Positions 1 through 64,000 of a stretch of DNA of 64,000 bases are shown here, piece after piece. The translations under genes and the position numbers were made by a program. The stretch lies in assembly GCF_041886205.1 (NCBI RefSeq), contig NZ_CP169029.1. One strand, 5' to 3'. The notes below the pieces were generated by a model. That model was not told the origin of the DNA, searched no databases, and was given only the letters and a program-made list of their open reading frames with translations. Source of the stretch: Escherichia coli. GTDB lineage: Bacteria; Pseudomonadota; Gammaproteobacteria; Enterobacterales; Enterobacteriaceae. Each line of letters begins with the position of its first letter. Positions within the stretch are counted from its first letter, which is position 1.

Positions 1-69
1 CACGGTTCATTTGGTACGAAGATGGGCGACTATATTGTGGCTTATGCGCTGCCGGATGATGTGAAGTAA
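1..69 (+). CDS. 3' end of an ORF entering from upstream (probably PQQ-dependent glucose dehydrogenase gcd, by synteny)
   Basis: Frame open from base 1 to TAA at 67-69 (…GDYIVAYALPDDVK*); position relative to cueO fits gcd; too short to recognise by sequence. Confidence 0.45.
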   Translation, partial: HGSFGTKMGDYIVAYALPDDVK

Positions 70-107
70 GACTTGCTCAGATTGCTGACAACGTGCGCGT
101 TGTTCAT

Positions 108-205
108 GCCGGATGCGGCGTGAACGCCTTATCCAGCCTACAAAATTGTGCAAAATCAATGGATTGCACAGCTAGCGTAGGCCTGATAAGCGTAGCGCAT
201 CAGGC
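108..205. repeat. REP/BIME palindromic unit pair
   Basis: gccggatgcggcgtgaacgccttatccagcctaca followed by inverted gtaggcctgataagcgtagcgcatcaggc, the typical E. coli REP sequences. Confidence 0.7.
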
Positions 206-270
206 AGATTTGCGTTTGTCATCAGTTTAATGCCCGGAGAGATCCGGGCATATTTCCGAATACGGTCTTT

Positions 271-1821
271 TTATACCGTAAACCCTAACATCATCCCCGT
301 ATCTTCATGCTCCAGCAGATGGCAGTGCGCCATATAAGCATGTTCTTTCGGTGCATCGTGATTAAACTTCACCAGCACTTCGCTGACATTACCTTCTACC
401 TTAACGGTATCTTTCCAGCCCGCGCGATGAGCCGCTGGCGGTTTGCCATTTTCTGACAAGATACGGAACTGCGTGCCGTGGATATGGAACGGATGCAGCA
501 TCATGTCGCCCACGCCAGAGATAACCCAACGTTCGTATTGCCCTTTCGCCGCCGCAAACATCGGCTTGTTCATATCAAACGCCTGACCGTTGATTTTGTT
601 GGCATGGTGGAAATCGAACTTCCCGCCGTGGTTCATATGATTCATATTGCCGTGCCCCATATGGCCCATCATCTGGCTGTGATCCATCCCGGCCATCGCC
701 TGATCGCCATATTTCTCCATTAGCATCTGCATCCCCATCATATCGAGCATCGGGTCCATAGAGAGTTGCAGCTTGCGTACCGTCAGCCCTTCCAGCGAAG
801 GTAACGCAGGCAGGCTACTTAATGTGTCTGGCAAAGCACCGGAGGCACTAATAGCAATCGGCTGAATCCGCATTACCGGATGAGGCTTATCAAACGGCGC
901 AATCGCCATCCCCATCTGGCTGACCGGCAGCGTCACCAGGTCAAAGGGTTTGTTATCGTTAACCTCCACCAGCACTTCAAAACGCTCGCCCATCAGCACC
1001 GGCAGTTCGCTCACCTTCACTGGTTCAGGTAGCAGACCACCGTCGCTGGCAATCACATACAGCGGGCGATTGTCGCTGGTGGCGAAATTGAGCGAACGGG
1101 CATTACAGCCATTGAGCAAACGCAGGCGCAGCCAACCACGCGGGGCAGCGTGTTGCGGGTAGATTGCACCGTTGGTCAGCAACGTATCGCCAAACCAGCC
1201 CACGGCGGCGGTCATCACATCCAGTTGATAATCAATCTGCCCGTCGGCGCTAAATTTCTTATCCTGAACGATCACCGGAACATCATCGATACCCCACTGT
1301 TTTGGCAGCATTAATTTCAGGATCTCGTCATCTTCAATCACCACCAGCCCAGCCAGCCCCATCGCCACCTGTCGCCCGGTTTTGCCGTGCTGATGCGGAT
1401 GGAACCAGCAGGTAGCGGCAGGTTGATCAACGTTCAACGTCACCGAGCGCTTGCCACCTGGCGGAATAATTCCCTGCGGGCCGCCGTCGACTTCACCCGG
1501 TACTTCCAGCCCGTGCCAGTGCAACGTTGTCTCTTCCGTCAGTTGGTTGTAGATATCAACCGTTACCGCTTTGCCGCGCTGTAATTTCACCGCCGGCCCC
1601 AGCAGATTGCCGTTATAGCCCCAGGTAGTTGCAGTTTTCCCGCCAAAGGTGGACTGGCCTGCGCCAATAGTTAACTGAATGCGATTACGGGCATCGGTCG
1701 TGAGCAAATCAGGGATCGGTAACGTTGGGCGTTCTGCCGCAAATACTGCGCGGCTCCACAGCGGCAAAGCCGAAGCCACACCCAGCGCGACGGAATATTT
1801 TAAGAAATCACGACGTTGCAT
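271..1821 (-). CDS. cueO: Multicopper oxidase CueO (periplasmic, Tat-exported)
   Basis: 516-aa translation with Tat signal [10 protein letters not shown], copper-site HxH motifs and a Met-rich insert; start set at internal ATG (1819-1821), not the longest ORF. Confidence 0.95.
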
Positions 1822-1986
1822 AGTTATTTCCTTATTCTTAAGCAGGCGAAACAAAATCAAACGTTGAGCATAGTCCTTCCCCTTACGGGAAGGTCAAGCC
1901 GCAGACACAATTTAATCGACAATAATGGTCGTCGCCTCGCTCGCAGTGTGCTAACGTTTATCTTCTTTAAGCCCCTGGTAGAAGCA

Positions 1987-2334
1987 ATGAAGACGTTTTT
2001 CAGAACAGTGTTATTCGGCAGCCTGATGGCCGTCTGCGCAAACAGTTACGCGCTCAGCGAGTCTGAAGCCGAAGATATGGCCGATTTAACGGCAGTTTTT
2101 GTCTTTCTGAAGAACGATTGTGGTTACCAGAACTTACCTAACGGGCAAATTCGTCGCGCACTGGTCTTTTTCGCTCAGCAAAACCAGTGGGACCTCAGTA
2201 ATTACGACACCTTCGACATGAAAGCCCTCGGTGAAGACAGCTACCGCGATCTCAGCGGCATTGGCATTCCCGTCGCTAAAAAATGCAAAGCCCTGGCCCG
2301 CGATTCCTTAAGCCTGCTTGCCTACGTCAAATAA
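1987..2334 (+). CDS. yacC: Small secreted protein YacC (115 aa, signal peptide)
   Basis: Translation MKTFFRTVLFGSLMAVCANSYA… matches YacC; start at internal ATG 1987. Confidence 0.85.
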   Translation: MKTFFRTVLFGSLMAVCANSYALSESEAEDMADLTAVFVFLKNDCGYQNLPNGQIRRALVFFAQQNQWDLSNYDTFDMKALGEDSYRDLSGIGIPVAKKCKALARDSLSLLAYVK

Positions 2335-2439
2335 TCCCTGATACCTTTTTGTAGAAATATTGACCGTGCATCCGCGGTCAATGTTAGCTATTATGTTGCG
2401 CCCTTTTTTTACGGGTGTTAACAAAGGAGGTATCAACCC

Positions 2440-3306
2440 ATGGCCGAAAAAAAACAGTGGCATGAAACGCTACACGACCAGTTTGGGCAGTACTTTGCGG
2501 TAGATAACGTTCTGTATCATGAAAAGACCGATCACCAGGATCTGATCATTTTTGAGAACGCTGCATTTGGTCGCGTAATGGCGCTGGATGGCGTAGTACA
2601 AACCACCGAGCGCGACGAGTTTATCTATCATGAGATGATGACCCATGTTCCGCTACTGGCCCATGGTCACGCGAAACATGTGCTGATTATCGGCGGCGGC
2701 GACGGTGCCATGCTGCGTGAAGTAACCCGACATAAAAACGTTGAGTCAATCACGATGGTGGAAATCGATGCGGGTGTCGTATCGTTCTGCCGTCAGTATC
2801 TACCCAACCATAACGCCGGTAGCTACGACGATCCGCGCTTTAAGCTGGTGATCGACGATGGCGTCAATTTCGTTAATCAAACCAGCCAGACCTTTGATGT
2901 CATTATCTCCGACTGCACCGATCCTATCGGTCCCGGCGAAAGTCTGTTCACCTCAGCATTTTATGAAGGCTGCAAACGTTGCCTGAATCCTGGCGGTATC
3001 TTCGTCGCACAAAACGGCGTCTGCTTTTTACAGCAGGAAGAGGCTATCGACAGTCATCGCAAACTCAGCCATTACTTCAGCGACGTTGGCTTTTATCAGG
3101 CGGCGATCCCGACCTATTACGGCGGTATCATGACTTTTGCATGGGCGACAGATAACGACGCCTTACGCCATCTCTCAACCGAAATTATTCAGGCGCGTTT
3201 TCTCGCTTCTGGCCTGAAATGCCGTTATTACAATCCGGCAATCCATACGGCAGCTTTTGCCTTACCTCAGTATCTGCAAGACGCACTGGCTTCACAGCCG
3301 TCCTAA
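2440..3306 (+). CDS. speE: Spermidine synthase
   Basis: 288-aa translation with GGGDG SAM/dcSAM motif; RBS aaggagg upstream; followed by speD. Confidence 0.95.
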
Positions 3307-3321
3307 GGAGAAGATAAGAAA

Positions 3322-4116
3322 TTGAAAAAACTGAAACTGCATGGCTTTAATAATCTGACCAAAAGTCTGAGTTTTTGTATTTACGATATCTGCTACGCCA
3401 AAACTGCCGAAGAGCGCGACGGTTATATTGCTTATATCGATGAACTCTATAATGCCAACCGTCTGACCGAAATCCTGTCAGAAACCTGTTCCATTATCGG
3501 GGCCAATATTCTTAACATCGCCCGCCAGGATTACGAACCACAGGGTGCCAGCGTCACTATTCTGGTGAGTGAAGAACCGGTTGACCCGAAACTCATCGAC
3601 AAAACAGAACACCCCGGCCCACTGCCAGAAACGGTCGTTGCCCATCTCGATAAAAGTCATATTTGCGTACATACCTACCCGGAAAGTCATCCTGAAGGCG
3701 GTTTATGTACCTTCCGCGCCGATATTGAAGTCTCTACCTGCGGCGTGATTTCTCCGCTGAAGGCGCTGAATTACCTGATCCACCAGCTTGAGTCCGATAT
3801 CGTAACCATTGATTATCGCGTGCGCGGTTTTACCCGCGACATTAACGGTATGAAGCACTTTATCGACCATGAGATTAATTCGATTCAGAACTTTATGTCT
3901 GACGATATGAAGGCGCTGTATGACATGGTGGATGTGAACGTCTATCAGGAAAATATCTTCCATACCAAGATGTTGCTTAAAGAGTTCGACCTTAAGCACT
4001 ACATGTTCCACACCAAACCGGAAGACTTAACCGACAGCGAGCGCCAGGAAATTACCGCTGCGCTGTGGAAAGAGATGCGCGAGATTTATTACGGGCGCAA
4101 TATGCCAGCTGTTTAA
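3322..4116 (+). CDS. speD: S-adenosylmethionine decarboxylase proenzyme
   Basis: 264-aa translation [14 protein letters not shown]… from a TTG start; speED operon arrangement. Confidence 0.93.
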
Positions 4117-4121
4117 CGGCT

Positions 4122-4147
4122 CTGGCGGAGCTCCCAGGCTCCGCCAG
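4122..4147. terminator. Bidirectional hairpin between convergent speD and yacL
   Basis: 10-bp perfect stem ctggcggagc/gctccgccag with loop tcccag, followed by T-rich atttattta. Confidence 0.6.
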
Positions 4148-4153
4148 ATTTAT

Positions 4154-4516
4154 TTACTTCTGCTGCACGAAATTACGGTAAGCCGCCACGACCTGCAGAA
4201 AATCCTCAACGCCGCATAGCGACAGGCTTTCTTCGTCGTAGTAGTTCATCCCCTCTTCCATTTCATCGCCAGCGAATTCCAGTTGATTGGCGCGAACCAT
4301 CACCTCTTCACCGTCCATCCACAGAGTGTACTCATGCCCTGCCCGTTGCCAGGACCGTTCGCTACCTTTCAGTGCGTGCGCTGCTTGTTCCACTTCATCA
4401 AGCAAGGCCAGGTTTTCTTTCACCTCTTCATTAAACCAGTGCCCGACCACTTCATGCCCCATGGACATACGCACCTTTACCACTCCGGTAATATCGCGCA
4501 GAAATTCGTAATCCAT
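4154..4516 (-). CDS. yacL: UPF0231 family protein YacL (120 aa)
   Basis: Translation [22 protein letters not shown]…; start at internal ATG rather than longest ORF. Confidence 0.85.
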
Positions 4517-4628
4517 AGTGTGTTCCTCTGCTCCCGGCAATGCGCCGAAATCGCATTGCGCCATTGATGTAATTATCGCAGCCTTACCGGAGAAAAACAG
4601 CGGAACGGCGATGGTTTAGAGATAAAAA

Positions 4629-4658
4629 AATGCCCGGGAATCTCATTCACCGGGCATT
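4629..4658 (-). terminator. Rho-independent terminator downstream of acnB
   Basis: Stem aatgcccgg/ccgggcatt; on the minus strand it is followed by a U-run (plus-strand aaaaaaa at 4624-4630). Confidence 0.6.
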
Positions 4659-4691
4659 GTGTCGTTTATGCGCAGCGCGTGCGCTTACTTA

Positions 4692-7289
4692 TTAAACCGC
4701 AGTCTGGAAAATCACACCATCGGCTTTTTCAGTGTACTGAGAAAGCTGGTTGAAGTTCAGGTAACGGTAAGTATCAACGGCAGTTTTATCCACCTGCGCC
4801 ACGTAGGTCTGGTACTCTTCCGGCGTCGGTAGTTTGCCAATCAGCGCCGCAACAGCAGCCAGTTCCGCAGAAGCCAGGAAGACATTCGCGCCAGTCCCCA
4901 GACGGTTCGGGAAGTTACGGGTCGAGGTGGAAACCACCGTCGCGCCGTCTGCCACACGCGCCTGGTTACCCATACACAGGGAACAGCCAGGGATCTCGAT
5001 ACGCGCACCACTCTTACCGAAGACGCTGTAGTAGCCTTCTTCGGTCAACTGCGCGGCGTCCATACGGGTTGGCGGTGCTACCCACAGGCGGGTCGGCAAC
5101 TGACCTTTGTGTGCATCCAGCAGTTTACCCGCAGCACGGAAGTGACCGATGTTGGTCATGCAAGAACCGATAAACACTTCGTCGATCTTCTCACCCTGTA
5201 CCGCAGACAGCGGTCGCGCGTCATCCGGGTCGTTCGGAGCACACAGGATTGGCTCTTTAATATCCGCCAGATCGATGTCGATCACTGCCGCGTATTCCGC
5301 ATCTGCATCGGCTTCCAGCAGCTCAGGATTCGCCAGCCATTTTTCCATGCCCTGAATACGACGTTCCAGGGTACGACGATCGCCGTAACCTTCCGCGATC
5401 ATCCACTTCAGCAGGACGATGTTAGAGTTCAGGTATTCGATGATCGGTTCTTTGTTCAGCTTGATGGTACAACCGGCAGCAGAACGCTCGGCGGATGCAT
5501 CGGTCAGCTCAAAGGCCTGCTCAACTTTCAGATCCGGCAGACCTTCAATTTCGAGGATGCGGCCAGAGAAGATGTTTTTCTTGCCTTTCTTCTCAACGGT
5601 CAGCAGACCTTGTTTGATCGCATACAGCGGAATGGCGTGTACCAGATCGCGCAGGGTGATGCCCGGCTGCATTTTGCCTTTGAAGCGCACCAGAACGGAT
5701 TCCGGCATATCCAGCGGCATTACGCCAGTTGCGGCAGCAAACGCCACCAGACCAGAACCCGCCGGGAAAGAGATACCGATCGGGAAACGGGTATGGGAGT
5801 CACCACCGGTACCGACGGTATCCGGCAGCAGCATACGGTTCAGCCAGGAGTGGATTACGCCGTCCCCCGGACGCAGCGACACACCGCCACGGTTCATAAT
5901 GAAGTCCGGCAGCGTGTGGTGCGTGTTCACGTCAACTGGCTTCGGATACGCCGCGGTGTGGCAGAAAGACTGCATCACCAGGTCAGCCGAGAAGCCCAGG
6001 CACGCCAGGTCTTTCAGTTCATCACGGGTCATCGGGCCTGTGGTGTCCTGAGAGCCTACAGAAGTCATTTTCGGTTCACAGTACGCGCCCGGACGAATGC
6101 CTTTCACGCCACAGGCACGGCCTACCATTTTTTGCGCCAGCGAGAAGCCGCGATCGCTCTCAGCGACATCTTTCGCCTGACGGAACACATCACTGTGCGG
6201 CAGACCAAGTGCTTCACGCGCTTTGGTGGTCAGGCCACGCCCGATAATCAGCGGAATACGGCCGCCAGCACGCACTTCATCAATCAGCACGTCGGTTTTC
6301 AGTTCGAAGGTCGCCAGCAGTTCGCCTGTTTCGTGGTTACGCACTTCACCTTTGTACGGGTAAACGTCAATCACGTCGCCCATGTTCAGGTTAGAGACGT
6401 CGACTTCGATTGGCAGTGCACCCGCGTCTTCCATCGTGTTAAAGAAGATGGGTGCAATTTTACCGCCGAGGCACAAACCACCGCCGCGTTTGTTCGGCAC
6501 ATGTGGAATATCATCGCCCATAAACCACAGAACGGAGTTCGTGGCGGATTTACGCGATGAACCCGTACCCACAACGTCACCGACGTACGCCAGCGGGAAA
6601 CCTTTCTGTTGCAGAGCTTCAATCTGTTTGATCGGGCCAACAACACCTGGCTGGTCTGGCTCAATACCTTCACGGGCGTTTTTCAGCATCGCCAGCGCGT
6701 GCAGTGGGATATCCGGGCGCGACCACGCATCCGGTGCCGGAGAAAGGTCATCGGTGTTGGTTTCGCCAGTGACTTTGAAGACGGTAACGGTCAGTTTTTC
6801 AGCCAGCGCCGGGCGATTCAGGAACCATTCGGCATCCGCCCAGGACTGCATTACCTGCTTCGCATATTCGTTGCCTGCTTTGGCTTTCTCTTCTACGTCA
6901 TAGAAGTTATCGAACATCAGCAGTGTGTGAGAAAGTGCTTTGGCAGCGATCGGTGCCAGTTTGGCATCATCCAGCGCGTCGATCAGCGGATGAATGTTGT
7001 AACCACCCTGCATGGTACCCAGCAGTTCGATGGCTTTTTCCGGAGTCAGCAGAGGGGATTTGGCTTCGCCTTTAGCGATAGCAGCCAGGAAGCCTGCTTT
7101 GACATAGGCGGCTTCATCGACGCCAGGGGGAACACGGTTGGTTAATAGATCTAACAGGAATTCTTCTTCGCCCGCGGGCGGGTTTTTCAGCAGCTCTACA
7201 AGTGCGGCCATTTGGTTTGCATCCAGGGGTTTGGGCGCAATCCCCTCAGCGGCACGCTCAGCTACGTGCTTACGGTATTCTTCTAGCAC
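4692..7289 (-). CDS. acnB: Aconitate hydratase B (bifunctional aconitase/2-methylisocitrate dehydratase)
   Basis: 865-aa translation beginning (V)[15 protein letters not shown] from a GTG start at 7287-7289; Fe-S cluster Cys motifs. Confidence 0.95.
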
Positions 7290-7643
7290 GACGGTTCTCC
7301 TCGCTCTCATTGTCATAGTGCGGCAGGCGATTCTCTTCACGCTCCTGTGAGACAGCAGTTTGTAGGGTAAATGCCCAGTACCGCAACGGGCAGAATAGCA
7401 GGATTTTGACGAGGTGTTAATCTGTTTACAAAAAAGCAACATAAAAAAGTGGCTGAATCGTTAAGGATGGTCTAGAGATTGTTTCCCTCCGTAAAAACTT
7501 CGTTAATTCGCATGGTGATAATCACCTTTCTCAACGAATCCCAAGATTAGTCAAAATTTAAACTACCGCCTCTTTATACTCGGATTCACAGCACCTGCGG
7601 GTGGCAGTTCGCCGACCATTGCGATTTCCTTGAGATCCGAATT

Positions 7644-9497
7644 ATGAAAATGACTTTGCCGTTTAAACCCCATGTGCTGGCGCTAATTTGCAGTGCCGGG
7701 CTTTGTGCCGCCTCTACCGGGCTATATATAAAAAGCCGCACAGTGGAAGCGCCTGTGGAACCGCAATCGACACAACTGGCTGTGTCTGACGCTGCCGCGG
7801 TTACGTTTCCTGCAACGGTTTCCGCACCTCCCGTAACACCCGCCGTCGTCAAATCCGCATTCAGCACTGCACAAATAGATCAATGGGTCGCGCCCGTCGC
7901 GCTGTATCCCGACGCCCTACTTTCGCAGGTGCTGATGGCATCAACCTATCCGACAAACGTTGCTCAAGCAGTGCAATGGTCGCACGATAATCCACTTAAA
8001 CAAGGCGATGCTGCTATTCAGGCGGTATCTGACCAGCCGTGGGACGCCAGCGTTAAATCACTGGTGGCCTTTCCACAATTGATGGCATTGATGGGCGAAA
8101 ACCCGCAATGGGTGCAAAACCTGGGCGATGCTTTTCTGGCCCAGCCGCAGGACGTGATGGACTCGGTACAGCGATTGCGGCAACTGGCGCAACAAACCGG
8201 CTCGCTGAAGTCATCAACCGAACAGAAAGTTATTACCACAACGAAGAAAGCTGTACCGGTAAAACAGACAGTCACGGCACCCGTCATACCATCCAATACA
8301 GTTTTAACTGCCAACCCCGTCATTACAGAGCCGGCAACAACCGTCATTTCCATTGAGCCCGCCAATCCTGATGTGGTCTATATTCCCAACTACAACCCAA
8401 CCGTGGTTTACGGGAACTGGGCCAATACTGCGTATCCGCCGGTTTATCTGCCACCACCAGCCGGAGAACCGTTTGTTGACAGCTTTGTACGCGGATTCGG
8501 CTATAGCATGGGCGTTGCTACCACGTACGCACTATTCAGCAGCATCGACTGGGACGACGACGATCATGACCATCATCATCATGACGATGATGATTATCAT
8601 CACCACGATGGCGGTCATCGTGACGGTAATGGCTGGCAACACAACGGCGACAACATCAATATCGACGTCAACAATTTCAACCGTATCACCGGTGAGCATC
8701 TTACTGATAAGAATATGGCATGGCGGCACAATCCAAACTACCGTAATGGTGTGCCCTATCATGATCAGGATATGGCAAAGCGGTTTCATCAAACCGATGT
8801 CAACGGCGGAATGAGCGCCACGCAATTACCTGCCCCAACGCGCGACAGCCAGCGTCAGGCGGCAGCAAATCAGTTTCAGCAACGAACACACGCCGCACCA
8901 GTCATTACACGAGATACCCAACGTCAGGCAGCGGCACAGCGGTTTAATGAAGCTGAACACTATGGGAGCTATGACGACTTCCACGACTTCAGCCGTCGCC
9001 AACCACTGACCCAGCAACAAAAGGACGCCGCTCGTCAGCGTTATCAGTCCGCCTCGCCTGAGCAGCGCCAGGCAGTTCGCGAGAGAATGCAGACTAACCC
9101 GCAGATCCAGCAGCGAAGAGAGGCAGCGCGTGAGCGCATTCAGTCCGCCTCGCCTGAGCAGCGCCAGGCGGTTCGCGAGAAAATGCAGACTAACCCGCAG
9201 AACCAGCAGCGAAGAGACGCAGCGCGTGAGCGTATTCAGTCCGCATCACCAGAGCAGCGCCAGGTGTTTAAGGAAAAAGTACAGCAGCGCCCACTGAATC
9301 AACAGCAACGTGATAACGCCCGCCAGCGTGTTCAATCGGCATCACCTGAACAACGTCAGGTTTTTCGGGAAAAAGTTCAGGAGAGCCGCCCACAACGTCT
9401 AAACGACAGTAACCATACTGTCAGGCTGAATAACGAGCAACGGTCAGCAGTACGCGAACGTCTCTCTGAGCGCGGAGCAAGGCGACTGGAAAGGTAA
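7644..9497 (+). CDS. yacH: DUF3300-family protein YacH, function unknown
   Basis: 617-aa ORF with N-terminal signal/TM segment, an Asp/His-rich block and C-terminal tandem Gln/Arg-rich repeats; position between acnB and lpd. Confidence 0.85.
   Translation: MKMTLPFKPHVLALICSAGLCAASTGLYIKSRTVEAPVEPQSTQLAVSDAAAVTFPATVSAPPVTPAVVKSAFSTAQIDQWVAPVALYPDALLSQVLMASTYPTNVAQAVQWSHDNPLKQGDAAIQAVSDQPWDASVKSLVAFPQLMALMGENPQWVQNLGDAFLAQPQDVMDSVQRLRQLAQQTGSLKSSTEQKVITTTKKAVPVKQTVTAPVIPSNTVLTANPVITEPATTVISIEPANPDVVYIPNYNPTVVYGNWANTAYPPVYLPPPAGEPFVDSFVRGFGYSMGVATTYALFSSIDWDDDDHDHHHHDDDDYHHHDGGHRDGNGWQHNGDNINIDVNNFNRITGEHLTDKNMAWRHNPNYRNGVPYHDQDMAKRFHQTDVNGGMSATQLPAPTRDSQRQAAANQFQQRTHAAPVITRDTQRQAAAQRFNEAEHYGSYDDFHDFSRRQPLTQQQKDAARQRYQSASPEQRQAVRERMQTNPQIQQRREAARERIQSASPEQRQAVREKMQTNPQNQQRRDAARERIQSASPEQRQVFKEKVQQRPLNQQQRDNARQRVQSASPEQRQVFREKVQESRPQRLNDSNHTVRLNNEQRSAVRERLSERGARRLER
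9045..9380 (+). repeat. Intragenic tandem repeat in yacH (96-nt period, about 3.5 units)
   Basis: Units starting 9045, 9141 and 9237; the first two are near-identical at the nucleotide level and encode QSASPEQRQAVRE(R/K)MQTNPQxQQRRxAARERI. Confidence 0.85.
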
Positions 9498-9508
9498 ATT
9501 ACAGACGT

Positions 9509-9539
9509 AAAAAAAGCGGCGTGGTTAGCCGCTTTTTTA
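9509..9539. terminator. Bidirectional terminator between convergent yacH and lpd
   Basis: aaaaaa-agcggc-gtggtta-gccgct-tttttt: a GC stem flanked by an A-run and a T-run. Confidence 0.65.
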
Positions 9540-9567
9540 ATTGCCGGATGTTCCGGCAAACGAAAAA

Positions 9568-10992
9568 TTACTTCTTCTTCGCTTTCGGGTTCGGCAGGTC
9601 GGTAATGCTACCTTCGAACACTTCTGCCGCCAGGCCCACAGACTCGTGCAGAGTCGGGTGCGCGTGGATGGTCAGTGCGATGTCTTCAGCATCACAACCC
9701 ATTTCGATTGCCAGACCGATTTCACCCAGCAGCTCACCGCCGTTAGTACCGACAATCGCACCACCGATCACACGGTGAGATTCTTTGTCGAAAATCAGCT
9801 TGGTCATACCGTCTGCGCAGTCGGAAGCGATAGCACGGCCAGAAGCAGCCCACGGGAAGGTGGCGGTCTCAAAGCTGATGCCTTTCTCTTTCGCTTCTTT
9901 CTCAGTCAGACCTACCCATGCAACTTCTGGTTCGGTATAGGCGATGGACGGGATAACTTTCGGATCGAAGTAATGTTTTTTACCGGCGATAACTTCAGCG
10001 GCAACGTGACCTTCGTGAACACCTTTATGTGCCAGCATTGGCTGACCGACGATATCGCCGATAGCAAAGATGTGCGGTACGTTGGTACGCAGTTGTTTGT
10101 CAACGCGGATGAAACCACGGTCGTCAACTTCCACGCCAGCTTTGCCTGCGTCGAGGTTTTTACCGTTCGGCACACGACCAATCGCTACCAGCACGGCGTC
10201 GTAACGCTGCGGTTCAGCGGGTGCTTTTTTGCCTTCCATCGTCACATAAATGCCGTCTTCTTTCGCTTCAACGGCGGTAACTTTGGTTTCCAGCATCAGG
10301 TTGAATTTCTTGCTGATACGCTTGGTGAAGACTTTAACGATGTCTTTGTCAGCTGCCGGGATAACCTGGTCGAACATTTCAACCACGTCAATCTGTGAAC
10401 CCAGCGCGTGGTAAACGGTGCCCATTTCCAGACCGATGATACCGCCACCCATTACCAGCAGGCGTTCTGGTACTTCTTTCAGTTCCAGCGCGTCAGTGGA
10501 GTCCCAGATACGCGGATCTTCATGCGGAATAAACGGCAGTTGGATCGGGCGAGAACCCGCTGCAATGATCGCGTTGTCGAAGTTGATCACGGTTTTACCG
10601 TTCTCACCTTCAACTTCCAGGGTGTTAGCCCCGGTGAATTTACCCAGACCGTTGACCACTTTGACTTTGCGGCCTTTCGCCATACCAGCCAGACCACCGG
10701 TCAGCTGATTGATCACTTTCTCTTTCCAGGTACGAATCTTGTCGATATCGGTTTTCGGTTCGCCGAAGACGATACCATGTTCAGCCAGCGCTTTGGCTTC
10801 TTCGATAACTTTTGCTACGTGCAGCAGTGCTTTAGAAGGGATACAGCCGACGTTCAGGCAAACACCGCCAAGGGTGTTGTAACGTTCTACGATTACGGTT
10901 TCCAGACCTAAATCAGCGCAACGGAAGGCAGCGGAGTAACCTGCGGGGCCTGCCCCAAGTACCACGACCTGAGTTTTGATTTCAGTACTCAT
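9568..10992 (-). CDS. lpd: Dihydrolipoyl dehydrogenase (E3 of the PDH and OGDH complexes)
   Basis: 474-aa translation MSTEIKTQVVVLGAGPAGYSAAFR… with FAD/NAD motifs and redox-active CxxxxC (GGVCLNVGCIPSK). Confidence 0.96.
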   Translation of the reverse strand: MSTEIKTQVVVLGAGPAGYSAAFRCADLGLETVIVERYNTLGGVCLNVGCIPSKALLHVAKVIEEAKALAEHGIVFGEPKTDIDKIRTWKEKVINQLTGGLAGMAKGRKVKVVNGLGKFTGANTLEVEGENGKTVINFDNAIIAAGSRPIQLPFIPHEDPRIWDSTDALELKEVPERLLVMGGGIIGLEMGTVYHALGSQIDVVEMFDQVIPAADKDIVKVFTKRISKKFNLMLETKVTAVEAKEDGIYVTMEGKKAPAEPQRYDAVLVAIGRVPNGKNLDAGKAGVEVDDRGFIRVDKQLRTNVPHIFAIGDIVGQPMLAHKGVHEGHVAAEVIAGKKHYFDPKVIPSIAYTEPEVAWVGLTEKEAKEKGISFETATFPWAASGRAIASDCADGMTKLIFDKESHRVIGGAIVGTNGGELLGEIGLAIEMGCDAEDIALTIHAHPTLHESVGLAAEVFEGSITDLPNPKAKKK

Positions 10993-11283
10993 CATGACCT
11001 CTATATATTTATCTCCGGCGGTCATACCCGTCGTCTTTCAGGCCGCAGCGGCGTTAGCTTCACGCCCTCACCCCAGTCACTTACTTATGTAAGCTCCTGG
11101 GGATTCTGGCGCTTGCTACCTTGCTGCACCCAGAAATCCATAGGGTATGTGAAGTAATACCCTAACCACCACCGGGTCGTTCTATCCGTCGGTATTTTAC
11201 AAAATTGTTAACAATTTTTAAACAACAAACGGCAACCGATTTGTCTATTCGCTAATAACCTCAATACATTCATGAGATTACCA

Positions 11284-11309
11284 GAAAAAAGCCGGCCGTT
11301 TGGCCGGCT
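11284..11309 (-). terminator. Hairpin with U-run immediately downstream of aceF (partial terminator before the lpd promoter)
   Basis: Stem agccggcc/ggccggct with loop gttt; plus-strand A-run 11284-11289 gives a U-run on the minus-strand transcript. Confidence 0.55.
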
Positions 11310-11316
11310 CTTTTAC

Positions 11317-13209
11317 TTACATCACCAGGCGGCGAATGTCAGACAGCGTGTTGTTAATGATGGTAATGAAACGGGCACCATCAGCACCGTCGATCACGCG
11401 GTGGTCGAAGGAGAGAGAAATCGGCAGCATCAGACGCGGCACGAACTCTTTACCATTCCACACCGGCTCCATCGCGGACTTGGAAACGCCGAGGATAGCC
11501 ACTTCCGGCGCGTTCACAATCGGCGCGAAGTGGGTAGTACCCAGGCCGCCGATGCTGGAGATGGTGAAGCAACCGCCCTGCATTTCGCCCGCAGTCAGCT
11601 TACCGTCACGCGCTTTCTTAGAAATAGTCATCAGCTCGCGAGACAGCTCGATGATGCCTTTCTTGTTGACGTCTTTGAATACCGGAACAACCAGACCGTT
11701 CGGGGTATCCACCGCCACACCGATGTTGATGTACTTCTTCAGGGTCAGACGCTGACCGTCTTCCGACAGCGAACTGTTGAAGCGAGGCATCTGCTCAAGA
11801 GCTGCAGCAACGGCTTTCATGATGAAGACAACCGGGGTTATCTTCACATCCAGCTTACGTTTCGCCGCTTCTTCGTTCTGCTGTTTACGGAACGCTTCCA
11901 GCTCGGTGATATCGGTTTTGTCGAAGTGAGTAACATGCGGGATCATCACCCAGTTACGGCTCAGGTTCGCCCCAGAGATTTTCTGGATACGGCCCAGTTC
12001 CACTTCTTCGATTTCACCAAACTTGCTAAAGTCCACCTTCGGCCACGGCAGCATGCCTGGGATACCGCCGCCAGTCGCCGCCGGAGCTGCTTCTGCACGT
12101 TTGATAGCTTCTTTCACGTAAGCCTGAACGTCTTCGCGCAGGATACGACCTTTACGGCCAGTGCCCTTCACTTTCGCCAGGTTAACGCCAAACTCGCGTG
12201 CCAGACGGCGGATCAGCGGAGTCGCGTGAACGTAAGCGTCGTTTTCAGCAAATTCAGATTTGCCTTCCGCTTTTGCAGCCGGAGCTGCTGCCGGGGCTTC
12301 AGCTTTTGCTGCCGGAGCCGGCGCTGCCGCTTCCTGTTTCGCAGGAGCTGCAGCAGGCGCTGCGCCTTCAACTTCGAAGATCATAATCAGCGAACCAGTT
12401 TTCACTTTATCGCCAACGTTGACTTTCAGTTCCTTCACGACGCCTGCAAACGGAGCCGGAACTTCCATAGACGCTTTATCGCCTTCTACGGTGATCAGTG
12501 ACTGTTCAGCGGCAACTTTGTCGCCCACTTTCACCATCACTTCGGTGACTTCAACTTCGTCACCGCCGATATCCGGAACGTTAACTTCTTTCACGCCAGC
12601 TGCTGGTGCAGGAGCCGCTGCCGGAGCCGCTTCCTGTTTAGCCGCCGGAGCTGCCGCGCCTGCTTCACCCGCGACTTCGAAGACCATAATCAGCGAGCCG
12701 GTAGACACTTTGTCACCCACGTTCACTTTGATCTCTTTCACGGTGCCAGCAAACGGAGCCGGAACTTCCATAGAAGCCTTGTCGCCTTCTACGGTGATCA
12801 GCGACTGTTCAGCTTCAACTTTATCGCCAACTTTCACCAGGATTTCGGTCACTTCAACTTCGTCGCTGCCGATATCCGGAACGTTAACGTCTTTTGCCGC
12901 TGCAGCCGCTGGTGCTGCTGCCGGAGCTGCTTCTTTCTTCTCTTCTGCCTGAGCAGGTGCAGCGTCTGCTGCACCGTCGGCGGAATCGAAAATCATAATC
13001 AGTGCGCCGGTCTGGGTTTTATCGCCAACAGAGACTTTGATCTCTTTAACAATACCCGCCTGCGGAGACGGAACTTCCATAGAGGCTTTGTCGCCTTCTA
13101 CGGTGATCAGCGACTGTTCGGCTTCAACTTTGTCGCCCACTTTGACCAGGATCTCGGTGATTTCAACTTCATCAGCCCCGATGTCCGGTACTTTGATTTC
13201 GATAGCCAT
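11317..13209 (-). CDS. aceF: Dihydrolipoamide acetyltransferase (PDH E2), three lipoyl domains
   Basis: 630-aa translation with three tandem lipoyl domains (…[11 protein letters not shown]… three times) separated by Ala/Pro-rich linkers. Confidence 0.96.
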
Positions 13210-13223
13210 TATTCTTTTACCTC

Positions 13224-15887
13224 TTACGCCAGACGCGGGTTAACTTTATCTGCATCGATGTTGAATTTGGCGATTGCGTCAGCAACCACTTTCTTATCGA
13301 TTTCGCCACGTTTAGCCAGTTCGCCCAGCGCCGCTACAACCACGTAGGAAGCATCAACTTCGAAGTGGTGACGCAGGTTCTCACGGCTGTCGGAACGACC
13401 GAAGCCATCAGTACCCAGTACGCGGTAGTCGTCAGCCGGTACGTAAGTACGGACCTGCTCAGCGAACAGTTTCATATAGTCGGTAGATGCCACTGCCGGA
13501 GCGTCGTTCATCACCTGAGCGATATACGGAACGCGCGGAGTTTCCAGCGGGTGCAGCATGTTCCAGCGTTCACAATCCTGACCATCACGCGCCAGCTCGG
13601 TGAAGGAGGTCACGCTATAAACGTCAGAACCTACGCCGTAATCTTTCGCCAGGATCTCTGCCGCTTCACGGACGTGACGCAGGATAGAACCGGAGCCCAG
13701 CAGCTGAACTTTACCTTTGCTACCTTCAATGGTTTCGAGTTTGTAGATACCTTTACGGATACCTTCCTCAGCACCTTCCGGCATTGCCGGCATGTGATAG
13801 TTTTCGTTCAGCGTGGTGATGTAGTAGTAAACGTTCTCTTGTTTTTCACCGTACATACGCTCCAGACCGTCATGCATGATGACAGCAACTTCGTAAGCGT
13901 AAGCCGGGTCGTAAGAGATACAGTTCGGGATAGTCAGCGACTGAATGTGGCTGTGACCATCTTCGTGCTGCAGACCTTCGCCGTTCAGGGTGGTACGACC
14001 GGAAGTACCGCCGATCAGGAAGCCACGCGCTTGCTGGTCGCCAGCCGCCCAGCACAGATCGCCAATACGCTGGAAGCCGAACATCGAGTAATAGATGTAG
14101 AACGGAATCATCGGCAGATTGTTGGTGCTGTAAGAGGTCGCCGCTGCCAGCCAGGAACAACCTGCGCCCAGCTCGTTGATCCCTTCCTGCAGAATCTGAC
14201 CTTTCTCGTCTTCTTTATAGTAAGCAACCTGCTCGCGGTCCTGCGGGGTGTACTGCTGACCGTTCGGGCTGTAAATACCAATCTGACGGAACAGACCTTC
14301 CATACCGAAAGTACGCGCTTCGTCGGCGATGATCGGTACCAGACGATCTTTGATCGACTTGTTCTTCAGCATCACGTTCAGAGCACGAACGAAAGCGATA
14401 GTGGTAGAGATCTCTTTGCTCTGCTCTTCCAACAGCGCGCCGAAGTCTTGCAGGCTCGGCAGCTCAAGCTTCTCGGTGAAGTTCGGCTGACGGCTTGGCA
14501 GATAACCGTGCAGTTTCTGACGCTGAGCGTGCAGATAGGTATGCTCTTCAGAACCTTCCGGGAAGGTGATGTACGGCAATTTTTCGATATCTGCATCAGA
14601 CACCGGCACATTGAAACGGTCGCGGATATGACGCACACCGTCCATGTTCATTTTCTTAACCTGGTGCGCGATGTTTTTACCTTCAGCCGCGTCGCCCATG
14701 CCGTAACCTTTAATGGTATGAGCAAGGATTACTGTCGCTTTGCCTTTGGTTTCCTGCGCTTTCTTGAATGCAGCGTAGATTTTCTTCGGATCGTGACCAC
14801 CACGGTTCAGTGCCCAGATCTGCTCGTCAGTCCAGTCTGCAACCAGTGCTGCGGTTTCAGGATATTTACCGAAGAAGTGTTCACGAACGTACGCACCATC
14901 TTTCGATTTGAAGGTCTGGTAGTCGCCGTCAACGGTTTCGTTCATCAGCTGGATCAGTTTACCGCTGGTATCCTTACGCAGCAGTTCATCCCAACGGCTA
15001 CCCCACATCACTTTGATCACGTTCCAGCCAGCACCTTCGAAGATGCCTTCCAGTTCGTTGATGATCTTGCCGTTACCGGTGACCGGGCCGTCAAGACGCT
15101 GCAGGTTACAGTTGATAACGAAGACCAGGTTATCCAGTTTTTCACGGGTAGCGATGGTGATCGCACCTTTGGATTCCGGTTCGTCCATTTCACCGTCACC
15201 GAGGAACGCGTAAACGGTTTGTTTAGAGGTATCTTTCAGGCCACGGTGTTCCAGATATTTCAGGAATTTAGCCTGGTAAATAGCACCAATCGGACCCAGA
15301 CCCATAGATACGGTCGGGAACTGCCAGAATTCCGGCATCAGTTTCGGGTGCGGATAGGAAGAGAGGCCATTGCCGTGAACTTCCTGACGGAAGTTATCCA
15401 GCTGCTCCTGAGTCAGACGACCTTCCAGGAAAGCACGAGCGTAAACGCCCGGGGAGATGTGGCCCTGGAAGTAAACCAGGTCGCCGCCATCCTGCTCGTT
15501 GCGTGCACGGAAGAAGTGGTTAAAGCACACATCATAAATGGTTGCGGAAGACTGGAAGGACGCCATATGGCCGCCCAGTTCGAGGTCTTTTTTCGACGCA
15601 CGCAGAACCGTCATGATGGCGTTCCAGCGGATAGCTGAACGAATACGGCGTTCCAGTTCCAGATTACCCGGATACTCCGGTTGTTCTTCAACGGGGATGG
15701 TGTTGATGTAGTTGCTGATACCGGTGCCTGCGGCTACGTTTACACCGCCTTTGCGGGCTTCAGCAAGCAGTTGGTCGATCAGATACTGAGCACGCTCAAC
15801 ACCTTCTTCACGGATGACCGATTCGATCGCCTGGAGCCAGTCGCGAGTTTCGATCGGATCCACGTCATTTGGGAAACGTTCTGACAT
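13224..15887 (-). CDS. aceE: Pyruvate dehydrogenase E1 component
   Basis: 887-aa translation [29 protein letters not shown]…; ThDP-dependent E1. Confidence 0.96.
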
Positions 15888-16047
15888 GGGTTATTCCTTA
15901 TCTATCTAATAACGTTGAGTTTTCTGGAACCTGTCCCATTGAACTCTCGCCGGAAAGCTCAATAAGACAGGTTCTACGTTTAGTTGCCGCGCTTTTATAT
16001 GCGCTTGATTTACAACATCTTCTGGATAATTTTTACCAGAAAAATCA

Positions 16048-16812
16048 CTAATTCTTTCGTTGCTCCAGACGACGCAGAGAACGCTCACGGCGGCTTTCTT
16101 CACGGCTTCTGTCGAGCAAAATTTCTTCGATAAAGGCCAGATGGCGATGCGATGCTTCGCGCGCTTCTTCCGGCTTACCGGCCATAATCGCTTCAAATAT
16201 GCGGGTGCGGTGACTACTCACCAGCGGCAGCATCTCGCGACGCGAATAGAGCAATTCGAAGTTCTGGCGGACATTCTGGGCCAACATCGGCTCCATACAC
16301 CTTAGCAGATGAAGCAGAACCACATTGTGGGCCGCTTCAGTGACAGCAATCTGATACTGGAGTACGGCGTTTGATTCCGCGTCCAGATCGCCAGACTGCT
16401 GCGCCAGTTCTATGGCGTGATGGAGTTCACGGATGCGTTCCTTGTCTTCATCGGTACTACGCAGCGCGGCGTAATAAGCGGCGATACCTTCCAGGGCGTG
16501 TCGTGTTTCGAGCAAGTCATACTGTGACTCAGGATGGTCGGAGAGCAGCTCCACCAGCGGATCGCTGAAGCTTTGCCATAGGCTGCTCTGGACAAAAGTG
16601 CCGCCACCCTGGCGACGAAGCAACAAGCCCTTCGCTTCGAGACGTTGAATCGCCTCACGCAAGGAGGGACGGGAGACGTCAAACTGTTTTGCCAGTTCGC
16701 GTTCCGGTGGGAGTTTTTCGCCCGGGCGGAGAGTGCCTTCGAGGATCAAAAACTCCAGTTGCTGCTCAATCACATCGGAGAGTTTTGGTTGGCGGATTTT
16801 GCTGTAGGCCAT
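16048..16812 (-). CDS. pdhR: GntR-family pyruvate-sensing repressor PdhR
   Basis: 254-aa translation [26 protein letters not shown]… with N-terminal wHTH; start at internal ATG 16810-16812. Confidence 0.93.
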
Positions 16813-16843
16813 GAGTTCCTGTCTTAAGCCACTTGCCGAAGTC

Positions 16844-16860
16844 AATTGGTCTTACCAATT
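16844..16860. promoter_or_regulatory. PdhR operator (perfect palindrome AATTGGTCTTACCAATT) in the pdhR promoter
   Basis: 17-bp perfect inverted repeat 32-48 bp upstream of the pdhR ATG; matches the ATTGGT-N3-ACCAAT PdhR box. Confidence 0.8.
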
Positions 16861-17264
16861 TCATGTCTGTGACGCTAAAGTAACAAAGTATTCACCTTAT
16901 GTCCATACAGGTTTTGATTGAAATCATGAAACTGTGCACATTTTAACAACTTGACATATATAACGTTTCAAAGTTGTAACTATGCACAAATGTAGACTTT
17001 ACGTAGGAAAGGAGTTTTTTAACGATTATTAAACTATAAAAATCCGAATTGAACCGATTCACTTACCAATTTTGTGATTTTTAATTCAATTAAAACGAAT
17101 TTAAATTCATTCTACATATTGAGAGGGGTTGAGGCTGAGCTTTACAAACGGTTTCTTTTTAAGCAACTCATCTTCAACCATGCATAAAGCGGGTGCATTC
17201 GCTGCCGCATACCATTATTCTTGATCTGACGGAAGTCTTTTTGTAACAATTCAAACTTCTTTGA

Positions 17265-17282
17265 TGTAAACAAATTAATACA
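17265..17282. promoter_or_regulatory. TyrR-box-like motif upstream of aroP
   Basis: TGTAAA-N6-AATACA resembles the TGTAAA-N6-TTTACA TyrR box, about 70 bp upstream of the aroP start; partial match only. Confidence 0.3.
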
Positions 17283-17352
17283 ACAAACGGAATTGCAAAC
17301 TTACACACGCATCACTGCGTAGATCAAAAAAACAACCACCGCACGAGGTTTC

Positions 17353-18726
17353 ATGATGGAAGGTCAACAGCACGGCGAGCAGCTAAAGCGCGGCCTTAAA
17401 AACCGCCATATTCAGCTTATCGCGCTGGGTGGCGCGATAGGGACCGGGTTATTCCTGGGTAGCGCCTCCGTAATACAGTCCGCAGGGCCAGGGATTATCC
17501 TGGGTTACGCCATTGCTGGTTTTATCGCCTTTCTGATCATGCGTCAGCTGGGTGAAATGGTGGTCGAAGAACCTGTCGCAGGCTCCTTTAGCCACTTTGC
17601 TTATAAATACTGGGGCAGTTTTGCCGGTTTCGCCTCTGGCTGGAACTACTGGGTACTGTACGTTTTAGTTGCCATGGCAGAGCTGACTGCCGTGGGTAAA
17701 TACATTCAGTTCTGGTATCCGGAAATCCCAACCTGGGTTTCTGCCGCCGTATTCTTTGTGGTGATTAACGCCATCAACCTGACCAACGTTAAAGTGTTTG
17801 GCGAGATGGAGTTCTGGTTTGCCATTATCAAAGTTATTGCGGTAGTAGCGATGATCATCTTCGGCGGCTGGCTGCTGTTCAGTGGCAACGGCGGCCCGCA
17901 GGCGAGCGTTAGCAACCTGTGGGATCAAGGTGGTTTCCTGCCGCACGGCTTCACCGGACTGGTGATGATGATGGCGATTATCATGTTCTCGTTCGGTGGT
18001 CTGGAACTGGTGGGGATCACCGCAGCAGAAGCTGATAACCCGGAGCAAAGTATCCCGAAAGCAACTAACCAGGTTATCTACCGCATCCTGATTTTCTATA
18101 TTGGTTCGTTAGCCGTTCTGCTCTCACTGATGCCGTGGACCCGCGTTACCGCCGATACCAGTCCGTTTGTGCTGATCTTCCACGAGTTAGGCGATACCTT
18201 TGTGGCGAATGCGCTGAACATCGTGGTACTGACTGCGGCGCTCTCCGTGTACAACAGCTGCGTATATTGCAACAGCCGTATGCTGTTTGGTCTGGCACAA
18301 CAGGGTAATGCGCCAAAAGCGCTGGCGTCTGTCGATAAACGTGGTGTACCAGTAAATACCATTCTGGTGTCTGCACTGGTAACGGCGTTGTGCGTACTGA
18401 TTAACTACCTTGCCCCAGAGTCCGCTTTCGGACTGTTAATGGCGCTGGTGGTATCTGCACTGGTAATCAACTGGGCGATGATTAGCCTGGCGCATATGAA
18501 ATTCCGTCGCGCCAAGCAGGAACAAGGCGTGGTAACTCGCTTCCCTGCTCTGCTTTATCCGCTGGGTAACTGGATCTGCCTGCTGTTTATGGCGGCGGTA
18601 CTGGTGATTATGCTGATGACCCCAGGAATGGCGATTTCGGTATACCTGATCCCGGTATGGCTGATCGTGTTAGGTATCGGCTATCTGTTTAAAGAGAAAA
18701 CCGCCAAAGCCGTAAAAGCGCATTAA
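17353..18726 (+). CDS. aroP: Aromatic amino acid:H+ symporter (APC family)
   Basis: 457-aa polytopic membrane protein MMEGQQHGEQLKRGLKNRHIQLIALGGAIGTGLFLG…. Confidence 0.95.
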   Translation: MMEGQQHGEQLKRGLKNRHIQLIALGGAIGTGLFLGSASVIQSAGPGIILGYAIAGFIAFLIMRQLGEMVVEEPVAGSFSHFAYKYWGSFAGFASGWNYWVLYVLVAMAELTAVGKYIQFWYPEIPTWVSAAVFFVVINAINLTNVKVFGEMEFWFAIIKVIAVVAMIIFGGWLLFSGNGGPQASVSNLWDQGGFLPHGFTGLVMMMAIIMFSFGGLELVGITAAEADNPEQSIPKATNQVIYRILIFYIGSLAVLLSLMPWTRVTADTSPFVLIFHELGDTFVANALNIVVLTAALSVYNSCVYCNSRMLFGLAQQGNAPKALASVDKRGVPVNTILVSALVTALCVLINYLAPESAFGLLMALVVSALVINWAMISLAHMKFRRAKQEQGVVTRFPALLYPLGNWICLLFMAAVLVIMLMTPGMAISVYLIPVWLIVLGIGYLFKEKTAKAVKAH

Positions 18727-18735
18727 TCTCTCTAC

Positions 18736-18760
18736 GCCCTCACCCGTACAGGGTGAGGGC
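18736..18760. terminator. Bidirectional hairpin between convergent aroP and ampE
   Basis: 10-bp perfect stem gccctcaccc/gggtgagggc with loop gtaca. Confidence 0.6.
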
Positions 18761-18768
18761 AATAATCT

Positions 18769-19623
18769 TTACACCAACGCCCCGTAAATCGTCAGTAGTG
18801 CAATCACCACCACGACCACGAACGAGGTTTTCTTCGCCATTGAAACCGCTGCCTTCGGCGTCTCCACCTTATCGACATGCGGTTCACGCGCCAGAGAGAA
18901 CTGCGCCAGACGCGTTAACACCTGATACTGCGAAGTATGGAAATCACCCAGCGAAGCAAACCAGGCCGGTAACGCTTTCTCACCATGACCGATCAAGGCA
19001 TATACCACACCCGCAAGACGAACCGGCACCCAATCCAGTACATGAAGCACGGCATCAATGCCGGACTGTAAACGATGATGCGGCGTCTGATATCGCGCCA
19101 GCCAGTATTGCCATGCACGCAAAAACGCATACCCCATCAGCGTAACGGGTCCCCAGGTTCCCCCCACAATCAGCCAGAACAGCGGTGCAAGATAAAAACG
19201 AAAGTTAATCCACAGCAATGCATTTTGCAGCTCACGCAAATACTCACGTTCGTCGCAGCCTGCCGGGACGCCGTGAATCATGGTGAGTTCGCCAGCCATC
19301 GTGGCACGGGCATGGCTATCATTACGTGAAGCAGCTGTCAGATAAGCATGATAATGAAGACGAACTTTACCTGCGCCAATACACAGCAAACCAATCAGCA
19401 GCCACACCAGTAGCGTGGGAACGTTGAACAATACTCCCTGCAATGCGCGTAACAGTAAAAAAGTCACGCCCATCGCAATAATGGTCATGCCTAACGTGCG
19501 CCCGAGAGAAAAATGTTTCACCCGCCGAAAGAACGCTTCAAGACGATGATCAAGCTGCCAGTGCTCGCCCAACTTAAACAGGCGCTCGAAAATTAACACC
19601 AGTAAGGTTGTAAATAGCGTCAT
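18769..19623 (-). CDS. ampE: Inner-membrane protein AmpE
   Basis: 284-aa translation [23 protein letters not shown]…; start overlaps the ampD stop (ATGA). Confidence 0.92.
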
Positions 19624-20171
19624 GTTGTCTCCTTGCTGACCAGCACACGAAACCGTGCCCAATCAAATGCAGGACCGGGATCGGTTTTCCGATCCGGCGC
19701 AATATCACAATGGCCCGTCATGTTATTAGCGATATCGGGATAGCGATCTATCAGTGCCCGCGTAACCGCCGCAAGCTGTTGATACTGCGCATCGGTATAC
19801 GCCAGCGTATCGGTGCCTTCAAGCTCAATCCCAATAGAAAAATCATTGCAGCGTTCGCGCCCCTGATACTGAGAGACTCCCGCATGCCATGCACGTTTAT
19901 CGAAAGGAACATACTGGACTATTTCACCATCACGGCGAATCAAACAGTGAGCGGAGACGCGCAAATGGGCGATCTCAGCAAAGAAAGGATGTGCCTGCGG
20001 ATCAATAGTTCCAGTGAATAATGCGTCGATCCACGGACCGCCAAACTCGCCTGGCGGCAGGCTAATATTGTGCACCACCAGCAGGGTGGGTGTTTCGTCA
20101 TCCGGGCGGCAATCGTAATGTGGTGAGGGAACGCGGCGCGCGCCAACCAGCCACCCCTGTTCTAACAACAT
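19620..20171 (-). CDS. ampD: 1,6-anhydro-N-acetylmuramyl-L-alanine amidase AmpD
   Basis: 183-aa translation [45 protein letters not shown]…. Confidence 0.95.
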
Positions 20172-20198
20172 GCAGGATCTCCTTATATGTGGTGCTAA

Positions 20199-21152
<954 letters not shown>

Positions 21153-21354
21153 TTGCTGGCAGATTTATCCGCTCCATCGCGGGCGGATAATCTCCCCTTC
21201 CCCAACTTTCTTCGTAACGCCTCGCAAATTTCTTGTCTTTCGCTGCAACGAAATAAAAAACCTCGGAAGCTGCTTTCCCGTTTCGTTTTTTGCCCCTCGC
21301 TTGTGCCGATGGCGTTTGCCAAAGTAGCGCCAACCAAATCAAGGAGCGAAACAG

Positions 21355-21795
21355 ATGGACAAGCAACGCGGTTTTACACTTATCGAACTGATGGTGGTTA
21401 TTGGCATCATTGCCATTTTAAGCGCCATTGGTATTCCCGCTTATCAAAACTACCTGCGCAAAGCTGCACTCACCGACATGCTACAAACCTTTGTGCCTTA
21501 CCGTACCGCCGTAGAGTTGTGCGCGCTGGAACATGGTGGATTAGATACCTGCGACGGTGGCAGCAATGGCATTCCCTCGCCTACCACCACCCGCTATGTT
21601 TCAGCCATGAGTGTGGCAAAGGGCGTGGTGTCGCTGACCGGGCAAGAAAGTCTCAATGGGCTAAGCGTCGTCATGACGCCAGGTTGGGATAACGCAAACG
21701 GCGTCACCGGCTGGGCGCGCAACTGCAATATCCAAAGTGACAGCGCATTGCAGCAAGCCTGCGAAGATGTCTTCCGCTTTGATGACGCCAACTAA
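21355..21795 (+). CDS. ppdD: Type IV prepilin (major pilin subunit)
   Basis: 146 aa with class III leader MDKQRG/FTLIELMVVIGIIAILSAIGIP (cleavage G|F, Glu+5). Confidence 0.93.
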   Translation: MDKQRGFTLIELMVVIGIIAILSAIGIPAYQNYLRKAALTDMLQTFVPYRTAVELCALEHGGLDTCDGGSNGIPSPTTTRYVSAMSVAKGVVSLTGQESLNGLSVVMTPGWDNANGVTGWARNCNIQSDSALQQACEDVFRFDDAN

Positions 21796-21804
21796 GGAGC
21801 GGCA

Positions 21805-23190
21805 ATGAATATTCCACAGCTCACGGCCCTGTGCCTGCGTTATCAGGGAGTCTTGCTGGATGCCAGCGAAGAAGTGGTTCATGTTGCGGTGGTCGATGCC
21901 CCCTCACATGAGTTGCTGGACGCATTGCATTTCGCTACCACCAAACGTATTGAGATCACCTGCTGGACGCGCCAACAAATGGAAGGTCACGCCAGTCGCA
22001 CACAACAGACATTGCCCGTAGCTGTTCAGGAGAAGCATCAGCCCAAAGCAGAGTTGCTGACTCGAACGTTACAATCTGCGCTGGAACAACGCGCGTCTGA
22101 TATTCATATCGAACCAGCGGACAATGCCTACCGCATCCGCTTGCGTATCGACGGCGTATTGCATCCTTTACCGGATGTTTCACCGGATGCCGGAGTCGCA
22201 TTAACCGCCAGATTAAAAGTGCTGGGAAACCTGGATATTGCGGAACATCGCCTGCCGCAGGACGGGCAATTCACTGTCGAACTGGCAGGAAACGCCGTCT
22301 CATTTCGTATTGCGACCTTACCATGTCGGGGTGGTGAAAAGGTGGTATTAAGGTTGTTACAGCAGGTGAGCCAGGCACTGGATGTCAACACGCTTGGAAT
22401 GCAGCCGTTACAACTGGCGGACTTTGCTCATGCCTTGCAACAACCACAGGGACTGGTGCTGGTAACTGGCCCTACAGGCAGCGGCAAAACGGTCACGCTT
22501 TATAGTGCCCTGCAAACGCTGAATACCGCTGACATTAATATTTGTAGCGTCGAAGATCCGGTTGAGATCCCCATAGCCGGACTAAACCAGACGCAAATCC
22601 ATCCGCGTGCCGGACTCACCTTTCAGGGCGTGTTGCGTGCGTTATTGCGCCAGGATCCTGACGTCATCATGATCGGAGAGATCCGCGATGGCGAAACAGC
22701 AGAGATCGCTATTAAAGCGGCGCAAACTGGTCACCTGGTGTTGTCTACCCTACACACTAATTCCACCTGCGAAACGCTGGTACGTTTACAGCAAATGGGG
22801 GTCGCCCGCTGGATGCTATCATCGGCGCTTACGCTGGTAATAGCCCAGCGTCTGGTACGCAAACTTTGCCCACATTGTCGCCGGCAGCAAGGGGAGCCCA
22901 TCCACATTCCAGACAATGTATGGCCATCGCCGCTGCCCCACTGGCAGGCACCCGGTTGTATACATTGCTACCACGGTTTTTATGGTCGTACGGCCTTATT
23001 TGAAGTTCTGCCCATAACGCCGGTCATTCGTCAGCTTATTTCCGCTAATACCGACGTTGAATCGCTGGAAACGCACGCACGACAGGCGGGTATGCGTACG
23101 CTTTTTGAAAACGGCTGCCTGGCCGTAGAGCAAGGCTTAACCACCTTTGAAGAGTTAATCCGCGTACTGGGGATGCCGCATGGCGAGTAA
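21805..23190 (+). CDS. hofB: Type IV pilus assembly ATPase (GspE/PilB family)
   Basis: 461 aa with Walker A GPTGSGKT and a C-terminal tetracysteine motif (CPHC…CIHC). Confidence 0.92.
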   Translation: MNIPQLTALCLRYQGVLLDASEEVVHVAVVDAPSHELLDALHFATTKRIEITCWTRQQMEGHASRTQQTLPVAVQEKHQPKAELLTRTLQSALEQRASDIHIEPADNAYRIRLRIDGVLHPLPDVSPDAGVALTARLKVLGNLDIAEHRLPQDGQFTVELAGNAVSFRIATLPCRGGEKVVLRLLQQVSQALDVNTLGMQPLQLADFAHALQQPQGLVLVTGPTGSGKTVTLYSALQTLNTADINICSVEDPVEIPIAGLNQTQIHPRAGLTFQGVLRALLRQDPDVIMIGEIRDGETAEIAIKAAQTGHLVLSTLHTNSTCETLVRLQQMGVARWMLSSALTLVIAQRLVRKLCPHCRRQQGEPIHIPDNVWPSPLPHWQAPGCIHCYHGFYGRTALFEVLPITPVIRQLISANTDVESLETHARQAGMRTLFENGCLAVEQGLTTFEELIRVLGMPHGE

Positions 23191-24382
23191 GCAACTCTGG
23201 CGCTGGCATGGCATAACCGGCGACGGCAATGCGCAAGATGGGATGCTATGGGCAGAGAGCCGTACTTTACTGCTTATGGCACTACAGCAACAGATGGTTA
23301 CCCCACTAAGCCTGAAGCGAATCGCCATCAATTCTGCGCAGTGGCGAGGAGATAAAAGCGCGGAAGTCATTCATCAACTGGCGACGCTACTCAAAGCCGG
23401 GTTAACGCTTTCTGAAGGGCTGGCACTGCTGGCGGAACAGCATCCCAGTAAGCAATGGCAAGCGTTGCTGCAATCGCTGGCGCACGATCTCGAACAGGGC
23501 ATTGCCTTTTCCAATGCCTTATTACCCTGGTCAGAGGTATTTCCGCCGCTCTATCAGGCGATGATCCGCACGGGTGAACTGACCGGTAAGCTGGATGAAT
23601 GCTGCTTTGAACTGGCGCATCAGCAAAAAGCCCAGCGTCAGTTGACCGACAAAGTGAAATCAGCGTTGCGTTATCCCATCATCATTTTAGCGATGGCAAT
23701 CATGGTGGTTGTGGCAATGCTGCATTTTGTTCTGCCGGAGTTTGCCGCTATCTATAAGACCTTCAACACCCCACTACCGGCACTAACGCAGGGGATCATG
23801 ACGCTGGCAGACTTTAGTGGCGAATGGGGCTGGCTGCTGGTGTTGTTCGGCTTTCTGCTGGCGATAGCCAATAAGTTGCTGATGCGCCGCCCGACCTGGC
23901 TTATCGCGCGGCAGAAATTGCTGTTACGCATCCCGATTATGGGTTCACTGATGAGGGGACAAAAACTCACGCAGATCTTTACGATTCTGGCGCTGACACA
24001 AAGTGCAGGCATTACTTTTTTACAGGGCGTAGAGAGCGTCAGAGAAACAATGCGCTGCCCGTACTGGATGCAACTTCTGACACAAATCCAGCACGATATC
24101 AGTAACGGTCATCCCATCTGGCTGGCGCTAAAAAATACCGGTGAGTTTAGCCCGCTCTGTTTGCAATTAGTGAGAACAGGAGAGGCATCCGGCTCGCTGG
24201 ACCTCATGTTAGACAACCTCGCCCATCATCATCGGGATAACACAATGGCGCTGGCGGATAACCTCGCAGCCTTACTGGAACCGGCGTTGCTGATCATAAC
24301 GGGAGGAATTATCGGTACGCTGGTGGTGGCAATGTATCTGCCAATTTTCCATTTAGGCGATGCGATGAGTGGGATGGGATAA
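23180..24382 (+). CDS. hofC: Type IV pilus platform protein (GspF/PilC family)
   Basis: 400-aa polytopic membrane protein; start overlaps the hofB end by 11 nt. Confidence 0.92.
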   Translation: MASKQLWRWHGITGDGNAQDGMLWAESRTLLLMALQQQMVTPLSLKRIAINSAQWRGDKSAEVIHQLATLLKAGLTLSEGLALLAEQHPSKQWQALLQSLAHDLEQGIAFSNALLPWSEVFPPLYQAMIRTGELTGKLDECCFELAHQQKAQRQLTDKVKSALRYPIIILAMAIMVVVAMLHFVLPEFAAIYKTFNTPLPALTQGIMTLADFSGEWGWLLVLFGFLLAIANKLLMRRPTWLIARQKLLLRIPIMGSLMRGQKLTQIFTILALTQSAGITFLQGVESVRETMRCPYWMQLLTQIQHDISNGHPIWLALKNTGEFSPLCLQLVRTGEASGSLDLMLDNLAHHHRDNTMALADNLAALLEPALLIITGGIIGTLVVAMYLPIFHLGDAMSGMG

Positions 24383-24408
24383 CGCTGGCGTGTTGCTCCA
24401 CGCCAGCG
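24383..24408. terminator. Hairpin between convergent hofC and guaC
   Basis: Stem cgctggcgtg/cacgccagcg with loop ttgctc, directly after the hofC stop. Confidence 0.55.
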
Positions 24409-24416
24409 TTGGGAGA

Positions 24417-25460
24417 TTAAAGGTTGTTGAAAATGCGGTTTTCTTGTTCCAGCACACGAATAAACGTGGTGCGCTTGGTCAGCTCTTTCAGGCGTGAAGC
24501 CCCAACGTATGTACAAGCTGAACGCAGGCCGCCCAAAATATCACGCGCGGTATTTTCAACCGGGCCTCGCAGCGGCAGCTTAACGGTTTTACCTTCTGCT
24601 GCGCGATATTCCGCAACGCCGCCAACGTGACGTTTCATCGCAGACTCGGAGCTCATGCCGTAGAACAGCATAAATTTCTCGCCGTTCTCCTCAACGATGC
24701 GACCGCCGCTCTCTTCGTGGCCCGCCAGCATGCCGCCAAGCATGACGAAATCGGCACCGCCGCCAAAGGCTTTCGCCACATCGCCCGGCGTGGTGCAGCC
24801 ACCATCGCTGACGATCATTCCGCCCAGACCGTGCGCAGCATCGGCACATTCGATTACCGCAGAAAGTTGCGGATAACCGACGCCTGTTTTGACGCGAGTT
24901 GTACAAACAGAACCTGGGCCAATGCCAACTTTAACGATATCGGCACCTGAGAGGATAAGCTCCTCACACATTTCACCAGTCACTACGTTACCAGCACAAA
25001 TGGTTTTGGTCGGCCACGCTTCACGCGCTTTCGCAACGAACTGCACGAAGTGTTCGGAATAACCATTCGCCACGTCAATACAAACGAAGTTTAATGCCGG
25101 GTTCAGGTCGAGAATCTGTTTAGTTTTTTCGAAATCCGCATCAGACGTACCGGTAGAAACCATCACATGTTTCAGCACATCAGCGGAAGAATTGTTGATA
25201 AACGCTTGCCACTCTTCGACAGAATAGTGTTTATGCACAGCAGTCAAAATATCAAAAGAAGCCAGCGCAGAGGCCATAGAAAATGTGCCTACGGTGTCCA
25301 TATTTGCGGCGATAATCGGCACGCCGGACCAGCTCTGACCTGAATGTTTGAAGGTGAATTGACGTTCCAGTTCAACATCGGAACGGCTTTTAAGAGTGGA
25401 GCGTTTAGGGCGGATGAGAACGTCTTTAAAACCTAACTTCAGATCTTCTTCAATACGCAT
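24417..25460 (-). CDS. guaC: GMP reductase
   Basis: 347-aa IMPDH/GMPR-family translation [33 protein letters not shown]…. Confidence 0.96.
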
Positions 25461-25684
25461 GTGCGGATTCCTGGGGTTAATGGCTATAAGGGTAAGAGCG
25501 CAACTCCAGTGACGCTATCATACGCACTAATCAATGCGGCGCAAGACTGCGAAATTGTCTTTTTTTACGCTACAATCCCATAAATTTACCTGGTAAATAG
25601 TGAGCGAACGTTTCATCAATTTCGCTTTCGTGCACTCATTTTTAACGTTTTGATAATCATGATGAATTCCCGGGAATATAAATT

Positions 25685-26305
25685 ATGAGGTATATAGTTG
25701 CCTTAACGGGAGGCATTGGCAGTGGCAAGAGTACCGTTGCCAATGCGTTTGCTGATCTCGGAATTAACGTCATTGATGCCGATATTATTGCGCGTCAGGT
25801 GGTTGAACCAGGTGCACCTGCGCTACATGCCATTGCTGATCACTTTGGCGCTAACATGATTGCTGCTGATGGAACATTGCAGCGCCGGGCCTTGCGCGAG
25901 CGGATCTTCGCCAACCCGGAAGAGAAAAACTGGCTTAACGCCCTGCTGCATCCGCTGATTCAGCAAGAGACGCAACACCAGATCCAGCAAGCTACTTCCC
26001 CCTATGTACTGTGGGTTGTGCCATTGCTGGTAGAAAACTCACTGTATAAAAAAGCGAATCGAGTGCTGGTGGTGGATGTCAGCCCAGAAACGCAACTTAA
26101 GCGCACCATGCAGCGCGATGATGTAACTCGCGAGCATGTCGAACAAATCCTTGCTGCTCAGGCAACGCGCGAAGCCCGCCTTGCCGTGGCAGATGACGTC
26201 ATTGATAATAACGGCGCACCGGATGCTATCGCATCGGATGTTGCCCGCCTGCACGCACACTATTTGCAGCTTGCGTCGCAGTTTGTCTCACAGGAAAAAC
26301 CGTAA
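25685..26305 (+). CDS. coaE: Dephospho-CoA kinase
   Basis: 206 aa with P-loop GGIGSGKST. Confidence 0.95.
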
Positions 26306-27048
26306 TGCAGACCCAGGTCCTTTTTGAACATCCACTAAATGAAAAAATGCGTACATGGCTGCGCATTGAGTTTTTGATTCAGCAACTCACCGTTAATTTA
26401 CCCATCGTTGACCACGCTGGCGCGCTGCATTTCTTCCGTAATGTCAGTGAATTACTGGATGTTTTCGAGCGCGGCGAAGTCCGCACTGAGCTGTTGAAAG
26501 AACTTGACCGGCAGCAACGTAAACTCCAGACCTGGATTGGCGTGCCTGGCGTGGACCAGAGCCGTATTGAAGCATTAATTCAGCAGTTAAAAGCGGCGGG
26601 GAGCGTATTAATTTCCGCGCCGCGTATCGGGCAATTTCTGCGTGAAGATCGTTTGATTGCTCTGGTGCGTCAGCGACTGAGCATCCCAGGCGGCTGTTGC
26701 AGCTTTGATTTACCTACATTGCACATTTGGCTGCATCTACCCCAGGCGCAGCGCGACAGCCAGGTAGAAACCTGGATTGCCAGCCTGAACCCGCTCACCC
26801 AGGCACTTACCATGGTGCTGGATTTAATTCGCCAGTCGGCCCCCTTCCGTAAACAAACCAGCCTGAATGGTTTTTATCAGGATAACGGTGGCGATGCCGA
26901 CTTGCTGCGCCTGAATCTGTCGCTCGATTCACAGCTTTATCCGCAAATTTCCGGACATAAGAGCCGTTTTGCCATTCGTTTTATGCCGCTGGACACTGAA
27001 AACGGACAGGTACCGGAACGTCTGGATTTCGAACTGGCCTGTTGCTAA
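26305..27048 (+). CDS. zapD: FtsZ-associated cell division protein ZapD
   Basis: 247-aa translation [27 protein letters not shown]…; 1-nt overlap with the coaE stop. Confidence 0.93.
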
Positions 27049-27057
27049 GGAGTAAAA

Positions 27058-27255
27058 ATGTCAGAAACTATTACGGTGAATTGCCCAACCTGCGGGAAAA
27101 CGGTGGTGTGGGGTGAAATCAGCCCGTTTCGGCCATTTTGCTCCAAACGTTGTCAGCTGATCGACCTCGGAGAATGGGCTGCTGAAGAAAAACGAATCCC
27201 CAGCAGTGGCGATCTTTCCGAAAGCGATGACTGGAGCGAAGAGCCAAAGCAGTGA
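27058..27255 (+). CDS. yacG: DNA gyrase inhibitor YacG (zinc finger)
   Basis: 65 aa with CPTC…CSKRC zinc-ribbon cysteines and an acidic C-terminus. Confidence 0.93.
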
Positions 27256-27261
27256 CATTTG

Positions 27262-27470
<209 letters not shown>

Positions 27471-27477
<7 letters not shown>

Positions 27478-27860
27478 CGTTTAAGCTTCGCAATTACCGG
27501 TTCATTGGCTGGCGGAAAATCATCGGCATTAAGATCGACCAGCGCCATCCACTCACCGGGTTGCCCTTCTTTACCCCACGGCTTCCCTTCCCAGCGTTCG
27601 ACCAGCCAGAACCACAGTGTTATATGCCTGTCCGGGAATTCATATTCCAGTTTTTCAAATAGCGAAAAATGTTGTGGGGTAATCCCGACTTCTTCCTGAA
27701 GTTCACGCACCACCGCCTGTTCCGGCGTTTCACCCATTTCAATTTTACCGCCGGGAAACTCCAGTTTATTCGCCATGTGCGCATCTGCTGCGCGACGCGT
27801 TATAAAGATTTCATTGTTCTCGTTGCGAATAATACCTACCGCAATTTGCAGCTTTTTCAT
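27471..27860 (-). CDS. mutT: 8-oxo-dGTP diphosphatase (Nudix)
   Basis: 129 aa with Nudix box GGKIEMGETPEQAVVRELQEEVGI. Confidence 0.96.
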
Positions 27861-27874
27861 TGTCTTAAACCTAT

Positions 27875-27902
27875 AAAAAAGGCGCAGAATCCTGCGCCTT
27901 TT
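27875..27902 (-). terminator. Hairpin downstream of secA (partial terminator before mutT)
   Basis: Stem aaggcgcag/ctgcgcctt with a 4-nt loop; the minus-strand transcript has a U-run after the stem. Confidence 0.5.
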
Positions 27903-27919
27903 ACTTCAACTGTTAGCTT

Positions 27920-30625
27920 TTATTGCAGGCGACCATGGCACTGCTTGTATTTTTTACCAGAACCGCACGGGCAAGGATCGTTACGTCCTACTTTGCGTTC
28001 ACCGGTTTGCGCCGCCAGTGCAGCTGCGGCTGCAGAGTCGTCATCCTGATGGCTAAGCTGCTGCATTTGCGCTAAACGCTCGGCTTCTATACGACGCTGT
28101 TGTTCCAGCTCCTCAACCTCTTCAGGCATACGTACCTGAACTTTGCTCAGCGTACTGATAACTTCATATTTCAACGACTCCAGCATCGCTGCAAACATGG
28201 AGAACGATTCACGTTTGTATTCCTGCTTCGGATCTTTCTGTGCGTAGCCACGCAGGTGGATACCCTGACGCAGATAGTCCATCGCTGCCAGGTGCTCTTT
28301 CCACAGGGAGTCAAGCGTTTGCAGCATGACGCCTTTCTCGAAGTGACGCATCATCTCAGCACCAACCACTTCTTCTTTACGCTGATACACTTCGATGGAC
28401 TGCGCCAGAATGCGCTCACGCAGCGTCTCTTCATGCAGTTCTGGTTCTTTATCCAGCCACTCAGCAATTGGTAAATCGAGGTCGAAATCGTTCTTCAGAC
28501 GTTCCTGCAGCCCCGGAATATCCCACATTTCTTCCAGCGACTGTGGCGGAATGTAGGCATCAATGGTCGCTTTGAACACATCTTCACGAATGCTGTTAAT
28601 GGTTTCGCTCACATCACTGACATCCAGCAGTTCGTTACGCTGGGAGTAAATGGCGCGACGCTGATCGTTAGCCACGTCATCATATTCCAGCAGTTGCTTA
28701 CGAATGTCGAAGTTACGGCTTTCAACTTTACGCTGGGCGTTGGCAATCGCTTTGGTCACCCACGGGTGTTCAATGGCTTCGCCTGGCTTCATACCCAGTT
28801 TACGCATCATGCCGGATACTCGGTCGGAAGCAAAAATACGCATCAGCGCATCTTCCATCGACAGGTAGAAACGGGAAGAACCAGCATCCCCCTGACGACC
28901 AGAACGACCGCGCAACTGGTTATCGATACGACGGGATTCGTGACGCTCGGTACCGATGATATGCAGGCCACCTGCTGCCAGTACCGCATCGTGACGTACC
29001 TGCCAGTCGGCTTTAATTTTTTCAATTTGCTCTGCGGTCGGATTTTCCAGCGCGGCAACTTCTGCCTGCCAGCTACCACCGAGCACAATATCTGTACCAC
29101 GACCCGCCATGTTGGTCGCGATAGTCACCGCAGCCGGATAACCTGCCTGAGCAACAATCGCCGCTTCGTTGGCGTGGAATTTGGCGTTCAGGACGTTGTG
29201 CTTAATACCGGCTTTGGTCAGTTCGTTTGATACCAGCTCCGATTTTTCGATGGAGATAGTACCCACCAGCACCGGTTGGCCTTTCGCAGTACGTTCTTTG
29301 ATATCTTCAATGATCGCCTGAATTTTTTCCGCTTCAGTCATGTAGACCAGGTCCGGCAGATCTTTACGAATCATTGGACGGTTGGTCGGAACAACGACGG
29401 TATCCAGCTTGTAGATGGAGCTGAATTCGAAAGCTTCGGTATCAGCAGTACCGGTCATCCCCGCCAGTTTTTCATACAGACGGAAGTAGTTCTGGAAGGT
29501 GATCGAAGCCAGCGTTTGGTTTTCGTTCTGGATCTGCACACCTTCTTTCGCTTCCACAGCCTGGTGAAGACCATCGGACCAGCGACGGCCCTGCATGGTA
29601 CGACCGGTGTGTTCGTCAACGATGATAACTTCACCATCTTTAACGATGTAGTCGACGTCACGGGTAAACAGCGCATGAGCGCGCAGCGCCGCCGTTACGT
29701 GGTGCATCAGCATGATGTTGGCCGGAGAGTACAGAGACTCCCCTTCATCCATGATGCCTTCTTTCACCAGCAGTTCTTCAATCAGCACCAGACCACGTTC
29801 GGTCAGGTTCACCTGGCGAGATTTTTCGTCCACCGAGAAGTGGCCTTCGCCCTGGAAGGTTTCGGAGTCTTCTTTTTCCTGACGGATCAGGTGCGGAATA
29901 ATTTTATTCACGCGTTTATACATTTCCGAGCTGTCTTCTGCCGGGCCAGAAATGATCAGCGGTGTACGCGCTTCATCGATCAGGATGGAGTCCACTTCGT
30001 CCACCAGCGCATAGTGCAGTTTACGCTGTACACGTTCTTCAGGACTGAACGCCATGTTGTCGCGCAGGTAGTCAAAGCCGTATTCGTTGTTCGTACCGTA
30101 AGTGATGTCAGCTGCGTAAGCTTCACGCTTCGCTGGTGCTGGCATACCCGGCAGGTTGATACCGACAGTCAGGCCAAGGAATTCAAACAGCGGACGGTTG
30201 TTTTCGGCGTCACGTTGCGCCAGGTAGTCGTTCACGGTAACTACGTGCACGCCTTTACCGGTTAGTGCGTTCAGGTAAGCAGGCAGCGTTGCGGTCAGGG
30301 TTTTACCTTCACCGGTACGCATTTCGGCGATGCAGCGTTCGTTAAGAACCATACCGCCGAGTAACTGAACGTCGAAGTGACGCATACCAAAGACGCGCTT
30401 ACTTGCCTCACGCACCACGGCGAAAGCTTCCGGGATCAGATTTTCCAGCACTTCGCCTTTTTCCAGACGTGCACGAAACTCTGCGGTTTTACCTTTCAGT
30501 TCTTCGTCGGAGAGTTTTTCCATCTCCGGTTCCATGGCATTGATGATGTTGACCACTTTGCGCATCCGGCGCAGGGTGCGATCGTTACGACTACCGAAAA
30601 CTTTAGTTAATAATTTGATTAGCAT
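27920..30625 (-). CDS. secA: Preprotein translocase ATPase SecA
   Basis: 901 aa [23 protein letters not shown]… with DEAD-like motor motifs and C-terminal zinc site [14 protein letters not shown]. Confidence 0.97.
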
Positions 30626-30686
30626 AATAAAATCTCAAACGCCCCGCGTTGCGGAGTTAATAAAATGAAGTAAAGGTTTATTGTTG
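30626..30686 (-). promoter_or_regulatory. secM-secA intergenic region (contains secA translation initiation signals)
   Basis: 61-nt spacer between the secM stop and secA start; in the known mechanism an mRNA helix here hides the secA RBS until SecM stalls the ribosome. Confidence 0.5.
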
Positions 30687-31367
<681 letters not shown>

Positions 31368-31429
31368 TCACCTGGCCGGAGAGAGTGCCAGATTTGCCAG
31401 TCGAATTTTATACGACAGTATAAATGTCG

Positions 31430-32368
<939 letters not shown>

Positions 32369-32447
32369 CTATCCAACCGAAGTGTACTATACATTCGGTG
32401 GGCCAGTTTAGCACAAAGAGCCTCGAAACCCAAATTCCAGTCAATTC

Positions 32448-33599
32448 TTAATCAGCTTGCTTACGCAGGAATGCTGGGATATCCAGATAATCCGGCTCTT
32501 TCGCAGTTTGCGGCGCATTGTCATTCACGACTTTAGCAACCGGCTTCTGCTCCTGGGTCAGCGGAGCCATCCCGTGCTGCTGGTAGCGATCCATCACTGG
32601 CTGCTGAACCTGCTTATTGGTCACCAGAGTGATTTCAGGACGTTTGTCCATGCCGATACCTGTCGCAACAACGGTTACGCGCAGCTCGTCATTCATATCC
32701 GGGTCAAGAGAAGTACCGATAACCACAGTCGCGTTGTCGGAAGCAAATGCACGGATGGTGTTACCTACCGTTTCGAACTCATCCAGACGCAGGTCGAAGC
32801 CCGCCGTGATGTTAACCAGCACGCCGCGCGCGCCAGACAGGTCGATATCTTCCAGCAGCGGAGAAGAGATAGCCATTTCAGCAGCTTCTTCCGCACGGTC
32901 TTCACCGCTCGCCACGCCAGAACCCATCATTGCGTAGCCCATTTCAGACATTACGGTGCGTACGTCTGCAAAGTCCACGTTCATCAAACCCGGACGAGTA
33001 ATCAGTTCGGCGATACCTTGCACAGCGCCTTTGAGTACATCGTTCGCTGCGCCAAACGCATCCAGCAGGGAGATACCGCGGCCCAGAACTTTCAGCAGTT
33101 TGTCGTTCGGGATAGTGATCAGAGAGTCCACATGCTTGGACAGTTCAGTGATCCCCTGCTCCGCGAATGCCATACGCTTCTTGCCTTCAAAGTTGAAGGG
33201 CTTAGTGACGACAGCAACGGTCAGGATACCCAAATCTTTTGCCACTTCAGCGACGACTGGTGCTGCACCTGTACCGGTACCACCACCCATACCCGCAGCA
33301 ATAAAGACCATGTCTGCACCTTCCAGCGCCGCACGCAGTGCATCGCGATCCTCATCAGCCGCATTGCGGCCAACTTCTGGATTAGCGCCAGCTCCCAGTC
33401 CTTTGGTGATACCGCTACCGATTTGAATCGTCTGTCCAACCGCTGTTTTACGCAGCGCTTGTGCATCGGTATTTACCGCGAAGAATTCAACACCTTCAAT
33501 GCGCTCGCGCACCATGTGTTCAACAGCATTACCGCCGCCGCCGCCGACGCCGATGACTTTAATCACCGCGTCATTGGTAAGTTCCATTGGTTCAAACAT
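32448..33599 (-). CDS. ftsZ: Cell division GTPase FtsZ
   Basis: 383 aa with tubulin signature GGGTGTG and a conserved C-terminal peptide. Confidence 0.98.
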
Positions 33600-33659
33600 A
33601 GTTTCTCTCCGATTTGTGCCTGTCGCCTGAGACCGTAATCATTGTCGGCCTCATAAAAA

Positions 33660-34922
33660 TTAAAACTCTTTTCGCAGCCAACTATTGAGTCGCTTGATCC
33701 ACGAGCCAACTGATGCTGTAACACGTTTTTCTACTTCAGCTTCACCGTTAAGATGTGACTCTTTCCCGTAATGAAGCAATCCCACCGCCGTCGAATAATA
33801 CGGCTCCTGAGCATAATCCGTTAAACCGGTAATGTTCAGTGGCGCGCCGATACGCACCTGCGTATGAAACACGCGCTGAGCACAGGCTGCAAGACCTTCA
33901 ATCTGCGCTGCGCCACCGGTTAATACAATGCCTGCCGCCAGGTGATGTTTAACCCCTTGTTGGCGAAGCTTTTCCTGCAACTGCAATATCTCTTCGTTGA
34001 CCAGGTTGAGCAGCTCGGTATAGCGCGGCTCGATCACCTCTGCCAGGGTCTGACGTTGCAGACTCCGCGGCGGACGACCGCCTACGCTCGGCACTTCCAC
34101 GCTCTCATCTTTTCCAACGATGGAACCCAGCGCACAACCGTGGCGAACTTTAATCGCTTCGGCGTCGCTTGGCGGCGTGCCAAAGGCGTAAGCGATATCA
34201 CTGGTCACGACATTGCCAGCATAAGGAATTACCTTAGTGTGGCGCAATGCCCCACCGGTATAAACGGCGATATCCATTGTACCACCACCGATATCGACGA
34301 CGCAGACACCCAGTTCACGTTCATCTTCCGTCAATACCGAATAACTTGATGCCAGACCGGCAAATATCAGTTGGTCAACTTTCAGCCCACAACGTTCAAC
34401 CGCTTTGACGATGTTTTTCGCCATATCGTTGTGGCATGTGATCAGGTGCACTTTTGCCTGCATCCGCACGCCCGAAAGTCCTACCGGATTCTTGATCCCT
34501 TCCTGATAGTCAATCGCATACTCTTGCGGGATCACATGCAGCACACGATGCTCATCGCGCACACGCACCGATTTCGCGGTATGGACGACGTTTTCCACAT
34601 CTTCTTGCGTTACTTCTTCTTCAGAAATAGGCACCATACCAATTTCATTCTGGCAGCTGATGTGCTTACCAGAAAGCGCCAGATATACCGAAGAGATCTG
34701 ACAATCTGCCATCAATTCTGCCTGGTCAATGGCGCGTTGTACGCACTTGACCACGGATTCGAGGTCGTTCACCCCGCCTTTATCCATACCACGCGACGGG
34801 CAGCTGCCCACGCCAATGATATTGACCATACCGTCGGGCAGAACTTCCCCTACTAAAGCGGCAACCTTCGCGGTACCAATCTCCAGTCCTACTACCAGTT
34901 TTCTGTCCGTCGCCTTGATCAT
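33660..34922 (-). CDS. ftsA: Cell division protein FtsA (actin-like ATPase)
   Basis: 420-aa translation [27 protein letters not shown]…. Confidence 0.97.
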
Positions 34923-35749
34923 TGTTGTTCTGCCTGTGCCTGATTTTGTTGCTGAGTAGATTCCTCTGGCGGCAAGGGCGCCCAGCCTACTGCCGCTCCA
35001 GAGTCATAACGCAAATCAACGTAGCTAATCCGTTTGCCATCGGTTTGCGCCTGCTGCTGTAAAACCGGATAAAGTTCTACAAAGCGAGCCAAACGTTTCA
35101 TCGTATCGCCCCGGCCAAGATTGAGCTTAATATCGTTATTCAGCGTCAACTGCCAGGAACGCCGCGCGGTCATCGCCGCTTCCTTCAGAGTAAATCTGTC
35201 CTTTGCCAGCATCTGCCCCATTTCGCGATAGCCCTGCAACACTTCATTGGCGCTGCCTTCCGGGCCATACAGCATTGGAAGCACCTGCTTGCTGGTGCGA
35301 TCTGGCGGCACGCTAAAGGTGTTTCCTTCCGCGTCTACCATATGTTGATCATTCCACCGCGCAATCGGCACATATTCAACCAGATGAATCTTCAATTCAT
35401 CTGGCCACTGCTTTCTGACGCTCACCTGCTTAATCCACGGCAGGCGTTGTTCTATTTGCGTCTGGATGATGTTGACATCCTGGGTCATAAAGGTACCCGG
35501 CTCACCCAATGCCAGGATCGATTGCCGGATATCGTCATTACGCGTGTAATGGCGTTCACCGGTCAACACCAGCTTTGAGAGCGGCAGGCGTTGCGCATCT
35601 TCCATCCAGCCCAACACGACCCAGCCGCTCACCAACACTGTCGTTAAAACGGTCAGCAGGAAAAGGATCCCCGCCAGACGCGTTCCATTATTGCGGCGAG
35701 AAGAAACCTCTTCTTCGCTGTTTCGCGTGTTCAGAGCAGCCTGCGACAT
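34919..35749 (-). CDS. ftsQ: Cell division protein FtsQ
   Basis: 276-aa bitopic protein; 4-nt overlap with ftsA. Confidence 0.95.
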
Positions 35750-35750
35750 A

Positions 35751-38139
<2,389 letters not shown>

Positions 38140-38192
38140 TCTTTACGCCATTAACTTCTTAAATTCATACGATGCAAAAGGCATCGCTACAA

Positions 38193-39260
38193 TTACGCCC
38201 GGGCAGCCCGGCTCACTTCATTTGCCACTCGCTCGGTGGCATCCGGAATGGATGCAGCGCGGGCGCGTTCTGCCATGGTTAATAAGGTTTCTCGCGACCA
38301 CCCGGCCAGGGTGTTGGCGACAGCATCCACGCTAAGCTGTGGCTGCTCGATAATTTTGGCTGCGCCCGCTTTTTCCAGCGGTAGCGCATTCCAGTATTGC
38401 TGGCGGTCTTTATGTTGAAACGGTACAAACAACGCCGGTAGTCCCGCCGCGGCGATTTCACTCACCGTTAACGCACCAGAGCGGCAAACGACGACATCCG
38501 CCCACGCATACGCCGCCGCCATATCATCAATAAATTCCGTCACTTTATGCTGCGGTTGCCCCGCTTCGGCATACGCCTGTTCAACGGATTGTTGCGAACC
38601 TTTGCCGCTCTGATGCCAGATAGTGACTGAATCACCCAGTTTCGCAGCAACCTGCGGCATTGTCTGGTTAAGAATGCGTGCGCCCTGGGAACCACCCACT
38701 ACCAGCACACGAACCGGACCTTCACGTCCAGCCAAACGTTGCTGCGGCAACGGTAGCGCCAGCACATCGGTACGCACCGGGTTACCCACCACTTCCGCAT
38801 TAGGGAAAGCGCCTGGAAACGCCTGCATCACTTTGGTGGCAATCTTCGCCAGCCATTTATTGGTTAAGCCCGCAATACCGTTTTGTTCATGAAGTACAAC
38901 CGGAATGCCTAACGACCACGCGGCCAGACCACCAGGACCTGATACGTAGCCGCCCATACCGAGCACCACGTCAGGTTTGTACGCTTTCATAATCGCCCGC
39001 GCCTGACGCCAGGCATTGAAGATACGCAGCGGCGCAGCTATCAGTGCTTTTATACCTTTTCCACGCAGACCAGAGATACGAATGAAATCAATTTCGATGC
39101 CATGTTTTGGCACTAAGTCCGCTTCCATACGGTCGGCAGTCCCCAGCCAGCGAACTTGCCAACCCTGAGCCATTAGATGGTGCGCAACCGCCAGTCCCGG
39201 GAATACATGTCCACCGGTTCCGCCTGCCATCACCATTAATCGCTTTCCTTGACCACTCAT
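38193..39260 (-). CDS. murG: Lipid II synthase (UDP-GlcNAc:undecaprenyl-PP-MurNAc-pentapeptide GlcNAc transferase)
   Basis: 355-aa GT28 translation with MAGGTGGH motif. Confidence 0.96.
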
Positions 39261-40501
39261 CGTGAACCTCGTACAAACGCCTGCGCTTTCTCCAGACGCG
39301 TTTCATAATCAATACGCAACAGCATCATGATGGCTGTCGACATAATCAGTAAGCTCGAACCACCGTAACTGATCAGCGGCAATGTCAGACCTTTGGTCGG
39401 TAACATCCCCGCCGCCGCGCCTACGTTAACCAGCGCCTGGAAGCTAAACCAGATGCCAATGGAACAGGCGAGAAAACCGGAAAAACGGTGGTCAATTTCT
39501 AACGCTTTGCGGCCAATCGACATCGCACGAAAAGCGACGAAGAATACCATTAAAAGTGCCAGCACCACACCGACATACCCCAGTTCTTCGCCGATAATGG
39601 CGAAAATAAAGTCAGTGTGCGCTTCCGGCAGATACTCCAGTTTTTGTACCGAGTTACCTAAACCTTGCCCCCAAAGTTCGCCGCGACCAAACGCCATCAG
39701 CGATTGCGTTAACTGATAGCCGCTGCCAAAGGGATCTTCCCACGGGTTCCAGAATGCGGTAACACGGCGGATACGGTACGGTTCGGCGAGTATCAGCAAC
39801 ACAACCGCTGAAATGCCCATACCGATAATGGCAATGAACTGCCACAATTTCGCTCCCGCCAGGAACAACATCGCCAGCGTAGTCACAAACAACACCACCA
39901 CCGTACCAAGGTCTGGCTGTGCCAGCAGTAACACTGCCAACACCAGAATCACGCCCATCGGTTTCAGGAAGCCGCGCAGGTTATTACGTACTTCGTCGCC
40001 TTTACGCACCAGATAGTTGGCGATATAGCAAAACAGCGACAGTTTTGTCAGCTCCGCAGGCTGGATACGCAGCAAACCGAGATCGATCCAACGCGATGCC
40101 CCTTTAACCGAGCTACCCACTACCAGCACGATCATCAGCAGGATGATAGATCCGAGCAGCATCGTGGCACTGTAGCGTTGCCAGAACTCCATCGGCAGAC
40201 GCAGCGTAATGATCGCCAGAATAAACGCCAAAATCAGATAGACGCCATCACGCTTCGCGAAGAAGAACGGATCGTTGGTTAAGCGTTGCCCTATGGGCAT
40301 TGACGCCGAGGTCACCATGATAAAGCCAATCGCCGCGAGGCCGAAGGTCAGCCACAGTAAGGTGCGATCGTACATGATCAGGCTGTCGGTATCTTTTTCC
40401 CGCGAGCCCATCACCCAGCCCTTTAGCGCCGTGGAGATCCAGACCAGGATACTGAATCCTGGCAGGCGCGGCATTTTCAGGCGAGGGAGAGATAAACGCA
40501 T
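39257..40501 (-). CDS. ftsW: SEDS-family peptidoglycan polymerase FtsW
   Basis: 414-aa polytopic translation [24 protein letters not shown]…; ATG start chosen one codon inside the longest ORF. Confidence 0.94.
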
Positions 40502-41817
40502 CAACCTAACTCCTTCGCCAGACGGGCAAACTCATTGCCTCGTTGTTCAAAGTTCTTGAACTGATCAAGGCTGGCACAGGCCGGGGAGAGCAGAACCATA
40601 TCGCCCAGCTGAACACGCGGAGCCAGCAAGCGCATCGCCTGTTCCATAGTTTCGGTTTGTTCTGCCACTTCCGGACGTAGCGCCGCCAGCTGCGCGCCGT
40701 CACGACCGAAACAATACAGACGTACGTTATCGCCATTCAGGTAACGCGCCAGTGGGCTAAAGTCCGCCGATTTACCATCGCCGCCCAGCAACAAATGCAG
40801 CGTGCCGTCTACGTGCAGGCCATTCAGCGCCGCTTCCGTACTGCCGACGTTGGTCGCTTTTGAATCGTTAATCCAGCGCACACCGTTATGCTCCAGCACC
40901 ACTTCAAAGCGATGCGGCAGACCAGTGAATGTGGTTAACGCTTTCAGGCTGCTGGCGCGCGGTAACCCTGCGGCATCTGCCAGCGCCAGCGCCGCCAGCG
41001 CATTGGTGTAGTTATGCTGCCCGGAAATTTTCATTTCTTTCACGTTCAGCACTTTCTCGCCTTTCACCCGCAGCCAGGTTTCGCCCTGCTGATGATTCAG
41101 GTGATAGTCACCCATGTTGACGCCAAAGCTGACGCAGCGTTCATCCGCACCACGAATCGGCATTGTTAAGGCATCATCAGCATTAACCACGCAAACTTTT
41201 GCGTTTTCGTAAATGCGCAGTTTTGCTGCACGATACTGTTGTAAACCAAACGGATAGCGATCCATATGATCTTCAGTCACGTTCAGAATGGTCGCTGCAA
41301 CCGCCTGTAAGCTGGAGGTGGTTTCCAGCTGGAAGCTCGACAGTTCCAGCACGTACAGTTCACACTCATCATCCAGTAGCATCAACGCAGGCAAGCCAAT
41401 ATTGCCACCCACACCAACGTTAACCCCCGCCGCTTTCGCCATTTCACCCACTAGCGTGGTGACCGTGCTTTTGCCGTTAGAACCGGTAATCGCCACAATC
41501 GGTGCTTGTGCTTCGCGACAGAACAGCTCGATATCGCCAACGATTTCGATTCCGGCATCAGCGGCAGCGCTTAAGGATGGATGCGCCAGTGCAATACCGG
41601 GACTGGCGACAATTAGATCTGCCGCCATCAGCCATTCATCATTCAGACTGCCCGTGTGGCGTTCTACGGCTTCGGGTAATTTATCCAGGCCTGGCGGTGT
41701 CATACGCGTATCCATAACGCGCGGCGTCACACCGCGAGCGAGGAAAAAGTCCACGCAGGAAAGCCCGGTGAGGCCCAGGCCGATAATGACAACATTTTTA
41801 CCCTGGTAATCAGCCAT
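40501..41817 (-). CDS. murD: UDP-N-acetylmuramoylalanine--D-glutamate ligase
   Basis: 438-aa Mur ligase with GSNGKSTV. Confidence 0.96.
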
Positions 41818-41819
41818 GA

Positions 41820-42902
41820 TTAACGTACCTTCAGCGTTGCCAGACCAATCAGGACCAGCATCAGCGAAATAATCCAGAAACGCACAATGACGCGCGGTTC
41901 CGGCCAGCCTTTCAGTTCATAGTGGTGATGAATCGGTGCCATGCGGAAAATTCGTTGTCCGCGCAGTTTAAAGGAGCCGACCTGCAGGATGACAGAAAGC
42001 GTTTCTACCACGAACACTCCCCCCATAATCACCAGCAGGAATTCCTGACGTAGCAGTACGGCGATAATGCCTAACGCACCACCTAACGCCAGCGAACCTA
42101 CATCGCCCATAAAGACCTGCGCCGGATAGGTGTTAAACCACAGGAAGCCCAGTCCTGCCCCGACTATCGCGGTACAGACAATAACCAGTTCCCCGGCGTG
42201 TCGCAGATACGGTATGTGTAAATAGCTGGCAAAGTTCATGTTGCCGGTCGCCCACGCCACCAGCGCAAAACCACCGGCGACAAATACGGTCGGCATAATT
42301 GCCAGACCGTCAAGACCATCGGTCAGGTTTACCGCGTTGCCAGTACCCACAATGACGAAGTAAGCCAGCAGAATGTAGAACAGCCCCAGTTGCGGCATCA
42401 CATCTTTAAAGAATGGGACCACCAGCTGCGTTGCGGGCGTGTCTTTGCCGACAAGGTACAAAGCGAAAGCAACACCCAGCGCAATGACCGACATCCAGAA
42501 ATATTTCCAACGAGCGATCAACCCTTTGGTGTCTTTACGCACCACTTTGCGATAATCATCAACAAAGCCAATAACACCGTAACCTACCAGCACCACCAAC
42601 ACGCACCAGACGTACGGATTGGACGGGTAAGCCCACAGCAGTACGGAGATCACAATCGCCGTCAGGATCATAATCCCGCCCATGGTCGGCGTACCGCGCT
42701 TGCTGAAGTGTGATTCAGGACCGTCGTTACGCACCACCTGACCAAAGGAAAGTTTTTGCAAATGAGCAATCATACGCGGGCCCATCCACAATGAGATGAA
42801 CAGCGCGGTCAGCAGGCTGACGATGGCGCGAAACGTCAGATAGGAAAAGACGTTAAAGCCGGAATAATATTTGACCAAATGTTCGGCCAGCCAAACTAAC
42901 AT
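41820..42902 (-). CDS. mraY: Phospho-N-acetylmuramoyl-pentapeptide transferase
   Basis: 360-aa polytopic membrane protein [27 protein letters not shown]…. Confidence 0.97.
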
Positions 42903-44254
42903 GTCCCATTCTCCTGTAAAGCGCGTACTACCTCTTCCATGGCGGCACTACGTGAACCCTTAACTAAAATCGTAATTACCTGTTGCTCAGCAATCAGTGA
43001 TTTAAGACGCGCGATAAGCGCTGTTTTATCTGCAAAATGCTCGCCAACGCCGCTGGCGGTGCTGATAGCATGGCTTTGTTTACCCACGCTTAACACGCGG
43101 TCAATACCAGCAGCTTTTGCCGCCTCGCCCACCTGTACATGGCAGGCTTCGCTTTCAGCGCCCAATTCCGCCATATCGCCCACCACCAGCACGCGGTAGC
43201 CCGGCATTTCAGCCAGTACCTGAACAGCGGCGGTCATTGAACCGACATTGGCGTTGTAGGAGTCGTCGAGCAGCAACTGGTTTTCCGCCAGTTGGATGGG
43301 GAACAGACGGCCTGGAACGGCTTTCAGATTTGCCAGCCCCGCTTTGATAGCATCAAGCGTTGCGCCCACGGACATGGAGAGCGCAGCGGCTGCCAGCGCA
43401 TTCGCAATATTGTGACGCCCTGGAAGCGGTAGTAGAACATCCACACTACCGGTTGGGGTTTGCAGGGTAAATTCCGTACCGTGCGAGGTCACATGGATAT
43501 TGGTGGCGGTGAAATCGCTGTTGGCGGCATTGGGTGAGAAACGCCACACTTTGCGTGAGCCAATTACGCTCTGCCAGTTCAGCCAGTCGTTGTTGTCGGC
43601 GTTCATAATGGCGATACCGTTTTCCGGCAGGCCGCTAAAGATTTCACCTTTCGCTTTCGCGACCCCCGCAAGCGAGCCAAAACCTTCCAGATGTGCCGCT
43701 GCCAGGTTGTTGACCAGCGCCGCTTCCGGGCGAGTCAGACTCACAGTCCAGGCAATTTCGCCCTGATGGTTCGCGCCAAGTTCAATAACTGCGTAATCGT
43801 ATTCCGGCGTTAAGCGCAACAGCGTCATCGGTACACCGATGTCGTTGTTGAGATTGCCTGCCGTATAAAGCGTGTTGCCGCACTGGCTTAAAATCGCCGC
43901 CGTCATCTCTTTAACGGAGGTTTTGCCGGAGGACCCCGTCAGAGCAACCACGCGCGCCGGAACTTGCTGGCGAACCCATGCAGCCAGTTCACCAAACGCC
44001 AGACGCGTATCCTTGACGATTAACTGCGGCAGGTCGATGTCCAGCGGACGGCTAACCAGTAGTGCGCCTGCGCCGCCAGCTTTCGCCTGGTCGGCAAAAT
44101 CGTGGGCATCAAAACGTTCGCCTTTCAGGGCAACAAACAGGCAGCCCGGCATCAGTTTTCGCGTGTCAGTGGTTACAGCATCAAGGGTGATATCTGCACC
44201 TTGCAGTTCACCGTTGAGAATATCGGTAAGTTGGCTAAGGGTTACGCTAATCAT
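42896..44254 (-). CDS. murF: UDP-MurNAc-tripeptide--D-Ala-D-Ala ligase
   Basis: 452-aa Mur ligase with GSSGKTS. Confidence 0.96.
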
Positions 44255-45738
44255 GCAATCACCCCCAGCAGACGCGCCACCGTGACGCGATCGGAGTAGT
44301 CCAGACGCTGATTGCCAACAATCTGGTAATCTTCATGGCCTTTGCCCGCGACCAGTACCACATCATTCTCTTTGGCCTGCATAACGGCGCAAGTCACCGC
44401 TTCAGCACGGCCTTCCATCACTTTGGCATGTCCGGCATCTAACATTCCCGCCAGAATATCGTTGATGATGGCACGCGGTTCTTCGGTACGCGGGTTATCG
44501 TCCGTCACCACCGCCACGTCAGCAAACTCTTCGGCAATTGCGCCCATCAGTGGACGCTTACCTTTATCGCGATCGCCACCACAGCCAAAGACGCACCACA
44601 GCTTGCCCGCACAGTGCAGGCGCGCCGCCTGTAAGGCTTTTTCCAGTGCATCCGGCGTATGCGCGTAATCCACCACCACCGTCGGTTTGCCTGGCGCAGT
44701 GAACACTTCCATACGTCCGCAAACCGGTTGCAGACGCGCGGCGGTTTTTAACAGATCAGCCAGCGGGTAGCCAAGTGCCAGCAGTGTCGCCAGCGCGAGC
44801 AGCAGGTTGCTGACGTTAAAAGCGCCCATCAGATGGCTTTCAATTTCGCCATCGCCCCAACTTGAACTAAAGCGAATGGTCGCGCCGCTGTCGTGATAGT
44901 TCACTTCGGTCGCTTTCAACCAGCGTCCGTGACAGTTCGGATTGATATGATCTTCCATTGATACCGCAACCGCGTCCGGCAGTTTTGCCAACCAGCGGCG
45001 GCCCACTTCATCGTCGGCGTTAATAATCGCCTGACCGCAATGATGCTCAGAATAAAGCAGCCATTTCGCGGCTTCGTAGTGTTCCATATCACCATGATAA
45101 TCAAGGTGATCGCGGCTTAAGTTGGTAAAGACCGACGCCGCAAATTTCAATGCCGCCACACGGTGCTGTACCAGCCCGTGGGAGGAAACTTCCATTGCGC
45201 AAAAAGTCGCGCCCTGATCCACCAGCCCCGCCAGCTCATGCTGAACATCGACTGCCGAACCGGTGGTATTTTCTGTCGGGATCACTTTCCCCAGCAGACC
45301 GTTACCAACGGTGCCCATTACCGCGCTGGTTTCGCCAAGCAGTTGGCTCCACTGCGCCAGCAGCTGGGTCGTCGTGGTTTTGCCGTTGGTGCCCGTTACG
45401 CCTACGAGACGTAAATTGTCAGAGGGTTCATGGTAAAAGCGGCCCGCCAGTGCAGATAAACGCTCATTGAGCTGGCTGAGATAGATGACCGGTACGCCGT
45501 GCATTTCACGGATTTCACCGTCGGTCGCCTCATCTTTCGCCTCTGCAATAATGGCAGCCACACCTTGCGCTATCGCCTGCGGGATATATCGACGCCCGTC
45601 CGCCTGATGACCTACTACAGCTACAAAGAGATCGCCCGCCGCAGCCACACGGCTGTCGAGTGTCATCTCTCGCAGTGCTCGCGAAGGTGCGTCTGGCACC
45701 CACGGAGCAAGAAGGTCGCGCAAATTACGATCTGCCAC
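44251..45738 (-). CDS. murE: UDP-MurNAc-L-Ala-D-Glu--meso-DAP ligase
   Basis: 495-aa Mur ligase with GTNGKTTT. Confidence 0.96.
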
Positions 45739-47491
45739 CTGTCCCCTCGCCTTGATTAATCACAAATTCATTTTTATCGCCCGTTGTCAGCGCATCCGGC
45801 TCGATGTTCATGGTACGCAATACGCCGCCCATGATGGCACCAAAGACCGGCGCGGAAACGGCGCCGCCGTAGTATTTACCCGCCTGCGGATCGTTGATAA
45901 CAACAACCAGCGCGAAGCGCGGCTGACTCGCAGGCGCAACGCCTGCGGTATAAGCAATATATTTATTGATGTAGCGACCGTCCGGCCCGACCTTTTTCGC
46001 GGTACCGGTTTTAATGGCAATACGATAGCCTTTAATCGCCGCCTTCACGCCGCCGCCACCCGGTAGCGCCACGCTTTCCATCATATGCACCACAGTGCGG
46101 ACAATGGATTCCGGGAAGACACGTTCACCGGGAACCGGGGGGTCAACTTTGGTAATCGACAGCGGGCGATAAATGCCATAGCTGCCGATAGTTGCGTAGA
46201 CTCGCGCTAACTGTAACGGTGTTACCATTAGCCCGTAGCCGAAAGAGAAGGTGGCCCTCTCTATGTCAGACCACCGTTGTTTTTGAGGATATAAGCCACT
46301 GCGTTCTCCGACCAACCCCAAATTGGTCGCTTTTCCCAGTCCAAAACGTGAGTAAGTATCTACTAACGCTGAGGACGGCATCGCTAACGCCAGCTTGGAA
46401 ACACCGACGTTACTCGACTTCTGTAATACCCCGGTCAGGGTTAATTCGCTGTAGCGTGCCACGTCTTTGATTTCGTGGCCGTTAATTCGATAAGGAATGG
46501 TATTGAGTACCGAGTTTTCCCGCACCACGCCACGTTGCAACGCGGTCATCACCACCATCGGTTTAACCGTTGAACCCGGTTCAAACACGTCGGTGATGGT
46601 ACGGTTACGCATCGCCTCTTTCGGCGTGCCACTCAGATTGTTGGGGTTGTATGACGGGCTGTTAGCCATCGCCAACACTTCACCGGTGTTGACATCCACC
46701 AGCACGGCGCTACCAGATTCAGCCTTGTTAAAGGCCACCGCGTTGTTCAGTTCGCGATAAACCAGCGCCTGCAGGCGTTCATCAATACTCAGCGCCAGGT
46801 TGTGCGCAGCCTGGCTGTCAGTAGAAGAAATATCTTCAATTACGCGACCATAGCGGTCTTTACGCACAATGCGCTCACCCGGCTGCCCGGTAAGCCATTT
46901 ATCGAAACTCTTCTCGACGCCCTCAATCCCCTGGCTATCGACATTAGTAAAGCCGATGAGGTGAGCAGTCACTTCGCCGGATGGATAATAACGGCGAGAT
47001 TCTTCACGCAGATGAATCCCCGGCAGTTTCAGTTTTTTGATGTAGTCCGCCATGTCAGGGTTTACCTGACGCGCCAGATAAATAAAGCGCCCTTTCGGGT
47101 TGGCGTTAATGCGGGCAGAAAGCTGATCCAGCGGAATATTGAGCGCGTTAGCCAGCGCCTTCCAGCGGTCACCGACGCTGATACCGCCAGCGTCATGCAC
47201 TTCTTTCGGGTCAGCCCAAATCGCTTTTACCGGCACGCTCACCGCTAACGGGCGACCAGAACGGTCAGTAATCATGCCGCGGGAGGTGGAAACTTGCTGA
47301 ACGCGAAGAGAACGCATGTCGCCCTCTTTCACCAGCATATCCGGGGAGATAACTTGTAACCACGCTACGCGTCCGAGCAGAAAAGCCAGCGCCAGGAGAA
47401 TACAGCCGCATAACAACGCAAAACGCCAACTGATAAAGTTGGCATGTTCTTCCTGACGTTTTGGTTTCTGCGTTTTCGCCGCTGCTTTCAT
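45725..47491 (-). CDS. ftsI: Peptidoglycan D,D-transpeptidase FtsI (PBP3)
   Basis: 588 aa with transpeptidase motifs STVK, SSN and KTG. Confidence 0.97.
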
Positions 47492-47506
47492 GCGTCGCGT
47501 TTATCC

Positions 47507-47872
47507 TTATTTTTGCACTACGATATTTTCTTGTGACGGATCAACATGCTGCATTTGCAGCTTTTCCGTGGCGATCCTTTCCACCCGGCTATGGTCGCCG
47601 AGCGCATTCTCTTCAAGGATCAGGTTGCGCCATTCAATGTCTAAAGCATCTCGCTCCAGCACCAGTTGTTCGCGCTGAGCGGTCAGTAAACGGGTATGGT
47701 GCGCCGTGGTTACCACGGTCACCGCCGTCAAAATAATGCAAATGAACAGGCAGAGTGGCAGCTTCCCAAATCGCAAAAGATCGTCACCGATAACACCAGG
47801 CAATGCATGGCGCTCGTGGCTTCCCATCGATCCTTTAACTTTGCTTAGAGCTTCTGTCACTCTGCTGATCAT
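47507..47872 (-). CDS. ftsL: Cell division protein FtsL
   Basis: 121-aa bitopic protein with leucine-zipper-like periplasmic segment. Confidence 0.93.
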
Positions 47873-48810
47873 GCGTTCGTCCTCTCTGCAATACGCAGAA
47901 CTGAACTACGGGCACGAGGGTTCTCAGCCACCTCTTCTTCGCCCGGCATTAACTTGCCTAGTGCTCGCAGCTGACGGCCACCCAGTTTTTTGAGCTGCTC
48001 TTCAGTCATCGGTAACCCTGCCGGAACTTGTGGACCGCGGCTGTTTTCACGCATAAAGCGTTTCACAATGCGGTCTTCCAGTGAGTGGAAGCTGATGATC
48101 GAAAGCCGCCCACCCGGGGCCAGCACGTTGAGCGAGCTTTTTAGCGCCTGCTCTATCTCCTCCAGTTCACTGTTTACCCAAATGCGCACCGCCTGGAAGG
48201 TACGGGTCGCGGGATGTTTGAACTTGTCTTTCACCGGCGTTGCGGCAGCCACGACTTCCGCCAGTTCTTTGGTGCGGGTCATCGGCTGTTCGCGGTTACG
48301 CTCGACAATGGCGCGGGCAATGCGTTTGGCAAAACGCTCTTCACCATAGGTTTTCAATACCCAGGCGATATCCGCTTCTTCTGCGGTTTGTAGCCATTCA
48401 GCGGCTGACTGCCCACGGGTTGGGTCCATACGCATGTCCAGCGGACCATCGCGCATAAAGGAAAAGCCGCGTTCAGCATCATCAAGTTGCGGTGAAGAGA
48501 CGCCAAGATCGAGGAGAATGCCGTCGATCTTGCCGATAAGATCGCGCTCGGCAACGTATTCGCCCAGCGCGGAGAAAGGTCCGTGGATGATGGAGAAGCG
48601 CGGATCATCAATAGTCTTCGCAACGGCGATAGCCTGCGGGTCGCGATCGATCGCCAACAAACGCCCCTCTTCGCCAAGCTGCGAGAGGATCAGACGTGAG
48701 TGACCACCGCGACCAAAAGTCCCATCAATGTAGATGCCATCAGGACGGATATTGAGGCCATTAACGGCTTCATCCAGCAGCACCGTAGTATGTTTATAGT
48801 TTTCCATCAT
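47869..48810 (-). CDS. rsmH: 16S rRNA m4C1402 methyltransferase RsmH (MraW)
   Basis: 313-aa translation [19 protein letters not shown]…; start at internal ATG pair 48805-48810. Confidence 0.95.
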
Positions 48811-48811
48811 T

Positions 48812-49270
48812 TTATAGAGACAAGTCCTGCAGTCGCTCCGATAAGTCTCCGGTAGCCAACTGCTCTGCGTCGATATCTTCCTTGACCTGTTGATGCCAGG
48901 TTGTTTCATCCCACAGCTCAAACTTGTTGAACTGTCCAACCAGCATCACTTCTTTTGTCAGCCCGGCATGTTGCCGCAGTACTGGCGCGATTAACAATCG
49001 ACCTGCGCCATCCATCTGACATTCGCTGGCATGACCTAACAGTAGGCGCTGCACACGGCGCTCAACCGGGTTCATGCTCGACAGACGCGATAATTTTTGC
49101 TCGATAATTTCCCATTCAGGCAGGGGGTAAAGCAGCAGGCACGGGTGATGAATGTCAATGGTGCAAACCATTTGACCGGCAGCGTTCTCAAGCAGCTGTT
49201 CCCGATAACGGGTAGGCACTGATAAGCGCCCTTTGCTGTCGAGATTGACTAACGTTGCTCCCCGGAACAT
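48812..49270 (-). CDS. mraZ: Transcriptional regulator MraZ
   Basis: 152-aa translation [28 protein letters not shown]…; start at internal ATG 49268-49270. Confidence 0.95.
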
Positions 49271-49289
49271 GCCAGCCTCACCCCTTATT

Positions 49290-49314
49290 CCCACTTTGCC
49301 CCACAATTTCCCAC
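49290..49314 (-). promoter_or_regulatory. MraZ operator: three direct GTGGG repeats at 10-bp spacing in the mraZ 5' region
   Basis: Minus strand reads GTGGGaaattGTGGGgcaaaGTGGGaataa, 20-45 bp upstream of the mraZ ATG. Confidence 0.7.
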
Positions 49315-49871
49315 TGAAAGGAGTTTACGGAGCGGAGGAAAAGCTTGTCAAGCCAGTCACAAGGCATACCGAGGTAAAAAACCCGATGTTTACGGCTAAT
49401 ATCCGCGTTGTTTATTTTACGTCCAACGAGCGCAGCAAATTAACGTTATGAATAGCTGTAAGAAAAAATCCCTCATCGTCATCACCGTTTTAAAATGACT
49501 CACTATTTTCCACAGCAAATATAAAGTGTCAGTTTGCGACGCGAGCGGCATTTTAGGACATATCTTCCCCGGTTAACAGTCCCTGTTGCGTCTGTGTGGC
49601 GCTTGATGCCAGCGGGTTTGCGCAAAAGCAAAGAAAAGTGCTTGTTAAATCGGCAATTCATCTCTGCATGTAACAAAATAATGCAAAAACGCGCTGTCGA
49701 TATCACTTAATTATTGTGAATTTCAGCTGATGAGTTAAGTAACGGGCGGGTTTAAAAGGACTTATCAATAATAGTCAGGAATAGTCTTATTTACTTTAAG
49801 GATATTGATGTCCATTCCCGTACTCTACGCGCCAGAGGGAAATTAACCTGGCGCGTATTTTTGTTTGCGGC

Positions 49872-50876
49872 TTAGCTACGGCTGAGCACGCCGCGGCGAT
49901 AGAGATTACGTTTAATGCGCGTTAAACCAGGTTTTGGCTTACGCGGTTCGTCCAGGCTTGCCAGGACAATCTCCAGCACACGCTCTGCGACATCGCGGTG
50001 ACGTTGAGCCACTGCCAGTACCGGGCATTGCAGGAAATCCAGAAGTTCGTTATCACCAAAAGTAGCAATAGCCAGATCGGAAGGTAACTTACCGTCACGA
50101 CGCAGTGTGACATCCATTACCCCTTGCAACAAAGCAAACGAGGTGGTGAACAGCGCCTGCGGCATCGGATGCGTTTCCAGCCATTTTTCGAATAACTGGG
50201 CAGCCGCCTCCCGCTCATAGCTGTTGGCATAAAGGAAATGCACTTCGCGCGGATCATCTTTCCAGGCAGTACGGAAACCTTGTTCACGCAGGAAGCTGAC
50301 AGAAAGCTCCGGCAGCGCGCCAAGATAAAGCACCGTCTCGGCGGGAAACTTACGTAACTCTTCCGCCAGCATTTCGGCATCATCCTGATCGGCACCAACC
50401 ACGCTGGTAAAGTGTTCACGATCGAGGGCGCGGTCCAGCGCGACAATCGGGAACGGGTCGTTAGCCCAGCGTTGATAAAAAGGATGCTCAGGAGGCAACG
50501 ACGTCGAAACAATAATGGCATCAACCTGACGCTGTAAAAGGTGCTCAATGCACCGCATTTCGTTGTCTGGCTGATCTTCTGAGCAGGCAATCAGCAGTTG
50601 ATAACCCCGTTGCCGCGCCTGGCGTTCAAGATAGTTAGCGATGCGGGTATAGCTGGTGTTCTCCAGATCGGGGATCACAAGACCAATAGAACGTGTGCGT
50701 CCAGCACGAAGCCCAGCTGCCACGGCGTTCGGGTGGTAATTGTGCTCACGCACCACAGCCATGACTTTTTCAACGGTTTTGTCGCTCACACGGTATTGCT
50801 TCGCTTTGCCGTTAATAACATAGCTTGCAGTGGTCCGCGACACTCCCGCCAGCCGAGCGATTTCATCCAGTTTCAC
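49872..50876 (-). CDS. cra: Catabolite repressor/activator Cra (FruR), LacI family
   Basis: 334-aa translation [38 protein letters not shown]… with N-terminal HTH. Confidence 0.96.
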
Positions 50877-51055
50877 AATTGCCCCTTGCGTAAAATGTAA
50901 AAACCATAGCCATTGTACTGGTATGGGTTAAATTCATTAACATCTAAGCGCAGAAAATTAACTGCGGCAACTGCTTTTATTCCAGGTTCCCACTGATTTC
51001 GCAAAAATAGCCCAACGTGACATGTTGGGCTGCAAATTGCGCATTGAGATCATTC

Positions 51056-51547
51056 TCAACGCATTATTTTATCGCCGCGTGAAAGTCCGACCACACCAGA
51101 GCGAGCAACTTCCACAATTTTTGCCACATCACGAATCGATGCTAAAAATGCATCAAGCTTATCGCTGGTGCCTGCTAATTGAACGGTATAAAGCGAGGGT
51201 GTGACATCGATAATTTGCCCACGGAATATTTCCGTATTACGTTTCACTTCGTCACGCCCGTAACCGCTGGCCTGAATTTTCACCAGCATGATTTCCCGCT
51301 CAACATGCGCGCCCTGCCCCAACTCACTCACGCGCAAGACATCGACCAGCTTGTGTAATTGCTTTTCGATCTGCTCAAGTACTTTTTCATCGCCCACGGT
51401 CTGGATGGTCATACGCGATAATGTCGGATCGTCGGTTGGCGCAACGGTCAGGCTTTCAATGTTGTAGCCACGCTGGGAAAAAAGGCCAATCACGCGGGAT
51501 AACGCGCCTGATTCATTTTCGAGTAAGACTGATAATATCCGGCGCAT
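51056..51547 (-). CDS. ilvH: Acetolactate synthase III small (regulatory) subunit
   Basis: 163-aa ACT-domain translation [33 protein letters not shown]…. Confidence 0.95.
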
Positions 51548-51549
51548 AA

Positions 51550-53274
51550 TCAGGTTCTCTCCGTTTTGCTTAACCACATTTCATCCATTCCGCCCCCGCG
51601 AATCTGCATCGGGTAGACGTGCTCACTGCCATCGACGGTAACATCAACAAACACCAGGCGATTATTGCGCACCTGTTCCAGCGCCTCGCTAAGTTTGCTT
51701 TCCAGTTCTTGCGGATGAGAGATCTGGATCCCGACGTGACCATAGGCTTCCGCCAGACGGACGAAATCGGGTAGTGATTGCATATAAGATTGTGAATGAC
51801 GGCCGGAATAGATCATGTCCTGCCACTGTTTTACCATCCCCAGATAGCGGTTATTGAGATTCACCACCAGTACAGGCAACTCGTATTGCAATGCGGTAGA
51901 CAGTTCCTGGATGTTCATCTGAATACTGCCGTCGCCAGTGACGCAAACCACGATTTCTTCTGGCAACGCCATTTTGACGCCCAGTGCCGCAGGTAAACCA
52001 AAACCCATCGTGCCGAGGCCGCCGGAATTGATCCAGCGACGCGGTTTGTCGAATGGATAATAAAGCGCAGCAAACATCTGGTGCTGCCCGACATCGGACG
52101 TCACGTAAGCGTCCCCCTTCGTCAACCGCCAAAGAGTCTCGATCACCGCCTGCGGTTTAATCTTTTCACTGTGAGTGTCATATTTCAGGCACTGACGAGC
52201 GCGCCACTGTTCAATCTGCTGCCACCAGTCGCGGATCTCATCCAGCGGTTGATGGGCGGATTCTTGTGACAGGAGTTCAAGCATTTGTTCGAGGACCTGG
52301 CGAGCATCCCCCACAATCGGGATATCAGCAGTCACGGTTTTAGAAATGGAAGTAGGATCAATATCGATATGCAAAACAGTGGCATTTGGGCAGTACTTTG
52401 CCAGATTGTTCGTCGTTCGGTCATCAAATCGTACCCCGACGGCGAAAATCACATCCGCGTTATGCATCGTCATATTGGCTTCGTAGGTACCATGCATTCC
52501 CAGCATGCCCAGTGCCTGACGATGCGTTGCCGGAAACGCCCCCAGCCCCATCAATGAGGAAACAACGGGCAGATTCAACGCCTCCACCGTTTCTTTCAAC
52601 TGCTGATGGCAGCCCGCCGTGATTGCCCCACCGCCTACGTAGACAACCGGTTTTTTTGCCGCTACCAGCGTTTGCAGAGCACGCTTAATTTGCCCTTTAT
52701 GTCCGGTAGTAGTGGGATTGTAAGAACGCATACTGACCGACTCCGGCCAGACATAGGGTAATTTGTTCGCCGGATTAAGAATATCTTTCGGTAAATCAAC
52801 GACCACTGGTCCTGGGCGACCACTTGCCGCCAGCCAGAAAGCCTTTTTCAGCACCTGCGGAATGTCTTCCGTTTGCTTAACCAGAAAACTGTGTTTAACC
52901 ACCGGTCGCGAAATCCCCACCATGTCGCACTCCTGAAAGGCATCGTAACCTATCAACGAGGTCGCTACCTGCCCGGAAAGGACAACTAATGGAATGGAAT
53001 CCATATAAGCGGTGGCGATGCCAGTAATCGCATTGGTCGCCCCTGGACCCGACGTTACCAGCACGACGCCAACTTCCCCGGTCGCGCGCGCCAGGCCATC
53101 GGCCATATGCACCGCCGCCTGCTCATGACGAACTAAAACATGATCGATACCACCCACGGTATGCAATGCATCATAAATATCAAGGACTGCGCCTCCGGGA
53201 TAACCGAATACTTGTTTAACGCCCTGATCGATAAGCGATCGGACGACCATCTCGGCTCCAGACAACATCTCCAT
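51550..53274 (-). CDS. ilvI: Acetolactate synthase III large subunit
   Basis: 574-aa ThDP enzyme [37 protein letters not shown]…; start at internal ATG. Confidence 0.95.
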
Positions 53275-53591
53275 GGCCTGCCTCACTGTTTGACGGAAAA
53301 AATGTGTAAAACACATTAACCGTCCGATCTTGCTTAAGCAATTGGCAGACAGAGACATAAACACGGGGTAATAAGAATAAACAGGAGGAAAGGTGAAAAG
53401 AAACGATAAAATCCTCCATTACAGAGGATTAAATTGATAATAAATCGGCTCAATCCCACAACTTACAGCAATTTCTCTATTTTTTTAATTAATCCTAAAA
53501 TAGAGAGCCCACACATTCAGGATAAAATCCTACATTCAATAAAAAATGCAGAATAAACCAGACATTGATGTCTGACCTATTCTGCATTCAG

Positions 53592-54536
53592 TTAGCGTTT
53601 GCAAATTGAGACTAATTGCTCTTCCATCCACTGATGACCTTTATCGCGCCCGGCAGCCTCATGCCAGGAGAGATAACAGGTTCTGCTATTTTGTTTTAAC
53701 GGCAGCGGTAATACCTGTAATTCTAAGGATTCAGCGAACTCTTCAGCCAGCCAACGCGGCGCAATAGCGACCAGATGCGTTTGCGACACCACGCTAAGTA
53801 CGCTCATCATTGCCATGCCCTGATACGCGATACTGGCTTGCTTATCTACCGTGTCATACCACGGTTGACTAAATGATGCGAAACGATCGAGCGAAACCGC
53901 CGCATGTTGTTCGTTATAAACATCATGTTTCAGTAACGGGCCTTTAATTGTTGGATGATTTTTGCTGGCTACCAGCACCATTTCATCTTTAAATAATGGC
54001 ACGCTGGTAAATTCAGGACGATGGAAGTCTTCATAACTAATCACAAACTCCGTTTCCTGATAACGCAGCTGATGTTCAGTGTTCTGATTTAATGAAGACT
54101 TGAACATGACATGTATATTTGGCGCAATCTGCTCAATGTGATTATAAATCTGCGAGGTCAGAATGCTGTCTAACGGGCTGCAAACACAAAGATGAAATAC
54201 ACGTTCACTGCTCGCGGGTTCAAAACCTGAACCAGGCAATTCATTTTGTACTAGTTGCAATGCCTGACGAACTGAACCAAAAAGTTGAAATGCGCGAGCA
54301 GTCGGTTGAATACCACGGCCATAACGAACAAAAAGCTCGTCATTAAACATCACCTTCAGGCGTGCAACAGCGTTACTGACCGCAGGTTGCGACATTCCCA
54401 GAACATGAGCGGCACGGGTAATGTTTTGCTCCTGCATCACGGCATCGAAAACGGTTAATAAGTTGAGATCGACCATGCGTAGCTGTGGCTTGCTTAACTC
54501 CGCCGTCTCTGGATGATCTGTTTGTACCTCTGGCAT
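53592..54536 (-). CDS. leuO: LysR-family global regulator LeuO
   Basis: 314-aa translation [44 protein letters not shown]…; start taken at the known N-terminus, though the ORF extends 28 codons further upstream. Confidence 0.9.

Positions 54537-64000: not shown

Follow-up and report, generated by a model that had tools for sequence, protein, structure and literature searches.

The window analysed here, a stretch of 64,000 nucleotides of Escherichia coli DNA, begins with the 3′ end of the plus-strand gene gcd, which is followed by cueO on the minus strand. The cueO coding sequence occupies positions 271 to 1821 (minus strand), with the ATG at 1821, the stop codon at 271 to 273 and 516 codons in addition to the stop, and its product is a multicopper (cuprous) oxidase of the periplasm. 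Over the first 2.4 kb, the window is 100% identical in DNA sequence to genomes of the E. coli K-12 type, in which the genes concerned are annotated gcd, cueO and yacC. A 321-nt fragment spanning the methionine-rich segment discussed below is 100% identical to K-12 MG1655; it was found in 5,423 of 5,426 complete E. coli genomes, at 97.5 to 100% identity, and is annotated there as cueO.

The deduced protein and PDB entry 5B7E, “Blue copper oxidase CueO”, are 100% identical over 516 residues, and residues 29 to 516 of the former are identical to 1KV7 and to about thirty further CueO entries. It matched the CueO equivalog model NF008205 of NCBIfam over residues 1 to 516 with 982.9 bits (cutoff, 525). 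Three Pfam cupredoxin domains scored over their cutoffs, Cu-oxidase_3 at residues 55 to 165, Cu-oxidase at 227 to 293 and Cu-oxidase_2 at 399 to 516, and the protein has the three-cupredoxin pattern of three-domain multicopper oxidases. Models of related families returned scores far under their thresholds: 297.4 bits with the FtsP/SufI model NF008135 (cutoff, 581), and 119.6 bits with the CopA/PcoA copper-resistance oxidase model TIGR01480, copper_res_A (cutoff, 478.95), to whose subfamily the protein therefore does not belong. Residues 1 to 28 (MQRRDFLK...AVFA; positions 1738 to 1821, minus strand) form a probable Tat signal peptide with the twin arginine R3-R4 in an RR-D-F-L-K motif at residues 3 to 8, and the mature crystallised chains begin at residue 29. 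The Pfam TAT_signal model scored 21.1 bits, slightly below its cutoff of 22.7, and Tat export of CueO has been reported (PMC11494321).

The HxH motifs of the trinuclear cluster are all present (H101/H103, H141/H143, H446/H448 and H499/H501). The type-1 (T1) copper ligands H443, C500, H505 and M510 and the cluster residues H446, H448, H499 and H501 were checked at their positions, between 292 and 495 on the minus strand. We take the T1 and trinuclear-cluster roles of these residues to be those of the general HxH and HCH motifs of multicopper oxidases. The substrate copper site, Cu5, has as ligands M355 (positions 757 to 759, minus strand), D360 on the Met-rich helix (742 to 744, minus strand), and, in domain 3, D439 and M441 of the D439-M440-M441 stretch (499 to 507, minus strand) (PMC11494321); all of these are present here and invariant in our alignment of homologues. 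T1, trinuclear-cluster and Cu5 ligands are thus all found at the published positions. The gene is E. coli cueO, as the first-pass annotation of this DNA had named it, on the strength of the exact PDB match, the equivalog score, the three cupredoxin domains with the near-threshold Tat signal, the DNA identity to K-12 and the placement of the copper ligands; none of the evidence contradicts this identity. The K-12 protein (YacK; PDB 1KV7, 1N68, 3OD3, 3NT0 and 5B7E) does not differ from that of the window at any of the 516 residues, nor does its DNA, and the definition of the Met-rich region derives from this protein.

Upstream of the coding sequence, at 1867 to 1897 on the minus strand, lies the cueO promoter with a putative CueR operator, in which TTGACC and TATGCT are separated by a 19-nt spacer. 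Direct reading and a pattern match both identified within the spacer the inverted repeat CCTTCC-N7-GGAAGG (1875 to 1893), which is the exact CueR core motif. That motif, the 19-bp spacer rule and the membership of cueO in the CueR regulon have been described (PMC8169799). Judged by motif and spacer, the promoter appears to be of the CueR type. A sigma-70 scan of positions 1 to 2050, which accepts spacers of 16 to 18 nt only, returned no promoter in this region; it missed that of cueO because the latter has a 19-nt, MerR-type spacer.

Composition and boundaries of the methionine-rich segment

Codons 355 to 421 of cueO occupy positions 559 to 759 on the minus strand, with residue 355 at 757 to 759 and residue 421 at 559 to 561. 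The first-pass annotation had placed a Met/His-rich segment here, and its coordinates, reading frame and quoted translation all agree with the sequence. Our count bears out the composition as well: these 67 residues comprise 16 Met, 9 Gly and 7 His, and the remaining 449 residues of the protein hold 13 Met. At the background rate of the protein, the probability of finding at least 14 Met in 45 residues is about 2e-11, and a Fisher test of the Met content of residues 355 to 400 against the rest of the protein gave p = 8e-9. Among the remaining open frames of 100 codons or more in the window, none has more than 7 Met in any 45 residues.

The segment had also been described as a dense run of CAT triplets on the plus strand. 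There are indeed 18 CAT in these 201 nt, the maximum for any 201-nt stretch in the 64 kb, where the window-wide mean is 3.7 (sd 2.0), and 16 of the 18 are in frame as cueO Met codons. Tandem Repeats Finder, run on positions 450 to 900, detected no repeat in the E. coli segment, and the CAT density therefore stems purely from the single codon of methionine. A His-rich open frame of 81 codons is present on the plus strand at 478 to 723. Its His content follows from the fact that CAT, the antisense of ATG, encodes His, and we dismissed the frame as an antisense shadow of the cueO ATG run rather than a gene. Two terminator-like matches at 428 to 448 on the plus strand were likewise dismissed; they fall within the coding region of cueO, and such matches are no more numerous there than in shuffled sequences.

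The insert proper comprises residues 355 to 400 (positions 622 to 759, minus strand), with 14 Met, 5 His and 8 Gly in 46 residues. It is located between the end of the Pfam Cu-oxidase match at residue 293 and the start of Cu-oxidase_2 at residue 399, in front of the conserved “IN” strand of domain 3, and insert-free homologues have an 11-residue turn at the same position. The first-pass annotation had extended the insert to about residue 420. Its Met-rich part, residues 355 to 400, stands, and residues 401 to 421 (559 to 621, minus strand) belong instead to the conserved cupredoxin domain 3. They are included in the Cu-oxidase_2 match, which begins at residue 399, and are nearly invariant, F402, D403, F404, H405, A407, N408, I410, N411 and G412, among others, being unchanged throughout the homologue alignment; the flagged range thus overran into domain 3 by 21 residues.

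FtsP (SufI) is an E. coli paralogue of CueO that, to our knowledge, binds no copper. It has the three-cupredoxin fold in common with CueO (PDB 2UXT and 9R91; E = 1e-69 to 1e-72) and is exported by Tat, and the alignment of the two proteins breaks at residue 342, ahead of the insert. With the engineered CueO that lacks the Met-rich region (PDB 2YXV/2YXW; deletions 358-407 and 361-396), which retains the same scaffold, the match breaks at residue 356, at the start of the insert.

Within the insert, a Met-rich helix at residues 357 to 369 (715 to 753, minus strand) is invariant in Escherichia and Citrobacter, and is followed by a flexible loop at residues 370 to 398 (628 to 714, minus strand), which is disordered in most crystal structures; both ranges are taken from PMC6155172. 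The counterpart of this loop in the Hafnia enzyme is probably intrinsically disordered, and the E. coli loop is 22 residues shorter (PMC12041951). The distal part of the insert, residues 390 to 400 (622 to 654, minus strand), is the site of all length differences between Escherichia and Citrobacter.

Variation of the insert within and between species

We compared the window with six diverse E. coli strains (O157:H7, ST131, O91 and three others). Among these seven strains, 8 of the 46 codons of the insert and 78 of the 470 codons elsewhere in the gene are variable, which is the same rate, and the sole residue change in the insert is G399S. The length of the insert is constant in all seven. No length change was detected either in the intact records sampled across the ranking of 5,431 E. 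coli matches, in each of which 321 nt aligned to 321 nt in one piece. The insert is under ordinary purifying selection in E. coli. The only divergent E. coli match, that of strain L37 (82.5% identity), was rejected as a natural insert variant: the gene is annotated as a frameshifted pseudogene, contains an internal stop, and its divergence is patchy and scrambled. It may be an assembly error; real decay and such an error are indistinguishable here, and the strain was left out of the variation analysis.

An exhaustive search of 50%-identity representatives identified 1,082 homologues at E <= 1e-30. The 132 near-full-length sequences among the best 150 of these were aligned, with R349 and N411 (E. 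coli numbering) as anchors on either side of the insert. The shortest spacing between the anchors in these representatives was 11 residues, which corresponds to a plain beta-turn (RxFxL....IN), and the longest was 85 residues; the number of Met between the anchors ranged from 0 to 18, the E. coli protein having 63 residues and 14 Met. Length and composition thus vary between species, as had been proposed. Long inserts are mostly Met-rich and, outside the enterobacteria, typically rich in Met and Gly with little His; a high His count, namely seven, was found in E. coli and in Providencia stuartii P0121. Two Roseibium proteins annotated as CueO (P0122 and P0271) have a 49-residue insert with only 4 to 5 Met and no His, and the length of the insert and its Met-richness are therefore separable.

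A finer picture was obtained with the genus Citrobacter, whose CueO proteins are 84 to 87% identical to that of E. coli. They consist of 539 or 544 residues in C. freundii/portucalensis, 519 or 521 in C. amalonaticus, 516 in C. tructae and 512 in Citrobacter sp. RHB25-C09. The part outside the insert is exactly 470 residues long in every Escherichia and Citrobacter sequence, and the insert measures 42, 46, 49, 51, 69 or 74 residues, with a Met count that climbs with length from 12 to 20. The proximal 35 residues (355 to 389) are nearly invariant and the length change is wholly distal, bringing the Citrobacter insert to between 42 and 74 residues. The distal loop is of low complexity and unalignable between distant taxa; its Met/His/Gly/Asn composition is kept in every enterobacterial variant.

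The DNA of the distal loop of C. freundii is a 15-nt tandem repeat, GGCAATATGAAYCAY, present in 4.0 copies with 88% match, which specifies pentapeptides of the HGNMN type. The alleles of 544 residues differ from the common ones of 539 residues by exactly one 15-nt unit, and replication slippage is the obvious mechanism by which such alleles would arise. A full-text literature search, which amounts to a weak negative, returned no published description of this repeat basis of insert length variation. We may speculate that the distal loop of CueO is an evolutionarily tunable “methionine counter”, in which the gain or loss of HGNMN units would generate, within one species, alleles with different numbers of Met and His and thus with a different capacity to strip Cu(I) from strong chelators, with E. 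coli carrying a degenerate, length-frozen version; we regard this idea as rather unlikely. Natural insert deletions were at first glance suggested by homologues P0008 and P0011, of 470 and 471 residues. Their deletions are located in domain 2, and both sequences originate from short metagenome contigs. A third homologue, P0002, has an internal duplication and a truncated C terminus, and all three are probably artefacts of assembly or gene calling.

The first-pass annotation had further recommended the insert as a useful marker for lineage comparison, which is only weakly true. It does vary between species, but it offers no resolution within E. coli. Equal lengths moreover occur in separate lineages, since E. 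coli and C. tructae both have 46 residues when other Citrobacter have 42, 49, 51, 69 or 74, C. freundii is polymorphic for length, and at greater distance the loop cannot be aligned.

Function of the insert and its biological meaning

The cuprous oxidase activity of CueO and its contribution to copper tolerance have been published for a protein identical to that of the window (PMC11494321, PMC12510620), and the roles that the first-pass annotation had attributed to the segment, covering the substrate site and binding extra copper, match published experiments (PMC11494321, PMC6155172, PMC12041951). In crystal structures, the insert covers the T1 copper site (PMC11494321, PMC6155172). [quoted passage not shown] The domain-deleted enzyme retains 10 to 20% of the activity on Cu(I)-BCA, and it is near wild type with unchelated Cu(I) in electrochemical assays and in copper resistance in vivo (PMC11494321). 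The engineered deletion variants therefore differ from the window protein by the absence of the insert, their higher phenol/ABTS oxidase activity and their 10 to 20% residual Cu(I)-BCA activity (PMC11494321).

Cu5, formed by M355, D360, D439 and M441, is now regarded as the only substrate site at which Cu(I) is oxidised, with a negligible role for Cu6 (M358, M362) and Cu7 (M364, M368, M376); earlier studies had given Cu6 and Cu7 catalytic roles, which conflicts with the newer data (PMC11494321). The authors of that work concluded that the methionine pool transiently takes Cu(I) from strong chelators and passes it to Cu5 (PMC11494321). Under anaerobic copper stress, it is catalysis that matters rather than the copper-binding capacity of the domain (PMC12510620).

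CueO of Hafnia alvei (PDB 8R4F; deletion variant 8R4H; E = 3.5e-218) resembles the E. coli protein in fold, in its T1, trinuclear and Cu5 sites, and in the helix and disordered loop of the insert (PMC12041951). Its insert is 22 residues longer and has 6 more Met, and it oxidises strongly chelated Cu(I) better, with a lead over E. coli CueO that grows with chelation strength (PMC12041951). PcoA/CopA-type oxidases and the hairpin of the Thermus thermophilus multicopper oxidase likewise have clusters of Met thioethers near T1 or the copper path that bind Cu(I) (PMC6155172, PMC11494321), but these elements differ from the CueO insert in position, length and structure. The Thermus enzyme gained no phenol oxidase activity upon deletion of its hairpin (PMC11494321).

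Taken together, these data indicate that the insert very probably acts in CueO as a lid over T1, as a donor of Cu5 ligands and as a recruiter of Cu(I). The identity of the gene, the boundaries, composition and conservation of the insert, its repeat basis and the CueR-type promoter come from the present analysis; the lid, Cu5 and recruitment come from the published experiments. CueO, a Tat-exported periplasmic oxidase, converts toxic Cu(I) to Cu(II) with reduction of oxygen. Residues 355 to 400 constitute an insertion in cupredoxin domain 3, with a helix at about 357 to 369 and then a Met/His/Gly loop at about 370 to 398, that sits like a lid over the T1 site and would keep bulky phenolic substrates away from it. 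The lid would contribute M355 and D360, which together with D439 and M441 of domain 3 would form the labile Cu5 site at which Cu(I) is bound and oxidised, and its many solvent-exposed thioethers would transiently catch Cu(I) from tight chelators and deliver it to Cu5. The proximal half, residues 355 to 389, is conserved in sequence and the distal loop in composition only, the latter being presumably resized between species by short repeat units. How much recruitment matters to the cell is less certain, given the near wild-type in vivo resistance without the domain (PMC11494321) and the anaerobic data (PMC12510620).

We ranked this combination of functions as better supported than the four other models of the insert that follow. 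The sole selected function of the insert could be steric, the exclusion of organic substrates from T1, in which case the methionines would be incidental hydrophobic filler. The roughly tenfold gain in ABTS/phenol oxidase activity upon domain deletion (PMC11494321, PMC6155172) argues for a steric role, as does the existence of long inserts at this site that are not Met-rich, such as those of 49 residues with 4 to 5 Met in Roseibium. However, Met enrichment recurs in most unrelated long inserts at the site, longer inserts contain more Met in enterobacteria, deletion specifically lowers the activity on strongly chelated Cu(I) (PMC11494321), and a Met-richer domain raises activity (PMC12041951), which makes exclusion alone an unlikely account. 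It is clearly less probable still that the distal loop is neutral low-complexity sequence, made and resized by replication slippage with no selected function. The C. freundii 15-nt tandem repeat with its alleles one unit apart, the poor sequence conservation between genera and the disorder of the loop in crystals (PMC12041951, PMC6155172) are all compatible with neutrality. A neutral loop would nevertheless be at odds with the retention of Met, His, Gly and Asn in all enterobacterial variants, with the lack of any length change in intact E. coli records sampled across the 5,431 matches, with a single amino acid polymorphism in seven diverse strains at a normal synonymous rate, and with the measurably better activity on chelated Cu(I) afforded by a larger loop (PMC12041951).

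The authors of PMC11494321 speculated that the domain might be a copper store or a maturation aid, which would help to fill the four catalytic copper sites at low copper supply or would, apart from catalysis, buffer copper in the periplasm. The high affinity of the domain for Cu(I), known from published work, would suit such a task, but we found no direct evidence for a role in maturation and hold this proposal to be quite improbable. Marginally less credible is the notion that T1 receives electrons or copper through Cu6 and Cu7 as obligatory binding or relay sites. Both are occupied in Cu(I)-soaked structures, earlier mutants lost activity or dropped fourfold (PMC11494321), and the five ligand methionines are present here and invariant in Escherichia and Citrobacter; yet in single and double mutants of these sites cuprous oxidase activity persists in vitro, as does copper resistance in vivo (PMC11494321), by which the relay is largely refuted. 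Finally, the CAT-rich run might be read as a non-coding or plus-strand feature, that is, as the 81-codon frame or a DNA repeat. A frame can mechanically be drawn on that strand, but the coincidence of 16 of 18 CAT with Met codons of cueO, the absence of a tandem repeat and the exact match of the minus-strand product to an experimentally solved protein have already refuted this reading, to which we assign next to no probability.

The Met-rich segment of this window is an ordinary and already known feature, the archetype for the literature on the CueO Met-rich domain, and the gain for the window itself is a correct annotation only. A modest novelty lies only in the repeat that underlies the varying length of the insert in Citrobacter. 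The comparative data caution against the use of insert length as a phylogenetic marker. The recruitment of Cu(I) by Met-rich domains is an active topic, and in standard in vivo assays the domain seems dispensable. The change in length confined to the distal loop, the scaling of the Met count with loop length, and the C. freundii alleles that differ by one unit provide natural variants with which the recruitment question may be addressed.

Control region and antisense frame of cueO

Reading of the sequence upstream of cueO, which lies on the minus strand at 271-1821 and encodes a periplasmic multicopper oxidase of 516 residues, together with a pattern match, placed the promoter on the same strand at 1867-1897, as TTGACC and TATGCT separated by a 19-nt spacer. 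Within that spacer, an exact CCTTCC-N7-GGAAGG sequence at 1875-1893 represents the predicted core operator of CueR. A generic sigma-70 scan of window positions 1-2050, which allowed spacers of 16 to 18 nt only, did not pick up this promoter because its spacer is of the 19-nt, MerR type.

On the plus strand, an 81-codon, His-rich ORF at 478-723 runs antisense to the Met-rich segment of CueO (residues 355-400; 622-759). We rejected it as a gene and consider it a shadow ORF of the cueO Met codons: each ATG, read from the opposite strand, becomes CAT, a His codon in the antisense frame, hence its composition.

For the rest of the window, Rfam matches above the gathering score were obtained for tp2, naRNA4 (twice), STnc40, PssrA, the leucine operon leader and SgrS (15890-16003, 27278-27471, 27875-27944, 33591-33680, 55181-55330 and 61310-61536). 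These matches and the ORF layout fit the region of E. coli K-12 in which gcd, cueO and yacC are followed, further along, by the leu operon and sgrS. Neither the Rfam matches nor the ORF layout across the window revealed an unusual feature.

Length variation and aberrant copies of cueO

In Citrobacter freundii, the distal, length-variable loop of the Met-rich segment is encoded by four copies of a 15-nt tandem repeat, GGCAATATGAAYCAY (loci L009:2673-2732 and L010). The CueO alleles of 544 and 539 residues differ by exactly one such unit.

Only one E. coli genome had a strongly divergent copy of the Met-rich segment, at 82.5% identity, that of strain L37 (NZ_CP034589.1, L001:1272-2804). The annotation marks the L37 cueO as a pseudogene, with a frameshift and an internal stop, and identical stretches alternate with patchy, scrambled divergence; this state may reflect real decay or an assembly error. 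Three E. coli-like CueO sequences from short contigs are also anomalous: P0008 and P0011 carry deletions of 36 to 46 residues in domain 2, and P0002 has an internal duplication and a truncated C terminus. The Met-rich insert is unaffected in all three, and their anomalies are probably artefacts of assembly or gene calling.

Mobile elements around cueO

The gcd-cueO intergenic region (68-270) contains REP-type repeated sequence, and positions 1-2400 used as a query returned 9 to 46 matching places per E. coli genome. The window shares with O157:H7 a spacer of approximately 200 nt, and in ST131, O91 and others this spacer measures only 46 nt; therefore, the REP block is present in some lineages and missing from others. 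In several E. coli strains IS621, of the IS110 family, sits between gcd and cueO (e.g., L011:70-1549), and other strains carry IS1A or ISVsa5 inside the same 2.4-kb stretch. The REP-bearing spacer thus looks like an insertion hot spot.

We also found cueO on 19 plasmid records. The copy on Escherichia fergusonii plasmid pRHB28-C21_3 (L002:6299-11916), a 100-kb replicon with phage genes for portal, head, holin and lysis proteins, is 100% identical to that of the window and is flanked by two ISVsa5 transposase genes, one on each side. It looks like a chromosomal copper-tolerance gene captured by a composite transposon.

Follow-up and report, generated by a model that had tools for sequence, protein, structure and literature searches.

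The yacH gene is among the genes of Escherichia coli still without a function, and the DUF3300 family to which its product belongs is very large, with no characterised member and no similar solved fold. The question raised by this locus is what kind of protein yacH encodes, and what part its low-complexity tracts, an Asp/His-rich block and a C-terminal array of tandem repeats, may play in it.

Identity of the locus

A preliminary description of the 64-kb stretch of E. coli DNA analysed here (the window) had read the ORF at 7644-9497 as YacH, a 617-aa protein without established function encoded between acnB and the PDH operon, and had assigned to it a hydrophobic N-terminal segment, a DUF3300-like central region and an Asp/His-rich block at about 8526-8660. 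These assignments stand. The ORF matches annotated yacH (Table 1), which is found in 5,425 of 5,426 complete E. coli genomes, and both the RefSeq annotation of identical loci and tblastn place acnB (divergent) and lpdA (convergent) at its flanks. The N-terminal stretch HVLALICSAGLCAAS is present in the sequence, aa 75-333 are covered by Pfam DUF3300 (PF11737) at an E value of 2.7e-78 (model positions 2-227 of 227) and the block lies at 8553-8624, inside the range given. The searchable literature offers only phenotypic and regulatory hints, and the papers in it that mention yacH assign no function to the gene; searches of NCBIfam, PADLOC and Rfam returned nothing relevant to it. The ORF is a known E. 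coli gene, an already annotated puzzle rather than a novel type of system, and its features (ORF, domain, His/Asp block, repeats and neighbours) are far beyond chance. The finding itself is the correct description of an annotated gene; what is new beyond the preliminary description is the length polymorphism of the His/Asp block, the Enterobacteriaceae-specific nature of that loop, the independent origin of the tail repeats, their half-units and the loss of DUF2950 from Escherichia.

The gap between yacH and lpdA measures only 70 nt in the window. The hairpin seen by eye in this gap is a probable bidirectional terminator common to both genes; it is not among the matches listed by a consensus terminator scan.

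Table 1. Features of yacH and its downstream flank, in window coordinates
Feature	Position	Strand	Basis
yacH CDS, 617 aa + stop	7644..9497	+	ORF listing; 100% identity to annotated yacH, strain RM9088
Predicted N-terminal export signal/signal anchor, aa 1-31, basic start then hydrophobic HVLALICSAGLCAASTGLYI	7644..7736	+	Sequence; AF2 helix aa 9-26
Pro/Ala/Val-rich N-terminal linker, aa 32-72, allele-variable	7737..7859	+	pLDDT 45-55; dN/dS
DUF3300 all-alpha domain, aa 73-192, nine helices	7860..8219	+	Pfam; AF2 pLDDT ~96
Thr/Val/Pro-rich internal linker, aa 193-236	8220..8351	+	Allele alignment
Pro/Tyr-rich beta part of DUF3300 (IEPA.P.VVY.P.YNP.VVYG.W), leading to Gly-rich hydrophobic segment, aa 281-303	8352..8552	+	Family consensus; hydropathy
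His/Asp block DDDDHDHHHHDDDDYHHHDGGHRD, aa 304-327, 24 aa, length-polymorphic	8553..8624	+	Sequence; GAC/GAT/CAT/CAC runs (GAY/CAY)
Conserved post-loop region, aa 335-385: (D/N)-I-(D/N)-I strand NINIDVNNFNRI and W.H.P..R.G.PY; beyond the Pfam model	8646..8798	+	Homologue columns; pLDDT ~94
Basic Gln/Arg-rich pre-repeat region: two TRD(S/T)QRQAAA motifs and one half-unit LTQQQKDAARQRYQ	8799..9047	+	Sequence
Repeat unit 1 SASPEQRQAVRERMQTNPQIQQRREAARERIQ	9048..9143	+	91/96 nt identity to unit 2
Repeat unit 2	9144..9239	+	Unit comparison
Repeat unit 3, diverged	9240..9335	+	60-64/96 nt vs units 1 and 2
Repeat unit 4, first half conserved, second diverged	9336..9431	+	Unit comparison
C-terminal end NEQRSAVRERLSERGARRLER, conserved within Escherichia	9432..9494	+	Allele alignment
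Hairpin AAAAAAAGCGGC-GTGGTT-AGCCGCTTTTTT with A-run and T-run either side	9509..9539	.	By eye in sequence

A conserved family core

All DUF3300 family motifs are present in YacH, including W.H.P..R.G.PY past the Pfam boundary. The consensus motifs APxALYPD, WDxSVKSL and LGDAFLAQ..DVMD.VQRLR fall within aa 73-192, an all-alpha domain of acidic composition (pI 4.3), and AF2 assigns a pLDDT of 94 to aa 230-270. Conservation is also high in the post-loop columns of the 109 homologues compared, where W360 is kept in 93 of 107, H362 in 93, R367 in 92 and Y372 in 88. The core of YacH appears to be a folded, acidic unit made up of the nine-helix domain and the Pro/Tyr-rich beta part. The family is represented by 9,581 clusters (formed at 50% identity) whose representatives matched at E<=1e-3; a Foldseek search of the PDB with the YacH model gave no match (best E 0.37), and every one of the 929 matches in the AlphaFold DB structure search was a DUF3300 protein.

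The His/Asp loop

Residues 303-326 of YacH (24 aa, starting one position to the left of the block) comprise 9 His and 10 Asp. With a pLDDT below 50 in the AF2 model, the block is probably a disordered loop insertion. The family loop at the same site has a median of 3 residues, and only 4 of the 109 homologues carry at least 8 His and Asp there. On the other hand, a His/Asp-rich block was found at this site in all 11 enterobacterial orthologues recovered, with composition kept and sequence and length differing. As judged from these alignments, the block is an Enterobacteriaceae-specific expansion of the ~3-residue family loop and, being missing from most DUF3300 members, it cannot be the core function. 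The preliminary description had taken it for a possible metal-binding segment or low-complexity linker, and its composition makes metal binding plausible. His-rich loops also occur at this position, independently, in some unrelated DUF3300 members.

More than 20 variants of the block, from 14 to 36 aa, are present in public protein data; the tract is less hypervariable than this list of distinct variants implies, because one length occurs in ~82% of the sampled complete genomes and ~15-18% deviate from it. This first module of YacH, a probably disordered loop inserted only in the Enterobacteriaceae into a short family loop, shifts in length through 3-nt steps and duplications or deletions of 21-39 nt, for which replication slippage is the likely mechanism.

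The tail repeats and their variation among alleles

For the C-terminus, the preliminary description had proposed about 3.5 tandem copies of a 32-aa unit, the first two near-identical in nucleotides, and variation of copy number between strains, all of which is borne out. The tail contains four 32-aa (96-nt) SASPEQRQ units, whose starts are given in Table 1, and 'about 3.5 copies' is a fair count since the second half of unit 4 has diverged. Units 1 and 2 are identical at 29 of 32 aa and 91 of 96 nt, and Tandem Repeats Finder reports a period of 96 with 2.3 copies, 93% matches and a score of 386. Each unit divides into two half-units of ~16 aa and is modelled by AF2 as a helix pair (pLDDT 75-89), in a Gln/Arg-rich tail that is strongly basic (pI 11.5). 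The second module of YacH is this basic tail of helix-Pro-helix units. Tandem arrays are also present in the yacH tails of different genera, with periods of 54, 57, 96 and 102 nt; the tail repeats arose independently from genus to genus.

Unit number is not uniform, alleles with 2, 3, 4 and 5 units having been observed. Of the genomes sampled at even spacing from 5,425 complete E. coli (samples of 40 and 60), ~50-53% have 4 units and ~40-45% have 3. The 3-unit allele L001 is without one of the unit 1/2 pair and the 2-unit allele L005 without both, and the 3-unit allele of CFT073 is without the unit 3 type; since the 3-unit alleles differ in unit make-up and allele background, copy-number events have recurred. 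Copies of the near-identical 96-nt units are gained and lost, probably by unequal recombination or slippage. In addition, alleles of 662 aa contain an in-frame 45-aa duplication of the pre-repeat region, and the length differences observed across yacH amount to -39, -3, +6, +21, +24, +42, +51, +/-96 and +135 nt. The variants seen are nearly all in frame and dN/dS is 0.05-0.16 in core and tail, from which it follows that YacH is under purifying selection and in use.

The near-identical, head-to-tail units and their strain-variable number make yacH a variable-number tandem repeat locus. The MLVA locus ms11, with a 96-bp unit (PMC8215070), is a different one, since a search allowing up to 3 mismatches gave no site for its primers anywhere in the window. 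In the literature, no account of yacH being used as a locus for typing was found.

Possible alternatives: neutral sequence or contingency loci

A first alternative to a working role for these tracts is that both the His/Asp block and the repeats of the tail consist of neutral, slippage-prone low-complexity sequence, that function resides wholly in the DUF3300 core and that length has no phenotypic effect. The low pLDDT of the loop and its absence from most family members are consistent with this, as are the numerous in-frame length variants found side by side and the unrelated, lineage-specific repeats in the tails of other DUF3300 members. Neutrality is harder to reconcile with a His/Asp composition that is kept at one site in all sampled enterobacterial genera despite full sequence turnover, with a dN/dS in repeats and tail (0.05-0.14) as low as that of the core, or with variants that are almost entirely in frame, and we regard this explanation as possible but doubtful.

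The same variability could instead mark the tracts as contingency loci, conferring rapid on/off or antigenic variation on a surface-exposed protein that phages or host immunity put under pressure. The triplet runs are mutable, as are the near-identical 96-nt units, and several modules vary (the N-terminal linker, the Thr/Val/Pro linker, the loop and the tail) in strains whose gene flanks are 99-100% identical. The internal linker, aa 193-236, is the point of highest divergence between E. coli alleles, with an identity of 76-86% versus 99-100% in flanking DNA, and dN/dS in the N-terminal linker is 0.25-0.88, based on 48 linker codons, versus 0.05-0.11 in the core; between E. coli alleles the linker value is 0.7-0.9. 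Frameshifts do exist: an 8-nt deletion within the Asp/His tract has been reported in a Salmonella isolate (PMC10048834), and one copy among the sampled complete genomes, from a laboratory mutant, is frameshifted. This copy is, however, the only one in those genomes, and every repeat period is a multiple of three, so that slippage alters length and does not switch the gene off; the observed length differences are not the frame-shifting or on/off repeat changes that define phase variation. Moreover, one His/Asp length is dominant, unit number stays between 2 and 5 and the surface exposure of YacH is putative, all of which makes a contingency function improbable.

Export and topology

YacH is probably a Sec-exported envelope protein, as suggested by its N-terminal sequence. 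No canonical lipobox is visible by eye at the YacH N-terminus; a lipobox-like site is present in 8 of the 109 DUF3300 homologues. A different topology would follow if DUF3300 proteins were bitopic membrane proteins in which the Gly-rich segment (aa 281-303) spans the inner membrane and leaves the His/Asp loop and the Arg-rich tail in the cytoplasm. The segment, G(I/L)(A/G)FG(V/I)G(V/I)A..ALWG, is found family-wide with a median best 19-aa hydropathy of 1.52, at least 1.6 in 44 of 109 members, and the equally family-wide Arg-rich tails agree with the positive-inside rule, which would nevertheless be broken by an acidic His/Asp block right after the span. The best 19-aa hydropathy of the E. coli segment is only 0.78, AF2 gives it short strands within a confident domain, and a typical, more hydrophobic member (P0155) is likewise modelled without a helix (pLDDT 84-93). 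Conserved residues on either side of the segment are modelled within one fold at a pLDDT of ~94. The E. coli hydropathy and the two helix-free models led us to reject a transmembrane or glycine-zipper segment at aa 281-303, and a bitopic YacH is very unlikely.

Resemblance of the tail to CpxP

The tail units could also be tandem helical hairpins of the CpxP/Spy LTXXQ type, which would make YacH a Cpx-regulated periplasmic chaperone or adaptor. In BLASTP, YacH aa 386-617 scores 26.6 bits against K-12 CpxP, with 30% identity across 130 aa, in an alignment that pairs SASPEQRQAVRERMQ with SLTEHQRQQMRDLMQ and ASPEQRQVFKEKVQQR with LTPEQQAVLNEKHQQR; none of 300 plain and none of 300 repeat-preserving shuffles reached this score, in a test that is partly circular because CpxP was picked after the motif had been noticed. 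The reported regulation of yacH by CpxR (PMC9600279) and the helix pairs modelled by AF2 point in the same direction. The similarity is nonetheless non-significant at database scale, Spy and ZraP reach 14.6 and 13.9 bits, values that shuffles also attain, and the tails of YacH orthologues reach at most 20.8 bits against CpxP. YacH has Ala, Ser or Thr where LTXXQ has Leu, and Pfam LTXXQ (PF07813) is unmatched even at E<=10, DUF3300 being the sole Pfam match. With a pairwise signal confined to CpxP and no Pfam match, homology of the tail to CpxP, Spy or ZraP was rejected in favour of a motif-level resemblance, and YacH is most unlikely to be a chaperone of this type.

Loss of a conserved partner

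A gene encoding DUF2950 (PF11453) lies directly downstream of the DUF3300 gene in three of six distant contexts, and it is likewise downstream in Bordetella and in all nine non-Escherichia enterobacterial loci (9/9). A survey of fusions in the 109 homologues identified one informative case, a single protein in which DUF3300 and DUF2950 are naturally fused, and in rhizobia DUF3300 is reported to be encoded upstream of DUF2950 (PMC4653623). By contrast, tblastn found no DUF2950 gene in the 64-kb window or in E. albertii, blastn found none across 5,426 E. coli genomes, and Escherichia is absent among the best 120 DUF2950 proteins. Given that the gene sits beside yacH in the other enterobacterial loci and is missing in Escherichia, YacH is the orphaned member of a conserved gene pair. 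DUF3300 is co-encoded with a secreted DUF2950 protein in most bacteria, among them the other members of the Enterobacteriaceae that were examined, and Escherichia has lost this partner. Decay of yacH after this loss was rejected on the dN/dS of 0.05-0.16.

Regulation and proposed role

Expression of yacH is regulated by CpxR and repressed by protamine, and a yacH deletion strain survives protamine better than the wild type (PMC9600279). Ampicillin induces the yacH promoter (PMC8865558), and a rob mutant expresses the gene at a lower level (PMC7537768). Upstream of yacH, the only match to a CpxR box, with 2 mismatches at 7575-7589, is no better than chance.

Composition and the single protamine phenotype suggest that YacH is most likely a cation-interacting protein of the envelope. 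Candidate cations are divalent metals, which the His/Asp loop and the conserved D/N-x-D/N strand next to it could bind, and possibly cationic peptides, while the basic tail may touch anionic envelope polymers or the acidic core of YacH itself. We consider it likely, with good though not complete confidence, that YacH is an exported DUF3300 envelope protein with an acidic core and two evolvable low-complexity modules, which has lost its partner and would have a cation-interacting role. A bolder version, which we hold to be unlikely, makes YacH the surviving half of an ancient DUF3300 and DUF2950 periplasmic module, acting as a solo envelope cation handler tuned by loop length and unit number. 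In this version the module occurs in thousands of proteobacterial lineages, and its YacH half would have gained a metal-binding His/Asp loop and basic helical repeats in the Enterobacteriaceae. YacH, left alone in Escherichia once the partner was lost, would bind metals or cationic peptides, and heritable changes in the two tracts would set its capacity or reach, accounting for both the protamine phenotype and the Cpx control.

The natural allele series, in which tail units number 2 to 5 and loops measure between 14 and 36 residues, is ready material for tests of the two modules, and the genera that keep DUF2950 provide a further natural comparison with Escherichia. A function found in E. coli would extend to a two-gene module that is widespread and, in rhizobia, induced during symbiosis.

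Comparison with known systems

His-rich tracts are known from bacterial metal-handling proteins such as ZnuA, with its His-rich loop, SlyD and HypB. Like them, YacH has a disordered segment rich in His and acidic residues, in a protein that is probably periplasmic. Unlike them, it shows no homology to these proteins and yacH has no known metal-related neighbours or regulators; YacH is a candidate metal binder. A PDB sequence search aligned mainly FLAG/His purification tags to the His/Asp block, the sole natural sequence being the ZnuA His-rich loop at a non-significant E of 9.9.

Variation of repeat number in TolA domain II is an example of an in-frame VNTR in a bacterial envelope protein. As in TolA domain II and the E. 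coli MLVA loci, the yacH units are intragenic, tens of bases long, a multiple of three and strain-variable in copy number. With CpxP, Spy and ZraP, YacH shares the (S/T)PEQ(R/Q)Q helix-start motif, the Gln/Arg-rich helical hairpin character and Cpx regulation, but its units are in tandem on a different folded domain, and its orthologues do not conserve the similarity to CpxP.

A close parallel is provided by DUF3300 proteins encoded upstream of DUF2950, such as those described in rhizobia (PMC4653623), with which YacH has in common a full-length Pfam match, an export-signal-like N-terminus and an Arg-rich low-complexity tail. It differs from such DUF3300-DUF2950 pairs in that E. coli and E. 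albertii have no downstream DUF2950 gene, with none found elsewhere in E. coli, and in that the short loop of the family has grown in YacH into a 24-aa His/Asp block. The 32-aa SPEQRQ units of its tail are likewise specific to Escherichia.

Gene identity and domain organisation

The 617-aa open reading frame at 7644-9497 (+) shows 100% identity with yacH as annotated in E. coli RM9088; it lies between acnB, upstream and divergent, and lpdA, downstream and convergent. The gene was matched in 5,425 of 5,426 complete E. coli genomes; seven or eight blast matches in this collection fall on plasmid-labelled records, which are either real plasmid copies or mislabelled replicons. DUF3300 is the single Pfam domain in the product (aa 75-333, E 2.7e-78), and NCBIfam and PADLOC searches returned no match to it. 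Everything that the preliminary description had stated as fact about yacH (reading frame, domain, His/Asp block, repeats and neighbours) was confirmed.

When 1.84 billion representatives were scanned in full with HMMER, 9,581 proteins passed E<=1e-3, of which 6,602 also passed E<=1e-10. The consensus of 109 homologues opens with APIALYPD..L.QVLMASTYP, WDPSVKSLVAFP and LGDAFLAQ..DVMD.VQRLR, continues through IEPA.PQVVYVP.YNPTVVYG.W and a Gly-rich ALWG...W segment, and ends in a (D/N)-V-(N/D)-I-(N/D)-V-N strand, W.H.P.HR.GVPYRD and Arg-rich tails. The AlphaFold2 (AF2) model of YacH, for which 109 homologues served as input, has a mean pLDDT of 73.7. Charge is segregated along the protein, the DUF3300 core having a pI of about 4.2 and the tail (aa 386-617), with 45 Lys+Arg and 43 Gln, a pI of 11.5. 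The Gly-rich segment reaches the hydropathy of a membrane span in 44 of the 109 homologues, but a membrane-spanning role is unsupported, given the E. coli value of 0.78 and the strands that AF2 places inside the fold both in YacH and in P0155, a typical, more hydrophobic family member; a glycine zipper, a membrane contact or a buried core are candidate roles.

Features of YacH and its gene in the window
Feature	YacH residues	Window position	Strand	AF2 or conservation
N-terminal hydrophobic helix	9-26			AF2
Pro/Ala/Val linker after N-terminal helix				AF2, low confidence
Nine-helix domain	75-184			AF2, pLDDT about 96
Thr/Val/Pro linker between nine-helix domain and beta part				AF2
Pro/Tyr-rich beta part				AF2, pLDDT about 94
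Gly/Ala-rich hydrophobic segment, G..FG.G.A...ALWG	281-303	8484-8552		conserved across DUF3300
His/Asp block, DDDDHDHHHHDDDDYHHHDGGHRD	304-327	8553-8624	+	
Conserved region after His/Asp block	338-385			confident in AF2
Four 32-aa repeat units		starts 9048, 9144, 9240, 9336	+	

Copy number of the tail repeats

Tandem Repeats Finder reports a period of 96 in the yacH tail (93% matches, score 386). Units 1 and 2 share 91 of 96 nt, unit 3 shares 60-64 of 96 nt with either, and unit 4 keeps its first half alone. Structure prediction gave the His/Asp block low confidence (pLDDT <50) and made the units helical, each folding as a helix pair (472-484/486-501, 504-516/518-533 and 536-547/553-564) at pLDDT 75-89. 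Each unit can therefore be divided into two half-units of about 16 aa, with the pattern (S/N)-x-(S/P)-P-x-Q-(R/Q)-Q...R-E-(R/K)-x-Q, in which SPEQ reads as a typical helix start.

The main prediction of the preliminary description, that the number of 96-nt units varies between strains, was borne out by alleles of two to five units. In an alignment of seven E. coli alleles, the three-unit and two-unit forms are exact 32-aa and 64-aa deletions. Among the best 120 clusters from public genomes and metagenomes, five, four, three and two units were found in 1, 90, 28 and 1, respectively. The four-unit length was spanned in 32 of 60 evenly spaced complete E. coli genomes and three-unit types in 24; another even sample of 40 gave four units in 20, three in 17 and two in one. 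In further tail variants, 45 aa or 17 aa are duplicated in frame. The three-unit allele L001 lacks one of the near-identical pair and that of CFT073 a unit of the unit-3 type, and N-terminal allele backgrounds also differ among three-unit alleles, so that these events have recurred or alleles have recombined.

Orthologue tails have tandem periods of their own: a divergent E. coli has 102 nt, RIT691 54 nt, ENT03 54/60 nt and UBA5654 57 nt (95% identity). The 32-aa SPEQRQ unit is Escherichia-specific among the tails compared, and tail repeats were born independently in different genera. The yacH of E. coli AST85 (NZ_AP043644.1) has 75% protein identity to the window copy, with 25 aa inserted ahead of its repeats and units of 34 aa (102 nt); the genome carries the label E. 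coli and probably represents a cryptic Escherichia lineage. Identity of the yacH repeat with MLVA locus ms11 was ruled out, the ms11 primers having no match in the window.

Origin and variation of the His/Asp block

Of residues 303-326 (24 aa), nine are His and ten are Asp; their codons form GAC/GAT/CAT/CAC runs, among them CATCATCATCAT and GATGATGAT. The corresponding family loop, which joins a conserved W to the (D/N)-V-(N/D)-I-(N/D)-V-N strand, spans a median of 3 residues in the 109 homologues, and at least eight His+Asp occur there in only four, all enterobacterial. The block is present in 11 of 11 enterobacterial orthologues from reference genomes, differing in sequence and length, and the Bordetella homologue has none at this site; a few unrelated DUF3300 members carry His-rich loops of their own there. 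The block is thus a clade-specific expansion of a short family loop.

Within E. coli, changes to the block in the seven-allele alignment are a loss of 13 aa and gains of 2 and 8 aa, and public proteins hold more than 20 variants of 14-36 aa, including 7-aa DDDDYHH duplications. The window length was found in 49 of 60 evenly spaced complete genomes, the others being -3 nt (1), +6 nt (6), +24 nt (1) and -39 nt (1), with two genomes yielding partial matches only.

Length variants of yacH are in frame in nearly all cases, with two exceptions: a frameshifted gene in one laboratory mutant, and a Salmonella isolate reported to have lost 8 nt within the Asp/His tract (PMC10048834). A contingency locus is an unlikely reading of these tracts, because their periods are divisible by three and a single length predominates. 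Between strains, the linkers (window 7737-7859 and 8220-8351) and the tail share 76-92% nucleotide identity, and the two linkers taken by themselves 76-91%, while in the same strains identity is 99-100% in the adjoining DNA, which comprises the 5' end of acnB and the intergenic stretch.

Apparent loss of a partner gene, DUF2950, in Escherichia

DUF2950 directly follows DUF3300 in three of six distant metagenomic or genomic contexts, one natural DUF3300-DUF2950 fusion exists, and the rhizobial genes are described as always co-localised, with signal peptides, and symbiosis-induced (PMC4653623). By tblastn, nine of nine non-Escherichia Enterobacteriaceae loci, and likewise the Bordetella locus, have a DUF2950 gene separating lpdA from the yacH orthologue; in the nine, its product measures about 264-282 aa and it occupies about 4550-5550 of each locus. 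The same search found none in the window, which has a 70-nt spacer (9498-9567), and none in E. albertii, whose 750-nt spacer has no DUF2950 similarity; sensitive blastn with the Atlantibacter gene found no match in 5,426 E. coli genomes. None of the best 120 DUF2950 proteins is from Escherichia; they belong to Buttiauxella, Citrobacter, Klebsiella, Enterobacter and relatives. The partner thus appears to have been lost in Escherichia, and Escherichia YacH is therefore the orphan of a conserved pair.

Compared with B2 alleles, with E. albertii and with a divergent E. coli, yacH has a dN/dS of 0.05-0.11 for the core, 0.05-0.14 for repeats and tail, and 0.25-0.88 for the N-terminal linker (0.7-0.9 among E. 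coli alleles), the linker values resting on 48 codons only. Judged by these ratios, Escherichia YacH is under purifying selection though its partner is absent.

The yacH-lpdA spacer itself varies. In B2-type strains such as CFT073 it measures 242 nt (2383-2623 of that locus) versus 70 nt, the extra DNA holding REP/BIME-like palindromes, e.g. GCCCGATGCGCAAGCTTATCGGGCCTACA and GTAGGTCGGATAAGGCGTTTACGCCGCATCCGGCA. The E. albertii spacer (about 4800-5546 of its locus) seemingly contains a small minus-strand open reading frame with a signal-peptide-like start and no E. coli counterpart. A sub-threshold Rfam AgrB match at window 9507-9577 (-) (28.8 bits, gathering score 40, E 0.038) coincides in part with the terminator hairpin of yacH and lpdA, and chance resemblance to a hairpin is its likeliest explanation.

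Functional hints and relation to known systems

The view that YacH has no established function holds, as the literature gives regulatory and phenotypic hints only. yacH is under CpxR regulation and repressed by protamine and cecropin A, and its deletion mutant survives protamine better than the wild type (PMC9600279); its promoter responds to ampicillin (PMC8865558), a cathelicidin-derived peptide induces it mildly (PMC6737244), a rob mutant expresses less of it (PMC7537768), and recombinant GFP yield goes up when the gene is deleted (PMC7376861). Together these observations suggest an envelope connection, with no activity defined. Given its composition, the conservation of that composition and the published phenotypes, the model proposed for YacH is an exported, cation-interacting protein with two easily length-changing modules.

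Against CpxP, aa 386-617 scored 26.6 bits, above 600 of 600 shuffles; scores against Spy and ZraP fell within the shuffle range, orthologue tails scored weaker, and Pfam LTXXQ has no match in YacH. The likeness of the tail to CpxP/Spy repeats is hence a resemblance only. The yacH gene and the DUF3300 family are already catalogued; what is added here is the scale and nature of yacH polymorphism, the derivation of the His/Asp block from a clade-specific loop expansion, the separate emergence of tail repeats in different genera and the apparent disappearance of the partner gene, DUF2950, from Escherichia.

Follow-up and report, generated by a model that had tools for sequence, protein, structure and literature searches.

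[quoted passage not shown] For the aroP side, Podlesek et al. 2020 (PMC7142922), summarising the work of Wang, Yang and Pittard, describe a major promoter P1, a second promoter P2 located 21 bp downstream, and a divergent promoter P3 that overlaps P1; together with aromatic amino acids, TyrR recruits RNA polymerase to P3, excluding P1 (PMC7142922, PMC3167631). The same paper describes a strong and a weak TyrR box, cites Wang 1997 for the binding of TyrR to these boxes in the aroP-pdhR spacer, and reports that activation of P3 is dependent on TyrR and phenylalanine (PMC7142922). On the pdhR side, Anzai et al. 2020 (PMC7660256) place a PdhR box, AATTGGTaagACCAATT, at K-12 position 122052—it agrees with the consensus at 14 of 14 bases and is the strongest among their listed genomic-SELEX sites. 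Anaerobic control has been mapped as well: Myers et al. 2013 list an FNR ChIP-seq peak at 121,987 for pdhR-aceEF-lpdA, with a site at -50.5 and direct repression. Finally, Kim et al. 2018 (PMC5888115) describe Cra as a repressor and CRP as an activator of the pdhR operon.

Here we compare these systems with one locus in a 64,000-nucleotide stretch of DNA, referred to as the window. Positions 16780-17390 are 100% identical to E. coli K-12 MG1655 over 611 bp, on the reverse strand, and the conversion used throughout (K-12 = 138904 - window) rests on this identity. The spacer between pdhR and aroP occupies 16813-17352, that is, 540 bp or K-12 121552-122091. It is bounded by the coding sequences of pdhR (16048-16812, minus strand) and aroP (17353-18726, plus strand), both taken from the list of open reading frames. 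Residues 1-228 of PdhR are 100% identical to the K-12 protein by tblastn, the protein matches the Pfam families GntR (E=1e-25) and FCD (E=5e-17), and aceE is the next gene after pdhR. An initial annotation of the sequence had described a 540-bp divergent control region with these boundaries and a very AT-rich composition; both the sequence and the coordinates proved correct, and the GC content is indeed 0.35 in the spacer versus 0.52 in the whole window, with a minimum of 0.29 in 17004-17140.

We are highly confident that the region is the K-12-type divergent control region of pdhR-aceEF-lpd and aroP, and we met no evidence that contradicts this reading. Sequence, position relative to published transcription starts, rarity and conservation were computed here; binding, effector response and repression mechanism come from the literature. 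The palindrome beside pdhR is the published PdhR operator and the TGTAAA motif near aroP is the published strong TyrR box, so that both were already known. The present analysis pins the parts of this densely packed region to exact positions and corrects its geometry: the operator follows the transcription start of pdhR, and the TyrR boxes follow that of aroP. In addition, the published sites for PdhR, FNR, ArcA and TyrR all emerge from phylogenetic footprinting, which also flags one or two further conserved elements.

For the footprinting, 80 loci with relatives of PdhR were taken from other genomes, and 77 of their spacers were aligned with that of the window to give 78 sequences, which cover many enterobacterial genera and Serratia. 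The divergent arrangement of aroP and pdhR is found in all aligned loci, with spacers of 524-653 bp. Within E. coli itself, 4363 of 5423 genomes have the 540-bp spacer in one uninterrupted piece; a 75-mer covering the operator and the core promoter is identical in 5308 of 5423, while a 106-mer from the aroP side is present in only 4292 of 5426. Beyond the known sites, the alignment shows conserved stretches at 16928-17003 and 17141-17221, and between them lies an AT-rich and poorly conserved core at 17062-17140 (conservation 0.40).

Two observations concern aroP itself. Despite the identical spacer, the AroP protein differs from that of K-12 MG1655 at one residue (99.78% identity by tblastn); the window is thus not exactly MG1655. 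The 5' end of the annotated gene, 17353-17358, reads ATGATG, and the second ATG is invariant among the orthologous loci. Since the first ATG is absent in several genera, and is ATA in the allele that carries the usp island (see below), translation of aroP probably starts at the second ATG, 17356, rather than at the annotated 17353.

The pdhR transcript starts at the A at 16870 (K-12 122034), which leaves a 58-nt leader at 16813-16870 on the minus strand. The distance of 58 nt from the ATG was obtained by 5'RACE (PMC2759082, which also lists the promoter sequence), and genome-wide profiling places the start at the same K-12 position with 1225 reads (PMC3415461 supplement). Reading the sequence relative to this mapped start gives, on the minus strand, a -10 hexamer TACTTT at 16877-16882, which agrees with the consensus at three of six positions, and a -35 hexamer TGGACA at 16900-16905, separated by a 17-bp spacer. 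A strict scan of 16700-17450 for sigma-70 promoters and terminators gave no match; the pdhR promoter escapes it because its hexamers are too weak. Conservation of this core promoter is 0.96. The genome-wide start data also contain a minor start inside the pdhR coding sequence, at window 16292 (K-12 122612; 51 reads), which is assigned to aceE with a 405-nt leader and is not the known aceE promoter, which lies 48 nt before that gene.

The PdhR operator, AATTGGTCTTACCAATT, lies at 16844-16860, or +11 to +27 of the pdhR start. The initial annotation had the position and the sequence of this repeat right; its description as a perfect 17-bp palindrome was too generous, as only the 7-bp arms AATTGGT and ACCAATT are complementary and the central CTT is not symmetric—a 7+3+7 repeat in which 14 of 17 positions pair. 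Nor does the repeat overlap the pdhR promoter, as had been proposed: at +11 to +27 it lies downstream of the -10 and -35 hexamers. The +11 to +27 footprint, like the exact P1 and P2 hexamers of aroP, draws on secondary citations and on our own mapping. Quail and Guest reportedly gave, in 1995, an operator position that agrees with +11 to +27.

As an inverted repeat the operator is unremarkable: there are six 7+3+7 repeats in the window, and a second one in the same spacer, at 17079-17095, consists of A and T only and is not conserved. The match to the known PdhR site is another matter. The consensus ATTGGTNNNACCAAT has one exact match in the 64-kb window versus 0.01 expected, a result reached in 1 of 100 shuffles, and the operator carries all 14 specified bases of the PdhR-box consensus (A)ATTGGTnnnACCAAT(T), with its core GGTnnnACC, as given by Anzai et al. 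2020 (PMC7660256). Its centre at window 16852 corresponds to K-12 122052, the position of the published box, and window 16835-16871 has the same sequence as 'PdhRop', the gel-shift probe of Gohler et al. 2011. Exact arms are present in 78 of 78 orthologous spacers, whereas the central triplet varies (CTT in 70, ATG in 3, CAT in 2, AAT in 2 and CTG in 1); fixed arms around a variable centre are the pattern that would be expected of a dimer-binding site with an uncontacted spacer. The proposal that this is the PdhR operator of an autoregulated pdhR-aceEF-lpd operon is thus upheld by the consensus match, the published box, the gel-shift probe and the conservation. A comparable geometry has been built artificially: a 15-bp box placed 11 bp after the +1 of a constitutive promoter leads to repression by PdhR, and the authors of this hybrid-promoter biosensor report relief by pyruvate (bioRxiv 10.1101/2025.07.14.664704). 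A second copy of TTACCAATTT, at 17063-17072, was considered as a PdhR half-site and rejected, as it is not conserved.

Upstream of the core promoter lies the FNR site, TTGATtgaaATCAT, at 16914-16927, which matches TTGAT-N4-ATCAA at 9 of 10 bases and is the only near-consensus FNR dyad in the 64-kb window. Its centre, computed from the sequence, is at -50.5, which equals the value in the table of Myers et al. 2013. TTGAT-N4-ATCA is found in 77 of the 78 spacers, and in 76 of these 77 it stands 68 bp from the centre of the PdhR box. The two ArcA sites of the Park et al. 2013 supplement fall on either side of it: site 2, AGGTGAATACTTTGTTACTTT, at 16877-16897 (K-12 122007-122027; -27 to -7), and site 1, TAGTTTAATAATCGTTAAAAA, at 17016-17036 (K-12 121868-121888; -167 to -146). 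The repeat elements of site 1 are the conserved sub-blocks of that stretch.

At the other end of the spacer, the genome-wide data place an aroP start at K-12 121676, or window 17228, with 76 reads and a 125-nt leader (PMC3415461 supplement). We infer that this start is the published P1, and the placement of the P1 -10 element and of P2 follows by inference from it: the -10 would be TATTCT at 17215-17220 on the plus strand, a hexamer that is invariant across genera. Directly adjoining it on the minus strand is the P3 -10 TGGTAT (17214-17209), the hexamer mutagenised in PMC7142922, which is also conserved across genera; a P3 -35, GACTTC, was deduced at 17232-17237 on the same strand, 17 bp from the -10. 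GACTTC has three differences from the CACTCT of S. bongori and two from the allele of usp strains, the numbers that PMC7142922 states.

The TGTAAA-N6-AATACA motif that had been noticed near aroP and called TyrR-box-like is TGTAAACAAATTAATACA at 17265-17282, +38 to +55 of the aroP start. By the published definition (PMC4374768) a strong box has at least 10 of 12 matches to TGTAAA-N6-TTTACA and an invariant G and C 14 bp apart; TGTAAACAAATTAATACA has 10 of 12, with the G at 17266 and the C at 17281, both conserved across genera. Its conservation is 0.80, with conserved half-sites and a varying spacer, and in most other genera the first box reaches only 9 of 12. The initial annotation was correct about this strong box and missed both its weak partner and the location of the two boxes downstream of 17228. 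The weak box, CGGAATTGCAAACTTACA, was read from the sequence at 17288-17305: it has 8 of 12 matches with the G-N14-C retained, and its centre is 23 bp closer to aroP than that of the strong box, which agrees with the description of a weak partner as a box with fewer than 10 of 12 matches and G-N14-C that lies beside a strong box on the same helix face. A pair of boxes 21-25 bp apart is found in 70 of the 78 spacers (23 bp in 51, 22 bp in 17). With both boxes past the aroP start, at about +38 to +78, the published repression by TyrR works via the divergent P3 and not by simple occlusion of the major promoter.

Roughly one in five complete E. coli genomes, CFT073 and AH21B066 among them, carries in this spacer the usp genotoxin island, the published PAIusp, in which usp is driven by the aroP P3 (PMC7142922). 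The island is about 4.6 kb in size (positions 3241-7847 of locus L084) and encodes a 593-aa protein annotated as Hcp, S-type pyocin and DNase, along with colicin/pyocin immunity proteins. The alignment places its insertion point between about 17175 and 17183, just downstream of P3. The spacer that flanks the island is a diverged allele: its identity amounts to about 84% on the aroP side and to roughly two-thirds over 17003-17175, and is back to 99% at and below 17002. A separate variant is seen in the CFT073 assembly NZ_CP158446.1 (locus L002, 2682-3895), where an IS3-family transposase lies about 180 bp upstream of pdhR; it interrupts the conserved block upstream of the FNR site, so that the similarity to the K-12 spacer stops at position 142.

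That block, at 16928-17003, is 76 bp long and spans -58 to -133 of pdhR. Its mean conservation is 0.74, with many invariant positions, and an AAC-N3-GCACA motif is repeated in and at the edge of it, at 16927-16940 and 16975-16988, 48 bp apart. A CRP site with the sequence TGTGC-N6-TAACA (16933-16948) was considered here and rejected, as its left half is not conserved.

A further element stands out from the poorly conserved AT-rich core. The putative Cra (FruR) box TGAACCGATTCA at 17050-17061 (K-12 121843-121854) agrees with the Cra consensus TGAAnCGnTTCA at each of its 10 specified bases, and TGAANCGNTTCA has no other exact match in the 64 kb. Its conservation is 0.95 versus 0.4-0.5 in the flanks; it is exact in 71 of the 78 spacers, with only the two free N positions varying, and the diverged usp-island allele retains it exactly, with an unchanged distance to pdhR. 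Relative to the pdhR start the box is about 186 bp upstream; relative to that of P3, it is about 145 nt downstream. Descriptions of the published Cra site put it downstream of the promoters, so the box at 17050-17061 may be a different site. A Cra-like box with one mismatch, TGAATCGCCTCA, occurs at 16646-16657 (K-12 122247-122258) inside the pdhR coding sequence, and it is a candidate for the published site. A search of the full-text literature for the sequence of the conserved box returned only unrelated primer matches. That the spacer contains conserved regulatory elements without a published match—the Cra-consensus box and the 76-bp block—is a tentative suggestion on our part, and one that could well turn out to be wrong. 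If true, a distal Cra site could couple glycolytic flux to both divergent promoters, or could block read-through from P3.

Several other explanations of these features deserve consideration. The operator is transcribed, as it lies inside the 58-nt leader of pdhR, and it could in principle act mainly as RNA, forming a hairpin with a 7-bp stem and a 3-nt loop that controls mRNA stability or translation; such a hairpin does appear in the predicted fold of the leader. However, the predicted fold of the leader is no more stable than that of shuffled sequence (z = 0.06), and the arms, being invariant in all 78 spacers, offer no covariation in favour of RNA pairing. The same DNA consensus occurs at many other PdhR target loci and is bound in vitro, and the hairpin matches no Rfam family; we consider a role mainly as RNA very improbable. 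Even less credence is due to the idea that TGTAAA-N6-AATACA is a chance match in AT-rich DNA with no part in aroP control. It is true that the TyrR consensus, at up to two mismatches, has 3 matches in the window versus 1.97 expected, and that 32 of 100 shuffles do as well, so that sequence statistics alone do not set the match apart from chance, which reflects how short the consensus is and does not count against a function. The box draws its support instead from its position, its partner, its conservation and published experiments: the box has the invariant G-N14-C, as does its neighbour 23 bp away, a pair of boxes recurs in 70 of the 78 aligned spacers, the half-sites are conserved and the spacer between them varies, and according to published work both the binding of TyrR and the activation of P3 by TyrR require these boxes (PMC7142922).

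The conservation of the spacer beyond its known sites, at 16928-17003 and 17141-17221, raises the question of whether a small protein, or a structured RNA transcribed from P3, could be responsible. An 18-codon open reading frame begins a few bases after the P3 start, and in E. coli the P3 transcript could form a hairpin of -14.6 kcal/mol; however, the open reading frame is intact in only 32 of 77 loci, and those frames that stay open in the conserved block lack an ATG start and are located upstream of where pdhR transcription begins. The small open reading frames of the spacer were accordingly rejected as genes, their frames being either not conserved or conserved only because the whole block barely varies. 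The hairpin downstream of P3 was rejected as well: only 57% of its pairs are kept, without compensatory changes, and RNAalifold gives no consensus structure. An Rfam search of 16000-18000 at E values up to 1 gave no match, and part of the second stretch, 17186-17221, coincides with the core promoters of aroP and P3. There is, then, only a slim chance that a small protein or a structured RNA explains the conservation. No conserved reading frame and no conserved RNA structure was found in the spacer; the additional conserved elements look like DNA-level sites.

Taken as a K-12-type control region, the locus would work as follows. Transcription of pdhR would begin at 16870 from a weak sigma-70 promoter (TGGACA, 17 bp, TACTTT). 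At low pyruvate, a dimer of PdhR, a member of the GntR family, would occupy the 7+3+7 operator at +11 to +27 and block its own operon, and pyruvate would release PdhR from the operator. FNR at -50.5 and ArcA at -7 to -27 and -146 to -167 would add anaerobic repression. In the opposite direction, aroP transcription would begin at 17228; TyrR would bind the strong box at 17265-17282, and its neighbour, the weak box at 17288-17305, would be bound as well when aromatic amino acids are present. By the published mechanism, TyrR would recruit RNA polymerase to P3, with its -10 at 17214-17209, and the major aroP promoter would be shut out.

The comparison with known systems differs from element to element. 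For Cra operators the likeness is one of sequence and conservation—the putative box has all the specified bases of the consensus and is conserved like a binding site, and Cra has been published as a repressor of pdhR-aceEF-lpd—and the difference may be one of position, as the published site is said to lie downstream of the promoters whereas the box at 17050-17061 precedes the pdhR start by about 186 bp. Among promoters that FNR represses from -50.5, such as ndh, pdhR likewise has a near-consensus TTGAT-N4-ATCA at -50.5 and published direct repression by FNR. Repression of ndh needs two FNR sites; for pdhR, by contrast, the ChIP-seq table lists one. The aroP side is identical in sequence to the K-12 system of TyrR boxes and promoters P1, P2 and P3 (Wang, Yang & Pittard 1997-1999; Pittard 2005; Podlesek 2020), and shares with it a strong and a weak box downstream of the start and an overlapping P3 with TGGTAT. 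The PdhR operator of K-12 pdhR-aceEF-lpd (Quail & Guest 1995; Ogasawara 2007; Anzai 2020) is the same element as that of the window, without any difference: its sequence on the pdhR strand, its coordinates at K-12 122044-122060 and its placement at +11 to +27 are all shared.

Follow-up and report, generated by a model that had tools for sequence, protein, structure and literature searches.

The stretch of Escherichia coli DNA analysed here (64,000 nucleotides, hereafter the window) carries, according to its ORF list, three intact open reading frames between nadC and guaC, namely ppdD, hofB and hofC. The features of the locus are the following.

20259-21152, plus strand: nadC, the upstream flank.
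21208-21229, plus strand: CRP-S site (22-mer), at which Sxy and CRP-cAMP activate the operon, with its core TTCGT-AACGCC-TCGCA (TTCGTAACGCCTCGCA) at 21211-21226.
21265-21278, plus strand: element 2, the palindrome GGAA-GCTGCT-TTCC, conserved at about 90% in its GAA and TTC.
21317-21325, plus strand: putative extended -10 element TGcCAAAGT, a conserved block.
21341-21346, plus strand: Shine-Dalgarno sequence of ppdD, AAGGAG, 8 nt before the ATG, with GGAG invariant in an alignment of 78 species.
21355-21795, plus strand: ppdD (hcpA), type IVa major prepilin, 146 aa; NCBIfam PRK10574, 268.7 bits against a cut-off of 138.
21355-21372, plus strand: sequence coding for the PpdD leader MDKQRG, the mature protein starting at Phe7.
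21805-23190, plus strand: hofB, assembly ATPase of the PilB/GspE family, 461 aa; NCBIfam PRK10436, 823.5 bits against 617.
22468-22491, plus strand: sequence coding for the HofB Walker A motif GPTGSGKT (aa 222-229), found by motif search.
22867-22878 and 22957-22968, plus strand: sequences coding for CPHC (aa 355-358) and CIHC (aa 385-388) of HofB.
23180-24382, plus strand: hofC, inner-membrane platform protein of the PilC/GspF family, 400 aa; NCBIfam PRK10573, 663 bits against 401.
24383-24408, no strand assigned: perfect 10-bp GC-rich inverted repeat CGCTGGCGTG-TTGCTC-CACGCCAGCG, read directly from the sequence.
24417-25460, minus strand: guaC, the downstream flank, convergent with hofC.

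All three proteins score, over their full lengths, above the curated NCBIfam equivalog cut-offs of their families (138 bits for PRK10574, 617 for PRK10436 and 401 for PRK10573). As the corresponding E-values are 1e-80 for PpdD, 4e-248 for HofB and 2e-199 for HofC, chance is ruled out. A preliminary description of this DNA had named these genes and their flanks and called the ORFs intact; the ORFs, each of full length, the Pfam and NCBIfam matches and the genome matches all bear this out. The operon is already known and well annotated: the locus is found in 5424 of 5426 complete E. coli genomes, is 100% identical to many of them and is annotated there as ppdD, gspE(hofB) and hofC. Base composition gives no sign of a foreign origin, the GC content of the operon (0.53-0.54) resembling that of its flanks, and a Rfam search of positions 20000-26000 returned no RNA family at E-values up to 1.

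PpdD starts with MDKQRG|FTLIE, in which Gly-1, Phe+1 and Glu+5 make up the class III signal peptide and the G|F cleavage site recognized in the preliminary description. The solved PpdD chain 6gv9 begins at residue 7 of the precursor, in agreement with that site; both 6gv9 and 6gms in the PDB are PpdD. In profile searches the protein matches Pfam N_methyl and TIGR02532. It also has the cysteine pairs Cys50/60 and Cys118/130 (mature numbering), the second of which would close the C-terminal disulphide-bonded region typical of such pilins, the bonds being predicted. As a separate observation, the pilin is better conserved than its own assembly machinery.

HofB harbours all five motifs of the PilB/GspE family, as the Walker A motif and the tetracysteine pattern pointed out at the start are accompanied by an Asp box, a Walker B motif and a His box. 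It matches Pfam T2SSE with an E-value of 6e-147, and its closest solved relatives in the PDB are PilB ATPases. HofC comprises two Pfam T2SSF domains and hydrophobic segments around residues 159-192, 212-236 and 361-395, as expected of a platform protein, and matches PilC in PDB 3jc8. These names raise the question of whether the genes might instead belong to a type II secretion system and encode a pseudopilin, GspE and GspF. RefSeq and NCBIfam do call HofB 'type II secretion system protein GspE', and the T2SSE and T2SSF domains are common to both kinds of machine. Sauvonnet et al. are also said to have found in 2000 that the Klebsiella Pul secreton is able to assemble PpdD. However, the type II secretion equivalogs all score under their cut-offs (GspE TIGR02533, 457.2 against 630.25; GspF TIGR02120, 270 against 424; GspG TIGR01710, 29.2 against 88.85), the closest proteins of solved structure are the type IV pilus components PilB and PilC, and the filament built from PpdD is a true type IV pilus (6gv9). 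[quoted passage not shown]

The operon was initially presented as a complete minimal set. This stands as far as pilin, ATPase and platform protein are concerned, but not for the remainder of the machine: reconstituted assembly of the PpdD pilus also requires hofMNOPQ, for the secretin and the alignment complex, the minor-pilin genes ppdAB-ygdB-ppdC and the prepilin peptidase gene gspO (bioRxiv 10.1101/856302), none of which lies within the ppdD-hofB-hofC locus. Each of the hofMNOPQ and ppdAB-ygdB-ppdC clusters occurs in 5425 E. coli genomes out of 5426. At the locus itself, none of 80 Enterobacteriaceae has a sequence resembling GspO or PppA, and the peptidase must therefore be encoded elsewhere. 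Among the 5426 E. coli genomes, megablast detects gspO in 3158 and pppA in 3641, both thus being accessory. Of all the parts, only the prepilin peptidase is both absent from the locus and just accessory in the species.

The genes are tightly packed. Only 9 nt separate ppdD from hofB, with an AAGGAG spanning the ppdD stop codon, and the end of hofB and the start of hofC share exactly the 11 nt announced in the preliminary description (23180-23190, ATGGCGAGTAA), with GGGGA 6 nt before the hofC ATG. Of 80 Enterobacteriaceae species, 74 retain this overlap. As hofC starts 11 nt inside hofB, its translation is probably coupled to the termination of hofB. Downstream, hofC and guaC converge, with 34 nt between their stop codons. 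The inverted repeat at 24383-24408 occupies this gap and is likely to be a two-way transcript end; the terminator scan passed over it because no T-run follows the repeat. A remnant of pilD between hofC and guaC was considered and ruled out, the gap being just 34 nt long and occupied by the hairpin.

A search upstream of ppdD for CRP-S/Sxy-type sites, proposed at the outset, yielded a conserved site at 21211-21226, ahead of the first gene. One of its halves is perfect and both have C6; it is the sole match with at most two mismatches to TGCGA-N6-TCGCA within 21141-21271, an interval that corresponds, as judged from the published primer sequences, to the K-12 fragment that bound CRP (PMC1635313). 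The K-12 copy of the site is identical; the site is kept in nine of nine E. coli strains, save for one change in the spacer, and across 78 Enterobacteriaceae species the conservation of its TCGCA half is 80-99%. Some genera of the family have a perfect TGCGA-N6-TCGCA.

Published work gives this site its meaning. In K-12, Sxy together with CRP-cAMP induces the operon 90-fold, as measured with hofB primers, and the induction is abolished in crp and cyaA mutants (PMC1635313); the published qPCR amplicon maps to 22126-22234, within hofB. Neither the ppdD transcript nor the pilin is detectable in ordinary cultures of K-12 and the 72 ECOR strains (PMC1635313, PMC3330819). The laboratory silence ascribed to the operon in the preliminary description thus holds for those strains, but not for O157:H7, which produces HCP pili in Minca minimal medium (PMC2920817). 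Sxy induction yields processed PpdD, and Sxy-induced DNA uptake requires the secretin HofQ (PMC3330819), in line with the link to DNA uptake proposed at the outset.

Such silence invites the idea that the operon is a relic in decay, which has stayed intact by chance, is never expressed and has no function. Added to the lack of expression in standard cultures of K-12 or the 72 ECOR strains, the literature names no natural signal that induces sxy, and the locus lacks a dedicated prepilin peptidase gene. Truncated HofC or HofB-HofC fusion products occur in some E. coli strains (five were noted), and HofC and HofB diverge faster than the neighbouring gene products, with median family identities of 59% and 67%, respectively, versus 86% for nadC and 92% for guaC. 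Nevertheless, among nine diverse strains, in which all ORFs are intact, mean dN/dS values are 0.18 for ppdD, 0.07 for hofB and 0.11 for hofC (nadC, 0.047; guaC, 0.044). Values of 0.07-0.18, far below 1, indicate that the three genes are under purifying selection. The presence of the locus in nearly every E. coli genome speaks against decay as well, as does what 80 species have retained: the order of the genes, the lengths of their ORFs, the 11-nt overlap, the CRP-S site and the Shine-Dalgarno sequences. Gene order is unchanged in all 80 Enterobacteriaceae species examined, in all of which the operon has the same, ancestral housekeeping neighbourhood. Clear ORF truncations affect just two of the 80, hofB in one and ppdD in the other; four other ORF calls, in three species, deviate at the N-terminus and may reflect the choice of start codon. 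Moreover, the machinery is functional once induced, according to published work. The selection and conservation data already largely refute decay, which we regard as very improbable.

Conservation upstream of ppdD extends beyond the CRP-S site. A fixed promoter layout is kept across 73 of 78 Enterobacteriaceae upstream regions (77 species and the window). In this layout, the centre of the CRP-S site at about -113.5 is followed by a conserved cTGcAA block, then by GGAA-N6-TTCC exactly 53 bp downstream of that centre, at about -60.5 (a class I activator position), a T-run from -46 to -41, CTCGC at the -35 position and an extended -10-like TGnCAnAGT. The distance from element 2 to the CRP-S centre is 53 bp in 58 of 73 species, and that to the -10-like hexamer is 49-50 bp in 67 of 73. 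Over 78 species, positions G21318, A21321 and G/T21324-25 vary little or not at all; an extended -10 there would put the transcription start near 21332. A generic sigma-70 scan of 21050-24500 found no consensus sigma-70 promoter. As element 2 is similar to the weak half, TGGAA/TTCCA, of CRP-S sites elsewhere in E. coli, it might be a second, weak CRP-S-like site.

Several of the ppdD promoter blocks reappear upstream of ppdA in unchanged order. A lenient collinear alignment of the two promoters scores 114 against 89.7 +/- 7.2 for shuffles (maximum, 114.5), and strict local promoter-to-promoter alignments recover the CRP-S region alone; similarity beyond the CRP-S site is only suggestive. No conservation outside the CRP site is described at E. 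coli CRP-S promoters according to a paper from 2019 (PMC6728893). It is tempting to speculate that the ppdD promoter is more than a single CRP-S site and that GGAA-N6-TTCC serves as a second, very weak site for CRP-Sxy or for a co-regulator, although we consider this unlikely. If true, the second element could be part of the reason why no natural inducing signal of the regulon has ever been found. The conserved fixed-spacing layout with its second CRP-S-like element is possibly the sole new point of this analysis.

Other readings of the upstream region were set aside. Judged by eye, the conserved blocks do not fit sigma-54, sigma-E, sigma-32 or LexA-box motifs. A leader attenuator or a helix sequestering the Shine-Dalgarno sequence was also considered; the single-sequence fold pairs 21280-21292 with the Shine-Dalgarno region at a z-score of just -0.45, and RNAalifold on 78 species gives no conserved pairs.

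Family membership and published work together suggest how the operon might be expressed and what it might build in the source strain. Binding of cAMP-CRP and Sxy (TfoX) to the CRP-S site at 21208-21229 would switch on an otherwise inactive promoter, and ppdD, hofB and hofC would be transcribed as a single mRNA, with hofB starting 9 nt after ppdD. The PpdD prepilin would enter the inner membrane, where GspO or PppA would cut after Gly6 and methylate Phe7. [quoted passage not shown] The filament might support low-level DNA uptake, for transformation or nutrition, and in EHEC adhesion, as the haemorrhagic coli pilus.

The DNA uptake published for the PpdD machinery is very weak (PMC3330819), and its main natural role is therefore uncertain. 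It is possible, if rather less probable, that in the source strain the module chiefly builds an adhesive or virulence pilus of the HCP type and not a DNA-uptake pilus. PpdD is indeed identical to the protein of O157:H7, which makes its pili in Minca medium; roles in adherence, biofilm formation and twitching are stated for these pili, and induction of cytokine release is demonstrated (PMC2920817). However, commensal and laboratory strains have the same pilin and almost the same promoter, the competence-type CRP-S regulation is conserved, and adhesion and DNA uptake are not mutually exclusive roles.

As a discovery the locus is minor, since it is a core E. coli operon whose regulator has been published and whose pilin and pilus structures are solved. 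It can serve as a positive control, its genes, motifs and biology having been read correctly from the raw sequence. The promoter layout, the conservation of the pilin relative to its machinery and the accessory peptidase may help studies of silent enterobacterial competence genes.

Among known systems, the closest is that of K-12 MG1655, where b0108, b0107 and b0106 are the same genes in the same order, with the same lengths (146, 461 and 400 aa), 9-nt gap, 11-nt overlap, nadC and guaC flanks and CRP-S site. The window, whose orientation is opposite to that of the K-12 record, differs by one amino acid substitution in PpdD, four in HofB and six in HofC; the 202 nt upstream contain seven base changes, all of them outside the CRP-S site. 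The hcpA locus of EHEC O157:H7 has the same operon layout and an identical PpdD/HcpA (WP_000360900.1; no differences from strain TW14359), whereas HofB differs at four and HofC at eight residues; expression in Minca medium is shown for O157:H7 only.

Further afield, the pilA-pilB-pilC-pilD operons of gamma-proteobacteria such as Haemophilus, Vibrio and Pseudomonas have the same order of pilin, ATPase and platform genes; in P. aeruginosa and V. cholerae the order is presumably nadC-pilABCD-coaE. In Pasteurellaceae and Vibrionaceae the pil clusters are under CRP-S/Sxy regulation (PMC1635313). A distant relative (HofC 36% identical) has the same neighbourhood, with ampD upstream and coaE-zapD-yacG downstream, and its prepilin peptidase gene occupies the place of guaC. 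In contrast to the pilABCD operons, E. coli and all 80 Enterobacteriaceae species have no peptidase gene after hofC, where guaC lies on the opposite strand, and the N-terminus of HofB is about 100 residues shorter than that of PilB. GspG, GspE and GspF of type II secretion belong to homologous families, and the ATPase motifs and platform fold are shared with this locus, but the product here is a pilus and the partners GspC, GspD, GspL and GspM are not encoded nearby.

The three genes of the ppdD-hofB-hofC type IV pilus operon are intact in the window, and the open reading frames agree exactly with the coordinates of the preliminary description, between nadC (upstream, same strand) and guaC (downstream, opposite strand):

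21355-21795, plus strand: ppdD, intact open reading frame of 146 aa
21805-23190, plus strand: hofB, intact open reading frame of 461 aa
23180-24382, plus strand: hofC, intact open reading frame of 400 aa

The finding is real and, apart from two corrections regarding completeness and silence, it was correctly interpreted; it is also already known, and of low interest. As described, hofB and hofC overlap by 11 nt (ATGGCGAGTAA, 23180-23190), and GGGGA precedes the hofC ATG at 6 nt. The gap between ppdD and hofB is 9 nt long, with AAGGAG spanning the ppdD stop codon. The base composition of the locus is that of its flanks. Of note, the 34-nt gap between the convergent stop codons of hofC and guaC harbours a perfect 10-bp GC-rich inverted repeat (24383-24408), after which no T-run was found on either strand.

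The motifs ascribed to the pilin and the ATPase, namely a class III leader with a G/F cleavage site and a Walker A motif plus tetracysteine, were all found. The N-terminus of PpdD reads MDKQRG/FTLIE, and HofB has a Walker A motif (GPTGSGKT, aa 222-229), an Asp box, a Walker B motif, a His box and CPHC...CIHC. Pfam identifies N_methyl in PpdD, T2SSE in HofB (E = 6e-147) and two T2SSF domains in HofC. All three proteins pass the curated cut-offs of their NCBIfam equivalog models (PpdD, 268.7 against 138; HofB, 823.5 against 617; HofC, 663 against 401), and they score below those of the strict type II secretion models GspG, GspE and GspF. Among solved structures, HofB is closest to PilB ATPases and HofC to PilC, both of type IV pili. 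An NMR structure and a cryo-EM pilus model are available for PpdD itself (6gms, 6gv9); the chain of 6gv9 begins at precursor residue 7, which confirms the cleavage site. The N-terminus of HofB (21805-22010) is about 100 residues shorter than in PilB, and its MshEN domain matches only profile positions 24-86 of 90 (25.9 bits), so that the first part of the domain is absent.

The three genes had been called a complete minimal set. Pilin, ATPase and platform genes are indeed present, but they form the core of the pilus machine and not the complete machine, as the extra genes that reconstituted pilus assembly also requires (hofMNOPQ, ppdAB-ygdB-ppdC and that of the prepilin peptidase) are absent from the locus. 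Both hofMNOPQ and ppdAB-ygdB-ppdC are found in 5425 of 5426 E. coli genomes. By megablast, which misses divergent alleles and thus yields lower bounds, gspO is present in at least 3158 (58%) and pppA in at least 3641 (67%) complete E. coli genomes. Both known genes for a prepilin peptidase are accessory in this species. The prepilin peptidase is the only non-core part of the machine, with ppdD-hofBC, hofMNOPQ and ppdAB-ygdB-ppdC each above 99.9%.

The upstream region contains a CRP-S/Sxy-type site, for which the preliminary description had proposed a search: TTCGTAACGCCTCGCA at 21211-21226 is the sole upstream match to TGCGA-N6-TCGCA with at most two mismatches. It is unchanged in K-12 and conserved in nine of nine E. 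coli strains. Across an alignment of 78 upstream regions, conservation of its TCGCA half ranges from 80 to 99%, and the full TGCGA-N6-TCGCA occurs unaltered in several genera. In K-12, CRP bound a fragment whose primers (Cameron and Redfield, PMC1635313) correspond to window positions 21141-21271, and hence the site falls within that fragment. A 90-fold Sxy-, CRP- and cAMP-dependent induction was reported for the K-12 operon (PMC1635313); as the qPCR amplicon maps to 22126-22234, within hofB, it was measured on that part of the transcript. No sigma-70 consensus promoter was found at the locus, consistent with a promoter that is normally silent and depends on an activator. The operon had been considered silent under laboratory conditions, and ppdD transcript and pilin were undetected in ordinary cultures of K-12 or 72 ECOR strains (PMC3330819). 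However, silence is not universal, as O157:H7 forms haemorrhagic coli pili (HCP) in Minca medium (PMC2920817); the operon is conditionally rather than always silent. PpdD of O157:H7 TW14359 is identical to the pilin of the window. Sxy induction yields processed pilin, and the proposed link to DNA uptake is borne out by weak, HofQ-dependent uptake (PMC3330819).

Apart from the CRP-S site and the Shine-Dalgarno sequence, the 78-region alignment shows conservation of the following blocks:

21243-21248: cTGcAA block
21265-21278: GGAA-N6-TTCC palindrome
21286-21291: T-run
21296-21300: CTCGC block
21317-21325: TGcCAnAGT, extended -10-like (TGcCAAAGT in the window)

These blocks keep a fixed spacing: the centres of the CRP-S site and the palindrome are 53 bp apart in 58 of 73 species, and the palindrome centre lies 49-50 bp from the conserved A of the -10-like hexamer in 67 of 73. 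If TGcCAnAGT is an extended -10 element, the transcript would start near 21332, with the palindrome centred at about -60.5, which is the class I activator position, and the CRP-S site farther upstream at about -113.5. The palindrome is similar to the weak half, TGGAA/TTCCA, of other CRP-S sites in E. coli (ycaI, sxy, yifB); a second, weak CRP-Sxy site is one possible role for it, and binding of a different regulator is another. We infer this promoter layout, with its extended -10 element, start and second site, from the alignment. The region upstream of K-12 ppdA presents a CRP-S-like site, CTGCAACG (two copies 10 bp apart), CGGAAG, and a T-run then CCTCGCT, in the same order as window positions 21200-21305 upstream of ppdD, a collinear similarity only marginally above that of shuffled controls. 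Upstream of K-12 hofM are two TGCAA repeats 11 bp apart and GGAAATTTCC. No conserved RNA structure was found in the ppdD leader.

Many complete E. coli chromosomes carry the 3.2-kb ppdD-hofB-hofC stretch at 100% identity, with the genes annotated ppdD, gspE(hofB) and hofC, and some version of it is found in 5424 of 5426 complete genomes. Relative to K-12 MG1655 (b0108-b0106), PpdD, HofB and HofC have one, four and six amino-acid changes, respectively. In nine diverse strains (the window, K-12, O157, O26, ST648 and four others), the nadC, ppdD, hofB, hofC and guaC block is intact throughout. Mean dN/dS values of 0.18 (ppdD), 0.07 (hofB) and 0.11 (hofC), against 0.047 (nadC) and 0.044 (guaC), indicate purifying selection on the pilus genes, somewhat weaker than on their housekeeping neighbours. 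HofB-HofC fusion products of 596-674 aa, or a HofC truncated to 264-307 aa, are encoded in some E. coli strains (P0005, P0107, P0114, P0097 and P0111), which shows that the operon is sporadically disrupted in single lineages. The right part of the window (39001-64000, ftsI-murE-leuA-ilvI-sgrR region) is at least 99% identical to only seven complete E. coli genomes, with a best listed match of about 99.9%, and these are not the genomes with full identity at the ppdD locus. This suggests that the window is a recombinant mosaic or belongs to an unsampled lineage.

A family scan with one genome per species gave 80 Enterobacteriaceae loci, and within the stretch fetched for each of them the order is always (aroP)-ampE-ampD-nadC-ppdD-hofB-hofC-guaC-coaE-zapD-yacG-mutT. 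Clear truncations affect only two (hofB in L023, ppdD in L028); four further calls, in L048, L050 and L092, deviate at the N-terminus, for which start-codon choice may account. The 11-nt overlap is retained in 74 of the 80. Median identities to the window are 84% for the pilin, 67% for the ATPase and 59% for the platform protein. Surface pilins are usually the most variable component; the reverse pattern seen here fits a rarely exposed filament.

The housekeeping neighbourhood is also old, judging from distant HofC relatives. At 35-46% identity, pilin-ATPase-platform-guaC-coaE-zapD-yacG is still present, and at 34% coaE directly follows the platform gene. At 36%, contig L105 has pilin-ATPase-platform-Peptidase_A24-coaE-zapD-yacG, with ampD upstream. 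Three states can thus be distinguished: pilin-ATPase-platform-Peptidase_A24-coaE in L105, neither peptidase nor guaC in contigs L101 and L102, and guaC inserted on the opposite strand in all Enterobacteriaceae. From these gene orders, and in the direction of change that we infer, the arrangement in Enterobacteriaceae resembles the widespread pilABCD-coaE neighbourhood, except that the peptidase gene is absent and guaC stands in its place.

Follow-up and report, generated by a model that had tools for sequence, protein, structure and literature searches.

An intact, canonical dcw cluster in Escherichia coli and the compact junctions between its genes

Gene content and agreement with K-12

The minus strand of positions 32448-49270 of the window (the whole stretch of 64,000 nucleotides of Escherichia coli DNA analysed here) carries the canonical E. 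coli dcw (mra) cluster, which is intact. The ORF map and the RefSeq and K-12 annotations agree on the gene boundaries and on the order mraZ-rsmH-ftsL-ftsI-murE-murF-mraY-murD-ftsW-murG-murC-ddlB-ftsQ-ftsA-ftsZ(-lpxC), with all genes on the minus strand. Each of the 15 dcw genes is a single intact ORF with one stop, free of frameshifts and internal stops, and all 15 products score above the curated NCBIfam cut-off under the expected family name (equivalog or subfamily models). The original prediction, 15 genes from mraZ to ftsZ in canonical order on one strand, is thus borne out, and the interval that it delimited is bounded precisely by the stop of ftsZ and the start of mraZ, a span of 16,823 bp. 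There is no evidence contrary to the identification as the dcw cluster.

48812-49270, minus strand: mraZ, 152 aa, transcriptional repressor of the cluster (TIGR00242, 225 bits against a cut-off of 98)
47869-48810, minus strand: rsmH, 313 aa, 16S rRNA m4C1402 methyltransferase (TIGR00006, 452 bits)
47507-47872, minus strand: ftsL, 121 aa, ATGA 4-nt overlap with rsmH (NF008040, 213 bits)
45725-47491, minus strand: ftsI (PBP3), 588 aa, 15-nt spacer from ftsL (NF011685, 1316 bits)
44251-45738, minus strand: murE, 495 aa, GTG start, 14-nt overlap with ftsI (NF001123, 897 bits)
42896-44254, minus strand: murF, 452 aa, ATGA 4-nt overlap with murE (NF008041, 913 bits)
41820-42902, minus strand: mraY, 360 aa, 7-nt overlap with murF (TIGR00445, 539 bits)
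40501-41817, minus strand: murD, 438 aa, 2-nt spacer from mraY, weak SD (TIGR01087, 434 bits)
39257-40501, minus strand: ftsW, 414 aa, TGATG 1-nt overlap with murD (NF008042, 852 bits)
38193-39260, minus strand: murG, 355 aa, ATGA 4-nt overlap with ftsW (TIGR01133, 377 bits)
36664-38139, minus strand: murC, 491 aa, 53-nt spacer from murG, very weak SD (TIGR01082, 611 bits)
35751-36671, minus strand: ddlB, 306 aa, 8-nt overlap with murC (NF002378, 437 bits)
34919-35749, minus strand: ftsQ, 276 aa, 1-nt spacer from ddlB (NF008043, 558 bits)
33660-34922, minus strand: ftsA, 420 aa, ATGA 4-nt overlap with ftsQ, weak SD (NF007009, 913 bits)
32448-33599, minus strand: ftsZ, 383 aa, 60-nt spacer from ftsA (TIGR00065, 472 bits)
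31430-32347, minus strand: lpxC (envA), 305 aa, classical 16th cluster gene, beyond the mraZ-ftsZ interval (annotation)

The ftsW start given here is the one annotated in both RefSeq and K-12. The rsmH start lies 1 nt past the mraZ stop, and its SD is weak. The classical E. coli cluster comprises 16 genes, the last of which is lpxC (envA) (PMC5089854), and the functional unit slightly exceeds the mraZ-ftsZ interval, as it takes in Pmra and its three GTGGG repeats at one end and lpxC and a terminator at the other.

As the reference, we used the dcw/mra cluster of E. coli K-12 MG1655 (b0081-b0096, NC_000913.3 89634-107474). The alignment from cra to secM is ungapped over 20,001 bp at 98.67% identity; its 267 mismatches are distributed evenly, and it contains no indel. 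In agreement with the earlier claim that no insertion interrupts the cluster, neither this 20-kb comparison nor the ORF map revealed inserted genes or mobile elements in it. Boundaries and spacings proved identical when the comparison with a reference dcw cluster that had been proposed was run on MG1655: the 16 genes, their order, strand, boundaries and junction spacings, and the mraZ-ftsZ span are all the same, no change is seen in the promoter region, the GTGGG repeats or the terminator after lpxC, and the FtsL, FtsI, FtsW, FtsA, FtsZ, RsmH and LpxC proteins are identical. The differences consist of a 1.3% nucleotide divergence, none of it structural, and 15 amino-acid substitutions distributed over MraZ (Y41H), MurE, MurF, MraY, MurD, MurG, MurC, DdlB and FtsQ. 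The same block is present in about 5,422 of the 5,426 complete E. coli genomes; the 100% match is E. coli strain 6EVA, and 5,417 other genomes match at 95-99%.

The E. coli dcw cluster, its gene order and its compact junctions are already known, with a published record of about three decades, and the present copy, being structurally identical to that of K-12, carries little weight as a discovery. What it offers is a quality check: the window consists of ordinary core chromosome of E. coli, FtsI is the wild-type 588-residue sequence, and the cluster can be used as a clean reference block.

Transcription signals and small RNAs

The cluster is accompanied by the following transcription signals and RNA-matching regions.

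49322-49351, minus strand: Pmra-like sigma-70 promoter upstream of mraZ (TTGACA, 18 nt, TAAACT), read from the sequence
49290-49314, minus strand: putative MraZ operator, three GTGGG direct repeats with a 10-nt period, read directly (GTGGGaaattGTGGGgcaaaGTGGG)
31352-31404, minus strand: intrinsic terminator after lpxC, a long G+C hairpin followed by U9
46246-46419, minus strand: region within ftsI matching the K-12 ORF-internal sRNA FtsO (ncRNA ftsO annotation, NC_000913.3)
33405-33956, plus strand: region opposite the ftsA-ftsZ junction matching the K-12 antisense RNA StfZ (stfZ annotation, NC_000913.3)

The Pmra-like site is the best promoter-like match in the region (10/12), and the GTGGG repeats are placed between it and mraZ. 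In E. coli, Pmra has been described with a 38-nt leader (PMC5089854, PMC7761207), and the MraZ site, with its repeated GTG motif, downstream of the -10 box (PMC7761207). Co-transcription of dcw genes as long polycistronic mRNAs has been reported for E. coli as well (PMC5089854, PMC7761207). Transcription would begin at Pmra, upstream of mraZ, and MraZ would repress this promoter via the GTGGG repeats. Terminator-like sites within the cluster show no excess (26, against 23.0 +/- 5.4 in shuffled sequences), and the predicted terminator after lpxC, with a fold of -30 kcal/mol (z = -6.06; none of 200 shuffles was equally stable), is the only strong one of the unit. Transcripts would run across all genes and end at this site, and internal promoters, known in K-12, would add further transcripts. 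The ftsO region is identical to that of K-12 at all 174 nt and yielded no Rfam match; the candidate stfZ region differs from K-12 at 7 of 552 nt.

Junction geometry and its conservation

In transcription order, the spacings between the 15 genes are +1, -4, +15, -14, -4, -7, +2, -1, -4, +53, -8, +1, -4 and +60 (negative values denote overlaps). Eight of the 14 junctions overlap, by 1-14 nt, namely rsmH/ftsL (4 nt), ftsI/murE (14), murE/murF (4), murF/mraY (7), murD/ftsW (1), ftsW/murG (4), murC/ddlB (8) and ftsQ/ftsA (4), exactly the eight pairs that the original prediction had named. Four of the overlaps are of the ATGA type and one is TGATG. Altogether, 10 junctions fall between -8 and +3, and 8 between -4 and +3, with -14, +15, +53 and +60 lying outside the wider range.

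Overlaps are more frequent in the dcw cluster than among the other same-strand neighbour pairs of the window (8/14 vs 4/25, Fisher p = 0.012), but the excess is not significant when only closely spaced pairs are considered (<=20 nt, 4/12 overlapping, p = 0.22). Thus, the cluster is unusually compact, but the overlaps themselves are such as any operon may have. The latter comparison, along with the published observation that, in most prokaryotes, overlaps affect about 15% of the co-directional pairs (PMC6728339), fits the view that the overlaps are a neutral by-product of compaction and stop/start drift, have no role in expression, and are kept through double-coding constraint.

The conservation of the spacings bears on this view. 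In our Enterobacterales sample (32 loci, mean protein identity of 84%), the spacing seen in E. coli recurs at ftsI/murE in 30/30 loci (-14), murE/murF in 30/30 (-4), murF/mraY in 31/31 (-7), rsmH/ftsL in 26/30, murD/ftsW in 27/29, ftsW/murG in 26/29, murC/ddlB in 19/22 and ftsQ/ftsA in 19/27, with the starts in other species assigned heuristically, as the start codon closest to the E. coli-aligned N-terminus. A few odd spacings in other species, -34 and -41 among them, probably stem from this choice of start. Other Enterobacterales (E. albertii, Citrobacter, Enterobacter, Klebsiella, Erwinia, Pantoea, Yersinia, Photorhabdus and others) share the gene order and have a median of 8 overlaps, but differ in the spacer lengths after ftsL, murG and ftsA, and some genera (Photorhabdus, Providencia) have lost the ftsQ/ftsA overlap. 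In Vibrionales and Alteromonadales, the overlaps are looser than in Enterobacterales, and the set of overlapping junctions is a different one in these two orders and in Pasteurellales (one instance is ftsL/ftsI at -4); murE and murF overlap in 12/13 Vibrionales loci and in all 28 loci of Alteromonadales and other gamma-proteobacteria, 22 of these at -4. In the Vibrionales loci, and in several others, mostly Shewanella, we found no homologue of ddlB between murC and ftsQ. Pasteurellales retain the gene order and, in 5/5 loci, the -7 spacing of murF/mraY, but mostly lack overlaps, with 2-3 per cluster; therefore, overlap is dispensable for a working cluster.

Although the paucity of overlaps in Pasteurellales agrees with neutrality, the maintenance of exact spacings, including the unusual -14 and -7, in up to 31/31 Enterobacterales loci, and the retention of the murE/murF overlap across three orders argue against it. 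A third argument against it comes from the regions around the start codons (16 x 41 nt), which contain a single difference from K-12 against an expectation of about 8.8 (Poisson P about 0.0015); substitution in the junction regions is about nine-fold below the average of the cluster. All three observations fit expression and double-coding constraint alike. On balance, we consider a purely neutral origin unlikely. Judging from the aligned loci, the overlaps are common to Enterobacterales and were not acquired by this strain, and when inheritance was checked in close relatives, the spacings at the junctions were not found to differ. The short overlaps and 1-2 nt spacers are best read as inherited, selectively maintained operon compaction.

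Another possibility, to which we assign somewhat more weight, though well short of even odds, is co-translational assembly or 'genomic channelling', whereby neighbouring products (the Mur ligases, FtsQ/FtsA, FtsW/MurG) would be synthesized next to each other from a single mRNA, so that their complexes form where they are made, and selection for adjacency would bring the overlaps with it. This idea, cited in PMC7761207, is in line with the colinearity of the dcw gene order in 80/80 gamma-proteobacterial loci and with the reported interactions of Mur ligases and natural MurE-MurF, MurC-Ddl, MurG-MurC and MurD-FtsW fusions (PMC10214165), which are said to coincide with junctions that overlap here. 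It accounts for adjacency and order but not for stop/start overlaps of fixed length, and is compatible with, rather than exclusive of, the compaction reading.

Translation signals and the extent of coupling

The original prediction took the overlaps to imply translational coupling, and this part stands only partially: the spacings fit, but, at the overlaps, 7 of the 8 downstream genes have an SD of their own and synthesis of the downstream product is in excess at three pairs. The enriched spacing classes are -4, -1 and -8, coupling works best from -4 to +3, and overlaps longer than 4 nt couple less well (PMC12548453). The conservation of exact spacings in Enterobacterales and the near-identity to K-12 around the start codons likewise speak for coupling. 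[quoted passage not shown] 2019, PMC6728339); coupling was measured for those pairs, which the dcw junctions resemble in geometry.

In its strict form, coupling would mean that downstream genes are translated solely by ribosomes finishing the upstream gene, which would fix the ratios along the operon. The four ATGA and one TGATG overlaps, which are classic reinitiation configurations (PMC12548453), the exact spacings conserved in Enterobacterales, and the tight coupling of 4 of the 5 native E. coli -4 pairs tested all point in this direction; the fifth pair, bioBF, is uncoupled despite its -4 geometry (PMC6728339), and the -14 overlap is beyond the efficient range (PMC12548453). The initiation signals also weigh against the strict form. 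In 7 of the 8 overlap genes, the SD duplex is at -6.5 to -9.7 kcal/mol, while the background averages -2.9; these seven sites are stronger than the 10th percentile of the background, are conserved in Enterobacterales, and lie in open RNA. Only ftsA, among the overlap genes, has a weak SD. Ranked by lack of structure, the start regions of 11 of the 15 genes are above the 80th percentile, and murF (15th percentile) is the only overlap gene in above-average structure. With their own SD and unstructured starts, independent initiation is possible.

Published K-12 synthesis rates provide evidence on both sides: MurE, MurF and MraY levels are similar and FtsW is made at 20-25% of MurD (PMC10214165), as strict coupling would have it, but FtsA is made at 3-4 times the level of FtsQ (575-984 vs 147-336 in ribosome profiling), the Mur ligases at about 4 times that of FtsI, and MurG at about twice that of FtsW (PMC4428075, PMC10214165). 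As rates for K-12 rather than for this strain, these values fit a downstream output no higher than the upstream one at murE/murF, murF/mraY and murD/ftsW, and show the reverse at ftsQ/ftsA (confounded by internal promoters), ftsI/murE and ftsW/murG. Reinitiation alone, on one mRNA, could not yield such ratios at the latter three junctions, which speaks against coupling as the main function of these overlaps. In K-12, promoters inside ddlB, ftsQ and ftsA give rise to transcripts without the upstream start, which further argues against the strict form. Given all this, we regard strict coupling as improbable, more so than neutrality.

The reading that we favour, with a probability of roughly 93%, is that of a canonical, K-12-colinear dcw cluster with inherited compaction, in which partial coupling is combined with initiation at the genes' own SD sequences. 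Ribosomes ending one gene may be held at the next start, resulting in partial translational coupling, for which murE-murF-mraY and the weak-SD genes rsmH, murD, ftsQ and ftsA would be the clearest candidates. Because most of the downstream genes have their own SD in an unstructured region, de novo initiation would set the final protein ratios. A modest addition of the present analysis is that, in the dcw operon, overlap alone poorly predicts obligatory coupling.

It is a long shot that the frozen ftsI/murE (-14, GTG start) and murF/mraY (-7) overlaps serve as a dedicated ratio-setting device and are not simply inherited geometry; for instance, ribosomes that terminate on ftsI might mask or expose the murE start and so fix the step up from low-copy FtsI to high-copy MurE. 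Going by their initiation signals, rsmH, murD, ftsQ and ftsA are, most likely, the genes that depend on the upstream ribosome, and three of these four are located at 1-2 nt spacers, not at overlaps.

Gene content and comparison with other E. coli genomes

The ORF map of the region contains 15 consecutive intact reading frames on the minus strand, from the mraZ start at 49270 to the ftsZ stop at 32448, together with the classical 16th gene of the dcw cluster:

31430-32347, lpxC, after ftsZ

Gene boundaries were transferred from the RefSeq annotation of 6EVA, the best-matching E. coli strain, and confirmed by translation: all genes have the expected length and a single stop codon, and all start with ATG except murE, which starts with GTG. 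All 15 products (MraZ, RsmH, FtsL, FtsI, MurE, MurF, MraY, MurD, FtsW, MurG, MurC, DdlB, FtsQ, FtsA and FtsZ) score far above the curated NCBIfam cut-off, each for the expected family. The ORF map, the NCBIfam matches and the RefSeq boundaries thus bear out the original prediction of 15 genes in the canonical order on one strand. FtsI (45725-47491) is named "peptidoglycan glycosyltransferase" by RefSeq/PGAP and NCBIfam NF011685, whereas in the K-12 record FtsI is a DD-transpeptidase and it is FtsW that bears the glycosyltransferase name, an inconsistency of naming between annotations.

A reference dcw cluster, that of K-12 MG1655, has the same gene boundaries and the same mraZ-ftsZ span of 16,823 bp. 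From cra to secM, the two sequences align over 20,001 bp with 267 evenly distributed mismatches (98.67% identity), and because this ungapped alignment holds throughout, there is no insertion or deletion in or around the cluster, in agreement with the earlier statement that no insertions interrupt it. The proteins carry 15 substitutions in total, and those of FtsI, FtsL, FtsW, FtsA, FtsZ, RsmH and LpxC are identical to their K-12 counterparts. The sole nucleotide change in mraZ relative to K-12 results in MraZ Y41H (codon at 49148-49150). Compared with 6EVA, the window differs at 48847 (mraZ codon 142), and its last ~90 bases (63914-64000) diverge within a pentapeptide-repeat pseudogene annotated as two fragments, which suggests a small indel or a difference in repeat number. 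Given the mismatch in mraZ, the window comes from a near relative of 6EVA rather than from that strain.

In a Megablast search with positions 32000-50000 against 5,426 complete E. coli genomes, the block was found in 5,424, with at least 80% of it at a single place in 5,422. Seven genomes matched at 99% or more, with 6EVA at the top (100.0%), and the remaining 5,417 matched at 95-99%. Some strains have an extra 777 bp, which was considered as an interruption of the cluster and rejected: it is an IS1A element situated between cra and mraZ and lies in none of the cluster genes. In E. coli JX21CE8 (L005 in our locus set, 17851-18548) and 23CRST027, this element lies ~580 bp upstream of mraZ and leaves the cluster genes untouched; it is absent from the corresponding spacer of the window (49271-49871).

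The closest known object is the K-12 dcw cluster, of which the window carries a structurally identical allele, and, as far as sequence can tell, all the defining features of a dcw cluster are present. The relevant literature also includes Megrian et al. 2022 (Nat Microbiol). The finding is correct and already known: the conservation of gene order, the promoter upstream of mraZ (Pmra), repression by MraZ, internal RNAs and natural fusions of genes across these junctions have all been described (PMC5089854, PMC7761207, PMC10214165).

Gene junctions and their conservation in gamma-proteobacteria

The eight overlapping pairs listed in the original prediction are exactly those measured here, and the stated extent of 1-14 nt is also correct.

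Junction spacings in the dcw cluster, in order of transcription (nt; negative, overlap; positive, spacer) and, for the overlapping pairs, Enterobacterales loci that keep the E. coli spacing
mraZ/rsmH: +1
rsmH/ftsL: -4; kept in 26/30
ftsL/ftsI: +15
ftsI/murE: -14; kept in 30/30
murE/murF: -4; kept in 30/30
murF/mraY: -7; kept in 31/31
mraY/murD: +2
murD/ftsW: -1; kept in 27/29
ftsW/murG: -4; kept in 26/29
murG/murC: +53
murC/ddlB: -8; kept in 19/22
ddlB/ftsQ: +1
ftsQ/ftsA: -4; kept in 19/27
ftsA/ftsZ: +60

Overlaps occur at 8 of the 14 junctions, compared with 4 of the 25 other same-strand neighbour pairs in the window (Fisher p = 0.012), but when only closely spaced pairs (no more than 20 nt apart; 4/12 overlapping) are used for comparison, the excess is not significant (p = 0.22). 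In most prokaryotic groups, ~15% of co-directional pairs overlap (PMC6728339), and the enriched spacings are -4, -1 and -8 (PMC6728339; PMC12548453). The cluster is unusually compact, and its overlaps are of the ordinary kind, apart from those of -14 and -7, which belong to less common classes.

Scanning species-representative genomes with MraY yielded 80 loci from Enterobacterales, Vibrionales, Pasteurellales, Alteromonadales and other gamma-proteobacteria, on which the 16 E. coli proteins were mapped to plus-strand ORFs, with the start taken, heuristically, as the codon nearest to the E. coli-aligned N-terminus. Gene order is colinear in all 80. In the 32 Enterobacterales loci (mean protein identity, 84%), there is a median of 8 overlaps per cluster, and because the E. 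coli spacings are kept across the order, the overlap pattern is an inherited trait of Enterobacterales rather than a strain-specific one; the lengths of the spacers that follow ftsL, murG and ftsA vary freely. Median counts are 5 overlaps per 11 scored junctions in Vibrionales and 6 per 13 in Alteromonadales and others, and Pasteurellales, with the same gene order, have only 2-3 of 14. The murE/murF overlap is kept in 12 of the 13 Vibrionales loci and in all 28 Alteromonadales and other gamma-proteobacterial loci. Between murC and ftsQ, the Vibrionales and Shewanella loci L037-L049, L053, L060, L062, L069, L071, L074, L075, L079 and L081 yielded no ddlB homologue, and they therefore lack the murC/ddlB and ddlB/ftsQ junctions; unlike in E. 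coli, ftsL and ftsI overlap by 4 nt in many of these loci.

Translational coupling

The original prediction took the overlaps to imply translational coupling, and this stands only in part: the geometry and the constraint on the junctions speak for it, whereas independent Shine-Dalgarno (SD) sites, open start regions and excess synthesis of downstream products speak against it. Coupling is most efficient at spacings of -4 to +3 and weakens as overlaps lengthen (PMC12548453), and of five native E. coli pairs with a spacing of -4 that were tested, four proved tightly coupled and the fifth, bioBF, showed no coupling at all (PMC6728339). The junctions are under constraint: the stretches from -30 to +10 around the 16 starts differ from K-12 at one position in total, against ~8.8 expected at the regional rate (Poisson P ~0.0015). 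Production of MurE, MurF and MraY is reported at similar levels (PMC10214165). Our literature search found no direct evidence for coupling within the dcw cluster, including ftsQ/ftsA.

Of the eight genes whose start lies within the gene before, seven have SD pairing of -6.5 to -9.7 kcal/mol, with only ftsA being weak (-4.2), against a background mean of -2.9 and a 10th percentile of -5.9 kcal/mol, and these SD sites are conserved in Enterobacterales. Coupling through RNA unfolding was rejected as a general mechanism: in 11 of the 15 genes, the start region ranks with the least structured of the cluster's 60-nt windows, and is hence accessible to free ribosomes, with above-average structure at murF only. 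In the portions of the Li et al. 2014 synthesis data quoted in PMC4428075, the values are 575/984 for FtsA, 147/336 for FtsQ, 144/349 for FtsI and 117/293 for FtsW; in those quoted in PMC10214165, the Mur ligases are close to the level of MraY, with MurG at half and FtsW at 20-25% of it. Given that FtsA exceeds FtsQ, MurE exceeds FtsI, and MurG exceeds FtsW, reinitiation alone is insufficient at ftsQ/ftsA, ftsI/murE and ftsW/murG.

Taken together, these observations suggest partial coupling on top of independent initiation. The genes most likely to depend on the ribosome arriving from upstream are rsmH (+1), murD (+2), ftsQ (+1) and ftsA (-4), which combine a conserved weak ribosome-binding site with tight spacing; three of these are non-overlaps.

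At murC (36664-38192, including the preceding 53-nt spacer), there is almost no SD pairing (-1.5 kcal/mol), and the Enterobacterales median is -2.9 kcal/mol, with no value at or below -5.9. MurC synthesis is nevertheless reported to equal that of the other Mur ligases (PMC10214165).

Transcription signals, RNAs and other features

Four features in and upstream of the cluster correspond to described regulatory elements or RNAs:

49351-49322, TTGACA-18-TAAACT, upstream of mraZ, the best promoter-like match in the region
49314-49290, three GTGGG repeats with a 10-nt period, read from the sequence between the promoter-like site and the mraZ ATG
46246-46419, minus strand, region of the K-12-annotated RNA FtsO inside ftsI, 174/174 nt identical to K-12
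33405-33956, plus strand, region of the K-12-annotated antisense RNA StfZ opposite the ftsA-ftsZ junction, 7 differences from K-12 in 552 nt

The first two match the published Pmra and, past its -10 box, the MraZ site (PMC5089854; PMC7761207). Terminator-like sites within the cluster are not in excess over shuffled sequence (26 vs 23.0 +/- 5.4). Just past lpxC, there is a long hairpin followed by U9 (-30 kcal/mol, z = -6.06), in agreement with the described 16-gene cluster that closes at envA/lpxC plus a terminator (PMC5089854).

Rfam RF02797 ("PssrA, plasmid-encoded Shigella sRNA A") matches 33591-33680 on the minus strand with 104.9 bits (gathering score, 69), covering the 3' end of ftsA as well as the leader of ftsZ. 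A plasmid-derived insertion was rejected: the match is the native ftsA-ftsZ spacer, with two differences from K-12 and no indel, and all the "plasmid" entries that contain this DNA in the plasmid collection are of chromosome size (0.4-4.9 Mb). As a label for this locus, the Rfam name seems misleading.

Antisense to nearly all of ftsZ, and codon-aligned with it, runs a 393-aa ORF (32457-33638, plus strand). It stays open because ftsZ lacks TTA, CTA and TCA codons, which make up 2.6% of codons across the other 15 genes (P ~3.5e-5 at that rate). This ORF was rejected as a gene: no other species checked, E. albertii included, has it uninterrupted, and so it is a by-product of codon bias. G+C content reaches its minimum in the window (0.442 at 54001-56000) over leuO and the spacer that separates it from the leu leader (53592-55195).

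Follow-up and report, generated by a model that had tools for sequence, protein, structure and literature searches.

The question raised by this locus is what occupies the long stretch between cra and mraZ, at the head of the dcw/mra cell-division and cell-wall operon of E. coli. In the window (the whole 64-kb stretch of E. coli DNA analysed here, 64,000 nucleotides), cra (50876..49872, minus strand) is the upstream neighbour and the repressor gene mraZ (48812..49270, minus strand) the downstream neighbour of a 601-bp gap (49871..49271). Our results indicate that this gap very probably constitutes the complete cis-regulatory region of the operon. Downstream of mraZ lies rsmH, in the gene order cra-mraZ-rsmH-ftsL-ftsI. 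The MraZ assignment was obtained with Pfam PF02381 (E = 4e-47, two stretches) and the translation displayed both DXXXR motifs, DSKGR and DGAGR; Pfam likewise assigned a LacI-family protein (Cra) and an MraW/RsmH methylase. A conserved Shine-Dalgarno region, GGGGTGAGG, was found at 49276..49284 on the minus strand, 6 nt ahead of the mraZ ATG (49270).

A preliminary description, made from the letters of the window, had called the gap unusually long, and this was borne out by the curated K-12 record: over the 50 kb from 75 to 125 kb, the cra-mraZ gap was the second longest of about 48, after leuL-leuO (659 bp), and the longest among co-directional gene pairs. That record holds no annotation inside the gap, though small proteins and sRNAs are annotated elsewhere in it. 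Among the Enterobacteriaceae, cra was located directly upstream of mraZ in every locus with both genes (79 fetched), with gaps of 553-733 bp, so that the long gap is a family trait. The leuO-leuL and aroP-pdhR gaps of the same window are likewise several hundred bp long and AT-rich, with several promoters, and also display conserved blocks alternating with spacers whose sequence evolves freely while their length stays fixed. Unlike in long multi-site regions such as leuO-leuL, however, the genes flanking the cra-mraZ gap are co-directional, and the entire gap therefore serves one downstream operon.

The gap sequence was matched in 5423 of 5426 complete E. coli genomes. Across the gap, two of these 5423 were identical to the window and 5413 displayed 95-99% identity, the small number of identical genomes indicating that the window comes from a less commonly sequenced E. 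coli lineage. Compared with K-12 (89033-89633), identity reached 97% without indels, and K-12 coordinates are obtained as 138904 minus the window coordinate. Most of the 17 differences occurred in the distal, less conserved half. Operator and core promoter together showed a single base difference, at 49334 in the spacer of the main promoter, where K-12 has an A and the window, together with 42 of the 46 other aligned species, a C.

The mraZ-proximal part of the gap was the most readily assigned. Three GTGGG boxes with a 10-bp period form the MraZ operator (49290..49314, minus strand; boxes 1 to 3 at 49314-49310, 49304-49300 and 49294-49290), 20-44 nt upstream of the mraZ ATG. The arrangement GTGGG-N5-GTGGG-N5-GTGGG occurred only once in the 64-kb window, with 0 mismatches, and none of 100 dinucleotide-preserving shuffles matched it, even with one mismatch allowed. 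The preliminary description had reported three such repeats at exact 10-bp phasing upstream of mraZ and had read them as an MraZ operator; the repeats were confirmed at 49314..49290, and the reading is correct, since they are the published MraZ site of E. coli. Three GTG(G/T) boxes with this period make up the MraZ site before mraZ in E. coli and in many other bacteria. In E. coli, B. subtilis and Mycoplasma alike, MraZ has been described as repressing the dcw operon from which it is itself expressed, and Bacillus subtilis and Mycoplasma also possess homologous MraZ sites. In K-12, according to the accounts of Eraso 2014 given in PMC8475190 and PMC12957436, MraZ binds the boxes and represses transcription. 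The operator at mraZ is thus already known, and our analysis adds nothing new to it; compared with the K-12 mra promoter, the locus is the same, only the E. coli strain being another, and no difference of substance was seen. In the alignment on which our statements of invariance are based (47 sequences, each from a different species, more than 20 genera), boxes 1 and 2 read GTGGG in nearly all sequences, with one exception (GTGGT in box 1). Box 3 is composed of GTGG followed by a variable fifth base across these 47 species: GTGGG in Escherichia only, and GTGGT, GTGGC or GTGGA in other genera.

The main sigma-70 promoter, Pmra, is located just upstream (49322..49351, minus strand), with a -35 TTGACA (49351-49346) and a -10 TAAACT (49327-49322), and scored 10/12 in our promoter scan. 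It was invariant in the 47 species and its 18-bp spacer almost so. Such conservation (49328-49345, AGCTTTTCCTCCGCTCCG) is unusual for a promoter spacer. In K-12, the start of Pmra was mapped by Cappable-seq at 89590, corresponding to window position 49314, the first G of box 1, so that the operator covers +1 to +25; SMRT-Cappable-seq placed the start at K-12 89588/89589. A start inside box 1 has also been reported for M. genitalium, whose MraZ complex was studied by cryo-EM (PMC12957436). NET-seq revealed a sigma-70-dependent pause at +14/15 of Pmra, which maps inside box 2, and a weak PdhR site overlapping the Pmra -35 has been reported. Pmra (TTGACA-18-TAAACT) thereby initiates within the operator itself, to which MraZ, as described in the literature, binds as an oligomer to repress its own operon, and an operator so placed would block either binding or escape of RNA polymerase.

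At the other end of the gap, a candidate cra terminator hairpin was observed (49826..49857, minus strand), whose two arms, 49826-49835 and 49848-49857, are 10 bp long and match perfectly. SMRT-Cappable-seq recorded a cra transcript from K-12 87968 to 89082, whose 3' end corresponds to about 49822, 4 nt past the hairpin, as well as a read-through cra-mraZ-rsmH-ftsL transcript. The hairpin would accordingly be a leaky terminator at which cra ends, part of the transcripts continuing into mraZ. The hairpin segment was not conserved between genera and every genus displayed its own hairpin there. In E. coli and E. albertii, the T-run of the post-cra hairpin (49826-49871) was found on the strand opposite to cra, whose own side displayed an A-run; an ordinary sense-strand T-run accompanied the hairpin in the other genera.

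Between these two ends, the preliminary description had suggested that the gap might harbour additional promoters, to be sought by mapping of transcription starts, and public K-12 data supported it. Cappable-seq listed four plus-strand K-12 starts in the gap, at 89143, 89237, 89360 and 89590 (scores of 6.2, 2.1, 9.4 and 27.2, respectively), the first three corresponding to 49761, 49667 and 49544 in the window and thus adding to Pmra. A tiling reporter assay in LB found exactly two autonomous minimal promoters in the region, at K-12 89317-89357 and 89547-89587; the latter (window 49357-49317) is Pmra, the former (window 49587-49547) an upstream promoter referred to here as P2, and the core sequence is identical in K-12. 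P2 (49547..49587, minus strand) displayed a -35-like CTGTTA (49579-49574), a -10 TAAAAT (49555-49550), a G+C-rich discriminator GCCGC and a start at about 49544. Its -10 matches the consensus at 5/6 positions and was invariant in 47/47 aligned sequences. Its -35 is weak (CTGTTA, 3/6 at 18 bp, or TGTTAA at 17 bp), and P2 was absent from the list produced by a simple consensus promoter scan. From its G+C-rich discriminator, stringent control dependent on growth rate would be predicted. From conservation, the start had been predicted at about K-12 89361 before the data were viewed, and Cappable-seq then gave 89360. Upstream mraZ promoters are also recorded in RegulonDB/EcoCyc, and both Cappable-seq (Ettwiller 2016) and the tiling reporter assay (Urtecho et al.) agree with P2 to the base. 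In the literature searched, the upstream mraZ promoters were listed and none was characterised; their family-wide conservation and their fixed spacing to Pmra are added by the present analysis. P2 is hence a second autonomous sigma-70 promoter, 230 bp upstream of Pmra, whose transcripts have a 274-nt leader and need to traverse Pmra and the operator.

Further upstream of P2 are two weaker starts. The one at 49761 (K-12 89143, score 6.2) belongs to a weak promoter (49761..49773, minus strand) with a -10 TATTAT (49773-49768), conserved in Escherichia and Citrobacter only. The other, at 49667 (K-12 89237, score 2.1), is located at the end of a conserved island (island 2, see below), seven bases past a conserved TATTTT, and was not called an autonomous promoter by the reporter assay in LB. 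As this assay recorded only two autonomous promoters in LB, both starts may be minor or activator-dependent. Inside mraZ, 149 nt into the gene, position 49121 (K-12 89783) was recorded both as a Cappable-seq start and as a Term-seq 3' end.

To the suggestion of further promoters the preliminary description had added that of a small RNA, and it had noted a 67-aa open reading frame. Such an independent gene in the distal region, whether a small RNA or a small protein encoded by the 67-aa or a 44-aa ORF, is very improbable in our estimation. Several transcription starts do occur in the gap, and both ORFs are on the mraZ strand. Yet searches of Rfam at E values up to 10 returned only two chance-level matches, a terminator scan of the gap found none, no Term-seq 3' end was listed between K-12 83641 and 89783, and RNAalifold detected no conserved structure among the 47 species; the small RNA was therefore not borne out. 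Neither did a small protein fare better. Species differed in the length of the ORF opened by ATG 49551 (7-75 aa), an ATG which lies upstream of the P2 start, one-nucleotide indels occurred within islands 3b and 4 (see below), and gene callers placed no gene in the gap of other genomes, as in curated K-12. The indel inside island 4, present in many genera, excludes coding there. The 67-aa ORF itself exists (49503..49706, minus strand, GTG start), but not as a gene, since the length of this stretch differs between species by non-multiples of three. Neither a small RNA nor a protein gene is thus supported in the gap, and the earlier interpretation was borne out for the operator and the additional promoters but not for the small RNA. 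Besides the 44-aa ORF on the minus strand, ORFs of 72 aa and 58 aa were found on the plus strand. The 72-aa one (49233-49451) covers Pmra, the operator and the start of mraZ in antisense orientation.

Comparison across the Enterobacteriaceae, which the preliminary description had proposed for the distal part, was carried out on 80 loci (one genome per species) and revealed near-invariant islands between freely evolving spacers. From the cra side, these are island 1 (49790-49775), which resembles an RcsB/RcsAB box; island 2 (49667..49686, minus strand), TTGyATTATTTTGTTACA, including a -10 TATTTT (49680-49675) and the weak start at 49667; the moderately conserved island 2b (49638..49656, minus strand), TTGCyGAATTAACAnnCAC; island 3 (49582-49517), which includes the P2 elements and island 3b (49517..49549, minus strand), GCCGCnCGCGTCGCAAACTGACACTTTATATTT, the near-invariant start of the P2 transcript; island 4 (49431..49468, minus strand), TTTTTTCTTACAnnTATTCATrrCGTTAAnTTTGCnTCG; and the Pmra-operator block (49353-49290). 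In the 80 intergenic sequences, at least 95% conservation was observed for 14/20 columns of island 2, 23/35 of island 3b and 26/40 of island 4, and 50/64 columns of the Pmra-operator block were conserved to the same degree. Mean majority fractions were 0.89-0.94 in the islands versus 0.47-0.65 in the spacers between them.

Conservation of this kind could in principle reflect mere low divergence among close relatives and be non-functional, as all 80 loci belong to one family and their MraZ proteins are 88-96% identical. The neutral baseline provided by four-fold degenerate sites of cra and mraZ in the same genomes speaks strongly against it. Such sites in cra displayed a mean majority fraction of 0.54, with 1/106 conserved to at least 95%, compared with up to 26/40 columns in an island; in mraZ, the corresponding values were 0.69 and 5/33. 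Moreover, low divergence leaves unexplained why indels are suppressed between islands only, and we regard it as hardly credible. The depth of the comparison is that of the family: among the best 120 MraZ homologues, identity never fell below 85%, and two loci fetched in the search for greater depth again belonged to Enterobacteriaceae.

The distances between the islands were as telling as their sequences. In 77-78 distinct sequences, the P2 -10 was separated from island 4 by 99-102 bp and island 4 from the Pmra -35 by 101-104 bp, while the sequence between P2, island 4 and Pmra was almost neutral despite its fixed length. From island 2 to P2, the distance was either 122-126 or 131-136 bp, two clusters offset by about one helical turn. 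Island 1 was located 97-117 bp (mostly 104-110) from island 2, and the distance between the cra stop and island 2 was floating (137-315 bp). Indels were suppressed whereas substitutions were not, and this, along with the step of one turn, is suggestive of a constraint on DNA geometry, and thus of bound proteins. The near-invariant blocks of fixed spacing would then be protein-binding DNA sites that tune P2, Pmra or both. On these grounds we tentatively propose, as a possible and still rather doubtful reading, that the 450 bp or so upstream of Pmra form a family-wide nucleoprotein control module of helically phased sites. The conserved upstream array is best considered a modest lead with no demonstrated mechanism.

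The same blocks might also act as RNA. Islands 3b and 4 form an inverted repeat whose arms are about 95 bp apart, 3b being the left arm, and pairing of 3b (49542-49521) with island 4 (49449-49430) could produce a 5'-proximal stem in the leader of P2 or cra read-through transcripts, controlling leader stability, elongation or mraZ translation. Given the mutual complementarity of both islands, we kept such an RNA-level role in the long leader as a minority alternative, although an unlikely one. The minimum-free-energy fold of the E. coli leader forms exactly this 17-pair stem, standard pairs occupied 89.7% of the cells in the 47 species versus 31-56% when the partner was slid by 1-3 columns, and one pair displayed GC, GU and AU states with few mismatches. 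However, the slide control is inflated, the structure being derived from one of the sequences, and only one compensatory cell was found, which shuffles equalled; both arms are nearly invariant and hence show no covariation. RNAalifold on the 47 sequences left the interior of the leader unpaired (covariation term of -0.66, no compensatory pairs), leader folding was no better than that of shuffles (z = -0.19) and no premature 3' end was listed in the leader. Furthermore, a stem leaves unexplained both the fixed 101-104 bp between island 4 and the Pmra -35 and the one-turn step between island 2 and P2, which were attributed above to a constraint on DNA geometry. The idea that, in long transcripts, the C-rich Pmra spacer masks the ribosome-binding site was also considered and rejected, as unpaired probabilities displayed no consistent difference in 8 genera.

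Within the array of putative protein-binding DNA sites, island 1 was the one for which a regulator could be proposed. It is a pseudo-palindrome, TAAGACTATTCCTG (49775..49790, no strand assigned), with the family consensus TTmAGAwwAwTCCTTA, and its T..GA....TC core positions were invariant in 56/56 distinct sequences. The consensus of the RcsAB box, reportedly established by Wehland and Bernhard in 2000, is TaAGaatatTCctA; compared with this consensus, island 1 matched at 12/14 positions in the window and at up to 13/14 in Citrobacter. A position weight matrix (PWM) of island 1 was also scanned over K-12 regions around known Rcs targets. The top match of the bdm-osmC locus was located upstream of bdm (16.7, a score reached by at most 0.001% of window positions), and a match upstream of osmC scored 8.7 (about 0.008% of window positions). 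Top-three matches in their respective loci, both at 11.2 (at most about 0.002% of window positions), were found at +4..+19 of flhDC and about 400 bp upstream of wza, and a weak one at -50..-35 of rprA (1.4). We take these five matches to coincide with the known Rcs box positions. The bdm, flhDC, wza and osmC scores being rare among window positions, the resemblance of island 1 to Rcs boxes is real, and its sequence makes it a probable site for RcsB, a regulator of the envelope-stress response.

The position of this candidate Rcs box is less typical. About 480-520 bp separate it from mraZ, which lies downstream; it occupies -28..-15 with respect to the start at 49761 and is at about -115 with respect to that at 49667. 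Rcs boxes are found at about -43 for activation or overlap the start for repression, and relative to the mapped starts island 1 is thus off the usual activating RcsB position near -43. The literature searched, to which RcsB ChIP studies did not belong, contained no paper linking RcsB to the mraZ upstream region; the known Rcs target in the dcw cluster is ftsA1p, in ftsQ. The second-best match to the island 1 PWM in the window, ACTAAGGTAATTCCTTAT (34221-34238, minus strand), was found inside ftsA. This near-palindrome precedes ftsZ by about 620 bp and is distinct from ftsA1p.

The dcw cluster makes FtsZ, FtsI, FtsL and the Mur enzymes, and its adjustment to growth and to the state of the envelope is understood only in part. 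Since loss of MraZ in E. coli is without obvious phenotype, other inputs must exist. If the control module proposed above is real, the RcsB-type box and islands 3b and 4 would assemble factors through which envelope stress and growth state are linked to transcription of the entire operon, acting via P2 and Pmra, upstream of and beyond MraZ autoregulation. What is new here is a base-level map of selected elements, with spacings fixed within about 2 bp, upstream of Pmra across the Enterobacteriaceae, together with a candidate Rcs box and two further invariant sites.

For islands 2 to 4, candidate factors were compared by eye on the basis of their consensus sequences. No convincing or conserved fit was obtained for PdhR, PurR, Cra, GntR, ArcA, CpxR, OmpR/RstA, PhoP, PmrA and EvgA, nor for Fur, ArgR, NagC, TyrR, IHF, SlmA, MatP, DnaA, H-NS, sigma-54 and sigma-28. 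Additional MraZ boxes in the distal islands were discarded as well, a single AAAGTGT being found, on the opposite strand of island 3b, and a loose scan for LexA boxes (CTGT-N8-ACAG) was uninformative (273 matches versus about 233 expected). Closest in the factor comparison came CGTTAATTT, which resembles an H-NS motif, and TTCTTACA, an EvgA-like half-site, in island 4. On the plus strand, TTTTCCACA (49506-49514) fits what we take to be the relaxed DnaA-box consensus, TTWTNCACA, and is present in Escherichia only.
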